Assembly (NCBI GenBank): GCA_051294905.1
Contig: CM119372.1
Location: 6,324,001-6,388,000, forward strand
DNA: 64,000 nt
Source of the DNA: Botryllus schlosseri
Taxonomy: Eukaryota
Direction of reading: 5' to 3'
Each line of letters starts with the position of its first letter. The stretch's first letter is position 1. Below, one piece after another: positions 1-64,000 of this stretch. A program made the translations under genes and the position numbers. The notes beneath the pieces are model-generated. The model searched no databases. It saw nothing but the letters and a program-made list of their open reading frames with translations, and had not been told where the DNA came from.

Positions 1-67
1 AAAGGACTGCAAGTATATGCGTAGTATGTATGATGCGTATTAGCGTATAGATATGGAGGCTTTTGCG

Positions 68-586
68 CAGGCAGTAGTGTTATTTTTAGCATATGCCCAA
101 AATACCAGGAATACCTTTTTTGGTCATTTTTCAGATTTTATTTTGGGAAGTTTTGGCATCGACATGATGTCATATTTGTATACTCGGGTGACAACAGGGA
201 AAGGCCTAGTCATCGAGCTACATCTCCAATTAGGCTACTGGATATCATTTACTACCATGGTTGATCAATCCAGAGTATGTCGTAAATCCAGATTTCAATA
301 TTCTACTTTTTGGCCTCGACCCTAAGATTTTCATTCGCATTACATAGATCCCTTGGACGGTAGACCGCGGCCTTCCGAAGGGTTCACGGAGCTAAATTTA
401 GGAATTTAGCGTTACACACTTGTTTTGTCGCTTCATGCAGACTCATTTCAACACTTATTGACATTTCCATCTAAAACTTTCATAAAAATCTATATTTTCA
501 GGAATTCTTATTTTTGGCATTTCAAAATTTGAATTTTTTCCAGTTTTGGCATTTGGCTCCCGAAATGCCAAAAGTAACACGGCCTG
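68..586. mobile_element. degenerate non-autonomous hAT element (CAGGCCGTG family)
   Basis: Left end 68-160 resembles 8801-8890; right end 497-586 resembles 10068-10155 and ends ...aacacggcctg; TSD not recognisable. Confidence 0.6.
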
Positions 587-739
587 CCAATATTCTAAGA
601 ATCACCGGCGTAACCGATGCAGTTGACCGCTACGGAGAAGCGGTTGGTGAAATTCCTTGATTGCAACGCTAAATATGACATAATTAAAAATGTTTGGCAC
701 GCCAGTTGGTAATATTTTGACATTTTTTGATATTTCGGC

Positions 740-940
740 ACGCTGCATACGAAAGGTTGCCGGCCCTGACTGCACCGATGTTCACAGAGGTGGGCTCCAG
801 AATTCCTTCCTAAGTCCTGAAGGTTTATCTAGGCTCCTCCTCGCCACCTGATCCGCGTAAGCGGTGTCCTAGCGCAAAATACCTGGTGTAAGTGACCATT
901 GTAGTCGAAAACACCATGAACACAACAAACAACAACTCAA
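740..940 (+). mobile_element. SINE copy (same family as 17705-17951)
   Basis: Shared ccagaattcc...ctaggctcctcctcgcc...cgtaagcggtgtc...gtagtcgaaaacaccatgaa and aac-rich tail. Confidence 0.6.
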
Positions 941-2374
941 TTGATTTCGACTTGGGCCATCGTAGCGATTAAAGGTCTTGAGTAACGAAATGGAACAGCC
1001 TGGGTCATTGGATTTGTATTTAGCCGTTAGCTGTCGCTATCTCCGTGCCATTGACGGAATACAAGAGATGATATCTCCTACGAGACAGCTTGGCTATCAG
1101 ATTAGTTTGATCGGCGTCAGGTAGACGTAGACACTAGACAGGTTTGCTTTTAAAAAGTATTCTGCACAGTTTTGCAGGTAAGCTTTGCAATCTGGTTAGC
1201 AAGTACAACCGCTAAACGCGCGAAATCAGTGGTATTGTAGTGAGCGTGTGATGCAATTCCGACGGATTCAGGAGATTACTAGCCACTTGAATGTCAAGAG
1301 ATCGACGGCTAAAACACATCCTAAAGATACCATATCGGATATTATGGTATTCATTTAATGCACTTAAGTTATTTAAGTTTGCAATGACCTTTGATAGCAA
1401 GACCGATGATAGATTTGTAAGGCACAAACCTAGCATACATCGTCAATACGTTTGCACGTTTTCAAGAAATTCACTAGTGCGTTGGCGCGTTGCACTAACT
1501 TGTGATGTATGGCAATGCATCCCGAATTGGGGTCCAATTTGGAGCAAACGAGAAAGGCAGCTCGCTGTCTCAGTGCTTGTTCAAATATTCATCGCCTTCA
1601 TTGAAGTATATCTTCCGCCGCGGACTATTGTTTACGTCGGTTCTGCTCGAGTTACTTCATATGTGTTCTTGAGTCTTTAAGTATTCTCGCACAGTACAGG
1701 ATTATATGAGATCTGTAATATAGCTATGTTGATTTACCGACTCTGCTTACCTATCCACAGCACATGGAACTATATCGAAACTTACCTCAGACTTAACCTA
1801 CGTTCTCATGGTAGCTTGCGCCAAACTGTATCGGTACGAATATATCGGATTAGTTGTAGTAGGCCATGGTTGTATGCTACTAGTAATAATAATATAATGT
1901 TCATTGTATTATCCCAATTAATAGGCTTGGAGCCTTAAGTATTCTCATAATATGAAGAAACTAGCTGGTTGGATCGGTAACCAAAGTCAATTTTGAGACG
2001 CCGCACCATTTACGAAGCTAATTGCCATGGAAAAGATCTTATGTTGTGTACATGTGATTCAGTATAGTGCATGAAACACGGTGTTCATCGACATCATATA
2101 TCTGATATGTAATTCCTCCACCGCGCGTACTAATTTACACTTGATAACCCGGCGACTGCCATGTACGATTTTTCGTTGTTCAATCAGGAAAAGAGAGCGG
2201 GTCGATAGTTGTTTGGTCGTAGATAAAGCAGAGTTTGGGGCAAATCTACTCTGTTGTGGAGCGTGCATCTGCAAATGCGCCGTTTGGATACAACCGGATT
2301 GATCGATTCGATACTTTGTGGGATACACTGACTTTTGGAGCTCTCAACGTAATCGTACGGATCTGAAACAGCAA

Positions 2375-2426
2375 ATGAAGTTTGCCATGATCACGGAAGA
2401 GGAAAGTCCGTTATGGCACAGCTATT
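2375..2426 (+). CDS. CHN1/2: chimaerin coding exon 1 ([18 protein letters not shown])
   Basis: Matches the chimaerin N-terminal PxWxSYL; donor GTAAGT at 2427, phase 1. In-frame stop upstream at 2300; start could be ATG 2375 or 2387. Confidence 0.8.
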
Positions 2427-5400
2427 GTAAGTTTCTAATTGCATCATTGAGGATGACATGATGCTCGCGTCTCGACTGGCATACCCTCGAGGGGAAAAGT
2501 TAACGTAAACTTCATGATCGAAAATCGTCAATAAATGACACACTACCTACCTGATATTGGTTTTTGGAATCCCAGGATGGTAGTTTCCCTCGCGAACCAA
2601 ACCTTGTTACACCATATCCAAATTTAGCCGCGTAACATCGCACTGTGTTCTATTTTCCTTGTTCAATGGATTTACGACCACATCCAATTTGCAGTAAGCA
2701 GATATTTGTAGCAGTGTGTTTATGTTGTTGCAACAATTACGTACGTTACTGAAATTTGCGTGTCACACAAAATATTTGATGTTCAGAAAAACAGAGATCA
2801 TTACCTCTAATAGAAACGGACTCTCGTTACTGTGAACCAACATTTCCGTCGTAAAATATATTTATAAAACAGCATACTTGAACTTGACATTCCGGGTTGT
2901 AGCATGTAGCGTAATAACGACCTCTCCGTGGCCGTCGAGAGTCGTTACGTCATTACCTTAAGCATTCTTTTCATGTTTTTACACTTCCGATTACATCCAA
3001 CGTCATTGCAGATCCATGTAATCGACGACTGATTCTTTTCCAGTGTACCAACTGCAGCAGGAAGCGCCTCGCCCTAACCCCGTACTGTCGGATACCCCAG
3101 AGGTAAGGGTCCCATTGTCTTCTTTGGAATTGCATTCCCAAAGATATTATATAGAGCGTGGAAAACCGACCTACATCGTTCATGGCAGTTGAGGTGTTGA
3201 AATGTGATTAGTGAAGCGTAGATTTCACTGTGCGATTAGGAATGGTAGATTTGTGGTTGTAATATGAAACGTCGGATAAATTCAAGATTCATCGTCTTAA
3301 TTTCGCATCTGGCCCAGTTCAGTTTATGAAAATGGTCTAGTACAGGGGATGTGATACTGTGTGGATTTCCCTGGCACAGTACGCAAAGATGTTCACACAA
3401 AGACGCGTGCGGTCAAATTCATTCGTGATGTTTTGCGAACATTTACGCCTTCGATGATGATATTTTTGATTCGTGTTTTACTCGGATGACGACGTATTCG
3501 TAATGTAGTAGGTTTATTTTATAGCTTTACACTTGCGCCATCCCGACCAAGTACCGCGCAAGCAAATACAATTGAGCGTCGCATATTTACTTACGGAAAA
3601 AGTATACCGCGGATCGTAACGTAGTTACCAGCTTACCACCATACAGCCAGTGAATTCCGCCTCTATTAATGAGCGTCTTTTAATCGAATATTGGATAATA
3701 CCGTTGCTGTCTTCCTTGCTATTAGCACTCAATTGGCACTGTTACCAAGTTTCGAATTGTAATGACGGACGAACGTCATTAACGAAGTAGATATGCGATA
3801 AGCTCGTCATCTTTATGTCGATATTCGACAAATTGCCCCCTGTTAATCGACACAAATTGTAGTTGATATGGACATTTTGTGCTAATTCATTACACAGGAT
3901 TCACCTGTCGAAATGATTCGCGTGACGCGTGTTATTGAATTGCCCGGTTCCCTGCGGTTTGGAAATGAGCAATGAAATCCTAACGAAATTTAAGTGAGCG
4001 CGTTGATGGCGCATGTGATTGTACAAATGTACATGAAACCCCGCGTACACTTTCCGATTGCTGTAATTATCATCTGCGTTGAATGCTTTTAAAGTTGTGA
4101 GGACGGCCTCCTTGTTATCCACTGGATTCTGCGATTGATTGTCAAGTGGGTGAGACACATTGATTGCAAAAGTGTGTTGCTTTTCCTGTTTTCAATGCCG
4201 ATTCCGTATTACCGATCTCGTGTGGTGTTCACCAATCACTGGTCCACAGAAGTGTGCTGAGCCTAATCGTTTGAGAAACGAGAATTATCGTTTCGGGCAT
4301 TATAAAGTGGGTGTCCCTTGCGTGCTTGCTTAACAGTCATAGCGACGTTGTTATGTGAAAAATTTATGCAAATACATGTAGGTAGTCTGACGTGGAATTG
4401 GCTTCTGGTTCAAGCAAATTCTGTACATGTAGTGTAGATATGCAATTATTCATGTCCGACGCAAATGATACTCGTTGAGAAGTAAATATAACACAAGGCA
4501 TGCTTATAAATTGCTCACGAAATGGTGCCCCCTCCACTTTCTGGCAATTTTTGACAGTCCGTACCAATTTTTTATAAATCCTTCATATACTGGTCGCACG
4601 ACGAAGTCGTTAGCATTGCAGCCATCCGATGGCAGGGAACATAAATTCCCTCAACTTGCACCGTCTCTTTTACGAATCGGTGTCATATATTGTGATGCTG
4701 TTATGTATTGTGATAAGTTTGTAACGCGATCTACGTGAATACGCTTCATTCTTACGAACGCTAATCCCTTTGATTAGAATGGAATGACAACTATTCGTGT
4801 ATCTTTAGACAAGAATTCTTAACGCCCTCGGATGCCTTATCGTCTTAACGTCTTTTTCCTAGGTGTAGCTTCCGCACTGTGTTTTTTTCGTCTGTCGCAT
4901 TGACTCATCATGACATTATTCTTAGTTGTATACATTCTTATTACCGATGCAGCGATCAATCACCAATGTTTGATTTAATACGTAGCGCCTGTTTGGATTG
5001 GAAAAGTCTGAAAACCTGTCGAGTAGGATATCATACCAACCGTCGGTAAAATCCAAATTCTGTTCACACAGTGTAACTGCGAATGGGTTGTGATGTTGCG
5101 AACAAATATTTTCGTTTATTTTTTCGGTTTCTCGAAGATTCTGTATTCTTTCTCGCGTTTGACATGTAGGATTGTTGTTGTAAGCAAAGTCATCTCGCTC
5201 CAGACATGACAGATTGTATAGGCCTATTTGGACAATGCTTGGTTTTAATGCGTCGCTTCATAAAAAAAAAATCGCAATTCTGCCAACGCAGCATCGATGC
5301 GATACATACATTGACCGCATGATTGGACTTGCTGAATCATAATCTTCTTTCGCCTGCTACATTTGTAAGTGACAATATTCGCCGGGGCGTGCGACTCCTG

Positions 5401-8400
5401 TTGGACGCCTTGAGCCTATTCGGTTGTAAGCGTATCTGATTGACTAGGACTACGTTATTGACTTTGCGATGGTTAGTCGCTACCGTTGATCGTAGTTTAT
5501 TGACCATTGTGTAGCGTGTTTTGTCAACTGTTTTGTCAACCGACAATGCAATTGCGTGTGTGCGGTGACTGCTCTTTCTGTCGTACACATAGAACTTGGT
5601 GAATTCAAGTATGCTCCATTTTCCGGACCACTAAGGTGTAAATCTCTTCCAAAATCTTGGCACGACTGGTGACCCTAAAATGCTAACCCGAGCTCTAATT
5701 GCAAGTGGAGTTTGTCCGCGGAACCCCAACTTGGTGTTCCATGGTATGTTCCATGGCGGTCGAAGCGTGATTACAGCACAACACTTCACAGTATAAAAAG
5801 AATTTGTTCAAATTTATTGATAGAGATAATATGTTAAGACTGCGTGTCAGTCTACCTGTAGGACACCAAAATGTCTACACAATGTCTCGCCGCATTCCTT
5901 GGGTCACTGCCGAACGATACGGCGCAAACGCAAATAGTTGAACAGACCGCGCGCTACTGTGTGGCGCTACTATTACGTGATGCTTATCACTAATTAGATT
6001 TGCTTGTTGGTTTAGTGAGCCCCGGTGTAAAGCCTTGCATCGTTTTTAGATTCTATTAATTTGCTGTTAGTACATGACATGCACCGCTGACTTTGTTATG
6101 CTATATGCGCTACCTATTGTAGTAGCAAACCCTTCAGTCCTACACCACGAGGTGGGAATGAACTTCTTCAATTACGGGTTTGGGTTGCGTCGCTTAGGGA
6201 TGGCATATGTCCACTTTTGAGCATTTTCACTCTGCGAAGTAGGTTGCGCCATGAATTTGATCCGGGGATAAATTATTCATCTGCCGCAGGCCTAATGATA
6301 GTTTCAACAAGAGTCCAGAAAGTAAGAAGTATTTGCGTTAGGTAGATAAGCGGCAAAAAGACGCCTGTATTACCCAGGAAGCTATCGGGTAAAGCCAGCT
6401 TTATTACACTGATAAGGCGGCGGCGAATCGCTCAATTTGTACGAATCGCACGCTTAATAACGCTCAGCGTGAGTTTGGTTCTATATAACAGTCGATTATT
6501 CCATTCATCGAGTGCTTGCATATTGACTCAAGCCCTTTATGTAAACTTCGCCGTGCCCGGGCAGGTAATCTCAAATTTGCTGGCCATTCAGAGCGACTTC
6601 GTTGTTCCGCCAGCGCCGTTTTGTTGAAACAATATTTAAATGCCCCGCTCTGAACGCGCTAAGGGAAATCTTAAACCCCGTTTTGAAGTGACGCGAGGGC
6701 TTTCTCAGAGCCTTTTCTGCCGGTAGATCTCGCCAAGGGTAATCAATCTCTGTGACGACATAATATGCTTCAAAACGCGCCGTGTAAGCACAACGAATTA
6801 ACAGACATTCACGGATCTGATTACCAAGCAAACACTAGGTTATTTAGTTCCGCTAGCGAAATGGTAATTGTTACCAAGACTGCGCCGCATTGTGTCTGCC
6901 CCGTGTGAAACCAAAGTGTCAAATTGCTGAATTCTTAAACGAAACCGCTTCATGATTACGTCACTTTATCACTGAAAGCCGCCTGTCCGAGTGTTTTTAA
7001 ACTATTAGACGCCGGCCTGGCATCACTGCGCGTGCATCTCTGCGATCTGCGACCCATTGAATTGTCCGTGCTGTGTGCATTGAGTTTCGCATTCATGGAA
7101 GTGATTTTCGGGCGCAGACAGGGTACATTTTTAACCACGCAGTGATCATTCAAACGCGGCATTTCCAACAGGTGATGAATCCTCCGTACCTTCCTAATGA
7201 GCCCAGCTGTAAAGATAAGGTTAAACTCTAGCACCTTTTCTTTATTTTCGGCACAGTATTGGATATCAGATGTCATTTTGTTTCATCGGTGGGACTTTCA
7301 TCTTCCGATACGCGTTGTTATGATAGGCATTCGGACCATGTATATAGTTCGTTCGCTGTTCTGGGAATGTAGATATTAATAATTAATGCGATTCATTGAA
7401 TTTCAATCATGGACTGCCGTGATTTTCGTCAGTTACCCGGCACAATACGCGCATTCACATTGATTATGTTGCGGTAAAAGTCTTTAGGTTACGGGGAGTT
7501 TGGTAATTCCGATCGTGCGTTAGTATTCGACCACATACGCGGCGTTCATACATTGAAAATGCCATCCTATCCAACGTGTAATCACGAAACAGTGCTTGTA
7601 CCTAATTATCTCCGTCGTACGTCTTTCCCACTCGCCTTGATTGATGCCTTGTGATGAGAAACCTCGCTAATTAATGGCCTCTGATTTACGCTCTCTCCTG
7701 TGGAATCTCGAGTGCGCCGGAAAGTTTGCTAAAGCCGATCCACATCATTGTTCTGCTTGCCTCCGCCATTGTGACGTTAAACCGCTAATTTGATTCGGTT
7801 TTATTGGGAATTCGATTTTCATCGACTCGCTGCGAGATGACGGTTGTAATGCTCGTATGATATTGGAAAAATTGAGCCATATGCCAAATATGACTTAATT
7901 CCCTATGGAAATGATATCACGAATGCTTATAAATAAACTATAAGTCGATGGATTTAGAATTTAGGATATTTACGGTTACTGAGCAAAACTGCTGGTACAT
8001 CTTTTGCTGTGCCGTATCATTATGTTCGCTTTTTTTTGTCTCGTGAAGCAATGATAGATCTTTTTCGGATAGTATGGTCGGCTACGTCGCGTCAGGTATA
8101 TCACACATAATTTCGTTCTTAGATTGGCCTACACCCACCTCTTGTTCTGATTTCTAATCAGCATCATGGGAGTCTTGATTTTCCGGCAAGTCGCCATTAA
8201 ACTGCTGATTTTTGGTATTGCCACTAACAGGTTCCCACAAGGTTAAAATGTCGTCTGTCGGGGCAGACAGCAGGTCTATAGACTCTTAGACAACTATCTT
8301 TTGACGCTCTCCTATACAGCGAAATTTCTCCCGCTTCGACTCAAAATAGAGTAGAATGAACCTTTTAGTGCTTGAACGTGACAAATTGATTCGATAATCT

Positions 8401-11400
8401 GAACATGGGCGTGTGGCCAGGAGAGAAATTCGGGCGGGACATTTTGAAAATATTTTCGAGCTGGCAAACTTTTTACAATGTCGTGACGTCACGGATTCAA
8501 CTGTTAAGGAGTTAGTGTTATTATTTTCAAGCCGTACTACATGGACTGCTATGTCGTTTTTGTAAAAATCAAAAATCTTCACATTTAAATGATGCACCTC
8601 CGCCGGGGATGAGATTACTAAATACAATTCTTTGAAGAGCTTCATGGGGGTACAGAACATCAATATACAATTGAATAATATATTCGTATTTTCGACTAAC
8701 ACTCTCGTAAAGGGAATCGCCAGCAATTAGTAGAGAATTGGAAAAAAATTGTGTTCCTTCACATTTTAATCATGCACCTTCGCCTGGGATGGGATATTAC
8801 CAGGCCGTGTTATTTTTGGCATATGCCAAAACTGCCAAAAATAACTTATTTTTGGCATTTTTCGATTTTTATTTTTGGCAGTTTTGGCATCGTCCTCTAA
8901 ATAGATAGTTTCAGCCTCGAATTAGTCACAAAAACGCTTTATTTGGGCTAGTTTGTCAAAAGACACCACAAAATGTGCAGCATCCACGTATAATCAGTGC
9001 CAACAAACAATAAGAAGAAGAAAAAACCTAACGATTTCATAGGTTAATAATATCAAACGAAACCACAAAATGTGCAGTATCCATCGGAATCGGTGCCAGT
9101 ATGCAAAAAAAAGAAAGAAAAGCCTAACAAACACGCTCAACAGCTGATTGTTACAGCTGTTGAATAGACTTAAATCGTTTGCACTGTAACAGTGCTTCCA
9201 ACTCAGGTCAGCTAAGTTTCTCCTAAATTCATTTCTCGCCCAGCGAATCTGGAAAATATCGGCTTCAACAGTAGCCGTTGAGGAAAGAATGTTGCCAGTC
9301 ATCCACAAAAGGTTTTCAGAGCTTCAAAATCTTTGGAGGGCCGAACCGGCTTCCATGCATCATGAAAAGAGATCACTTCGCCAGTGCCATCGATCTCATC
9401 GCGGAAAGAATTTTCTTCCTGATCCTTTTTCAGGAGTTTCCTGTGTTGTCTCTCAACACATTCTATTTAGTAGCCCGACTATCATTTCTCCTTCAGTCTA
9501 CCGATATATTTTCGGAGGACTTTTGTCACTTCAGGTGGCTTTAATATTACCAACTCGCATGGAAGAGTCCTGGGAAGGTTAGCTTGTTTAAGAACATTGA
9601 CGCAACAAGACTGTCTGGCAAAACGAGACTATGCAGCTCAGAAATAGCCAGACAGTTTCTTGCGTCACAATGTTCAACTCGATCACAATGCAAAAATCGT
9701 GGTTGATTTTGGGGGTTCCAGTTCCATGAGCAGAATATAATTTATATTTTAATAATCAGTACTGCGGCAGTTTCTCATTGATACCCGTTTTATCAAATTT
9801 AGTGCTCGACAAGCCGTCAAAAATGGTCGTAAAATTGTCTTTGGGCAAATGGAAAGTATGACGTAAACCAAATGCAGTCAGCCGTTCAATCTCGCTGTGC
9901 CCACACCATTTAGGACACCATGCTTTCATCCCTAATGGGTGGGCTGGACCCAGATTAAGAAACCTGCCTTTCACAAACGCTCTTCTCGCTTGTAACGCGG
10001 TCCTGTTAAAACAACACCATGAACGAAATATACTATTTGGCAGGCCGTGTTATTTTTGGCATATGCCAAAAATTGCTTATTTTTGGCATTTTCAAATTTT
10101 TAATTTTGGCAGTTTTGGCATCTGGCTCCTGAAATGCCAAAAATAACACGGCCTGGATATTACCAAATAGAATTCTCCCACAAATATCCCTGTCGTTATA
10201 GATCGGCAGCTGGAGTGGTTTGATTATCTTGTTCTCCAAACTGGGAATTGGTGGGCACGAAGCAATTGAGAGTGACATAGCAACCTCCCTCGAAATTACA
10301 TTATTCGTCGAAACCCACTGATGTTTCAGACATCCAAATATACACTCTATTGCTCATGCTCATGTGTGACCACCGTACTTTTGTCAAGTGCAATCGTCTG
10401 TGACAAAACCTTTATTGGAACAAGCATATCCGCTCTTGGTCCGGCGCGGTGTTTGGATATACTGCACTCGCACCGCCGTATTAAAACCTCTTCAGTCTTA
10501 TATGTACGGCGTCAAGTGCTCTTTCTACGACCGGTCGCAATATTTGTAAATATGAAGTGTAGGCGTTTTGTCGTCTTGTTTAAACGCCCGCGTTTTATAC
10601 TTCTCTGTAGTATGCCCGTAAAATTGATCCGGAAACGACAGTTTTTAAATCCAGTAAAATCAAAATTATACTGCAACCCTATCTTTTTAGGATCGGCCTC
10701 CACAATTTGGGGATGAGTACCACGGTCTGATTAGTCGCGAGCATGGGGATTTGCTTTGTAAGGACGAGGGGGACTTCCTGGTCAGAGAATCCATGAATGA
10801 AGCCGGCCGATATACGCTCGTTTTGAGGTAAGTGAAGTTATGATCTCGCAATCAAATTTCCGAATGCGTTTGCATGCGATGGAAACATTAGTCAGTGGCG
10901 TCCTATAACAATTTTGTAGTTAGGATAAGAGATGACTTGCTATCGTTAACAGATATGTGACGAGTTCATTAACAGTGGATTAATGTGTGTGCTGATGTTA
11001 ATATCTGTGCTGATTTCGCATTATAGCAGTAATTTTTGCTAGCTTCCTCAATCAGGTGGTGGTTCCCACAACCATTAGGTATAAGTGAAACCACATGTCG
11101 TTTTCCGCGTACTGTAGTAAACTAGTAAATACCATACGCGCGTATCGTTGTCCAAATTCTAATTGCTCGCGGCCATCCATAAGCAAGCACTAAAATTGTT
11201 CATTACCGGGAAATGGCTTTTCAAGGCGATGTTCACATGATTGGAAATGTTTACCCTCTCGTCTTTTGTCTCGCGTTCACGAAAACGACTCTAAGATTAC
11301 ATTCCCGTTAATTGCTTAAATTAGGGCCCGACAATAATGAACCGTAATTTTCCCCGTTACGCTATTTTCTCGGGCGACTTCATTCCTGTCGGATTATTTC

Positions 11401-14400
11401 CTTGTAAGGCGCATTCGATTCCGAACCTGCCAATGATTGTGCGTGCGATTTTCTTCCTTGCGGACCTATATTTGCTGAAGCGAAGCTGGATAATGGATAT
11501 ATATCCCTGGGTCTCGCGATATTATGACTAGTGACTACGCATGAAATTACACGCGGCTTCTCGGCAGCTGGATGTTTTTCTCGTTGCGATTAAATGGAAA
11601 GTCTAGTATATTTTCGTCGGATTATCGTATAGGCGTGATCATCGAGACGGTTTCGTTGGTTCTACGTCACCGCGTATAGGAAGCCTGGTATTTGTCGAGC
11701 AAACCTTCGTAAAACTTCCGCCTTTGACGACAAGTCGCTCGTGCCATTGTCTTACAAACATTCTACTGAATCGTGAAATTATCTGTTTGTCAGAGGATTC
11801 GGAGTTTCGTTTGATGATCCGTAGTGAAATACACCGTGCTAGGCGAACTTGAAACGGTGTACTGTACCGTCCACATATAGATGGTTCTGTACAGTAGGGG
11901 TTTCCAACTCTTTTTACACGGTGGACCTTTTTGAAAGCTTTGAAAAATCAATTTTCTACTGTCTTTTTACGAAACTGGAAAATTTCTGCATAAATTTAAC
12001 GATAGTTTAATTCAAAAACACATCAATAACTGGAATGATAAAAAGATTTAAACATAGCACACAATACACATGCGAGTACACAGTACATTAATTTGTTATT
12101 AGATTTCTGTTACCGTGATGGCTCTGCCTGGTTTTACTCTCGCTATGTCTTAATTGCTGGTATGGCGGTGGAGGGAAGAAAGTGAACCGAATATCAAGAA
12201 ATAACTTGTTGCTGTAATAGTATTTTTATTAAATTAAAATAAGTCTTTTGTTTAATTGTAGTAGATTTAGGAGATGATATATTTTCCGGTTGCTCGACAT
12301 ATGAGCATGCGACACAATGGAAAACGACAGTTCAGCATGGAACACATCAGCATGCGTCACTTCAGCATGTGACTGTATAACCCCAAAACTTACCCTAACC
12401 CGAAACATAGCCTAACCTAACCTAACCTAGCCTAACCTAACCTAAAGCTTAACCCTAACCCAGCCATAAATCCAACCCTAACCTACCCCTAACCCGTAAT
12501 TTAACCCACATGCTCATGCGTCGCATGCCAAATTGTCGCATGCCGAAGTCTCGCTTGCTGTAATGTCGCATGCTCATTGCTCATATGTCCACGGACCATA
12601 TTTTCCATGGTCCCCAGGTTAGGAACCCCTGCTGTGTAGACTTGTATGATAAGCCTTGGATATTTTACCAACATCATGAGCGCGATTGCGACCACTGCTG
12701 AAATTCCGTGAGTCATATTTACGGCACGGGTCCCTAAACCTGGTCTCTTTGGCGTTCATAAGCGAAACCTGTTTTCACACTTGGGTTGATCTGTGTTCTT
12801 GTGTGTATCCATAAGGTATTCGTACCTTACGAGTTACGATGCTATTTGTAATTTTGCCCGTTTGGATCCGTAGAGAGAACGTGGAGTGGTTTGTGGCAAT
12901 TCATACACATTCCTTTATATTGTAAATATCCGTTAAGTAACGCAATATTGTTATTCGCGAACGCGCTATTTCGATCATGAGCGATGTGTTATCATCAAAT
13001 TTTCTCACACCATACCACCGTCCGTAGACAGGTAATTTTAAAGCCAACGTCGTAATTATAATTCCGGTACGGCAACGTTTAATTTTACGTTATACATCTG
13101 GCTGTTGCGCATCTGTCTCCGTTACAGGGTTTTGTCGAGTCAGTGCGCTGTTAATCATACCGCTCCGACCCCTTTTGCGAGTCAGAGAGAATTTAATGGT
13201 TCGTCTTCCATATTTGCTCATTGTAAGCTTGTGAAAACATCGAGAATACCGGCCGATTCCGGGCCATATCCGCAATGCTCGATTACTCATGGATCTCTTG
13301 AGCGATGCGACACAGTACTCGACTGGCTTTTGTTTTTCGGGTAGCGGCCAACCATGCCGCGCCGGATTCATGGGAGTTCGATCATGTTATTCTAATAAAC
13401 TCCGCCATCGTCCAGAGCACTCACAGAAAGTTAATGAATCATAAATACGGATATCTATGGCTGGCGGATGTAAATGGTAGGACTTAAGAAAGTACGAAAC
13501 CCTACTTCCATTTTAGCGTAGATATCCGTCATTATCGTTTGGCCCTTGTCGCTCTTTGCTGCATTTCTCTTGATTATGCAATGCTTCAGTGAGGGACCGT
13601 ATGTGTGGTATAATAGGCAATGCTTAATACCGGCTCTTGCGACTTTATTGGAACATCTGAAGTAGTTCCTGGTATAATGCGGTGCGTTCCTGTGTTTCGG
13701 TACAATTGGACTCGAGAGGTTCTCGAGATTTGGTTTCATCTCCGCGTGATTACTGGTGTTTATGGTGCCGAGTTTTGAACTTGATCGTATTACATGCATG
13801 TCCTATAAAGTGGCTGTGTGACTTTTCAATCTTAATCGCCCGGAAGAGTTCCGTTCGATAGATCACGGAATGTGTACGTCTTCTGGTCACAATGTCATTG
13901 AGAATTATATGACCTTGTGACTTGCAAAGGGTCATTACTTCCGTTACCTGTGCGATGAATGCATCCGTTAAACAGCCTAGGTCACGTGGTCCCGACACTA
14001 TTATTTGCAGTCTATTCAGCTACTATGTAATACTAATTTGTAACCAACTAACAAATATTTTGGGGATTTGGGGGATGCGGATTTTAGTGTTTATAATTTC
14101 GTAATTACGATATGTATATTACTATGCATAGTCGTGATTTTTCTGTCGAATAAGCATTGGATAGAGCGAAACTAGTAGAAATGAAACGAGCGTGAATATC
14201 GACATTTTTGTCGGTAACTATAAATGTATACCGACTCGAAGGACCTGGACGGCTATTGAGCATATCTGGGGTTTTGTTCCAAGAAATCGAGCGGCTTATA
14301 GATCCGGTTTCGATGGCAGTATCGGGTATCTTTCCCGAAGACGCGCTTCCCATTTCTGCGGTATAAAAATACCTCGGTCGGATGTCAAATTTCATGCCTA

Positions 14401-17400
14401 AGACACGCTTCGCGATAACTCGTTTGGCGGTGTGTAAAGTCAACGGCTTACATCACAGGCCACCGTCTTCGAATTCCGCGTACGTTCTCAGAGGGGGCTG
14501 TAATAGCACTTGAGGAATCTTGAAAAAGTCGCGAAAACTTCGCCTTGGTTTCATTGTCATTGACATGGCATGATGTACGTTGGCGTGCGACTCCAATAAC
14601 GATACTATATTTGAAGGTGATTGTAATCGCCTAGTTTATTTTGAATGGCCGAGTGTTTTCACTCCGGAATGCATTGTCTAAATATCTATTTTTTGGAATC
14701 TTTGCGACGGCGTATTTTGGCTTAGTAGCTTCCAGAACAATGGCATGATTACCGCAGTAAACAGTCGAACAGACGGCGTTAAATAAACTTCGAAGCGCCA
14801 ACTGGAAACTACTGATGTGTCTTAGAGGGCCATCAACATTCGTGACGTAGGTGACCTTTCGCGAGATAGCAAGGCAGTCCCGCTATTCCGCGCTTAAGCA
14901 CCCGTCCTCTTAGTTACATGTGTATCCGATTTTGAATTTACTGTGTAAATACTCCGGGCACCTGTTGCGAAATCACAAAGGGTCTTGATCGGTTCGCGAG
15001 CTGACAACTAACTGTTTGATGACACCCGCGCAGCGCTAATTGTTGAGAGGCACGAGGACTCGTGTGTTTTCTCTTGAATGACTACTGATACGTTTGAGGC
15101 AGTACGGTGGCAAGTGTTCTTAACGCATATACGGAATGCTTGAAATACATGTCCCATCTATTAATCAACATTATTCGAAATGTTTCACTGTGAATCAGTA
15201 CTACTTCGCATTCTATAGGTCTCGAGGTAATTACGGTCGTGCTGAATTGTTAATTTGCCATGGAGTGCCTTTCCGTAAAATATGAGAAATATATAATTGC
15301 CAATGAGTTTGTAACATACTGGTGAGCAACGGGCATAGATCGATCGGCGTAGTGCGTGCGGGTTCATCGTAACGCAAAAGATATCAGAGCCAAGTTAACT
15401 GATCGGGATACGATATTTTGTTCCATATCATTTCAATGTATAGCCTTTTCGCTGTGAATTATTTATCTCGACAGTCTGCGTATCTCCATTGAATCCCAGA
15501 TATTCGAAACTTGTGAAGCCAATGATATGGTCACTGGCGGAGTGCGATTGATCGCATACGGTATTCGGGATACATTGACATCCATCCTACCGTCAGCGGA
15601 GCTGCTCAATACTGCCCAGCATAAACGATAATGTCACTCAATATAACCCGTAACGATAGCCATGTACGGTGTAGTGCAGGGGTGGCCGACCTTTTCAGTC
15701 AAAGGGCCACATTCGATTGACGAACTATTGCGCGGGCCACTTGCCGCGCCAGGCGCGAAAATTTTTCGAAGCTCACATGTCAATATTATTGTCACTTGAC
15801 TATATTGCGGTCCTGCTGTATATCGTTGGGCTCAGTTTGCGCGGACTGGACTATTCGGCGCCTGAACATATCGATATCGAAAGCTTCGACCAACATGCGT
15901 CAATCATTTTCTGCCTAGGTTTCATAGGCCTAGCCGTTGGTCTTTCTGCGCAAACGCAAGGTCGCATATAATGAACGACACTTTGTCTCGTAATCGCGAA
16001 TATAGTTAGACTCAGGAGTCAGGAGTTCTTTCATTTTCACAAAGAGGTAACAATATTAAAAGCAAGAAATCAAGTGACAATATGTTGCGCGACGCGTGTA
16101 GAAAATTTTTACTTTTGATAAATCTATCGCAAACTATCCTGCTTTATTGAGGTGTACGAGGATCTACCACAACGTGACTAGCCCGTGGATCTCCCAATGC
16201 GTCGGAACTGATATTTTAGTCATTACATCTCAAGTGTTGCGGCCACACTAATCAAATTTTTGGTTGGCCTTGCAAGTTCACAATCTGTGCAATCCATTTT
16301 TGATATTATTACTGATTTCAGAAATTACCTCGCAGGCCACTCAAAACCTTCTCGCGGGCCACGGGTTGGCCAGCCCTGGTGTAGTGCATAGTCAACAAAT
16401 GAAGTGACACAAGCTAACACCGGGCGATGTGTAACATGTGTCTTATTACGTGAATATTGATAGGAATGTTTAGAATACGCATTCGCAGTGTAGCATTTGT
16501 GTGCCTATCAATCAATAAAGCTATGCTCAATTTCTTACGAAGCAGTGTTTACTGGTTGATTCGAATTGATATTGATGAGTCATTACTTCTTCTTGAACCT
16601 AGCGCAAATCAAGTCAAACTCCATAGTACAGTGACATTGCAATGACATAATTTTAGTCGCGTGATACACAGCCATTTTCTTTGTGATTTTTGTATAAACT
16701 ATTCCCATTGTACTCGAAGGAAATAAAATGTTGTTTTATACGCTTTTGATTCTCGTGAATGCCCCCTTGTAAGCTATGATGGACGAGTCGTATTAAAGTT
16801 ATGTTGTTGTATCAGCTCATGTCGGAATGTTCACTATGCCATCTCGCCACACTCCGTTTCTTGCAAAAGCGTGCTGCTAGCCGCAACGTCACGGCCGCGT
16901 GCCACGTAACAAACAGATAACAATGCCCCCAGAGGTACACAATCGCGTCGTCCGCTGCATGTAGCATGTCATATACGGAATTCAAAGTTTATTTGACACG
17001 CGACGTTTGGTATTTTCTGTTTGGGTGTCTTTCCGAATTTCGATTTCGTGAAGTCTTTGATCTAGAGATGTTTCGTAAACTAAACCGAATCCCTGTGTGT
17101 AAGTGCTTGATATCTGATCTTGGCCTAAGTTTTGTGATGTATGCGTTTCTTATCGCTACTGCCAAGCCGCGTTGTGTAGCGCTACCTAATTTATCTTACT
17201 ACAAACACAAGCAATCCTTCACAGGCGAAATTGATCCTATGTTTTTAAGAGACAGTGCTTGGCGTTATTGGGGATGCCGTAACGGTACGAATGTCATTGA
17301 TGCGTAATTACCAGAACTGTACCGTACGTGATGAAAATGAGAATCCAGCGAGACGTGGACATGGTCGCTTTCACCTTTTGAGTGAAATATCGCGATAGCT

Positions 17401-20400
17401 CCCGTCACTGAAGAAAATGCTAATTGCCACTCTAAGGCAAAGTTGGGCAACTATAAAATTTCCAGCTTTCCTTATTATATTAGGATTAGAATTAGAGCAA
17501 CAGTTTGTTTTTCAAATTAGACTAGAATTAGAATTACCGTACAGCTTCCGTTTTTTTCAAATTAGACTAGAATTAGAATTACCTAATTTACGGAAACTTG
17601 GCAATTGAATTAGGTTTATGTTAAATCGGAGTTCAATCCCATATGCATGAGGATGGCAAATAACTGTATATGAAGCTTGGCTCGTTGCGCAGCAAACACC
17701 TCTGTTGTGGGTGGCGAGATAGCATAGTGGTATGATCCACAGCTGCAACACCAGTGCGACTGATGTCGGCTTCAGAATTCCTACCTAGGCTCCTCCTCGC
17801 CGCGTCATCCGTGTAAGCGGTGTCTTATAAAAGCCTAGAATTGAGCCGTGCGATAAGTCGGTAAATACGAAATCAAAAATAAAAAGAATGTCGGCCTGGT
17901 GTGAAATGACCAATGTAGTCGAGACACCGTGAATGTCAAACAAACAACGGAACCTCTGCTGTAGCATTTTCAGGAATACCAGAGAATACACCAGAATTGA
18001 AATTATAGCATAGAAAAATTTCACAAATTAGAGTAGAATTAGAATTAAGGGAGAAAACATTTCTTAAATTACATTAGAAGTAGAGCAGAGTAAAGAAACA
18101 TTTCATAAATTATATTACAATTAGATTATCGGCATCTCGCTCTAATTAGTCCAAGTATACAACTATAATTATCTAGCTGTCCAAGTTCGCTCTGAATGTT
18201 AAGACCCTTGTGAATTCGAGTGCGCGTCGTACCCTAACTGTCGAGTCGTGAGAAATGTCTTACTAAGATTTGTCATGCGTTCAACATTACAACTCCAGAC
18301 CATGATTAAGCTCATTTTCTGTATCTCGTCAGCGTTTTGGATCAATCATGGATTCGGGTAATCGCAAAATGACTCTTTTGTTGTTCAAGTATGAATAGCC
18401 AATATGTTGACCAAGAGAAAGGAACAACATCCCAATGGAAAACACGGTCGAGTCCAATTCCATGCGGTTTTATCACCCTGACGCGAAGTGCCGTCTATAT
18501 GGCAATGTTTATTTATCACACATACTCCATAGTATGAAGTTGTGACCTTCGAATTCTCAAGTCTTTGTATTTGGCGCCCGTTAAACGCGGGTCACTTCAC
18601 ATTTGCAAAGTGGCGCTAGATCTTTTGTGGCAAGGCTTTTTTTATGCGCCGCCCCCCCGATATTCAGGATTCGGTATTGATATCTAAATATCGTGTTTGT
18701 GGGGCGATTTCATAAGACACGTTGTTGTGCCAGTGGAATATATTGGGGGTTGATTGATGGGCGATGTGACTAATGAGACGTAGGTCTCAAACCGAAAAAC
18801 CGCGAAATTCCGACCACGGAGGGATCCCCTTCACAGCGGTCTTCAGTAATAGCGCGTTTCGTGATTTGGGGTCGACTTATACTGATATGCGACCTGCTAC
18901 GCGGTTAGATCACCATGAGTATACTTGCGTAGACGTGACTATCATTACTACAGACAGGGTTGTAACCAACTCACAAGGTCACAAGTCGTCTTTAGTTTTA
19001 TAGTTGTGACTCGAGTCAAGTCGAGGCATTTTCACTGCCAGTCGGAGTTCGAAGGTCCGAGTCCGAGTAACAGTGTTGTGACTCGAATCCGACCCCAACT
19101 CATTATGTTCACTGTTTATTTCGAGTTCAGTCTTGTTCGAATCACGTTTCTACAACCCTGCCTGGGTGATATTGAGTGCCTCGCATTCATAATATACTAT
19201 TTTTCCTCGCTTTACAGTTTCTGGTCATATTTTACATAATACGATAATGTGATATAAAAAACAGTTGCGTAGTCATAGCTTGAGCATAGTTTAGTTGGGA
19301 CTTGTATGTTATTCTTGCAATGTACGTCGTCACTGAACGCGTTATGGTAAATACGTAGGTTGGCATCTCTGAGGCTGTATGCCAGACCGACGCGCATTGA
19401 TCACTCAACACTAAAATTTCTGACATACATACATATTCGTAGCCCGATACTTGAACGAATATCATAAAGTACATTTCGATGACGGATGACGCCACGAATG
19501 ATAACATTGTCTATATTTTGACTAACTCCTACTGTACACCGTCGCCTGTAATTAGCGACGTAAGGGGTAGTGACGGTGCTAGCACTGAGTCACGCACCCG
19601 ACGTTCGCTTCCTCGAGATAGCCGCACATCTGGCACTTACTCAGACGGCGTGTAGCGCCGGGTTCGACCTTTCACCCGCGAGAGCGTGGATGAGACCGCG
19701 CAGATTGTGATTTCCGCGATAACTCCATGTATGGCGATAGTAATGCGAATTTAATTCGCTTAACTGCCGCACGTTCGTTGGAAAATGAGTCTTTCGACCG
19801 CACTGAAAGTAGCGTGTTTTATACTATCGGGGCGCGACAGTCATATTAGTCTCTGAAATGTTTTTGAAGAGCTACAGAACTTCAATATACAATTGTGTGA
19901 TCTATTCATGTTGAAATGAACCCGAAAAAATTCGACTGACACTATATTATGTTATTACTATGTTCTTTACAATTCTCGGCTAGCTGCGGACGATTACCCC
20001 TGACGAGTGTCAGCCGAAAATGTTGTTCGGGTTAATTACAATAGGAATATACTTTTCAATTCTCTACTAAGTTGCTGACGACTACCCCTGACTTATGTCA
20101 GCAGAAAATTTTTGGGTTTATTTCAACGGCGATGTAATATTCAATTGTTTTATTACGAAATTCGCATACCAAAAATACTACGGAGCCGCCTTTCGTGATA
20201 ATGCACCTAAATTTCAATCCTTCGCGCATATTTGGCGTTGTTCCGTGATGACGACTTATGAATACAATCCCGCGTAATACCCAACGGGGGAAGTCGGGGT
20301 TGGCTCGTGTGCGATTCCAGTCTCACGAGACCTTGAGTAATAACGAAAGTGACGGCACGCGGCTTCAATAAGTTGTATCAATCACTCGAGAAGAACATTT

Positions 20401-23400
20401 GTCACGAAGCCAGTTTGCTTTTCGCGGTAACCCGTGAATCCGTTGCGGGTAGTCAGTATAGTTAGAGGCGTCCTCACTTCTAGTCTGGATGTTGCGAAAC
20501 CATCAAACGTTTCTGTATTTGCAGATTGCTAGGAGCCGTCAAAAACTTTAAATTGTACTACGACAGCGGGCAGTTCTTTGTGGGCGATAAGAGGTTTGAT
20601 AGGTAAGTGACAATTTATTAGTAGATATATCAATGGCAGCGGCGAAGCCGTTCCTGTTCCTAGTCTCGAAATTGAAAACGCAAACGACTGCGATACATTA
20701 GGCGTAAGCAAGTTCTTGCGGCCTTGATGCCTGTGGCGTAAGCGGCGTTTGTATGTATACAAATACTCGACCCCGATATTATCGGGCTCAATCCGCAGGA
20801 TTTCATAACCTCCACGTATTAGTTGATGATTTTCAGTTACTAGAGGCTATTTATGGCTATAGCCAGCCCATACACCTCAAAAGTATTGGTTATCCGGTTC
20901 ATACCGATCAATTTTTGACAACGTAAATATTTCAACTTTTACATATTAGATTGGAATTAAAATTATATCTACACTGTTTGTTGCAAATTAGATTAGAATT
21001 AGAATAACTGAGCTCGAATTGAAGTCGATTCCGAATTAGGAAGAAATACAACAGAATCAACTTCAGTTTATGGTAAATAAGAGTTGTGTCTCAAAAGCGC
21101 GAGAGTGGCAAATGCCTGTTCCCCAAGTTGGGCTCGTTTCGCACTATACCGTTCTGCAGCATTGTGAAGAAAAACAGAACTTAGAACTAGAAAAGAGGAA
21201 ATATTTCACGAATTAGATTAGAACTAGGTTGCCGAAACAGTCGAATTACACATCTAGAATTATTTAATTGTCCTAGTCTGATTCCAAGCCTTTATTTGCT
21301 TTTATCGCCTTTGTGTTACATTTGCGCATTTAGAAGATATGGAGTGAACTTTCGGGCCAGTAATTCGCAAGCGTTAATCGCGGCAAGCCCCGTAAAATTA
21401 AAATCGCTGTTGATTGTATACGACTCGCGTTTCAGCTTGTACGAACTGGTCGAAGACGGTCTAATCACGATGTACGTCGAAGAAAAGGGCCGCGACTACA
21501 TTCAGAACATGTCCAACGACAGATCTGTGTATTCCAGCTTGAGCAAGTAAGTGTCAAAATTACATCAACGTTTACCTATAAACTGTATTATAAAATGCGT
21601 TTCTTTTTATGAAAAGAACGAAACGGCTGTTAACGAATCAGTTCCCGGTCCACGTAAACGGCAGAGACGCTGGCAACAGTCCCAGACGGACCGCCTCAGT
21701 TCGTGTGGGTTCCTCTCAATCGCCACGTTACGCGCACAACGGAAGCAACACAGAACACGCGGCTCTCCCGTACACCCATTACCGGGTCAGCGAGAAGGAA
21801 TACTTCGACCCGACCGCGTATCACGCCCAAAGCGGGTACGCGATCGAGCCAAACACGTCTTCACTGGAAGAGCAATTCGCGGCTAATATGCTGCAGGACA
21901 ATAATTATTATATGCAGCAGCAGCAGACTACACCTCACGTGGCGTACTGCAACTCGCATCAAATTGGTAAGTGGAACGTAACTTGTATAGTATCCCGTGA
22001 TTGTTGTTGAAAGAAATGCGATTTTACGCTTTGGTAACTCAACTGTATTGCTGGCACCGTCTTATAAGGTATGATAATAGATTGATGATATTTTTATGGA
22101 TAAGGTTGGCGTGGCGTTTTGAATGGATCGACCGTTTCACTTCCGGCGTCCCATTCGAAACACACATTTATACGCAAGTTGGCGATCACTTTTTATCTGT
22201 GCATACAAACATGGTCTACTAAAACTAACATGGCCATGATACAAATCATTTTGAGATGACATATATGGTGGATACAGTTTGAAATTTAGAGAGTTGATGT
22301 CGCTAGAGGATGTTTCGCTGACACGAACTAGGCGACATCATGGAAGCGCGTGTTTCTTTGCTCGTCTCTGACACCATTGCTCTTTCTTGGTTAAATTAAG
22401 ATTAGAACTATAGTTGCACATTTCGTTCTGAATTAGATTAGAATTAGGATTGGCTAACACTTGAATTAAATTCCGAAGTGAAAGATATGCAACGAAATTG
22501 AAGTACAGTTCGTATCAAATTTGAGTTCATTCCCAAAAGCACGAGAATGATAAATGTCTCTACACCGTGCTTGGTTCGTGTAGCGCTCTTCGGTTCTATG
22601 GCATATTCGGGAAAACCATAGATGAGATTGGAAACTCAGAGTTGAAATTGAAGCATTGAAAAAATTTCACAAATTAAATTGGAACATTATAATATACATT
22701 TTCCTGGAAGCATTAGCACGAACTCAGATTTTGTATGCATATGGAGGAGTGGTACAAGACTTAGATATCCTTACAAGGCTATTTCCGCTCCTTTCTTGAC
22801 CAGCGGCATATTCAAATCATGCACTTAGGGTATGCATATGCAGTACGTATAGATGCCGCATGAAAAATCAAGGACATAAATGTATATCGTTCTATTTTTA
22901 TTCAAATCAGTCTTCCATCGCTATTATCGCTCCGTTTTCCGCAGGCGGCAGCATCATGCAAATGCTGACCAACAGCCGCGACCGTCAAGATCACCCGTAC
23001 GACGGCGGCGCGCACTTCGCCGAATCCCACGTCGCGAAGAAATCGCTCACGCCCACGTCGTCGGACGAACGCAAACGACCGAAAGCGAAAAAGGCCGCGA
23101 CGGACCGCGCCGTGGCGCAACACAACTCGTACTACCAGCACGGCCACCACCTCTCCGAATCGGCCATGTACGACCAGGGATACCACTCGGGTCACGTACG
23201 GTCGGTGAGCAACGGAAGCAGTTCAAACACGGACAGCGAAGGCAGGCGCAGGCCCCACGTGCCGCCACGGACTAGAGTGCCTAGCCACCTCAAAAATCGC
23301 CCATTTCACCAGTCTGCGCCTAGTAATTCGCCGGGGCGGTCGCCGCAGCGACCCGCGATGAGGCGTAATAATTCAGACTTGGGAAGTGCGATGTCGCAAA

Positions 23401-26400
23401 GTTCGATATTGTCGCAGTTGGCTCGGAATAATATAGCGCGCGCGAATTGTGCTACGGCCGCGGACGGGGTGACGGTGTCGCACACGCAGCTGCCTTTGGC
23501 GGACGAATCAGGTGGGATATTGCGCTTATAAATGACTTAGTATCATTATCTGAGATGGTCAACGTATAGCCCGAGTTTCCATTGCAGTAGGAAGTGATAG
23601 TAACTCCTCGATCTCCACTTAATTACAAGGAGTAGTCATGTGAAGTCTATTTCAAGTGATATTAAAACTGCTCGACTAAGTTGTTTCATGAAGTGGATTT
23701 GACGCAGGGGTAACATTATTTTGAAAATGGACTAGTTGTAGTTCTAGTTCTAGTTGCAGATTTTGACTATAGGGTAGTTATAGTTGCGAGTTTTAACAAT
23801 TGACTAGTTCTAGTTCTGGTTGCGGATTTTGAAAATTGGGTAGTTCCAGTTCTAGTTGCGGATTTTGAAAATCGGGTACTTCTAGTTATTGTTACGAGTT
23901 TCAAAAATTGAGTAGTTCTAGTTCCAGTTGCGCTTTTTGAAAATCCAGTAATTTGTACAAGTCTGCGAGTAGGTGGGGACGGGAAGTAGATTTGATCGCG
24001 GGTGGATTTGTAATGTGGGCAAATGAGGTTTCTCTCTTTCTTTCTATTTTTTTTATATTACTCGCTCTTTCTCTCTCATCCCTGTCTTTTTGCGGCAAAT
24101 CGGGGATGGCTACTTCATAAAATTGCGAGATGTTCGCAAAATGAGTAATGGCGATACAAGTTGGTACGCTGGTACAGCCTTCGAAAATACATTCGGCAGC
24201 GTTTCTTGAGATGATGAAGCCAATTTATCCCCAAGAGAATTATCTACTTTCACAAAATCCAAATTTCGAAAAGTAAGTTATTTCGTCTACCAATACGGTT
24301 CAAGTGGGAGTTTAAATATTCTGAAAGTGTATAACTATACTTTAGGCTGCAGTTCAAGTTTGCAAATCATATGTCAATACTTCTAAAAATAGAAATACAC
24401 TTCATTAATCGTTACTGACCACATCTGATCATAATAAATGTTATTCCCGCAGTGGAGAAGATCTACCTCGACGCCAACGATAATCAGCTGGTCGTGTCCA
24501 CCGTCGTGAACAAGTCCGCCAACGACGTCTCGAGCCGCCGGCAAAACAGCGACTTCGACTCCTCGTCGGGCAGCGACGTGTTCTCGGCGAAAACCTTTCA
24601 ACAACTGAAAATGCTTCACAAAAGGCTAGAGGACGGTGGGTACCGAGCTTCCGACGCGTAGATCTGTCCGCTGTGCGCTGTGATTCGCGCGTTATTGGTG
24701 AAACTGTGGAGACAGATCTGTGAAATAGTGATTGACCCGCGCGTTGTCGTAAGGGATGTGAAATAGATGTGGTCGCGTGTGCCCGAAATATCTTCAACGA
24801 ACTGTATATCGTTGCTGTGGAATCGGGGTAGTTTATGTCCATTATACACATTTTGAGAGAATATAGTTTTTGTAGAGTTTACAATCTCTTCCAGTCGTGG
24901 TCGAAATTGGCAGAACACTGAAAGCTTGGAAAAATTTTATTTCCTACTGATGTGTGTATCAATTTGTGGGCTTCAAATCGCATGATTTTGTCCGTAGACT
25001 GCAGCGCGTTCCACTTAATTTACAATAGTAACAGGAAATCGTGCGCAATCGAGCCTGTTGAGCAGTCGATGAGAAGTAATTTGTTATATTCCAGAGTAGG
25101 AATTTTAATAGCCGTGCACGCCACTTTGCGTTTGACATGTTTTTCTTGATTTTGAAATTAACTCCGCATGAGTCAAGTGTCGATTGCGCGCGCGCGCGTA
25201 TCCAGTAAAAACTGTATTGTAAGCCACAGGAATTTCTCCCGCAGATGATGACATGAGCAAAGAGGCGCAGGACGAAGTTACGACCCTGCGCGACCGGCCT
25301 CGACCACACGCGCGGCTGGCTAGAAGCCACACGACCGCCGGTAATTTGGTGCCTACCGTCCGACCGCACAGCGGGGGGAAGGCGTATCCGCGCCCGGCGC
25401 CCAGGGACTTACATTACAGACAGCGTTCGGAGCCGGTGGAGCTGTTTTTGCATAACGCTCCAAACCACGGCAGGTTAGTAATATAGTATTTATGTATTTA
25501 TCACTTTGTGAATACAGCGTGGTTCTTTCCAAGCAATGTTTTTCAGGTATTCATGGTGTTTGTCGACTACTATGATCGATATTCTTCATTTTTATCTCGT
25601 AACTGCCGACTAATAGCACAGCCCACTTCCAGGCGTTTTGTGAGACACCGCTTACGCGGATGAGGTGCGAGGAGGAGCCTAGATAATCCCCCGACACTTA
25701 GGTTTTCCAAGTCATTGAAATACCTACAGCGCGGCTACCCAACTGGCGGTCCGAATGCGTACCTTTTCATTTGGAATCTGGACGTTATCTGCCCCAGTAT
25801 ACTTCATTCGACAACACCAAACGCATAATCCTTGATTTACGTAAAACAAAGTGACAAAAGTCTGCGTTTTCGAACATGAACAGAATATGTTTTGAATCTG
25901 TATGACCAGTGGGAGCCTTCACCACTGCATTTGACTCGATCTGCTCACCTTAGAATCATTGTTTAAAGAACTAGCAACATATATAATAATACCAATTCTC
26001 CAGTAGAACATTAAATGCTATTCGGTCACTGCTTATGCTAGTACCGCTCTACCTTATTTTGTGTACGCTTATGCCTTATTACGTATGTATGACTGTAAAT
26101 TATTTCACGAGATTTACAAAGGACCTGATCGGGTTTTAGAGTTTTGTAACTGGACCTTTGCCAAAAATAGTGGTATAGCCTTCATCTACATATAGTCTGC
26201 GCTGGACGTTCGCATCACCGTCATATGCCGGGTCGTATAGGTTAAAGTCCTGTTCGTAACATGAACCTTAACGTTAACACATTATGAAATCTCTTCTCTG
26301 TAGTGGGTGAAATGGCGATTTAGCCCTGCATATTTTATCAGCAACCAGATGGCACGTACATCTCAAAAACGCGTAATGACGTAAAAGTACATAGACATGA

Positions 26401-29400
26401 ATGTTGAATGCGTTCCGTGCGTATTCCGCAATATTCAGCGGCGATTAATGAGCGCGCCGCGCCACCGCGTTCGTATAGACGAGCCCGTAATCTGGCGGTA
26501 ACGATCGCGCTTATGGTCGTCGGTGTTTGTTATCAAAACGGTGTTTGGTTATCCAATGTTTATGTACGATATTTTTGAATGTGCAAACAAGGCACGGGGA
26601 TCATTCCGTTTGCGGCATCGCAATGAACTTTCGACACGGGCGTTGCGAAAATCTGTTGAGCCTCGGTCGCGAATTAGCATAGTTCTGCGTGTAACGAGTT
26701 TCAGTTCGTAATTTCTTATGATTGCGCTTTTGCGTTTCTATATTCTAGGAATTGGATATATTTAGGAATATGAGTTGCCTCGACGCAAAAAAGCCGGTCG
26801 TAAAACGCATCGGCGTGCGGGGTTATTTATCTGGTGGCAAAAGCTCTCACGATAGAATACCGTGTTTACGTCTATATTTCACGAAAATTACATTATACCG
26901 ACAGAATTCTTAAAGCTGCACGAACTAGTCGATTTAGCTGCACGTTAGTCGTACGTTCCCTCAGCGTTACACGCTGTAATAACAGGACTTGCTTGCAGAT
27001 ACAGATGATGATGATGGGTATCTATCGTTTACATCAGTGGCCCGCTATATTAAAAGAAATAAATGAATATATAATGAAAATACTAGCACAGCATACAGCA
27101 TACTTTATGACCTTGAGTGTACTTTCTTCCCTCCACCACCATAGCTGCAACTGGTACATTGTCAGATCACAAACAAGCTCAACCATCTCAATGTATAACT
27201 AATTCATATACTATCACTATCATGTCTATTGTGTGACGCATGTATATCATCTTATCATTCTGTCTACCTTGTACTTGATAAACGTTACACAATTTTAAAA
27301 GGTTTAGATTAGGCGGGAAACACACGGAGGCCATTGATTTTTCAAATGTTTTGAAGGGGGGGGCACGGTATAAAAAGATGGGAAAGTTTAGTGTTTACGT
27401 ATTTTCTTGCATGGGACGTTTTTATAAGCCATACAAGCAACTTTCAATCAGACGGATCTCCCGGTTTATAAGGCAAACATTTGACGAAGCTGTGTATATG
27501 TAACGCAAGGTGTGACACGATATATGATTCTGATGTGCGCGCTGCCCATTGAAGGAATTTTTGCATTTTATATTGATTTTCTCTAATTTGTTTCAGTAAC
27601 ACAAATCATCACTACGGAGGTCAACCGGACAGGCTGCAGCAGCACCCCGTCGCTCGCCAAAGAGATTTCCATCCCATCCACGATCAAAGCGATCTCAGGT
27701 CGGTAGTCCGCGGTCCCGATTACGCACGGCACTCCAGACATATCAGGCTGGGAATAATGAGGCTTAATTTATTACGCAACACGATACTCCCATATCGCAT
27801 TGTCATCTGGAAGTGCGGAACTCAAAAGAAATGTGACGCGACCAGGAGAAATTAACTGCGGTCTTGCGATGTCGTTTGCCCGGCATAGTTTATTATTATC
27901 GGTTCTGGGCAACATTCTGAGTCAGTGGCTGGCGGTTTCGAATGGCCGGTATATCATCACGCGATTCCCGATATATTTGTTGCCACTAGAGCTGACGACA
28001 CGCTAATGTCTCTGCTGCGTTCGATGCGCATATAGCTGCGGTCTGATTGTGCTTTTGATGACGCGCGTGTTATTGGTTTATTCCTTTCGGATTTAATTTC
28101 CCAGTGCGGAATTTATGACTTCTGTGCGATTCTCGTAATGGTTTTGCGTCCTTGTGTTGGCTGATTAGGTAGGAATGTTTACTGGCCTTGCGACACGCCG
28201 TTGTTTACGGTCATAAGTTCATCGTTAAGTTGCGAACTTGGCCGCGGCTCCGGGTCGAAGTTGAGTTGGTCAATTTCAGAATTTTCAGCGTTTCCAAATT
28301 AGATCAGAATTGGAAATACTGAATTCGCGAAAACTTCGAAATTGGACCAGGTTCAGTTCGTGTCGAATCAGAGATCATTCTCGTGGGCAAGAGAGTCGCA
28401 AATGTCTGGCGACCAACCTTGGCTCGTTATGCGCAGTCAAGACAAGCAGCACTCTCAAAGCCCTTTGCGAATGTGCACGTCGAGTTACACATCCATGAAC
28501 GACCGTCTGAATCTATGCAGCTCATAATCCCTGCTAATGAGACGCAGCTTTTGAGCTTAATGAGGATTGTTTGGGGATTTAGAGGCTCCGGTTTTGTAAT
28601 CTCGCACGTTACAAGCCGCAACGGTAGCTTACACGCCGCCGTGAACGGGCCGGCCCCGTTTATAGTGACTCTACTAATCGAAAAGTTACGTGCGCCGACA
28701 CTGTGGAAATTATCAAATGGTGATTCTGTGGCGCCCTAGCTATATTAGGCGTATGTGCGCTTTTTCTCAACACCAAATTACGTAATTGCGCCTATATGTA
28801 AAGCGACGATGATGCGCATTACACCACAGAGTGTGTACGATAACATGATTTAAGGGCGCGGTCATTTTGGCGCCTGGGGGATACGTCATGGCAGAATTCA
28901 CCAACTTAACATAAAGCCTTAGCGAAAAGGGTGCATTTTCGCACCTAAGAGGTGGTACTACCTCAGAATTATACAGCGATATCAATCACACGCGACATTT
29001 CAATCCGAATTGACGAATTGGAATAAGCTTCCATGGAGCACGTAGTCGGGTAGGGTCTAGAAAAATGCGGTACAGTGTAAAGTTTACACCGCGAATTAAC
29101 CGGAACCGTCTCTTCAGCAAAGTGACGTAAAAACTAAACTAGCGAATGAATATGTACGGAACATGAAAAGCGCAGATTGATGATGGCGATTTCCTCAAAA
29201 CGTGCAATAATCATAATGAATTTATAATAATAATAATAAGAAGAAGAAGAATCCATGTATTGCATAGGAATAACAATTTGACTGCATTACTGAAATTTTA
29301 AAAATTTACTCCAATCTTGCCATTTTCCTTTGGGTGCAGGTTGCTCCCCGGATTATGTGTGTATTGACCAGTTTCTTACTGTGAATAAGGAATATAATAA

Positions 29401-32400
29401 TAATGTTGAAACAGAAATAAGGAACTGCTGTTCAGTCGCTACCAAGGGTGTGTGTATGTGTGTGTCGGGGGGGAGGTATTAGATCGACTCCACGAGAAAT
29501 GAGTTTCTGAATTCTGAAGTATTTGTTGTGCTTTCGTGCGCCACCTTTTGGGTGTAAAAGTAAATAAGTACTCTTTTCGCTATAAGAGTGTGCGCGCTTT
29601 TTACGACCTGCCACGCGACGCATTCCCAAATTCCCGCATCGGACCGGGGGTGACATAATGATACCTATCGAGATATCAGCGTCTCCTTTGTTCGTCGTGT
29701 TCGCTTTCGATAAGTGATACGGTAATCGGGTCACGGTAAAATGCCGTCAATGACTCGGTCGGTGCGCGAAATCGCCTCGAAAAACTTTGCGAGACGCGGA
29801 GTCGCGATTCGCTGCCGATAACGAAGGCACAGGCGTCGGTGGCGGAACGGTAATCGTTTCTCGCGATTCGTGACGGTTTGGCGCGTGGCGAATCGATTTC
29901 GCGATGCTTTGAGGAGATATTTTGGGCCCGGTCAAGCACCGCGAAGCATATATTGTAAGCGAGAATCTTGTAATTCGCTCAGAGGTAGTCCGTAACGAAT
30001 TGCGTTTACTCTTTCGGTGTACGCAAGTAGGTTTGGCTTACTTTCACCCCTTACGTGAGTCGTTATGGCTTTAGGCTACTAGTACTCCTGCTTGAACACT
30101 TTTGGGCAAACCTACATACTTTTGAAACTTTGGATTTTGTAAAGTAGCATGCAGTTTCGGGGTGAGAGTGAGCTTACATCACTTTCGTTTTCGAGATATA
30201 AACAGGTCTAAAGTCACTTTACTGTTAGCGAACGCCACGGATGAATACGAATGCAATACACCGTGTGTGTGCCACCCCAAGAATGCGCAAAAAGGCGGGG
30301 CACTTTTACAGCATTACCATGCACGCCTTAGATGTATCCGATTGGTGTATTAGAATCGTTTTCACCCATTGGAATAGATGTGATAGCAACATGTAGTGGC
30401 AACGGCCTGATTTGCAACCTACACTATGGTCTAAATCTAATAGATGTGGTACCTATGGATCAAAAATTGGAAAATGATCTCTGGCCCCAAAACATTCATA
30501 ATCGTTCAAAGTTTGTTGCTCGAACGTATCATCGGTCCCCACCCGGCGGGTCCAAAGGCACACGACCCGGGGACCTATGAGACATACTCTCAAAAACTCA
30601 AATGTTACAACTTTTCTTGCTGTGTAATATAATCTAAGCTACAGCAAGCCAAAACAGAATGTTTGGTCGCAACCGTGAAAAAATGGAATTAATAATAACT
30701 CAATTGTTGCCATAAAATCACGTTTCGATTTAGGCTCGAACTTATAAATGTGAGGGTATACAATAGGGCTCTTCAAAAATGACTTTTTTTTTTCAAATCG
30801 TACTGGCTACTTGATAAAATTGTTAGGTTACCTAATTTAAGCCTACACACAAAATTTGGTTCAATTCCAGCCAGTAACCGCTTTGCTGCAGGAGAAGAAA
30901 GTTTCAATTTAATATATAAAAATAAATGATAAAAAATTTGAAAATTTTATTTTCACCCCATGAACGTGTTAGGCTGTCTATAGAAACGATCCTCACCAAA
31001 TTTGGCTCAATTCCAACCAGTGGAAGCGGAGTTATTGCCGTCGAAAAATTTAGATTTTAATAAAATAGTATTTACGGTGAGCACAACTATAATAAATAAA
31101 CAAAGAATCGGTCACCGTAAATACTATTTTATTCAAATCCAAATTTTTCGACGGCAATAACTCCGCTTCCACTGGTTGGAGTTGAACCAAATTTGGTGAG
31201 GATCGTTTCTATAGACAGCCTAACACGTTCATGGGGTGAAAATAAAATTTTCAAATTTTTTATCATTTATTTTTATATATTAAATTGAAACTTTCTTCTC
31301 CTGCAGCAAAGCGGTTACTGGCTGGAATTGAACCAAATTTTGTGTGTAGGTTTAAATTAGGTAACCTAACAATTTAATGAAGTAGCCAGTACGATTGGAG
31401 ACAAAAAGTCATTTTTGAAGAGCCCTAGTATACATAGATATTGCCCGTAAATCGACATTGCGACTTCCAAATACCTCGTTTTATCGATAAAACGCCACCG
31501 GCAATTATTACATAAAGAGTTTCTGTGTGTAGGCATGTTTCAAATGTTGCATGATTAGTTAGTGCAACTATTTTGCTTGATTTGGCTATTGTATCATCGG
31601 TCCCCACCCTATGAATAGTATAAATGAATCGTAAAAAATTCCACTCAAGGAAGGTGTTGAATAAAATAATATATGCAATTATATAGCGTGACACAAGCCC
31701 TACGCTTCACATTAAAAACGATTGCTTGTTTGTTCGTGATGAAGGCTACAAAGCATAATGTAGGCGTCGATCGAAATTCATTTTACACCCCCCGAAAACA
31801 TCTGTCAGACACCCCGTAACTCGTGCACGTCAAAGATTTTTGTATGTGTGGAAAGATTCGGCCCGCATGCAATTGCAGACAAATTCACGGAGTGCAATCA
31901 TGGAATTATCATGGAGAATTTTTCAAGTATTATCGGTCCCAGTGATCCATCGGTACGACATCTCTCCTACACCTATGTTCCGCCCACGTGTTTACAGTGT
32001 AGAGTCGCCTGTAGACGTGTAGTGTCGATTGTCACTCGGAAAGGCGCCCGTCTTCGGCGATGTTCCTTGGGCGATATGTTTGTTTGCACAATACACGGTG
32101 CCTTTCGCTCGCGCGGACGGATTGCGGAGTGCTGTCTGCGGTTTTCTGACAGGGGTAAACAATCGAATTCGTGTTCGGATCTGTGGAACATCATCGCGGC
32201 GGCGCGTTCCCCGAAAATTGTTTCGCGACGCGACGCGGAAAAGTACCCGTTTCGTTAATTCTGTCTTTGCATTTGTTAATAACCTCCATAGCGATTGATG
32301 TCGTGTTTTATTTAGTTCTCGTCTACAGAGTTGGACTTGAGAAATTTCAGCTTTTACACGTTAGATAATAATTAGAATTGTAGCTACACAGCTTCTTTCC

Positions 32401-35400
32401 AAATTTGGTTAGAATCATAATTCCTGAATTCGCAAAAAACTTGCGAAAATGCAACTAAAATCAAGTTCAGTTCATGTCAAATCTCGTGCGAATGGAAAGC
32501 GTCTGTACAGTACACCAATTGTGGCTCGTTCCGCCTTATACAGCTGTCCTGCAGCATTTTCAGGAACACCAAGAATTAGATTCTGATTGAAATTGAACGA
32601 TGTAAACATTTCACAAATTCAATCACAATAAGATAACCGACATTTCGCTCTCAATTACAACTAGCCAACTAGAATGATAGTATCTCTAGATCAGTGGTCG
32701 GGAACCTCTTTTGTCCGAAGAGCCATATTGGACTTATTTTCTCAATTTTAACTCCCAAAGAGCCATACATGCAAATCAGCTGTTACGTCACAATTGAAAA
32801 TCCATGACGTCATGGTAGCACTTATTCGAAGTCACTACATGGAATTCGTAGAGTGCGCCACATTTTCTCTGTAAAAACAGTCCATCGTAAATAGCTTAGG
32901 ATTTATTATAACTGATATTAATCGAATGTAACTGTGTCATACTGATTCCGAAAATCTAAATACTGATCGACTTCTCAATTCTCAAAGTATTCGGCGGTAA
33001 CATAACGTTGTGCTGCACGCATATTTTTATCGCCGGTACTACAGAGCTACTCACCAATCAACAACGTGGATAGCTATGGCGTTGTTTGTAATTCGAGTTT
33101 GTAATTGTGAATGTCACGTGCACGGCAGTTCATTTGGCACCGTAGATCAGCAAGACAGTGTGTATTTGAAAACTGCGCTGTAATATGGGCGTTGTCATGT
33201 CTGCTATGCTCTATGATTAATCAACGTGATATTGGTCGCCGGCGCGACAGTAACTTAAATTTGAGGATTTTCGAAAGAGGGAGTCCGAGCCCCTAAACCT
33301 GAAGATGGCAATGCGTCTTCACCTCTCAAGAACGCGTTTAATTGTTTATACTGTCACGAGAATAATTATTCTGGCTGGGATGAAAATTTACTAACAAGTT
33401 GCTCAGTCGCTGCAATATTGATCAATTCAGTACAAAAATAAATATTTAGCAAAGAGCCATATCTTGTATACCCAAAAGAGCCATATATGGCTCGCGAGCC
33501 ATAGGTTCCCGACCACTGCTATAGATATACCCACAAATGAATGTTAGAAGGAAGCTTCGCAGTTTTCGTGCACATTGTGCTCGAGGTTATCTGGATAAGA
33601 ATGGTGTATCTCCGGATGGGAATGAATGTTGTATATAATAAGTTTTCCACCTTATAAGGGTGGTAATAGCTTCCACCTTTTAAGGTGATTTTAAAATTGG
33701 ACACAGTTTTTACAGTGCAAATATTTAGTCCATGCTCGATATCGTAGAAAACGCCTACATGAGACAACACAGCATTTGACAACGCCAAACTACAACACCA
33801 AACACCTTTTCTGGTGTTTAGTTTTTTTTTACACGAAACGGAAAAATATTTACAGTGTATAGTTGTCCAGGTCTGCTCTGTTGACGCCCCAAATGTGAAC
33901 GCATTCTGACTCGAATCATGACAAATGCGAGCATTTGGGTTTCAACGACGCGGTCTTGCGGCTTGCACTTTCGTAGTAAAAAATAGCAAGAGAGTTCCGT
34001 ACGAGGCTGCGATGTTGATGAATTCGTGAGTAGGACGGTTGCGATTCGGTATCATACCGGCTATTGTTTCAATGACTTATTCACGTCTAATCGCTCTGCG
34101 TATACGTCATTAATCCTGTGTGATGGAGTTGAGATATTGCCGGCTTTACTGGTGCGTTTGTTGCAAAGAGGATTTCTTTACTATGATATGATACGATGAT
34201 ACGGTTGTGTATAATCGAAACATTCGCTAACAAATGAACAATTGTACTACGCTGTAAATGCATATGTGGAAACCGAGTCTATTTCTCCAGATATCCATAG
34301 CGTATTGTGCAACGGTACAAAATGTTGCATCCACCCACACTCATTCCAATTGGCGAAATGAGTCGAATTAACCAATTTTTATAGATCCATATGTTTTGCT
34401 TTTACATTCATTCCAATGGGTTAAAATGATCAAAATTGACGAATTCTTGTGTATATACTATATATGTTATCCCGGGGTTACAGTGGATTCTGTTACCGCC
34501 TTTTTTGAAGTAAGCCACGAAGACAGGAGCCGGACCACGCCTGGGATATATTATATAGAATTTCGCCCATTTCAACGGGTGTGAAATTATGATTTTATGC
34601 AGGAAATTGGTGTTTACCCGATCTGCGCCTTGCGCTATTGTTGAAATCAGCGGAATCCACGACTTTCGTTTCCCGTGTGTCACCTGACTAATCCTGATCG
34701 CTTCCATTTTCAGAGGCCCTAGCAGCGGATCATGCGACTCCAGTTTGAGCAATCTGTCCTCGTCCGGCAACGTGCAGGCTTCCGAAAGTTATTTCAAGGT
34801 TTGTTGCGACCTTTCAGCCTTTAAACTTCGTGTTGTTGGTCGTATTGCAGCATACAAAACATGTATTACACAGCTGCAGGCACGATAGTGGAAATGACAT
34901 AACTGTGAAGTCGGGAATAAACTCACAGTATTTTCAGAATGTGCGATGAAACAGGCATGGTTGACAATATGCCACGTTATCTTTAATGTGTGTTAGATCT
35001 GGCATTAATTTCCTTGTAGTCGCACAAAATGTATATGTCGGCACTTTCCACATCATTCTTTTTCCTATGCGGTCAAAATGAGTGATAATGGAACTGGAAC
35101 AGTCGGGCACCCGATTTTGTCCGGCCCGATACTAAACCGCTAACTTTGTCATCTCAATTCAGCACCCCGCCGACTCTATCAGCCACGTATCATCCGAGGA
35201 GTGGACCGGGGAGGAGAGGGAGAGCTCGCCGTCGCCCCACAACACGGCCGCGCGAAGCTGCAGCTCAGGTCGGTTTGCGAATATTGCCGGGTTTACCTGC
35301 GTCATTCATTGTTGGTGATATTTGTGTTGACACTCCGGTGCGTTACTAACGTCCTGTGTTGAGCCTAGAGCGTTGTGTTCGTGTTGTTGACATTACGCGA

Positions 35401-38400
35401 CGATTCATAGTTCATGGGCAGATGACAGTGTGAGATGGTTTAGAGTTCAATCCCGGGCGAGTCGAACAGGCTAGGCTTGGGCTAATTAATGGCGGACCGC
35501 ACTCCGAATGCGTACCTTTTTCGTGATGAATCCGGACCTTATAACATTTCTTCCACTATGTATGACCAATAGAACATTCAATCGTTGCGTTTGCTAATAT
35601 TTTGCATGTAGTTGTAGGAAATGTGACCTTGTTAAATTTGCATGATCTAAATTTGCATGAATGTAAATCACGCCATGAGAATTTGAACCTTTGTTTAAAT
35701 CAGTGGTTCTCAACCTTTTTTTAGACACGCCCCCCGGTATGATAGTGAAAAATTTCGCGCCACCCTTATCATCATATCACAAAATCCAACCGGGATGCTA
35801 GCAACCCCAACAGATTGTTTGTGGAATGGAAGGTTATGACTGTTGATGAGGGAATTCAAAAATATGAAATTCGGTCTATATATAGAGAAACACGCTTTAA
35901 CTGGAGGTAAATCGCGCGGAACGCGGAAAAATTTTTCAATTGACCGCTATTTCGCGCGCCCCAGGCTGAGAACCACTGGTTTAAATGGACCTAAGCAAAT
36001 TTTAAACTTTTCTGACTGAACCTTTGTTAGAAATAATTGAGTATTCCTGGGCTCGGCTCTCATTGATTGGCATTAGAAGCGTCATTAGAAGCGCTCTTCG
36101 TGTTTACCGAGTAGCGGGGGTGTGATAGATAAATTTCCGATTCCGATCTCCATACACTGTGTCGTGATGTCTTGTCAAAAAAGTGCGGTGCCGCGGAACA
36201 GTGAACGGGACTGACAGGACTTTTTGAGAAAACGAATTCATATCCGCCATCGGAGTTTGAACACAACACACTAGTAGAAATTTGCTGTACTGCAAATCTT
36301 CCTCGTTGTGAATAGAGATACTATTTTCGATCGGTATATAATTAGTTTTCTTTCTGAGTTGAATTTGCATCGACTGTCGATTCTTTGTCTTGGCTTTAAA
36401 ATGTCATTACTTGTGATTGTTGTTGATCAAATTCAGACATAGTAACGCCATAAATATGTTTGTATTGGCCGACTAAGTCGACCAGCGAAACCTTTCCTTG
36501 TTTCACTGTATATTTGTCGACTCTAATTCAAGTAGTGATGTCGTTGGTGATCTGGCAAGGTTTTCGAATTTCGATGATTTTCCCGCCGAAAATGTCGTTA
36601 ATTAACGGCCCGTGACCGCAAATCGCATTTGTCAATTCTCTGTCGGATTATCCTTTCCTTGGTTCTCGACCGTATCGTTCAACAATCCGCACTGCGAACG
36701 ATAAGTCACCATCTCTTAATCCACCGGTACAGCTCGTTAATAGAACCATATTGGTTGTATAGAGACATGACTGGCTGTATTTAGTACGAGTACAGATGTT
36801 TGTCGTCGGAGGCCGCGGAGATGACGTAATCTCCGTGAACTTGGTGACTTTTCTTACATACCTCGCGGCTGTGGCATCCAGAAACGTTATGTATGTTGAT
36901 CTGCTAGTTCAGTGCGGGGATATGGTCGATTGGTATTGCGACCCACAGTCTTAGGAATATGGCATATCGTCGCTGTGTTATCAAAGTATGTGACATCCGT
37001 TTTATACATTTTGAGATAGTTAGGTTCTTGTAAACTTTTCAGTTTCCTTCGGCCATTGCCTGACCAGGTTAACTTTGAAACAATGTGACAAACCAAGATG
37101 TGGCCGAAAAAAGGCAAATTTAACAAAAACTTTATTTTCTTTAAATTTGAACAATAGATATCAAAATTTGAACGATGGACATACAGCTACGACGATATGT
37201 AGACGTAAAATGCTCCTAATAAATCTATTGTCCATTCGGGAAATAATTCGAGCGCCGTCGCTATATACTGGGAAGTCCCAGTGTGTAATTTGTATCCGTA
37301 ATTCGGTAGAAACAGCTTTGATGTCGTCGCTTTGTTTTGGTTCCGTGTAGAAATATATCAGACATTGGAACGAAAGAATATGTCATTAGTGATGTGTATC
37401 CGTCCATGTTAATAATCCTGTATACATTTGGAGTAAAGTTGAGCTATTCGTTAATCTGTTGAGGCGCAACAAAATCATAGGCGGTAATAAAAAGGTTGAG
37501 AACCAGTGCTGTAAAACAAGTTCAACCGTGTCTGCTATACCTTTATCTCACCTGTTGGAAATGATTTGGCGACTATTAAATCGCTGTACAACAAGTTCGA
37601 CCGTGACAGCCAAATGTTAACAAACACAATGAGGTAGTTTTTACGGTAAAACAAAACTGGTATTTATTGGACTGCTATCGATGTAACATCTTCATAATTC
37701 GAAAAATATCGTGATAAGCTCATTTGCTATTTGTGCGCTTGCATAACGCTTCCGTACGTTTCGGAACATTTTGCGGTGCGATCTTATTTAAAGATAGTCA
37801 GATAAGATAGGCCTATAGACTTGTAGATTCCATACGCGTCTCAAACTGTATTTTGCAAACATCGTCGGCCCTGTGAACGTCCCAACAGATTAATTTGTTC
37901 CACCGTATTTTGGCCACATCTATTTAGTAGAAGTTCGCAATCAATCTTGAGGATCGCGAGTTATCGCCGTCCCGTATCTGCGCGGAAGACGCGCTCCTGG
38001 AAGCCTACGCCCCGGGCGAACATGGAAATCGAGCGGCGCGCTAATTTAGCGCCGCCGATGAAATAATTGCACATAGGAATTCGTTGTTTCGTGTAACGAC
38101 ATTTGAAAAACACACGGGACGCGCGGGCGGCCGATAAACTTACTGTCAGAGCTGTGCCCGCGTAATGATCACGCGAGAAGTCCCTTTGAACTTGCCCAGG
38201 GTGTGTTGAGCCTTCATGTCGACATGCAGGAATATATGTCACGTCGCACACTTCAGATAAAATAAATATGATTATTCGTGGTATAAAGGTTATGCTATTT
38301 ATCCGCCCAAAGCGTATCTCACTTTGCATGACGTCTGACACCATACCTACACGGTACTTATTGATAGCTTAATTCATTTTCACAGTGATTAGGTAAGTGG

Positions 38401-41400
38401 TTAATTACCTTTGCCACACTGGGTAGCCCTTACGATAATCTGCAAGTATTCGGCGAACTAGAAATGTCCCCTTAGTCACAAAAACTGTCATCTGCCATTA
38501 CTGCGGAATGTTGTAGGATTATTGTAGGCAACAGTAGAATAGATGTCAGTGCCGTTGTTACTGTGTGCAGAATTCAGAAGCCTTACGGATTCAACTTTTA
38601 ACCTTTCAACGTATCGGAAAAAGGTCCATGGGTACACCTATTACTGGAATCGCTGTAATGAGCGGTTTTATGTGATCCGTGAGGTTACAAAAATGCGTTG
38701 TAATGGTAACACCGGTGAATTTCGATTCTATCCTATGATAATTATAGCACCACATTGAACCGTCGTAACATAATCTAAACTAATTACGCGCGGCGCAAAA
38801 CAATATGCAGACTGTTCGCGAGTTTTGTGGATACACAACGCCTCCGTCACGACCTCATTAATATCCATAAAGCTACCTGCGGATACTGCAAAAGCGCGAT
38901 AACGCGGTGGCGCGGTATCAACTACCAGCATGCTCTGCTGTAGACGCAGCTGGCTGTAGTGTCGCGATGCGTAGATTGCGACACGTTTGCTGGTATTTAC
39001 TTGAAGTAAACAAACGGCTCGGTTCGTAGCGACTACTATAGTCACTCGTGAAATTTATTGTGTGGTCAGTTCCCGCGGATTGGTACGATACATGTTAGTT
39101 ACAACAGCTTTTAATCTGTCATATGAAATTGTAACCGGCTGGAAACGAGTGTGTACTGCAGATAGCCCATGGGAAACACCGGTTCGTGTTAAATCTGGAT
39201 AAAGAGAATTTGTTTGTAACATGTAACCGCTGACATCTTATGTGTAGCCTAATATATCGTACACCAACCCAAATATGTGCGCCATGCATTCAGCTTCCCA
39301 AAGGCTAGCAAACCAGTATTAAATGTCACTGCAATTACGCCTTGATTACATTTGACTGTCAAAGGAGCAAAATTTACCTTGACAAAAGGTCCATAGCACC
39401 GTAAATTTACAGTCATTTTTAACAGCGCGCGCAAAGCACTTTCCGAATCTGTGCGAACTTGAACCTTAGACGTAATTGTTAATTTATATTTTCCTTCAAG
39501 CTTCATCATGATGTTAAATGAACTTTTTTCCGCGGATATCGCAGTCAAAATCACAAATAATTGATGTGATTGAAATGGGAGAGGTGTGATTCCACTGCAT
39601 AGTTGCGGTTGCATTTCCCCACCCTATTTCAATTGCTAGCGAACGCAAATGAAGAGGCATTGTGTTTGCATCATATACCGGCGTTGATAACTCCACAGTA
39701 AATATCGATGGTTATCCGCGTGCCAAATCTTTAACAGTCTGTATGTCAAGCTCAATTATAAACACGGTGCGAGTAGACGTTTTCTATCGGCGGTCTAAAA
39801 CGCCCAATCAGGCTTTGTTTTGAAGTCTTCCATGTTCAAGGTTAATGACTTGCTTACATTTGCGGAGAACACTAAATCAGACGATCATTGATAGGATGGG
39901 AGATTGAGAAACGTCGTGCAATTGTAGTGGGCCGTGTATCATCGGAGGATGGTCGGATAAAACAGCTTTCTAAAATAAACCCCGCGCCTATCTGGTATGG
40001 AAACATGGGAAGGCGCGTCTCGGATGATGCGATACAGCGGGCCTGTAACCTTTTCTGTTCCGATAGTAATCCCTTTCGGTCGTCTGACCGCCCATTTTAT
40101 CAGATCTAACACCCTTTTGATCGCATGTTATCGCCCGAATCCGGAACATACGTAGTCTGTGCACTGGTGTATCCAACATACTTGAAAACTTGATAATTCT
40201 AGTTATTTATATGATTAGACTTAATTAGATCGAAATGCCGGTAACATAATTTGTGAAATGTTCCTTTGATCCAATTCTAATCTAATTTGTGAAATGTTTC
40301 TATGCTATAATTTTAATTGTAATCTAATTTCTGGTTTTCCTGAAAGCTCCCCAGCATAACTGTATCTTGCCAAACGATCCAAGCTTTCTGTGCTGCTATT
40401 TTCCGTTCGCGTTCTCAGAAGGAAGGACCCTGATTTGATTAATTATTTCTTATTTAATTTGGAAACTGTGTAGCGCTAGTTCCAATTCTACAGTAGTATA
40501 ATTTTGAAAAAAAAACTGTGTAGCTATAATACCAATTCTAGTCTGCTTGGGAAACAACTATGTAGCCATAATTCTTATTCTGATCTGCTTTGAAAAGGCA
40601 GAAGATTTTCTATAGTTGTCCAGGTCTGGTAACGCAAATGGTACTGAGCCCGGGCTTGAGTCGCTAAACCTATAATTCTCTTTAGACGACAATAGCTTGC
40701 CGAAGACGGGTTTATTATCGCAGCTGCGGAGGCAAAACGGTGTTACCGACGACCACCCTGAATCCAGGGATAAAATAACCGCGTTGCAAGGGCAGTCCCC
40801 GCAGTTGATGGTAAATATGCTTCACAGTGCGTTGTTGGTCGCAAATTAACAACTTTGAACTATTCCGCAGCGTCATCTTCAAGCCCAGGCGATCGCGAAT
40901 TCGATGCAGGCCTCCTGCGTACCGCCGGTGAGAGATTAATCTCAGTCATACATTAACTTTCAGCCCGCCGCACTTAATACTATGTTACTGCGGTCGCTTG
41001 GATTTCCAGTGCTAATACTGTAATTGACACCGGGGATTACAGCGGTAAATATGTAATCGTGTCTGTAACTGGGGTGCGTGTGCGCCGCATGCGTAGCGCA
41101 GTGTACACTTTGATCATTCTCGTTTTATGGATTGATAACAGCACACCTACTAATAGTGTGGTTAAGTCGTAAAATATATATAAGTCCAGAGTTGAGGGAA
41201 GTTGTCAACGTTGGTACTCGAGTATATGTGTACGGATAACGCCGTCAATTTCTACTTATTTTAAGCAGAAGTAGCGAATGTCTGGAAACATCTCAAATAT
41301 GCAGATCCAAAAAGTGCATTTAGTCGGGGGGTAGCAGTTCATCAGAGGTGTATCAGGGTGCATGTTCGCAACTAACGAATAATGTCGAATAACTCTACAA

Positions 41401-44400
41401 ACGGGTGTATTGTCGAAAATATTATCAGTTACCGTGATACGGGCGCCATTTCGTCCAGTTGTTATGTCAAATTCACACATTAAAGTTGTGTATATATTCC
41501 CCAAACCAAAAAGTCAGTAGTGTTAGTAGGCCATGTAAGTGCTCTGAAAAAGTAGAAGTGCTACGTCACTGACCACCTCTGTGTATAACATAGTAAAATG
41601 TCGTGTCAATCGACCATTCGCATATAATGTATACAGAATGTAGATAGGCTATAGGCATAAACTGTATTGGATCCACTTCAAGGGCTGGCAACAATCCTGT
41701 GAACTTCCATACAGCGTGACCATCAGTCAGTTGTCACTGTATATTCACTGTATTTCACTTGTATTCGCAACAGCCCGAAGTACTGAGCGGTACGAAGCCT
41801 AGGCGGAAGCACACCACCAACTACAGCGACCCAAAGACGAGAAACTATTCCGAAACTTCAAGCGAAGACGGCACCATCAAGACGCCGCCCCACAGTCACA
41901 AACCGCTTCAGAGACGGGCCACCACCGGTTCCGCGTCACCTCATAATAATCCGAGCAAATTAAACGGATTTTCGCCTGTTAAAGTGCCGGCCAAGGTTGG
42001 TATATTTATATCAGAGCTCTTGGCGCAAGGTCGGTTATAAATTCACGATTTCTTGCATCAAAGATTGAAAATGTGTATTTGTAGCCTGACAACAGAGTTG
42101 CTAAATGATGTATTATGTTAAATTTGTACTCTATAGAGTAGGATTCAAGTTTTAGAGCCGTGACGGTTGCTTAATCACGAGTTAGTCACTTTATTTTATA
42201 TTCTGGTGTGAAATGAATTACAAATGATTTACAAATGTCATATTATTAAGTACATATTTTGCAACTAAGTTCAGTTTCGCTGTTGTTAATGCCAGTAAAA
42301 CTGTTGCTGTGCGGTATTGGTATAGTAGTAATTAGATACTCTGTAAGACAATATAATTGTACGATGTTAACGACACGTCTGCTTTTTTTCTCTATATTGT
42401 TTAATTCGTGCATGCCTCATTTCGACCTATTTTTCTTTTTATTGCTACCAAGTATATCAACAGACTGATTTGGATGTTTTAGAGTGGTTTGCCGCTTACC
42501 ACAACCTGACCAGTCTTTTATTGTATCTCTATCTCGTATTCTTAACCTTGTGGTATTTTGAACTGACGAAAATAAAGATTGGGATTCTAGTATTTTCGAT
42601 CGTAGCAGCATGAGATTTTGTTTCTGCCCGGTACAGGTAATCAACATTCTATATATAGCCTACTCATTGACTGAACTCCAATGATTTTGCTATCGGCTGA
42701 GTGAACAAGGTCCGAACAGACACGACCTTCATCGTGATCAGTACCGGGTCCTTTGATGTTATTTCCCGAATCGATTGTTTGATGTAGGTCGTGTGTTATC
42801 GAATCATTTATCCGCGTTTTGCTTTCGATAAGAGCGGAACATTGTCATTATTAGCGACTGATGTAGCTTTCGGCGCTAACGAGGTCTTCAACTCGTTTGA
42901 GATTTACAAGTGAACTTCGTAAATGTTGTGTTGCGAAGTGTCGATGTACGCTGTTGTGATATAAATATACGATATTTCGGTTTAAAAATAGTATTGCTGT
43001 TTTAGAAACCGGCTCAGCGTTCCAACAGCGGCCCGTCTCCGCGAAAAGGCAAGAAAAGCCCCGCGCGGGACTCGTCCCCGCACAATCTAGCGCGCCGAAT
43101 TCACCACCAGCGTTCGCTGTCTTCCCCGAGAAGCGACGGGCCTTATTACGACAAGGAGCACGTATTTAAGGTGAGACTCCGGCGCCCGCGCGTCGCCTAC
43201 AAACATTTAACGACCCTAATCACGAATCCACAACGCGAGAAATTAACCGCACGCCCGTCACACGGTAATATTTACTCGCGCGTGGCTGTCTCGATTACCG
43301 AGCCTGTGCGCTTGTGGAATGGAAGCAAACATACGATCCAGAATCAGATAGAGTTTATCTCGTCTTGTATCGCGTTAGGCTCGATTACTACCCTATACAC
43401 ACGATATTACGGGTGTATGTCAGAAATGATGCGATCGAAAATGCGGTTCTTGGCAATTTTCACGCCCGGCGCTTAGAATGCGGGAATAGTTTACGGAGAT
43501 ACCGCCGTTCTTTGACTGGTTCGTACATTACTGGGAGTCGTGTCATGCTAACTTGTGTAATTTACTGAAGTCCGCCGTTGGACGCGGTTGTGTTCATGTA
43601 CTGAACTTCAAACGTGATCAATTGATCGCTGATGATGATATAATCAAGTTGAAAAGAGTTTACAAAACGATGCACTTGTTCGATCGTGTTGAGAATTTCC
43701 GGTCCCGGTGTCGGTTAGTTTTAATGATATCCTCAAAATCGAATCCATCTTTGGGCACTGATCAAATTCCGATCGAAAAACACCGAATCCGAGCTGTGTT
43801 CGCCGTAGCGTCGAACCCCGGAGCAGCAGTGGTCGTTATAGTCATCACTTCTACAAGCATAGAAGTAGTGTCGTAAAGTAGAATAAGATCGGTATAGGTC
43901 GTGGGTTCAATCCCAGACAGGGTCAGTCCACAGACCTGATTAGTAACAATGGCATCCATGGCTTATCATCTTGACGCTCAGCATTACCGGATAACATGGA
44001 GGGGTGATGCATGACTTAGAAAGCCTTACAAGGATATATAGGTATGTAGGCCTACCTTCCTGGTCCAGCGGCGTAGGCACATCAGGCACCCATGGCATGC
44101 ATATGAATATCATGATTCGGCGTATATGCCGCAAAAGCATTAGGACAAAAATATCCAACATCCTTATTCTTTATAGAAGGCACGATTTTCGAGAGATCGA
44201 AAAAGAATGTAATCAATTCCTAGTTTTGGCTAAAAATAGGAATATTGGAGTACAAGTTGAAATTTTCTATAATCTTAATCACGTGAGTAAGTGGTGCAAT
44301 TAGGCAAAAACTTCCTGAAGACGTATTCGTTACCGACCACATAGCATTCTTGACAACCCTTGAATAAATCCGCCTGCCAATGGCCATATCATCGAGTGCT

Positions 44401-47400
44401 TTTCTATAAGGAAAAATAACATTCTTCAATCAGTTTGACGTCACGTCGATTATGACGCCCAATGGCTGCTCAAAATCATGCATATTGCGCCACGGGGTCT
44501 CTATGTCTAGCTCTCTGAATCTTCTTGTTATTTGCTATTTTTAGTTGTTGACCAATTACGTTGTCAATCCATTTTCCGCGCGTCCGTATGGTTACAAAAA
44601 TGTCCATGACTTTATTATAAATCTAGGACCAATATATTTTTAACGATTGGTGTCGATGGTCTTTTTTATTGGAAACTTCTAAACTTGTCTGGCATGACTG
44701 CGTGTTTCCTATAGGTTAGATATCCGTTAACTGGCGTTTACGGGAGTGATGTCATATTACTAGTCATGCGTATCGCTGAGAACGCCGTAATTTCCATCGC
44801 GCCCGCGCACCTTCACGGCACCGTATTCGGGCAATGCATTCCGTAATGTCGGTTCTTTTTCTTGGTAATTATAATCATTTTGGCGCGACCCCGTGGCCGC
44901 CATTGTAACCCGGCCGGAACCAGCAATTAACGCTCGGCGGTTCGACATTCCGCGTTTTCCTATTGAATTCGAAGACGGCAATTATCGCGAGTGCGCGCGA
45001 TTTCAAAGGTGTTTTCGGCATGTTCCGACGTTGTTTATGAGGTTCGGCCATTCTCTTTTCTGGTCGATTCAGGGGACCTCGCGCTGCGCCGACGGTAATT
45101 ACTGGCCTGGCTCATCGCGGCCATCTGGTTCGATAGGAAGTCGCGTTTTGTATTGGTACATGTGACGTTGGGGATGAAATATTGTTACACGCGTTCGAGT
45201 TCATCTATTTTAAGACGTATTTTGCGTGTACGCTATTGCATCACATCGCCCCATGCCCGTCGTAATGTCGAGGCGAACAGAACTGAGCTGCGCGAACCAA
45301 ACGCGCGCGTAACATAATCAGACTCGATTTGTGATTCAACCGTACACTGCGCAATGATTCGATTATTCGAAGAAGCTGAATCGAGTTTTAATTCCAATGA
45401 TTCGAGCGCGAGTAGCGAAAGATGATTTATTTCGAGAACTGAAGTTGCATGCCACTTGCCATTAATTTAACGACGGGAATTACAGTTTCGGTACTATTTC
45501 CACTGTAAACCGCGTTTGGTCGCGTCGCGTCATACGACGCGCGTGTTACAAATAGAGTTGCGTTTTAGACGAGTGGTTGTTTAAAACGCTTTGTTTAAAA
45601 CATGTTAAACAAAGGCCTTCAAAAAAAGTTGTATAATTATGGCATAATTGTGTAAATACTTCCAAAAAACATGTTGTATGAGCCTACGGACGAGTACCAC
45701 CCGATACAGCCGACGTATACGATGTGGGATGGTTGGAACCCTCGAAAGAGACGGTTCAACAGGTATAGCACGTAGATATTTCGTCATAGGAGCTGTATTT
45801 ACCCCCTATTTTCAATTGTCAATGCCAATCCGCTATGACGTCACACTTGAATATTCGTGACGTCATGGCTTGAAAAAAAAACATGTTTTAAACAAGGGCC
45901 TTGTTTTGAACATAACCAAAGTACAAATCTACGCGCGTTAGTATAGAAACGACTTATCTGTGAAGGCGTGATCAACCCGCAGCATGTCTCAAAGTGCAAT
46001 GAAATGGGTAAGGTCAAAAAGTAGTTAGTGATCTTTAACGTGATATAAAACTGTCATTATATTCTTTCTGGTCGAATAAAACGTACAAATTTGAACTTTG
46101 CACATCATTCCTCGTGTCATAATGAGCTATTCTGGAATATTCGACACGACTAGAAGCACTCAGGTACTCGATTTTGACCAGCCGTACAGTAATAACACCT
46201 AGAGGTCCGCAGTGGAAAATTCGTATCGATCTCTTTTCAGTCACACACCTACCGAGGTCTTCAATGGTGCGAATACTGCGGAAACTTCATGTGGGGCATC
46301 ATCCAACAGGGCATGCAATGTCGCGGTAGGTCGAGATTTTCGATTTATGTTACCTGCGCGAAACTAGTATCGTCATTTACTTGTTGCAGACTGCGGCCTC
46401 AACGTGCACAAGCAGTGCTCGAAGCTCGTCCCCGGCGATTGCCAGCCGGCGCTGAAGCACGTTAAGACTGTGTTCGGAATCGACCTCACTGCCTTGGTGA
46501 AGCTTCACGGTACCGAGAGGCCGATCGTGGTCGACAAGTGCATCGCGGAGATTGAGAGAAGAGGTGGGTTTCCGGGATACGCGCGTAGCCTTGTAGGCCT
46601 GCAGAGCCATTCGCACGCGGCTACTTTCATTGAACTCGCCTGGCTTCTACAGTACACTGTGTGCCGTATGACTTGAAAGCGCAGCTCGCCATAGGGCGTA
46701 TATTAAGCAAATGAAACCAGCTTCCTAATGTTATCCAAAGGACTTATTGTTGTTACCCCAGTAGAAATAGAAGTGATGCTGTGAATATTTGCTAGATTAA
46801 AATTGGGAGTGTCGATTTTTAAAGCGCGAGAAACTGTGCTCCAAGTAGAAGTAGGATTCGATAGGTCCGATAATTCGCACGTGTAAGTAATATGATGATG
46901 CGGATGTAGGTGGGGCTTCAAATATCTTACATTCTCAGGCCTGCTCTGCTTACTGGGACTAACACTGGAGTTGTTGTGATTTCAGCCTAATTGCACTTCT
47001 GCTGAACGGTTTTTAGGCGAAACCGCTGACTTTTTGCACTTTCGTAAAGTAGAAAGTAAATTTGGGATAGGTTTGTGTCATTTTCAGGAGTTGAATCTAA
47101 AAAAGTCTAAAATCGTATGGCCACTTGAGTGTATGCATAGCGGAAGTTGACAAATTCCACTCTAATGCTTCGGAAAAGTAGTGAAGTATTAATGGTATTT
47201 AGTAATGATTTGTCATTTATTTTCAATAGCGCAGTGCGTGGTTCTGAAATTTAACAAACTTGACGAATTCTTACGCTAATGTTCAAGATGTCGACTAATC
47301 CCAAATTTTCGCGATATTACGCAACTAATGTAACCCAATAGAATTGTGTTGCGCAAAATGGACTGCGCGTCAATAACGGTGTTAAAGAACAAAGTCATTA

Positions 47401-49308
47401 AATGAAACATGTATCTCACACAAGACAAAATATATGATAACGACAATTCACTGAGATTCAGTGAGAATTCTACTGTGTGAGTCGCGGCCTTGACCGCCAG
47501 CGAACCATTGCTCTAGTATGTTCATAGAGATTGCTCTCTTGCTCAGGTTTGACATCGGAGGGTCTGTACAGAGTTTCCGGATTTCACGACGACGTGCAAC
47601 GTTTAAAAATCGCCTTCGACAGATGTGAGTATTGCAACGGTTACCGGCTTCAAGCACAAGGCCGAACAGTGTCGATTTTTCTAGACGGGGCCGAAGTCGA
47701 CTTGTCCTCGTACGACGATATCAACATTGTCGCTGGCGGTCTGAAGCTGTACCTGCGCGAACTGCCCGTTCCTTTGATACCTTTTAACTTATACTCGAGA
47801 TTCATCAACGCTGCGAGTAAGTGCGGCCGTGTTCTTTCCCATGGTAAGGCGTTGCGTCTAATTGGTCGCGTTTCTCCCCGCAGAACTTTCCTTTTCCGAC
47901 GGTAAACTGGAAGCGATACGTACTGCGCTGGACGTGATGCCGCCGGCTCACTTGCAAACCTTGAAGCATATTATGATGCATCTCGGAAGGTAAATATCGA
48001 CTGTCTTAATTTAGGTAGAGCGTATGAAAAAGCGGTTAATGAGCGCCTCGTTGGAGTCATATTCATGACACACCGATTCGTATTAGCAGTGTTTCTTACC
48101 CAATGCAGGTGGTTAACGCTTGTTAGGTTTGTCGATTGCAATGGTTTACAGTGTCATCACTGTGGGACAGTTACCGAATAAAATTAAATGTCAATTGGAA
48201 AAAGGGTGGCCGGTTTGACCTTTGACAAGTTGCGTCTATACGACCGGGTTTGGTCGGTCAAATATGCAAATAATTGACGGCGTCTCATCGGTTTTGCGTG
48301 CAAGCTGTTGCCCCACGTCGATCTGAAATTAGTTTTAGTGTTGTTGTCAAAGTACATTCACAGACCGCCTGTATGTAGTTCCAGAGAGTTCCTGAGCCCC
48401 GGGTTCGGAACCACTGATCTATTTTGACCCTGGTTCTTCCGAGATTCCTGTCATCAAGCGGTCTGCGTGTTGAGCATTTTATGTCTGTGGTTCCCAACGT
48501 GGACGATATCCCCCCCCCCCCCCCCCAGTGGCCGATTATAAGAAACAAGGGGACGAAAATGTTAGAACGTACAGTGAGATATATTTAATTAGCACGGTCA
48601 GAAAAATGCACTTGACGACGGCCTGTTATGCATATGACTCGAAAAAAGGTCAACTCAACGGAAAATAGACCCGGAAACCTTTTTTTCCGAGCACCTACAA
48701 CTTCGAAAAATGGCCCCTTTTCAGTGAAGTCACCAGAGATCAGAGTTAGATGACTGAAATCCCCGATTTTTCAGATCCGCAAATATGGGGGGCGAAAATT
48801 TGTGTCGAGATTGAGGTTGGGAACCACTGTTTTAGATGATCTTCAATGCACGAAAGGCGCAAATATGGAAAGAGTCAAACCGTTTTGTGTACTTGCGAAA
48901 AACAGCGGGTGTACTCTGTAAAAACACTGACGAAAATATTATATTCTGCGTCCTATGTGACCAGCGATCTGTCTCCGAGAAGTAAATCCAATCAATTCCG
49001 AACATTAATTTTCCGGAGACTGAACACGTACCTGCGGGCTGCGCTGATGAACAAGTCTATTATTTATATTCGCCTGTTATTAATTCAGAGTGTGCGACCG
49101 GGAAGACAATCAAATGAACGCGCAGAATCTGGGCATCGTGTTCGGACCGACCATGCTCCGGCCGCCCGAGAAATCGGGTCAGGCCCGTTACAGTCTCGAC
49201 GACACGCAGTACCAGAAAGAAATCGTACAGACCCTGGTTCAGAGCCGTCACGAGCTGTTCGGCTTTGCTAAAATGGACGCCCCGATGCGGGAGACCCACA
49301 ACCTGTGA
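2375..49308 (+). CDS. CHN1/2: Chimaerin (SH2 - C1/DAG-binding - RhoGAP Rac GTPase-activating protein), 22 coding exons, ~1140 aa
   Basis: Manual exon chain with GT-AG sites and consistent phases: 2375-2426, 3044-3102, 10691-10827, 20525-20602, 21436-21546, 21617-21966, 22945-23511, 24453-24635, 25245-25473, 27597-27698, 34714-34798, 35163-35268, 40686-40810, 40871-40927, 41774-41995, 43006-43170, 46241-46325, 46390-46563, 47547-47624, 47685-47816, 47884-47989, 49089-49308. Sum 3423 nt = 1141 codons including stop. Chimaerin-specific motifs: [46 protein letters not shown] (arginine finger), NLGIVFGPT. Confidence 0.93.
3044..3102 (+). CDS. CHN1/2: chimaerin exon 2 ([19 protein letters not shown])
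   Basis: ttttccag acceptor, gtaagg donor; YQLQQEAP identical to vertebrate chimaerins. Confidence 0.92.
8801..10155 (-). mobile_element. hAT DNA transposon derivative with transposase remnant
   Basis: Perfect 22-bp TIRs caggccgtgttatttttggcat; perfect 8-bp TSD gatattac (8793-8800 / 10156-10163); TTTTGGCA subterminal repeats. Confidence 0.9.
9181..9583 (-). pseudogene. hAT transposase C-terminal fragment (disrupted)
   Basis: Conceptual translation [10 protein letters not shown]...[12 protein letters not shown]...SFHDAWKPV...LKTFCG*LATFFP / [27 protein letters not shown], with several stops and one frameshift; recalled similarity to hAT dimerisation-domain proteins with an FCGGLATxFPxTATVESDFS motif. 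Confidence 0.72.
10691..10827 (+). CDS. CHN1/2: chimaerin exon 3, SH2 N-half ([46 protein letters not shown])
   Basis: tttttag acceptor, gtaagt donor, FLVRES motif. Confidence 0.93.
11895..12631. mobile_element. hAT-type MITE
   Basis: TIR taggggtttccaac / gttaggaacccctg; degenerate TSD ctgtacag / ctgtgtag. Confidence 0.7.
12290..12594. mobile_element. nested foldback MITE with (CCTAA/CCCTAA)n core
   Basis: Inverted arms gacatatgagcatgcgac / gtcgcatgctcattgctcatatgtc around telomere-like repeats at ~12380-12505. Confidence 0.65.
15677..16378. mobile_element. hAT-type MITE
   Basis: TIR caggggtggccgacc / ggttggccagccctg; perfect TSD gtgtagtg. Confidence 0.88.
17440..18175 (+). repeat. dispersed AATTAG-rich repeat family (other copies ~20945-21290, ~22395-22700, ~28285-28440, ~32360-32680 +; ~40175-40600 -)
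   Basis: Shared aattagattagaattagaatt subrepeats and core (ttcagttc...caaatg...ggctcgtt...cagcattttcagg); this copy is interrupted by the SINE. Confidence 0.65.
17705..17951 (+). mobile_element. tRNA-derived SINE (family also at ~740-940 +, ~25537-25700 -, ~54680-54941 +)
   Basis: A-box-like tagcatagtgg head, shared body (ctcctcgcc...taagcggtgtc), caaacaac tail; flanked by a 7-bp direct repeat acctctg (17698-17704 / 17952-17958); B-box agttcgagtcc in the 54.7-kb copy. Confidence 0.72.
18955..19160. mobile_element. MITE with GACTCGAGTC subrepeats
   Basis: 10-bp perfect TIR cagggttgta / tacaaccctg; TSD not evident; related subrepeats in 55556-56484 and ~62140-62545. Confidence 0.55.
19911..20150 (+). 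repeat. 88-bp tandem duplication plus inverted partial copy; Penelope-like pLTR / hammerhead remnant
   Basis: Units at ~19985-20065 and ~20073-20150; inverted copy at 19911-19940; the first unit contains CUGACGA...GAAA...UUC. Confidence 0.45.
20525..20602 (+). CDS. CHN1/2: chimaerin exon 4, SH2 ([26 protein letters not shown])
   Basis: ttgcag / gtaagt; aligns to NFRLYYDGKHFVGEKRFES; phase 2-2. Confidence 0.92.
21436..21546 (+). CDS. CHN1/2: chimaerin exon 5, SH2 C-end ([36 protein letters not shown])
   Basis: tttcag / gtaagt; aligns to [23 protein letters not shown]. Confidence 0.92.
21617..21966 (+). CDS. CHN1/2: chimaerin exon 6, linker
   Basis: Open GC-rich frame (ORF 21609-22010); phase 2 acceptor after a pyrimidine tract (aaaag, weak); donor gtaagt at 21967. 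Confidence 0.72.
22945..23511 (+). CDS. CHN1/2: chimaerin exon 7, linker
   Basis: ttttccgcag acceptor, within 223-aa ORF 22860-23531, phase 1-1; donor gtggga is moderate. Confidence 0.78.
23725..23950. repeat. minisatellite, ~33-bp unit (gggtagttccagttctagttgcggattttgaaaat)
   Basis: About 6 degenerate tandem units visible. Confidence 0.7.
24453..24635 (+). CDS. CHN1/2: chimaerin exon 8, linker
   Basis: cccgcag / gtgggt, phase 1-1, coding-like composition. Confidence 0.78.
25245..25473 (+). CDS. CHN1/2: chimaerin exon 9, linker
   Basis: tctcccgcag / gttagt, phase 1-2. Confidence 0.78.
25537..25700 (-). mobile_element. SINE copy, reverse orientation
   Basis: gacaccgcttacgcggatgaggtgcgaggaggagcctag is the reverse complement of the family body. 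Confidence 0.6.
27597..27698 (+). CDS. CHN1/2: chimaerin exon 10, linker ([34 protein letters not shown])
   Basis: tttgtttcag / gtcggt, phase 2-2; not in the ORF track because it lacks a Met. Confidence 0.68.
30766..31425. mobile_element. long-arm foldback MITE (660 bp)
   Basis: Arms 30766-31080 and 31112-31425 are near-perfect reverse complements, with a 31-bp spacer; flanked by TA on both sides. Confidence 0.92.
32692..33518. mobile_element. hAT-type MITE
   Basis: Perfect 16-bp TIR cagtggtcgggaacct; TSD ctctagat / ctatagat. Confidence 0.87.
34714..34798 (+). CDS. CHN1/2: chimaerin exon 11, linker ([28 protein letters not shown])
   Basis: ccattttcag / gtttgt, phase 2-0, bridges the neighbouring phases. 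Confidence 0.65.
35163..35268 (+). CDS. CHN1/2: chimaerin exon 12, linker ([35 protein letters not shown])
   Basis: caattcag / gtcggt, phase 0-1. Confidence 0.68.
35443..35600 (+). repeat. SINE-like fragment (shares ccgaatgcgtacctttt with ~25740-25790)
   Basis: B-box-like gagttcaatccc; second copy nearby. Confidence 0.35.
35701..35978. mobile_element. hAT-type MITE
   Basis: TIR cagtggttctcaacc / ggctgagaaccactg; perfect TSD gtttaaat. Confidence 0.88.
40686..40810 (+). CDS. CHN1/2: chimaerin exon 13, linker ([41 protein letters not shown])
   Basis: ttctctttag / gtaaat; only the phase 1-0 frame is open. Confidence 0.72.
40871..40927 (+). CDS. CHN1/2: chimaerin exon 14, linker ([19 protein letters not shown])
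   Basis: ttccgcag / gtgaga, 57 nt, phase 0-0, follows a 60-bp intron. Confidence 0.72.
41774..41995 (+). CDS. CHN1/2: chimaerin exon 15, linker (contains LQRRATT, cf. vertebrate LVRRATL)
   Basis: gcaacag / gttggt, phase 0-0, within ORF 41759-42040. Confidence 0.78.
43006..43170 (+). CDS. CHN1/2: chimaerin exon 16, linker end and first His of C1 (...YYDKEHVFK)
   Basis: gttttag / gtgaga; YDKEHVFK aligns to YEKIHNFK. Confidence 0.88.
43895..44000 (+). mobile_element. tRNA-SINE fragment of a second family (recalls Meta-domain SINEs)
   Basis: B-box gggttcaatccc followed by gggtca...cttgacgctcagcatt; family assignment is from memory only. Confidence 0.4.
45575..45918. mobile_element. possible MITE with inverted ttgtttaaaacatgtt ends
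   Basis: Inverted repeats at ~45576-45607 / ~45880-45918; related sequence near 62060-62095; no TSD found. Confidence 0.35.
46241..46325 (+). CDS. CHN1/2: chimaerin exon 17, C1 domain ([28 protein letters not shown])
   Basis: cttttcag / gtaggt; C1 Cys/His spacing intact. Confidence 0.95.
46390..46563 (+). CDS. CHN1/2: chimaerin exon 18, C1 end and RhoGAP start
   Basis: [17 protein letters not shown]...[13 protein letters not shown]; ttgcag / gtgggt. Confidence 0.95.
47547..47624 (+). CDS. CHN1/2: chimaerin exon 19, RhoGAP arginine finger ([11 protein letters not shown])
   Basis: gctcag / gtgagt. Confidence 0.95.
47685..47816 (+). CDS. CHN1/2: chimaerin exon 20, RhoGAP ([21 protein letters not shown])
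   Basis: ttttctag / gtaagt. Confidence 0.95.
47884..47989 (+). CDS. CHN1/2: chimaerin exon 21, RhoGAP ([22 protein letters not shown])
   Basis: tccccgcag / gtaaat. Confidence 0.93.
48485..48829. mobile_element. hAT-type MITE
   Basis: TIR ctgtggttcccaac / gttgggaaccactg; degenerate TSD ttttatgt / ttttagat. Confidence 0.65.
49089..49308 (+). CDS. CHN1/2: chimaerin last coding exon ([20 protein letters not shown]...THNL-stop)
   Basis: taattcag acceptor; TGA ends at 49308. Confidence 0.95.
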
Positions 49309-50191
49309 ATCGAAGGTGTCTTGCCTGTGAGGAGATCAGCGCGGGGTATACTGTGGACGGAACGCGCCCGGCGCCAGGCGAATTTTGCAATTAATGTTCC
49401 ATCTTTTCATTACGCCTCCGCCATGACATAAGTTATATCTTAATTTATCCATCTCATGTTTCGCATTTGTGGCCAGTTCTAATACAAGGGCGGCGTGGCC
49501 GGAAAAAAGTCGGAATTTTAAACGTACGTTCTGTAAAACGGCATCATGACGGGTTGAATTCGACGACCTTCAATTTCTTGACACCAAGCATCCTCCGTCA
49601 ATATTGCTGCGTAAAACTCACGGCTGTTCGCGCTGTTACGTGAAACGAGTCGTTGCGACCAATGCGAGTATTTTAATTTAATTTCGAAATGATTGCTGGT
49701 GATGTATACTCATGAGGACTTTTTATTATGCGTTCAAAGGCGTAAAATGATGTCGAAAGATATCTTGTGGTCGCGATTTTCGTGTAACGTTTGCTATCGC
49801 CTTCACGGTTCGGGTATCTCTGTTTCGAATTTTTATACTTTGCATTTCGTTTTGTCTACGTTCGATTCGATGTACTGTTCGCGCGAATTCGGTATTTTTC
49901 TTCTTTCAACCGCTGATTTCGTTTGACTATGTAGTTCGACGCCCCTTTTGGCTGTTGTCGGGCCGGGAGTATATTTGTAATCGGGCGTGCGTGTGTGTGT
50001 TTTGGCAATACGCGTTGTTTCTGAGGTGTTTGCGTCACGTTTTCCTTGATGCTTTATTAGCCACTGTGCGTCTTGGCGTTGTTCTCTCTTTCTTTCGTGC
50101 GGTATACGTGTAGTATAGTTTCTCAGTACGCTTCAGTTATTAAGGACGTCTCTCTAATTTCTTTCGTGGTGATCCTGTCTCACCTTTGTAC

Positions 50192-50197
50192 AATAAA
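50192..50197 (+). terminator. candidate polyadenylation signal (AATAAA) of chimaerin
   Basis: AATAAA ~880 nt after the stop, followed by a GT-rich tract (ttgtctccggtctcggttgtctctgggttt); further AATAAA near 50357 and 50377. Confidence 0.45.
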
Positions 50198-50877
50198 AAA
50201 GGAAAAATGCGAAACTCGTGGGTGCAATTTGTCTCCGGTCTCGGTTGTCTCTGGGTTTGGATGTTACATTAAGCTGGTTTTAACCCTAATTTAGGAGAAA
50301 TATTTGTCTGAACTACAACGAGCCGACCATTATATGCATTTCAGTGATATAAGGCCAATAAAACAGTTCTGCCCGAATAAACGTAACGGCGGTGAAAATT
50401 TCAATTGCATTTTCCGTGAATATATCAAGTTATTTCTAAACTTCGGGTCAATTTCAAGTGGCCAAATATATTCAGTTTGAGTCGTTTGTACGGACATAGA
50501 GGCGTAAGCAAAGCACTGAGAACCACCGTTTCAGATGGTGATCCGGTATACCGGTTATGACGTCGAACCCTGATTAGTATTTAGCATTTCCAATACGTTG
50601 CAGGCTTGCTCATGCTCATCCTTATTTCAAGAGGCCAGAGGTAACCAACTGCAGAGGTATGGTCGCAAGCCGCCGTAAAGCAATAATTACGTGGCCCACT
50701 ACACATTAAATTATCGTCTGTTGGCGGCCGTCAATATGCATTTTGAATCAACGAATTGGTGCCAAATCTCAGATTATAATTAAACTTGAAAATCTTATTC
50801 ACGCTTGGCGCGATTCAGGGTGACTTCAATTTTTCGTTTTTAATATAATAGTGTAATTTGAGCCCTACAGCATATAC

Positions 50878-52670
50878 CAGCGGTTCTTAACCTTTTTTCC
50901 TCTAGCGCCCCCTCATCATCATCATTGGTTTATTAGCAATTTTATCAGTTCAATACACCACAAAAAATGCGATACAATGAAAAGACAGGAAGATGTCGAA
51001 GCGACAAGGAGTAGTCTATGGAATCTGACACCCACCTTGGCCTAGGCGATGTAAAGAGGAGGCATGCACACTGAATGAAAGTAAAGAAGATAGTATAGAA
51101 AAACGATGCGACAAGAAATAGGGCGGCATGTCAAGGGAAGCGAGATCGATAGGTCAGTCGTGGTCCGGTAATCTTGAGGATGGACCCTTTCAAAAATTAT
51201 CGTGCTCCAGCGCCCCCCCAACTTCATATTGTTAGGAATGTAATAAAGACGAGGAGTAAGAGGGAGGGCCGTAACAGCACTTCGTAAACCCCCTAAAAAC
51301 GATTGCCTTGCGCACCCATAGCGTGATAAACCGAACTTCTGAGGGCTTCGCCCCCACGAACCCCATATCGTGATTTCGATGGTCAGCAAAGGTTGTGTGG
51401 CCTGGTCGCCCTAGGTACCAAAATTTTCTATAATGCATGAATGAATAGGTGGTAATTACATATATAAGTCGCTATAAACTTTTTATCCTCTCAGCCCGCG
51501 TAATCAGATATACCAGTAGCACTGAGTGAGCTGTTGTATAGGAAAATAAAGGGCACGTAATTAATAATTAAACATATTCGGGCGTGCCCGAAGGTACAAT
51601 TATTCGTTATCATGGCCGTAAAAGCACTTCGTCAGCCCCCCCCCCCCCCCCCAAAAAAAAAACGTTGGTCCTGGGCCCCCATCGGGTGATAAACCAAACT
51701 TCCGGGGGACTTCACTCCCAGACCCCCATTAGGCTGTCCGCTATTTGCTGATAGCCTATTAGGTATCTACATTGGGTGTCCATTTACTGAGGCATCTATT
51801 CTCTAATTAATGATTGAATTTGGTCAATATCATCGGGAATTGCATGTAAATTGAGATTAATTTTTATCCTCTCTCTGCTCACGTAAACACATTTACCGGT
51901 AGAGCTGAGTGAGGTGCAACGTTCCCTCTAAGCTGCGCACGTGCGCAGTGCTGACACGGTCTCTGCGCACAGAAAATCTACGTTGCGCACAACAAATCCG
52001 AAGTTATTACCTTTTTTTAGTCGTTACGCACTGTTGTCCAAGGGTCAGCGCAGTGAGTTGCTGAGTGTGCGCAGACTCATCAAAACTTAAAGCGAACATT
52101 GTGAGGTTTCTTGGAAACTGTAGGGCCCGTTACTAATAATTAAACATATTCGGGCGGGCGAACCCGTTGGTATGACTATGTTGCATGATGGTATGTCGTG
52201 ACCCTCTGTCTGCAATATCAAAAAATATAGAATCGCTCAACGGGGATATCGCCCTACAGGAATATTCCTGTCGCCCAATCGTACTAAACTAAAAGACGCA
52301 CACGATTTCAGATTGGTATTTCTTCACTGACATATAATTTTCCCCTGCCAGATGGGATTCGTCTTCTGGGGTTCATATTGCCAAGACAGGAACATTCGGT
52401 GTCAGTCATTTAGGCGCCCATGGACAATTAAACCTATATGTATTTTGAAGGCAATATGTAACGAAGTTTTCGGTGTTAATTTGCTCTGAATACTCATTAA
52501 GGATATGTCCTATCACCACATCATCTACTGCGAAGCCATTTTTCTCCAGCGCCCCCCATACCGCCCCCCTGAGCCCAGCGCCCCCCATATCGCCCCCTGA
52601 GCGTTCCCGCCCCCCTTCAAAATCGCCAGCGCCCCCTGGGGGGCGCTGGGGGCAAGGTTAAGAACCACTG
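50878..52670. mobile_element. non-autonomous hAT element (1793 bp) with nested sequences
   Basis: TIR cagcggttcttaacc / ggttaagaaccactg; perfect TSD gcatatac; agcgcccc subterminal repeats. Confidence 0.9.
51917..52101. mobile_element. nested hAT-type MITE
   Basis: TIR caacgttccctctaag / cttaaagcgaacattg; TSD remnant gtgaggtg / tgaggtt; empty homologous site at ~58780-58800. Confidence 0.78.
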
Positions 52671-53272
52671 GCATATACAAATGCGAACCGCAGATGAAAA
52701 TTATGTATCCCATAAGAAATACCAAGTCGGAATCGAGTGCGTCTCACGAATGAAGGTTCATCTGGTGCGTTTGTGCAATTCCTATGCATATCTCGACCAT
52801 GCCTACGATCCTGATGGCGGCTTAAAAATAATAGCATGCCACAAAGTCATTAATAAAAGCCAGAAGGTGCATCATCAGAAGTTCTGTGCCAAATAACTTT
52901 TCCTAGACATTATGTTCGCGATCTTGGTGTTGTTATATGGTTCAATGTATTTTAAAACGTTTCAGTAAAACCGCACAACCAGTCCTCCCGCCTTCGAGCC
53001 CGTTCTGTCGATCGCGTGACCGGAGCGTCGGGAGCACACATCCAATAATTACGTTAATCGCAGTCACACTTCCCCTTGATCCAAAGATCACAAGGGAACC
53101 CAACACACAGCGCAACGATGTTACTTAAAACGTGGAAATCCAGTGAACGATTCTAACACAGTGTATATATGAAACGGCATACTTCCCCTAGGTCTGAAGA
53201 TCGCACAGGAAGCCAAGTCAATGTGATAAGTGTGGACACGACAAAACTAGTACGGGCTGTGCACATATCGAT

Positions 53273-53682
53273 CAGAGATAAGCATGGATTAGGATTAGGT
53301 TTTGAAAAAACAGGATTTGTGAAATTTTGTCGGATTTGGATTGGATTTGGATTAGACATTTTTTTCGGAACGGATTAGGATTTGGATTGGACTTACCTAT
53401 TTTCTGGGAGATTGAAATGTTGTGTGGCGAATGGCGGCAAACTTTATTCAGATCAGTTAATAATGTACTTATGGTTACTAAGTTGTCTTGAATCAAGTGA
53501 ATCAAGACAATTTTCGAATCCCTCCATTGCATAAATTAGTATTTTTTCTGAATTTCCAGTTGGAATCGGATTAGGATTGGACATGGACTTGAATATGAAA
53601 AAGTGATGGATTTGGATTTGGATTTGATGGTTCGGATTTGGATTGGATTAGGACATAGAAATTTCAAATCCGCTCATCTCTG
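53273..53682. mobile_element. hAT-type MITE with (GGATTT)n subrepeats
   Basis: TIR cagagataagc / gctcatctctg; perfect TSD atatcgat. Confidence 0.85.
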
Positions 53683-53787
53683 ATATCGATTCATCAAACT
53701 GCAACTTGAATTTTGACATATGGCTGTGATTTATTGGCGGGGAAGGGGAATCATTTGGTCTTCCTACCCCCGTGATCAATTGATCAC

Positions 53788-54060
53788 TTAAAGGGGCACT
53801 GCGCTCTAAAAATGATGTGGTCTCAAATTGGAGGGCAAAACGAAAAAAATTTTGGCCGCAGCCATTTACTTCAGAACGACACCGTATTGGAGCTGCAATT
53901 TATTAAAATTTCCACAGGACCTTCACGCTCCAGCTGCCGCGGCTGCGCCTCATTTCTTTACCCGTTAGCCTACATGACACAATGTCTTCACCGTCGCACT
54001 TGCTCGACGCGTAATCACTCATTATGACGTCATAAGAGTACGGAAGATGTAAAAGTTCAA
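53788..54060. mobile_element. possible Kolobok-type fragment
   Basis: TTAA followed by aggggcactgcg and an internal tgacgtca palindrome; the matching right end was not found. Confidence 0.3.
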
Positions 54061-54679
54061 ATATGTACCTTTCATGCCACCCGAAAGAATATAACGCCTG
54101 TTATTGATCGCATTTAAGATACTTTGGTATTTTTTCAACCATACCGATTTCATTGCACTTTGTGGCAATGTTGTGGGATGGTCAGAACTTCCCAAATGTG
54201 TAATTTCCAGTAATGTTAGTAGCTTTATACTTTATGTTTCGTATGCTGCGATACGGCCAACTACGGTTTCAAGGCTTGCACAGTGGAAAATAGTATGGAA
54301 ACTATAATTCTCGTCGATAAATAACTTTCAGTGGCGAGGAGCGTATAATTTCAGTACTCGAAAAAATCGTCTTTTACTACTCGACTCGAATCATTAAAAT
54401 TATTACTCGATTCAGACTCGAGTACTCGAATCAATATGCCCAGTCCTACTTGTGAGGGTGCGACTTGGTCCACAGAATGCTTTGAGCCCTATGAATTATG
54501 GCACATTCATCCCCTGCTGAGTGGCAGAAACGAGTTATGAAATATGTGGTCGTGTCTTATGGAAATCCTTGTCTTCGATATGATATGAATGAAAATCCAA
54601 TTTCGCAAAGAAAGGTACGGGGGCGAATGAAATATTTTCAAGTTGTTATTCTTGTGACACCTTATGTTATGACCGCAAC

Positions 54680-54941
54680 AAGACGCACCCACAGCTGTAA
54701 CACCAATGGGTTGCTAGTTCGAGTCCTACGAGGTCAATTCCAGAATTCGCCTACCTATGTGGTTGATGTTTATTTCTGCTCCTCATGGCCATGTGATCCG
54801 CTAAAGCTGTGTCTTAAAAAGGCCTACAACCGAGCCGTGCTACAAGTCGGTAAATACTGAATCCTAATATAGAATATCGGCTTGTTGTAAAATGACTGAA
54901 GTAGGTGAAACACCATGAATATCAGAATCAACAACACCAAC
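54680..54941 (+). mobile_element. SINE copy with B-box
   Basis: cacagctgtaacacca...agttcgagtcc head, shared body, caccatgaa...caacaacaccaac tail. Confidence 0.6.
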
Positions 54942-55555
54942 ATGTGGCATCGAAATTGATTTACAGACTTTCAAAGGAACATATCAATCAAGCCATTCCT
55001 ATCCGGCAGCCCATTTTAAAGATCTTCTGTAATAGTGTTTATCGTTAGAGAATAGTGCTTATCTCTAACACGATACCGTGGAATGGATTACAAGGTTTAT
55101 CAAAGCAAAGAAGCTAAACTGTGCAAAATGCCTCATCGTGGCGGCGGTGGCGTTTTAGGTTTAATTATGCGATACGCACCAGCGTTGATGTTGCGTCAGT
55201 GATGCGACTTCCGTAGGAAAATTTGCTTCAGTTTCTACACTTGCTCCGAATCGAGTGGTCGCTCAATATATAGCATAGTGTTACCATATGTCCTTATCTA
55301 GCAAGATTTGTCCTCTGTTTTCAAGAAATCGAAAGTGTCCTCCGAGGTCGCCCAAATATCCTCCTTTTTGGCAATTCGTGCTTTTTTAGTCAACACAGCA
55401 GTATTTCTAGTCAAAATTTTGAAATTTCTCGTTGCCTCGTCCGGTTTTATATTATAAGTTTTGTGATTTGTAAAAAGTGTCCTCTTTTTTGTGTCTCAAA
55501 AATAAATAACAACCCTATGGATATCTTGTACTCCGCGATCATTATGCGTTTATGA

Positions 55556-56484
55556 CAGTGTTGGGATCAAGTCTCTACCTTCAAGTCACGGGTCATCTCG
55601 ACTCATTGCACATTTTGACTCGAGTCAAGTCAGTCGTTCTTTGATGGTGACTCGAGTCAAGTAAAAATTCAAGTCAAGTTGTCTTTCCGAAGTACGAGGC
55701 ATGATTAAGACATTGCATTTTGCTAGCTCATTGAAATAGAGATTGCGTCGCCATTTATTTTATATCGAGAAATTAATATAGACCTTAACATGCAAAAAGG
55801 CGTTGTATAGCTGACGCATACGTAGAAATGCTAAGCTACGTAAGTAACTGCTGTATATCCTGTCTCTAATTATCCGCAAAAATGAAGAATATAATACGAA
55901 ACCGCATATAGTTGAATCGAATTGATACGATGCACTACCCAACTACATATCCATGGGATACGATTTAAGCCTGCGCCAAAGATTGACGAATGATATAAAC
56001 ATACAAATATATTAGAATTCAATTTAAATCACACAAGAGGTTTGGTTAAGGTGAGCACCGAGCATCAATGACCACTGACCAGTATATAGAACAGATGTAG
56101 ATAGGCTACTTTGCTATTATATTACTTTCCTGCCAGTTCCCAGCAACGTACGTTGCAAGCTCCGATCACTTAATTTTCGGTCAATTTATCTGTGACACGG
56201 CAATGGAGATTCAGTAAAACGTAAAATCGTTGAATGAATTTAATTGGTCGCTCACACAGTTCACTCCAACGCATCGAGTACTATCCGAACATATGGAAGA
56301 TACAGCGACCTAGTCGACACCGATAACTTGATGACTTGAAATTGACTCGTAAATTTTGCCTCGGGTCACGAGTCAATCCACATTTCTGGAAGGACGAGTC
56401 AAGTCAAATCAAGTCATTTTTGAAAAGTGACTCGAGTCAAGTCAAGTCATTCGAAAGAATGTGACCCGAATCATCTCAACACTG
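55556..56484. mobile_element. hAT-type MITE with GACTCGAGTCAAGTC subrepeats
   Basis: TIR cagtgttgggat / atctcaacactg; TSD gtttatga / gtttataa. Confidence 0.82.
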
Positions 56485-56673
56485 GTTTATAATGAGAGTG
56501 AGAATAGAAAGCACAGCTGTGCTCGGTATCAAGGGTACCTAGCTTTTTTTTGAAATTATAATCAACCTGAAACGATCTTGCAACCCAAATAACACCGACT
56601 ATAATTCAATCATGTTATACAGTATTGTATATGGAGGTCTTTTACAAATAGACTTTTAAAATTGTTGTTGAAT

Positions 56674-57086
56674 TCATACGAAATTCATTAAATTTTTTTC
56701 AACATCTTCCCAGTTACATGTTTTCATATCTTTTTTAGCTGGCGGAAGGTTATGATCAAACACAGAAAAGATTCCACCGGTGTGAATATACAGAATTCTC
56801 TTCCCTTTAAATCGATGCCGATTGTGTATGAATTCATCCCTGAGTGCCTTGACAGCGCGCCCTCCATACGTTGGATCACACAATACGCCGGTCGAGCTGG
56901 CAATCTCATTGCAAAGGCGCAATGTATCTTCCAACGAGTCGGTGCACTGGTAACCATCAATTATATCGACGACGTCTCTGGATTTGACGTGAGTCAACCC
57001 GACATCACGGAGTATGTCGTCAATGATGTCATAGAAAAACTTGTCATCTTTTCGCATTGCCACTCCGTGGATTTTGACTTTGCTGT
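56674..57086 (-). CDS. dcyD-like: dcyD-like exon 2
   Basis: 201-aa ORF 56674-57279; homology begins at SKVKIHGV right after the ctacag acceptor. Confidence 0.9.
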
Positions 57087-60000
57087 CTGTAGAAAAGAGA
57101 GATTTGAAGTGGGCTTGAAGTGACGTAATTTGTACAATGAGGTGCCACAAATGAAATGCCGCGGAAATGCCCCGTTCACTTGGCACGGGTAACAGTATCA
57201 AGCAAAAGATGATTCCGTGCATAGTGATAATTCGGAATAACGGGAAGGCGAAACTTATCAAATAGTTTCTATCAGTCATGTCAATGATGAAAACGAAGGA
57301 GGGGTTTCGGTTGATTTTTTCAAGTTATAAAATAAATTTCGTCAAAACTATTTATTTATTAAGACAATAAATGTATAGTTAGTAATAATTAGGGACCGTC
57401 CAATTAATGTCCATTCATCTTAATGTAGAGGTGCTATCGGAAATGGGGTCGATTGGGTTATTGGGTTATACTTTCGGGAGGGCCCCTCGGTAGCGGCTCT
57501 TTAATTACTGGAGAATTATATCACGGACAAAGATATTGAAATATTAATAGACGCATAGACGTGGCCAGAATCAAATTGTACTCCATTGTACTCAATCATG
57601 TCCATTGTGACACAGGGTAAATTGATGGCGTCACAATGCCAAGTCAACAAATTTGGAGACGACATTCGCCCATCGTACGAATTCCTAAAAGGATCTGATT
57701 TGTGTCAGCACAAACGTTTATAAACGGGTCGCCATGAATAGGAATGTCAAGACTATACAATATACTAGTCTGTTCATTTATAATTTAGATTGACAGACCT
57801 TACATTTTCACATCCCTTATCAGCTAAATGACTAACATATTGAAGTCAGCTTTCACATGACATGTTACTCTTCATTTTCAAAAATTGCACCAGAATGATG
57901 AATGTTATGCATGATTGGTTTTGAAAATTATTGGGTGCGTAACCTGGTTTTAATCCATGACCACAATTGTGGGATGATTGTACTCAATTCAGCATCGAGA
58001 GCCTCTTTTATTCTGTGTATAGACGGTATAAATTGATCTTGAAAACATAGCTACGCTGTTTTATAGCCGTTATTGTCGCATGCAATATCAATGTTACTGA
58101 AAGGTTCTGGTTCGTGTGAACACGAACCTTTTTGAAAGGTTCTATGCAGGGCCGTAACAGCACCTCGTCAGCCCCCCATCCCCCCACCCAAAAAAACGTT
58201 GGTCTATGGGCCCCCATAGGATGATAAACCGAACTTATTGGGCCCCTCAGACCCCCCTTCGTTATCAGCTGTTTACCGCTGCTTAAGCATTGTCTTAACC
58301 GTCGGTATAGTGGATCAGCTATTCCCGTCTAGACGCGCGAAGCGCGAAAAAAATCAAAATTCATGATTGAATCGGTCAATATGTTCGGGAATTGACTAGA
58401 TATTGTTATCAATTTTTATACTCTCTCTGCCCACGTAATCAGATTTACCGGTAGAGCTGAGTGAGGTGTGTTTGAAAAGGTAGGACACGCAATAATGATT
58501 AAACATCTTCGGGCGTATACCCGTTCGCAGGAACGAAACAGCACTTGGCCAGGTCCCCCAATAAAACTTGGGTCTTGAACTTTCATAGAGTGATAAACCG
58601 ACCCCTCCCCCCCCCCCCCCATCACGCTGTTCGCTTTAGTTACGAAATGAGTGCCACAGTTTACGCAAAAATTTTCGATAATTCATGATAAAACCGGTCA
58701 ATAATATCGGGAATTGCATATATATTGCTATCAATTTCTTGTCCTCTCTGCTCACGTTATCAGATTTACCGGTAGAGCTGAATGAGGTGGCTTGGAAACT
58801 GTAGGGCCCGTAAATAATATTCAAACATATTCAGGTGGGCGGACCCGTTGGTATGACTTCGTTTCATGATGTCATTTCGTTATCTCCTGTCCGTTATATC
58901 AAAAAATACATAATCGCCCAAACGTACTAAACTAACGACGCACACGATTTCAAATTGGTATTTCTTCACTGGCATATAATTTTTCCCTGCGGAATGGTAT
59001 TTGTCTTCTGAGGTTCAGATTGCCAAGACAGGAACATTCGGCGCCAGTCATTTAGGCACCTAAGGACAATTAAACCTATATGTATTTTGCATATATAACG
59101 AAGTTTTCGGTCAGCGTAAGGGCAGTCCTTTTTGGCCCAGGTTTTCTCGTTACATATCGTTCTGGCACACTTCTTGGAGTCGCATGTTACATGTCCTAGA
59201 ACCTTATATGTCTCGCCGATATGTCCATTTCGATAAATCTTGCGTATTTTGTCTTGGGAAAGAGTACCAAATAATTAAGAAACTTGGCAACTTGAAATCG
59301 CGCGCAGCGTGAAAATTTTTGAAAAAGTTGCATAAGTTTTTGAAAAATACTCTATAATTTATGCTAATTCGCGAAATAATTTTGGGCCCTCTTCGAGCTC
59401 GCCCCCCCCCCCAATTGGGGGGTTTGGGGTGAGGCAGTTACGGTCCTGGTTCTATGTCAGGGGCGGGCAACTTCTGCAGTCGGCGGGTCAGATATGGGTA
59501 AATGAAGTCATACTTGGCGGGCCGGATTACAGAATATACATATCAATCGCGTATTTATCCACCAAGCAAGGAAACAATTGTATTTAATGTAAACTTTAAT
59601 TTGCAAGCATAGAAACCAAAAACAGTATTTAATTAATTTATTAACAGGTGCTGTTTACGTCAATTGGACATCTGTGGTCAGTCAAAGTTGTCAACAAGTT
59701 CTATGAACTCTGGCTGCATGTCGTATGTAGCAACCCTTGGTAAAAACTGCACGTGAACATAAGTTATATAAAGCGCAGCATAGTCTCGTTAATGTTCATG
59801 GTCGAAAATGTATGTAGACCCGAACAGGGCAAGTGGTTTCATGTCCATTGTCCATCTTTCTCATGTTTCTCATTTCATATGTTGGCAAACTTGGATTCAT
59901 TCTGCGACGCATAAAATTTGTCAATACTTTCAGAATATAATTTCACTTTCAGGATAGAAACTCTCTGCGGGCCGGTCAAAATCCCTTGGCGGGCCGTCTG

Positions 60001-62000
60001 TTGCCCGTCCCTGTTCTGTGTGAACGCGAACTCGAATCTATGACGTCACGTGACGTCATATTTCTAATTTCATCCCTACATTTCCGTAAAGTGATATGTC
60101 AATGTACAATGTACATGATAACCAGCGACGACTCAGGCCATATTATTGCACTATAATAAAGTACACGCTGACTTTTTAAACGTCACCTTATCAACTGTAA
60201 CAATCAAATGCTATAATAATTCTACAAAATAAATATCTTCCGTCGCTTTGGCAACAATTTCGACATCCATCGGCTAGACCGGACATATGCATTCTTAAGA
60301 GTGAAATACCGATTTCTATACCTGCGTCAGATATTATCTGCAAAACAAGTTCTGCAGTAGCCAACACCCCAATCGGAAGGATTGGGCTTTATGATACAAT
60401 AAGGTTATCAAATCAAGATAGATCCCATACGCATGATAGATTTTTTACCATTAGATATCTATGCATTGGTTATGTAAATTTCGTTTATGTAAATAACTGT
60501 TTGGTCGACTAAGCACAATTCGCTGACTTACATGTAGTGCGTGTTGGTTCTTGTGTTATTGCGGCCAAAGCTCACAGCAGAGAGTCACTAAAGATGTACA
60601 AACGGAAGGCAGAATATTCTGAGCAAACTTTCGAGCAGATAATTTTTGAAATTTGCAAGGTAAATGGTAGTTTAGTGCTGAATTTCTTTTCATGCTGCAA
60701 GCGCCATGCGGAGAGTGGGCCAACGTTGACGAAATGTAAGGAATTTGAACCAAAGACGCTCTAATGACGTGAAAAATTGTAATACGTGAAACAATTTCAT
60801 AGTGCAGAAGATACCAAGGTTCGTTTGTGGACGTGAACCTCCAAATTTCATAGGTTCACATACAGCAAGCATTTTTCACCCGCAGAAAATATATGTATTT
60901 TGGAAAGGATTGCTGGATGGTTCTTATGAAGACCTGACCATCCAAGCACTCGAGCACTTGACGTTCTTGTAGAAAACCCAACACTCATTTGGCCGAAAAG
61001 GGTTTTAATGCACTATAGTTGAAATCAAAACGAAAGAAAAGAGTTGTCTTTTTAATGAGACACTTGATGGGCCCAACCGGTAGCCTATTCTTGTTCCACA
61101 TCTGAAGAAAATCTTCATCATATTTTTGTATAACAATTTTCGGTTGGTTTGTTCCGATGAATTTTTTTGCGAGTAGAGTTTATATTCATTGTTCAATCAT
61201 AATTTGAACCTTCATTCTTGTGATTGTGTGGTGTATTTTATGGGCAACACAAATAATCTAGAAGTGTTTCACGATAGTAAAATAGTTTTAAAAATATTCG
61301 AGTAACCTGTCAATTGGTTTCCGACCGCTAGTCCTGCCAATGTTATTCCACTAGATGTTGCTACCACGATGTCATCAATCTCTTCCACAATACCTTGCTG
61401 TAACAACTCGTCCCAGACCCTCAGATATCCATGAATAGCTGTCGAGTGGAACATTCTTCCGTCAATAAAGCACGTCTTCCCAGTTTTAGCGTGAATTGCA
61501 TCCGCAACTATTGTAGTTTTCGGAAAGATTTTGGTTTCATAGTCATAGTTTTCAGGAAACAATATCATTTTTGCCGCACACATTTCCATTATTTTAAAAT
61601 TTCCGCGAGATGGCGTTTGACTAACAAGACTGCGAGGATTCTTTCGTAACAAAAGGTATGCGTCCATATTGAGCTGGGCAGCAATAAGTGCGATTGCCCT
61701 GCATTCGTTGGATTGCGCGTTGCCACACTTGATATATGAGCCGCAGCCGCGTTTCAGTGCTTCTGCGAATACAAATTCTAGTTTTCTGATCTTGTTCCCT
61801 CCTAAACATGATCCCGTCATGTCATCTCTCTTGATATACAAATCCAATCCCTGTGGCATGATCCTGGGTTGCCACCGATGGACCGGTGTCATAGTCATAG
61901 CAAGATTGATTTTGTGAGTGGGCTTCTTTTCAAGACATGTACTCCAAAATGGAGGAGTATATTCAGTAATTTTACCGTATGAGTTACCGAAGTCATGCAT
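56674..62000 (-). CDS. dcyD-like: D-cysteine desulfhydrase / ACC deaminase family PLP-dependent enzyme (divergent), 2 exons (62000-61307, 57086-56674), 368 aa
   Basis: Family motifs TPVHRW, LYIKRDDMTG, LGGNKIRKLEF (PLP lysine), QSN, DDIVVA, DPTY, ILYIHTGGIF. The phase-1 intron (ACAG|gttact ... ttttctacag|AC) gives 1107 nt = 369 codons including stop. Confidence 0.9.
57470..57920 (+). mobile_element. highly degraded CR1/L2-like reverse transcriptase remnant
   Basis: Fragments SGGPLGS (cf. GVPQGS), VNKFGDDI (cf. FADD) and VMH in the expected order, with stops and indels. Confidence 0.3.
58147..59448. mobile_element. non-autonomous hAT element (1302 bp) with internal tandem duplication
   Basis: TIR cagggccgtaac / gttacggtcctg; perfect TSD gttctatg. 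Confidence 0.88.
59458..60013. mobile_element. hAT (Buster/SPIN-like) deletion derivative
   Basis: TIR caggggcgggcaac / gttgcccgtccctg; TSD ttctatgt / ttctgtgt. Confidence 0.88.
59660..59928 (-). pseudogene. Buster/SPIN-type hAT transposase C-terminal remnant
   Basis: SIDKFYASQNESKFANI*...LALFGSTYI / FSTMNIN...RVATYDMQPEFIELV resembles the FGSTYxCEQxFSxMN...LRIAT end of Buster/SPIN transposases. Confidence 0.7.
61307..62000 (-). CDS. dcyD-like: dcyD-like exon 1
   Basis: 243-aa ORF 61269-62000; homology ends at LAVGNQLT; the donor gttact is weak but phase-compatible. Confidence 0.88.
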
Positions 62001-63440
62001 GGTTCGGTAGATAATCTGAAATAAAATCTATCATACTATGGGTTGCATTTAGAACAAACATGCTAAAACATGGCCCTTGCTTAAAACATGATTTCGTCGT
62101 TTATTTTCACCATTTTTAATCTTTCAATTTGTGAATTTGTTTATTGACTTGAGCATGAATCGACTAAGTCATATGACTCGAGACGAACATTTCTTTGTAT
62201 TTTCAAAGAATTGTTAATTTCCACGTTATTGGTATTTTGTCTATAATTATTTGTACATGAATATTAGGTTCAGAGAATGTTGAGAATGAGGAAAATCATC
62301 AAATCATGAATGCCTTGCATTCGATATTTCCCAAGCAGAGTTGCAAAGGAGTGGATTGAAGTTGACTTGAACTAGAAATTAAAAAGTGAAAGCAATGACT
62401 GTGACTGGGACTCGACCTGCCGCACCCCGACTTGGACTTGACTCGGTGATGAATCAAAAATGACTCAGCTTGATTTGAGTCAAAACTATATAAGTAAGAT
62501 TGATTTGTGACTCGGAACCTTGTGACTTGGTCACCAGGGCATGGTATGGTATGGAATGTGATATTCGTAATCAGCAACCCCGAAAACCCCAGAAACGACT
62601 CTCAGATGTTCTGCAAAACAATTTTTCTTTTTCATTTTGTTGACCCGTGTAATCATTCGAGCAAAGAGCATGAAATGATTCTCAAGTTCAACAAATTGAT
62701 ATAGATATTCAAATTCATGTAACTGCGACATTCTCATCGAGTCTACGATTTTATAACTCTTAGTAGTTTACGGGGTGGAAATAAGTAGTAGTATAGTATA
62801 GCGACACGTCTTCCTAATTGCCACGCCCATATGACGCACAATATGCCACATCAACATTCGAATTTCATATTAAAAGTGACCTTGGCTGGATTAGAAATAG
62901 GGATGCATAGTGTAATTCTCAGGACCATCACCATTAGACTATCGCGCAGACTTGATGTACTGAACTGTTTTGAGAATATCAATACCGATTCTTCCTAAAA
63001 TCCCGCGACTTGATAATAATAGTGCTTAAGAGAAATAAGGACGTTAAAATTCTGCGTAAATTTCGATAACTATGTATGATTTTTTGTGTATGTAAGACTA
63101 TCTATGTTCGCGAAGACTTTAGCGGCGATTGTATAAATGTATCACTAATTAATTACTCAAAATATCATTTTGAGTGTTTAAATTCCACGAATGCAACTTG
63201 ATAACGCACACTCATATCACACGCAATGCCACGTCTACGTTTACATCACGCTAGTGAAGGTCTGACACTTGTATACGTGCCACGAATATCGCTGATTGCG
63301 ATTCTAAGAATTGAAGTCGCGCTCTAAGAAAAATGCCACTTAGATAGTAAGAATTAGAATGTCTAATTTTCACCTGAATCAATTTGCACTCTGAAAACTT
63401 CCCATTTCTGTCACAATTATTGCGGTATGCACTTCAGATA

Positions 63441-63942
63441 GCGAATAAGGCAGGCATCGCATGAACAGCTGACGACGCAGGCATTCAAGGTGAGATCCAG
63501 TTACGTAGCTTTTTCGTATTGATTTGGGGTATCTTTATTTTGTACATGTAAGCTAATGAAAAGCTAATGAAGCTAATTAAACAAGGAAGCTAATGAAAAG
63601 CTAATTAAGCTAATGAAAAGCTAATGAAGCTAATGAAAAGCTAATGACGCTAATGAAAAGCTAATGAAGCTAATGAAACAAGCTAATGAAAAAAGGAAGC
63701 TAATGAAAAGCTAATGAAGCTAATCAAAGGCTAATGAAGCTAATGAAACAAGCTAATCAAAAGCTGATGAAGCTAATGAAACGAGCTAATGAAAAAATGA
63801 ATCTAATGAAAAAGTAATAAAAATCTCATGAAGCTAATGAAGCTAATGAAACGAGCTAATGAAAAACTAATAAAAAACCTCTCGAAGCTAATGAAAAGCT
63901 AATGAAGCTAATGAAACAAGCTAATGAAAAAAGAAGCTAATG
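63441..63942 (+). mobile_element. TSD-flanked insertion with tandem-repeat tail (probable truncated non-LTR retroelement)
   Basis: 12-bp direct repeat gcacttcagata at 63429-63440 and 63943-63954. Confidence 0.55.
63550..63942 (+). repeat. minisatellite (AAGCTAATGA-type unit, ~33 copies)
   Basis: Direct count of ctaat-core units; forms the tail of an insertion bounded by gcacttcagata. Confidence 0.9.
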
Positions 63943-64000
63943 GCACTTCAGATATTGTGCACAATTTGCAACTTTGATTAAGATCAATTATATTTGGAAG

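Follow-up and report, generated by a model that had tools for sequence, protein, structure and literature searches.

Many marine invertebrates carry a member of the D-cysteine desulfhydrase (DCyD)/ACC deaminase (ACCD) family. To our knowledge, few activities are known in this family (D-cysteine desulfhydrase, ACC deaminase, D-cysteate sulfo-lyase and a coenzyme-M step), and a search of the literature on DCyD-like enzymes of animals turned up no study in which one had been characterised. The 64,000-nucleotide stretch of Botryllus schlosseri DNA analysed here (the window) contains a gene of this family that a preliminary description, made from the sequence, credited with a preserved cofactor core and a rebuilt substrate pocket. 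The locus raises the question of whether an animal has derived a new PLP-dependent activity from this family. We find that the gene is real, spliced, expressed and selectively maintained, and that it is a DCyD-family PLP enzyme gene; comparisons of its residues indicate that its product probably has an altered activity, confined to one animal lineage.

Gene structure and transcript

The divergent DCyD-like gene lies on the minus strand and consists of two exons, whose 1107 nt encode 368 amino acids with zero internal stops. The two-exon model thus bears out the intact 368-residue reading frame initially described. Its parts, in window positions, are as follows.

61307 to 62000, minus strand: coding exon 1, with residues 1-231 and the first base of codon 232 (ATG at 62000); contains the PLP lysine, QSNE, the DGRMF loop and the TSSGIT phosphate loop
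57087 to 61306, minus strand: intron of 4220 nt, GT..AG, phase 1
56674 to 57086, minus strand: coding exon 2, with the rest of codon 232 and residues 233-368 (stop at 56676-56674); contains the DGYQCTDS loop, DPTYGGR and HTGG
56429 to 56673, minus strand: 3' untranslated region, reaching at least to 56429 in the spliced X6 contig
62001 to 62033, minus strand: 33 nt upstream of the ATG, identical at 33/33 positions in the tandem paralogue (blastn)

At the donor site, exon 1 ends in ACAG and the intron begins with GTTACT; at the acceptor, the intron ends in ...TTTTCTACAG directly before exon 2. The exact 57086/61307 junction is present in a 1096-nt transcript contig from run X6 (CT..AC ends on the plus strand), which spans 56429-57086 and then 61307-61740 and answers the proposed check on expression. 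Evidence of expression amounts to this one spliced contig, at low depth, and bulk RNA run X23 (6% read) yielded almost no exon reads. The intron matches those of the canonical paralogue and of the other-species copy at locus L004 in both position and phase. High-copy repeats lie inside it at about 58290-59483. Its alignable part is only 85-92% identical between the tandem twins, in contrast to the fully identical segment before the ATG; a TTTCAG within that segment might serve as acceptor site for an untranslated 5' exon, and an in-frame TAG lies upstream of the ATG.

The X6 allele carries a one-codon (Cys) in-frame insertion in the DGYQCTDS loop (GCA behind 56943). Variants listed in the X5, X6 and X7 contigs comprise 13 synonymous and 11 non-synonymous changes, many of them the paralogue's base. 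Because they match the paralogue so often, we regard them as mosaic (gene conversion or chimeric contigs) and exclude them as evidence.

Family membership and pocket residues

Exon 1 scored 67.5 bits against Pfam PALP (accession PF00291; E 1.7e-18; gathering cut-off 35), and exon 2 alone scored 22.7 bits, covering the C-terminal end of the profile. The closest relatives of known structure are the ACCD homologue 1J0A (E 5e-21) and the Salmonella DCyD (StDCyD) 4D8T (E 2.4e-18). The sequence carries the residues expected of a fold-type II PLP enzyme, with Lys70, Thr334 and an S-S-G-I-T stretch in which Gly218 and Thr220 are kept, together with the Asn69-Lys70 and Gln96-Ser97-Asn98 of the DCyD/ACCD family.

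For NCBIfam profiles the two exon products were scanned apart, hence two figures for each model. The DCyD/ACCD subfamily model TIGR01275 gave 131.8 + 59.6 bits against a cut-off of 289.4, which is strict for animals because the canonical Styela protein, at 270.3, also falls just short of it. Scores were 70 and 23 bits for the ACC deaminase model TIGR01274 (cut-off 392), 108.4 + 31.3 bits for the D-cysteate sulfo-lyase CuyA (NF052482; cut-off 450 bits) and 72.2 + 26.4 bits for the CoM-synthesis protein XcbE (NF052537; cut-off 450 bits). All DCyD equivalog models likewise scored far under their cut-offs.

The segments that bear on cofactor and substrate binding are listed below.

61791 to 61796, minus strand: Asn69-Lys70 (Asn50-Lys51 of DCyD), Schiff-base lysine and O3' ligand (roles from PMC3344862)
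61704 to 61715, minus strand: QSNE (96-99), substrate-carboxylate loop in which Glu replaces His80
61449 to 61463, minus strand: DGRMF (180-184), standing for the P-x-G-G-S segment, 157-161 of DCyD
61341 to 61358, minus strand: TSSGIT (215-220), the PLP-phosphate loop, with Gly194 changed to Ser and Gly197 to Ile
56935 to 56958, minus strand: DGYQCTDS (275-282), a loop shorter than its canonical counterpart, which contains G-x-G-Y-G (Tyr261)
56857 to 56877, minus strand: DPTYGGR (302-308), with the catalytic/stacking Tyr kept, Thr288 changed to Gly and Lys290 to Arg
56773 to 56784, minus strand: HTGG (333-336), with the pyridine-nitrogen-binding Thr kept (Leu in ACC deaminases)

The GGNKIRK lysine (residues 67-73; Lys70 is Lys51 of DCyD), the Ser-Asn of QSN, the Tyr of DPxY and HTGG had been described as kept, and all are present; the listed changes QSNE, DGRMF, TSSGIT and DPTYGGR were each found in the 368-residue protein. 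In DCyD numbering, the kept cofactor and catalytic residues are Asn50, Lys51, Gln77, Ser78, Asn79, Thr198, Tyr287 and Thr315, so that the StDCyD catalytic set of Lys51, Tyr287, Ser78, Gln77 and Thr315 is complete. Family-wide, 42 of 58 conserved columns are kept, also including Ser195, Gly196, Asp284, Pro285, His314, Gly316 and Gly317. A further StDCyD set is replaced: Glu99 stands at His80, Gly306 at Thr288, and Ser216 and Ile219 at Gly194 and Gly197, while deletion of the Tyr261 segment is alignment-dependent. L-INS-i aligns the retained Tyr to the first GY and deletes the GYG segment, and the local context (IIDGYQ vs IIEGYK in the genome's canonical copy) agrees with this placement; under MAFFT --auto, however, the retained Tyr falls on column 261.

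The replaced residues are close to invariant among 264 family members (His80 97%, Gly159 98%, Ser161 92%, Gly194 90%, Gly197 94%, Lys290 94%, Thr/Ser288 92%), and a beta-branched residue at 197 occurs in none of the other family members (233 examined). Highly conserved columns are changed at 5/24 positions inside the active-site segments, taken as those listed in PMC3344862, vs 11/34 outside. The pocket changes that had been called coordinated are therefore present but not concentrated in the active site; as judged from the alignment, the whole protein is divergent, not the pocket alone. Its identity to its own canonical paralogue is 42%.

Duplication and selection

A comparison of copies places this gene beside a canonical one. 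The copy on contig C6 of the same genome has QSNH, PVGGS, GSGGT, GYG, DPVYTGK and HTGG, and a canonical copy is also retained in a related sample. The canonical motifs QSNH, GGS, GSGGT, GYG and DPVYTGK are kept in Capitella, sea urchin, Styela, Haliotis, Rhopilema and this genome's own second locus, so that most metazoan homologues do not share the substitutions, a point that the preliminary description had proposed to check. Degraded-motif paralogues also occur in other animal lineages (for example, P0008 and P0009 lack Tyr287). The canonical open reading frame extends 27 codons upstream, and a possible difference in N-terminal targeting was dropped, given the provisional start codon of that copy.

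The divergent type itself is represented by the window copy (A), a tandem twin 32 kb away with 93% amino acid identity (B), and sequences from two other public samples at 57-59% identity. We treat A, B, D (locus L004) and P0001 as the divergent clade, with exon 2 compared for A, B and D. Searches with exon 1 (90% clusters and 50% representatives) and exon 2 found no members beyond P0001 and P0002 (on L004); P0268, from the exon-2 search, was rejected as canonical in type. Each of the four has QSNE and TSSG[IV]T and has lost GGS, and A, B and D also have DPxYGG in common. The new states Glu80, Ser194, Val/Ile197 and Gly288 (the last an exon-2 position, from A, B and D) are fixed across the clade, while the former G-G-S segment is variable (R/K/T, M/L/T, F/L), a pattern suggestive of constraint that was relaxed, not redirected. 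In the tree, the four sequences are monophyletic (100/100) on a long stem of about 0.7 substitutions per site and nest among animal sequences, adjoining their own canonical copy (84/89).

Between A and B, pN is 0.034 and pS 0.12, giving an omega of 0.28-0.33 (Fisher p 2.8e-6); their dS is in line with the 8-15% by which the alignable intron differs. An omega of 0.3 is moderate constraint only. Between A and D, dS is saturated, dN is 0.31-0.35 and the frames are intact; because synonymous sites are saturated against other species, only dN and frame integrity are usable there. Across the same sample pair, A and P0001 are 56.7% identical vs 61.3% for the canonical C and P0124. Between the two species, canonical copies reach an identity of only 59-61%, the lineage being generally fast-evolving, and the present rate of the divergent clade is about that of the canonical copy. 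The proposed dN/dS check thus returns purifying selection, and the computational outcomes named beforehand as speaking against a new activity (shared substitutions, no expression, neutral evolution) were not what we observed.

Possible activities and known relatives

Our best reading, to which we give roughly an even chance, is a neofunctionalised PLP enzyme that arose from a duplicated canonical animal gene. The comparisons show that a canonical DCyD-like gene gave rise by duplication to a functional, lineage-restricted paralogue that retained the intron's position and phase; the burst of change on the stem branch followed, then purifying selection in at least three species and a second, tandem duplication in this genome. 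The protein would bind PLP via Lys70, with Asn69, Thr220, Thr334 and Tyr305 in their usual roles, and probably still deprotonates an amino-acid substrate at the alpha carbon, leading to elimination or deamination. The side-chain-selecting pocket appears altered, with Glu99 for His80, bulky residues for G-G-S, a shortened Tyr261 loop and Gly for Thr288, and D-cysteine handled canonically is therefore probably not the preferred substrate. Several observations weigh against this reading: the T288E mutation of StDCyD, at the position where the divergent protein has Gly, abolishes PLP binding (PMC3344862), residue 197 is beta-branched, the former G-G-S segment varies within the clade, omega and RNA depth are modest, and the changed columns show no enrichment in the active-site segments.

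Selection could instead act on the fold for a non-catalytic role (binding, regulation or pairing with the canonical enzyme as a heterodimer), the ability to bind PLP or to turn over a substrate having been lost. Replacement of two phosphate-loop glycines (Gly194Ser, Gly197Ile/Val), loss of the nearly invariant G-G-S and Tyr261 elements, the low NCBIfam scores and the degraded-motif paralogues of other animals would fit such a pseudoenzyme. We nevertheless consider it less likely: the Schiff-base Lys, Asn50, Ser78, Asn79, Thr198, Tyr287 and Thr315 are kept clade-wide despite 57-59% identity and saturated dS, and a non-cofactor protein would have little reason to retain cofactor residues. The altered phosphate loop is also less alarming because Pseudomonas ACC deaminase carries SVTGST there; since that enzyme lacks Gly at 194 and 197, PLP binding is plausible in the divergent protein.

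Retention of a canonical copy alongside, both here and in the related sample, argues against an ordinary D-cysteine desulfhydrase whose substitutions are tolerated drift with activity essentially unchanged. The long stem branch and the fixation of new states at residues that bacteria, plants, protists and animals otherwise keep 90-98% invariant point the same way, and we rate this explanation as improbable. It draws on the kept catalytic Lys, Tyr, Ser and Gln, on the fast evolution of the lineage and on StDCyD mutants: H80Q keeps 50-75% of activity and Y261F 15-25% (70% on D-Ser; PMC3344862). As H80Q and Y261F are partly active, those losses alone need not kill catalysis. A tandem duplicate with low RNA depth in a repeat-rich region might be suspected of being a young pseudogene in decay or an artefact of assembly, contamination or bacterial transfer. 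Intact frames in four copies from three sources, the omega of 0.3 (p 3e-6) and a spliced transcript make this highly improbable, and bacterial contamination and horizontal transfer are ruled out by the spliceosomal intron shared with the canonical animal gene and by the nesting among animal sequences.

Beyond neofunctionalisation as such, we tentatively raise the possibility, which we hold at less than an even chance, that the divergent clade is a previously unrecognised DCyD/ACCD subfamily with its own specificity. Such a lyase or deaminase would use an acidic residue 80 and a widened pocket to act on something else than D-cysteine, ACC or D-cysteate, and amphioxus XP_035671681 would possibly be a distant member. 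If true, this would add a new route to the D-amino-acid or sulfur-amino-acid metabolism of animals; should the protein prove inactive, it would illustrate cleanly how selection can maintain a PLP pseudoenzyme. Within one genome, the canonical gene and a divergent one, long maintained with its pocket rebuilt, offer a natural experiment in which the specificity-determining positions (80, 158-161, 194/197, the 261 loop and 288) are already pinpointed. Comparing the two could reveal the role of the animal enzymes and whether the family's range of reactions and substrates exceeds that known.

Among known systems, StDCyD (4D8T) and E. coli DcyD (b1919) belong to the same fold-type II PLP family. StDCyD is about 30% identical to the divergent protein and shares Asn-Lys (50-51), Gln77-Ser78-Asn79, Thr198, Asp284-Pro285, Tyr287 and His314-Thr315-Gly-Gly, whereas His80 is changed to Glu, V-G-G-S (158-161) to G-R-M-F, Gly194 to Ser, Gly197 to Ile, Thr288 to Gly and Lys290 to Arg, and the Tyr261 loop is shortened. 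ACC deaminases (Pseudomonas 1RQX/1TYZ, Hansenula 1F2D) likewise lack His at 80 (Gln in ACCD, Glu here), and the Pseudomonas phosphate loop (Val 194, Ser 197) resembles TSSGIT in being non-glycine at both positions. Unlike them, the divergent protein has Gly306 at ACCD Glu295 ('dpvyegk') and Thr334 at ACCD Leu322 ('hlgg'), in keeping with the original view that it is not an ACC deaminase. The Pyrococcus horikoshii protein PhAHP (1J0A), whose sequence gives the best match among solved structures, belongs to the family without being an ACCD or a typical DCyD; unlike the divergent protein, it retains His83, G-G-A-S and GSGGT.

A second divergent animal protein, the Branchiostoma floridae 'putative D-cysteine desulfhydrase 1, mitochondrial' (XP_035671681; P0128), has Gln at 80 and lacks G-G-S. 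It shares GYQ, Y-G-[GA]-R-A-V and NRHRFKG..LYIHTGGIFSV with our protein and is 43% identical over exon 2, but only 34% over exon 1, and its phosphate loop is SAGGAM. It falls outside the divergent clade in the free tree, although a joint clade is not rejected (p-AU 0.39), and the resemblance may be convergent. Animal proteins predicted as 'bifunctional D-cysteine desulfhydrase/ACC deaminase, mitochondrial-like' (from Styela clava, XP_039256003, and from Capitella, sea urchin and Haliotis), together with the contig C6 copy, group in one clade with the divergent protein at 39-46% identity and represent its evolutionary source; they keep all the canonical motifs that the divergent gene has changed.

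Gene structure, transcription and surrounding repeats

The window copy (A) of this family of PLP enzymes, which includes D-cysteine desulfhydrase (DCyD) and ACC deaminase, is a two-exon gene built from the following elements.

61269-62000, minus strand: long open frame, exon 1 side
61307/61306, minus strand: splice donor ACAG/GTTACT, joining the two frames
57087/57086, minus strand: splice acceptor ...TTTTCTACAG/, joining the two frames
56674-57279, minus strand: long open frame, exon 2 side

The joined coding sequence (1107 nt, 368 amino acids) has no internal stops and is split by a 4220-nt GT..AG intron in phase 1. Transcription and the predicted splicing are borne out by a 1096-nt contig from the public sequencing run X6, which maps to 56429-57086 and then to 61307-61740, leaving out exactly the predicted intron. 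Over the span covered by this contig, approximately 41 of the 49 positions that distinguish A from its tandem twin (B) are of the window type, as is the 3′ UTR, and the transcript thus derives from the window locus. Expression looks low, with a depth of ~9 for the spliced contig and almost no exon reads in a bulk RNA-seq run (6% of the run read). Contigs from runs X5 and X7 behave like DNA, because they extend across introns as well.

In exon 1 of the X6 contig, six bases in a short tract (61515-61532) are of the paralogue type, as might result from gene conversion between A and B or from an allelic difference. The contig also has an in-frame Cys-codon insertion at 56943, by which the shortened loop becomes GYQC-C-TDS. 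Summed contig depth reaches the thousands in three runs at 58290-59483, within the intron, and at 56300-56498, just past the 3′ UTR. These two segments are high-copy repeats, probably transposon-derived, and run X7 contains numerous rearranged joints. Two arrays lie near the twin genes, and words akin to the second recur downstream of the window copy at 56336-56464.

63550-63942: minisatellite on AAGCTAATG, periods 9, 20 and 103, with ~30 9-mer units; located ~1.5 kb upstream of the gene
Locus L002, 3186-3662: long microsatellite-like array near the tandem twin, one frame of which reads as SSQVK repeats

Cofactor core and substrate pocket

Each of the two exon products matches Pfam PALP. Among solved structures, the top relatives are an ACC-deaminase homologue from Pyrococcus (1J0A), the Salmonella D-cysteine desulfhydrase 4D8T (StDCyD) and the Pseudomonas ACC deaminase 1RQX. 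The top NCBIfam model is the subfamily TIGR01275, whose cut-off of 289.4 bits the two exon products do not reach (131.8 + 59.6); none of the NCBIfam equivalogs for D-cysteine desulfhydrase, ACC deaminase, the D-cysteate sulfo-lyase CuyA or XcbE is approached. The preliminary description had held that the protein is not an ACC deaminase, and this stands: where ACC deaminase has Glu295 and Leu322, the window protein has Gly306 and Thr334.

The motif statements of that description, which proposed a rebuilt substrate pocket around a preserved PLP core, were all borne out by an alignment of the window protein with E. coli DcyD (from NC_000913.3) and 35 other bacterial, protist, plant and animal homologues.

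Motif positions in the window protein (DCyD numbering; E. coli DcyD and StDCyD are numbered alike)
Asn50-Lys51: kept
Gln77-Ser78-Asn79: kept
Thr198: kept
Asp284-Pro285: kept
Tyr287: kept
His314-Thr315-Gly-Gly: kept
His80: changed to Glu
Pro157-x-Gly-Gly-Ser: changed to Asp-Gly-Arg-Met-Phe
Gly194: changed to Ser
Gly197: changed to Ile
Thr288: changed to Gly
Lys290: changed to Arg
G-x-G-Y-G segment with Tyr261: missing

The claimed loss of Tyr261 holds by context (IIDGYQ versus IIEGYK in the genome's own canonical paralogue, copy C), by which the Tyr that is retained would be the first and non-catalytic one. The reading is alignment-dependent: MAFFT --auto places this Tyr on column 261. Replaced residues are near-invariant elsewhere in a 269-sequence alignment (His80 97%, Gly159 98%, Ser161 92%, Gly194 90%, Gly197 94%). 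Across the divergent clade, consisting of A, B, protein P0001 and copy D from another sample, the new states Glu80, Ser194, Val/Ile197, Gly288, Asp157, Ile84 and Lys/Arg72 are fixed, and a beta-branched residue at 197 occurs in this clade alone in the family alignment. Positions 159-162 and the 261 loop, which bears the one-codon insertion in the X6 allele, vary within it. By manual count of the 58 most conserved columns, changes fall on 5 of the 24 inside active-site segments versus 11 of the 34 outside, so the pocket is not preferentially hit; the divergence spans the whole protein.

In StDCyD the cofactor is held as a Schiff base with Lys51, its ring in contact with Asn50, its pyridine N bound by Thr315 and its phosphate by the main-chain NH groups of 194-198; Tyr287, stacked on the ring, takes off the alpha proton (Y287F is inactive), and D-Cys requires Gln77 and Ser78 (PMC3344862). 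Tyr261 tunes Tyr287, with Y261F retaining 15-25% activity (70% on D-Ser), whereas H80Q leaves 50-75% and T288E loses PLP (PMC3344862). Judged by these roles, every clade member retains all indispensable residues, and those lost are modulators. The phosphate-loop changes looked the most threatening. In Pseudomonas ACC deaminase, however, SVTGST aligns to the TSSGIT of the window protein, and non-glycine residues at 194 and 197 are thus compatible with PLP in the DCyD/ACC deaminase family.

We read the divergent clade as having probably kept its cofactor core, with a loosened and re-specified pocket. A neofunctionalised PLP enzyme with shifted specificity is the interpretation that we favor, with roughly even confidence. 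A pseudoenzyme maintained by selection would accommodate the replacement of near-invariant residues, and seems rather unlikely beside the indispensable residues kept throughout the clade. An essentially ordinary D-cysteine desulfhydrase, considered against the activity left in H80Q and Y261F on one side and the clade-wide fixed states on the other, is less probable again. None of the computational grounds for rejection envisaged in the preliminary description was found.

Copies, origin and selective constraint

Three gene copies, A, B and C, are present in the genome (495 Mb, 219 contigs).

G000:C2:6414121-6418332 (loci L002 and L006), 32 kb past the high end of the window: tandem twin B, 368 amino acids, exon structure as in A

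B, 32 kb from A, has 92.7% protein identity to it (27 amino-acid differences) and keeps the divergent motifs, with DGKMF and TSSGVT. C lies on a separate contig, is 42% identical and has canonical motifs throughout (QSNH, PVGGS, GSGGT, GYG, DPVYTGK, HTGG); the position and phase of its intron are identical to those of the window copy. Database searches returned only two further divergent-type proteins, P0001 (57%) and P0002 (61%), from Logan assemblies of other samples. On the P0002 contig (locus L004), exon 2 follows a 462-nt intron in the same phase as in A, the whole being copy D. P0001 and D have in common QSNE, TSSGVT and loss of G-G-S, and D also has DPQYGGK.

The four divergent sequences are monophyletic (100/100) under maximum likelihood. 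Their stem is 0.70 substitutions per site long, and they are nested in animal sequences beside canonical copy C of the genome (84/89) and Styela clava. The sample of P0001 also has the canonical-type proteins P0123 and P0124, and the duplication thus took place before these species diverged. In the related organism's Logan sample SRR25569784, canonical-type copies number at least two (the contigs of P0123 and P0124). On one contig a PALP C-terminal exon lies upstream of P0124, suggesting a tandem duplication of the canonical gene in this organism.

A and B differ by 30 non-synonymous changes over 870 sites and 28 synonymous changes over 234 sites (pN 0.034, pS 0.12, omega 0.28-0.33, Fisher p 2.8e-6), and their alignable intron is 85-92% identical, consistent with dS. 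Between A and D, dN is 0.31-0.35, dS is saturated and both frames are intact. For the same organism pair, exon 1 identity is 56.7% between A and P0001 versus 61.3% between the canonical C and P0124; since its initial burst, the divergent copy has evolved at about the canonical rate. The pattern is that of a duplicate under new, stable constraint rather than decay, and decay or artefact is a very improbable explanation of these intact, constrained frames.

Divergent paralogues in other animals

Aberrant paralogues occur in further animal lineages: Apostichopus P0141, P0121, the group P0005-P0011 and Branchiostoma P0128. Tyr287 is lost in P0005, P0008, P0009 and P0011, the motifs of P0007 are degraded too, and P0141 has Asn50 changed to His and has lost its Gly loops. 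Motif degradation is independent across these DCyD-like proteins (P0005, P0007-P0009, P0011, P0121, P0128, P0141). Post-duplication divergence is thus recurrent in animals, which makes the single window case less surprising, and the uncharacterized animal family as a whole is a reasonable study target. Amphioxus P0128 has GYQ, Y-G-[GA]-R-A-V and NRHRFKG in common with the window clade, and a joint clade is not rejected (p-AU 0.39, for a group named after the tree was seen), but its identity over exon 1 is only 34%.
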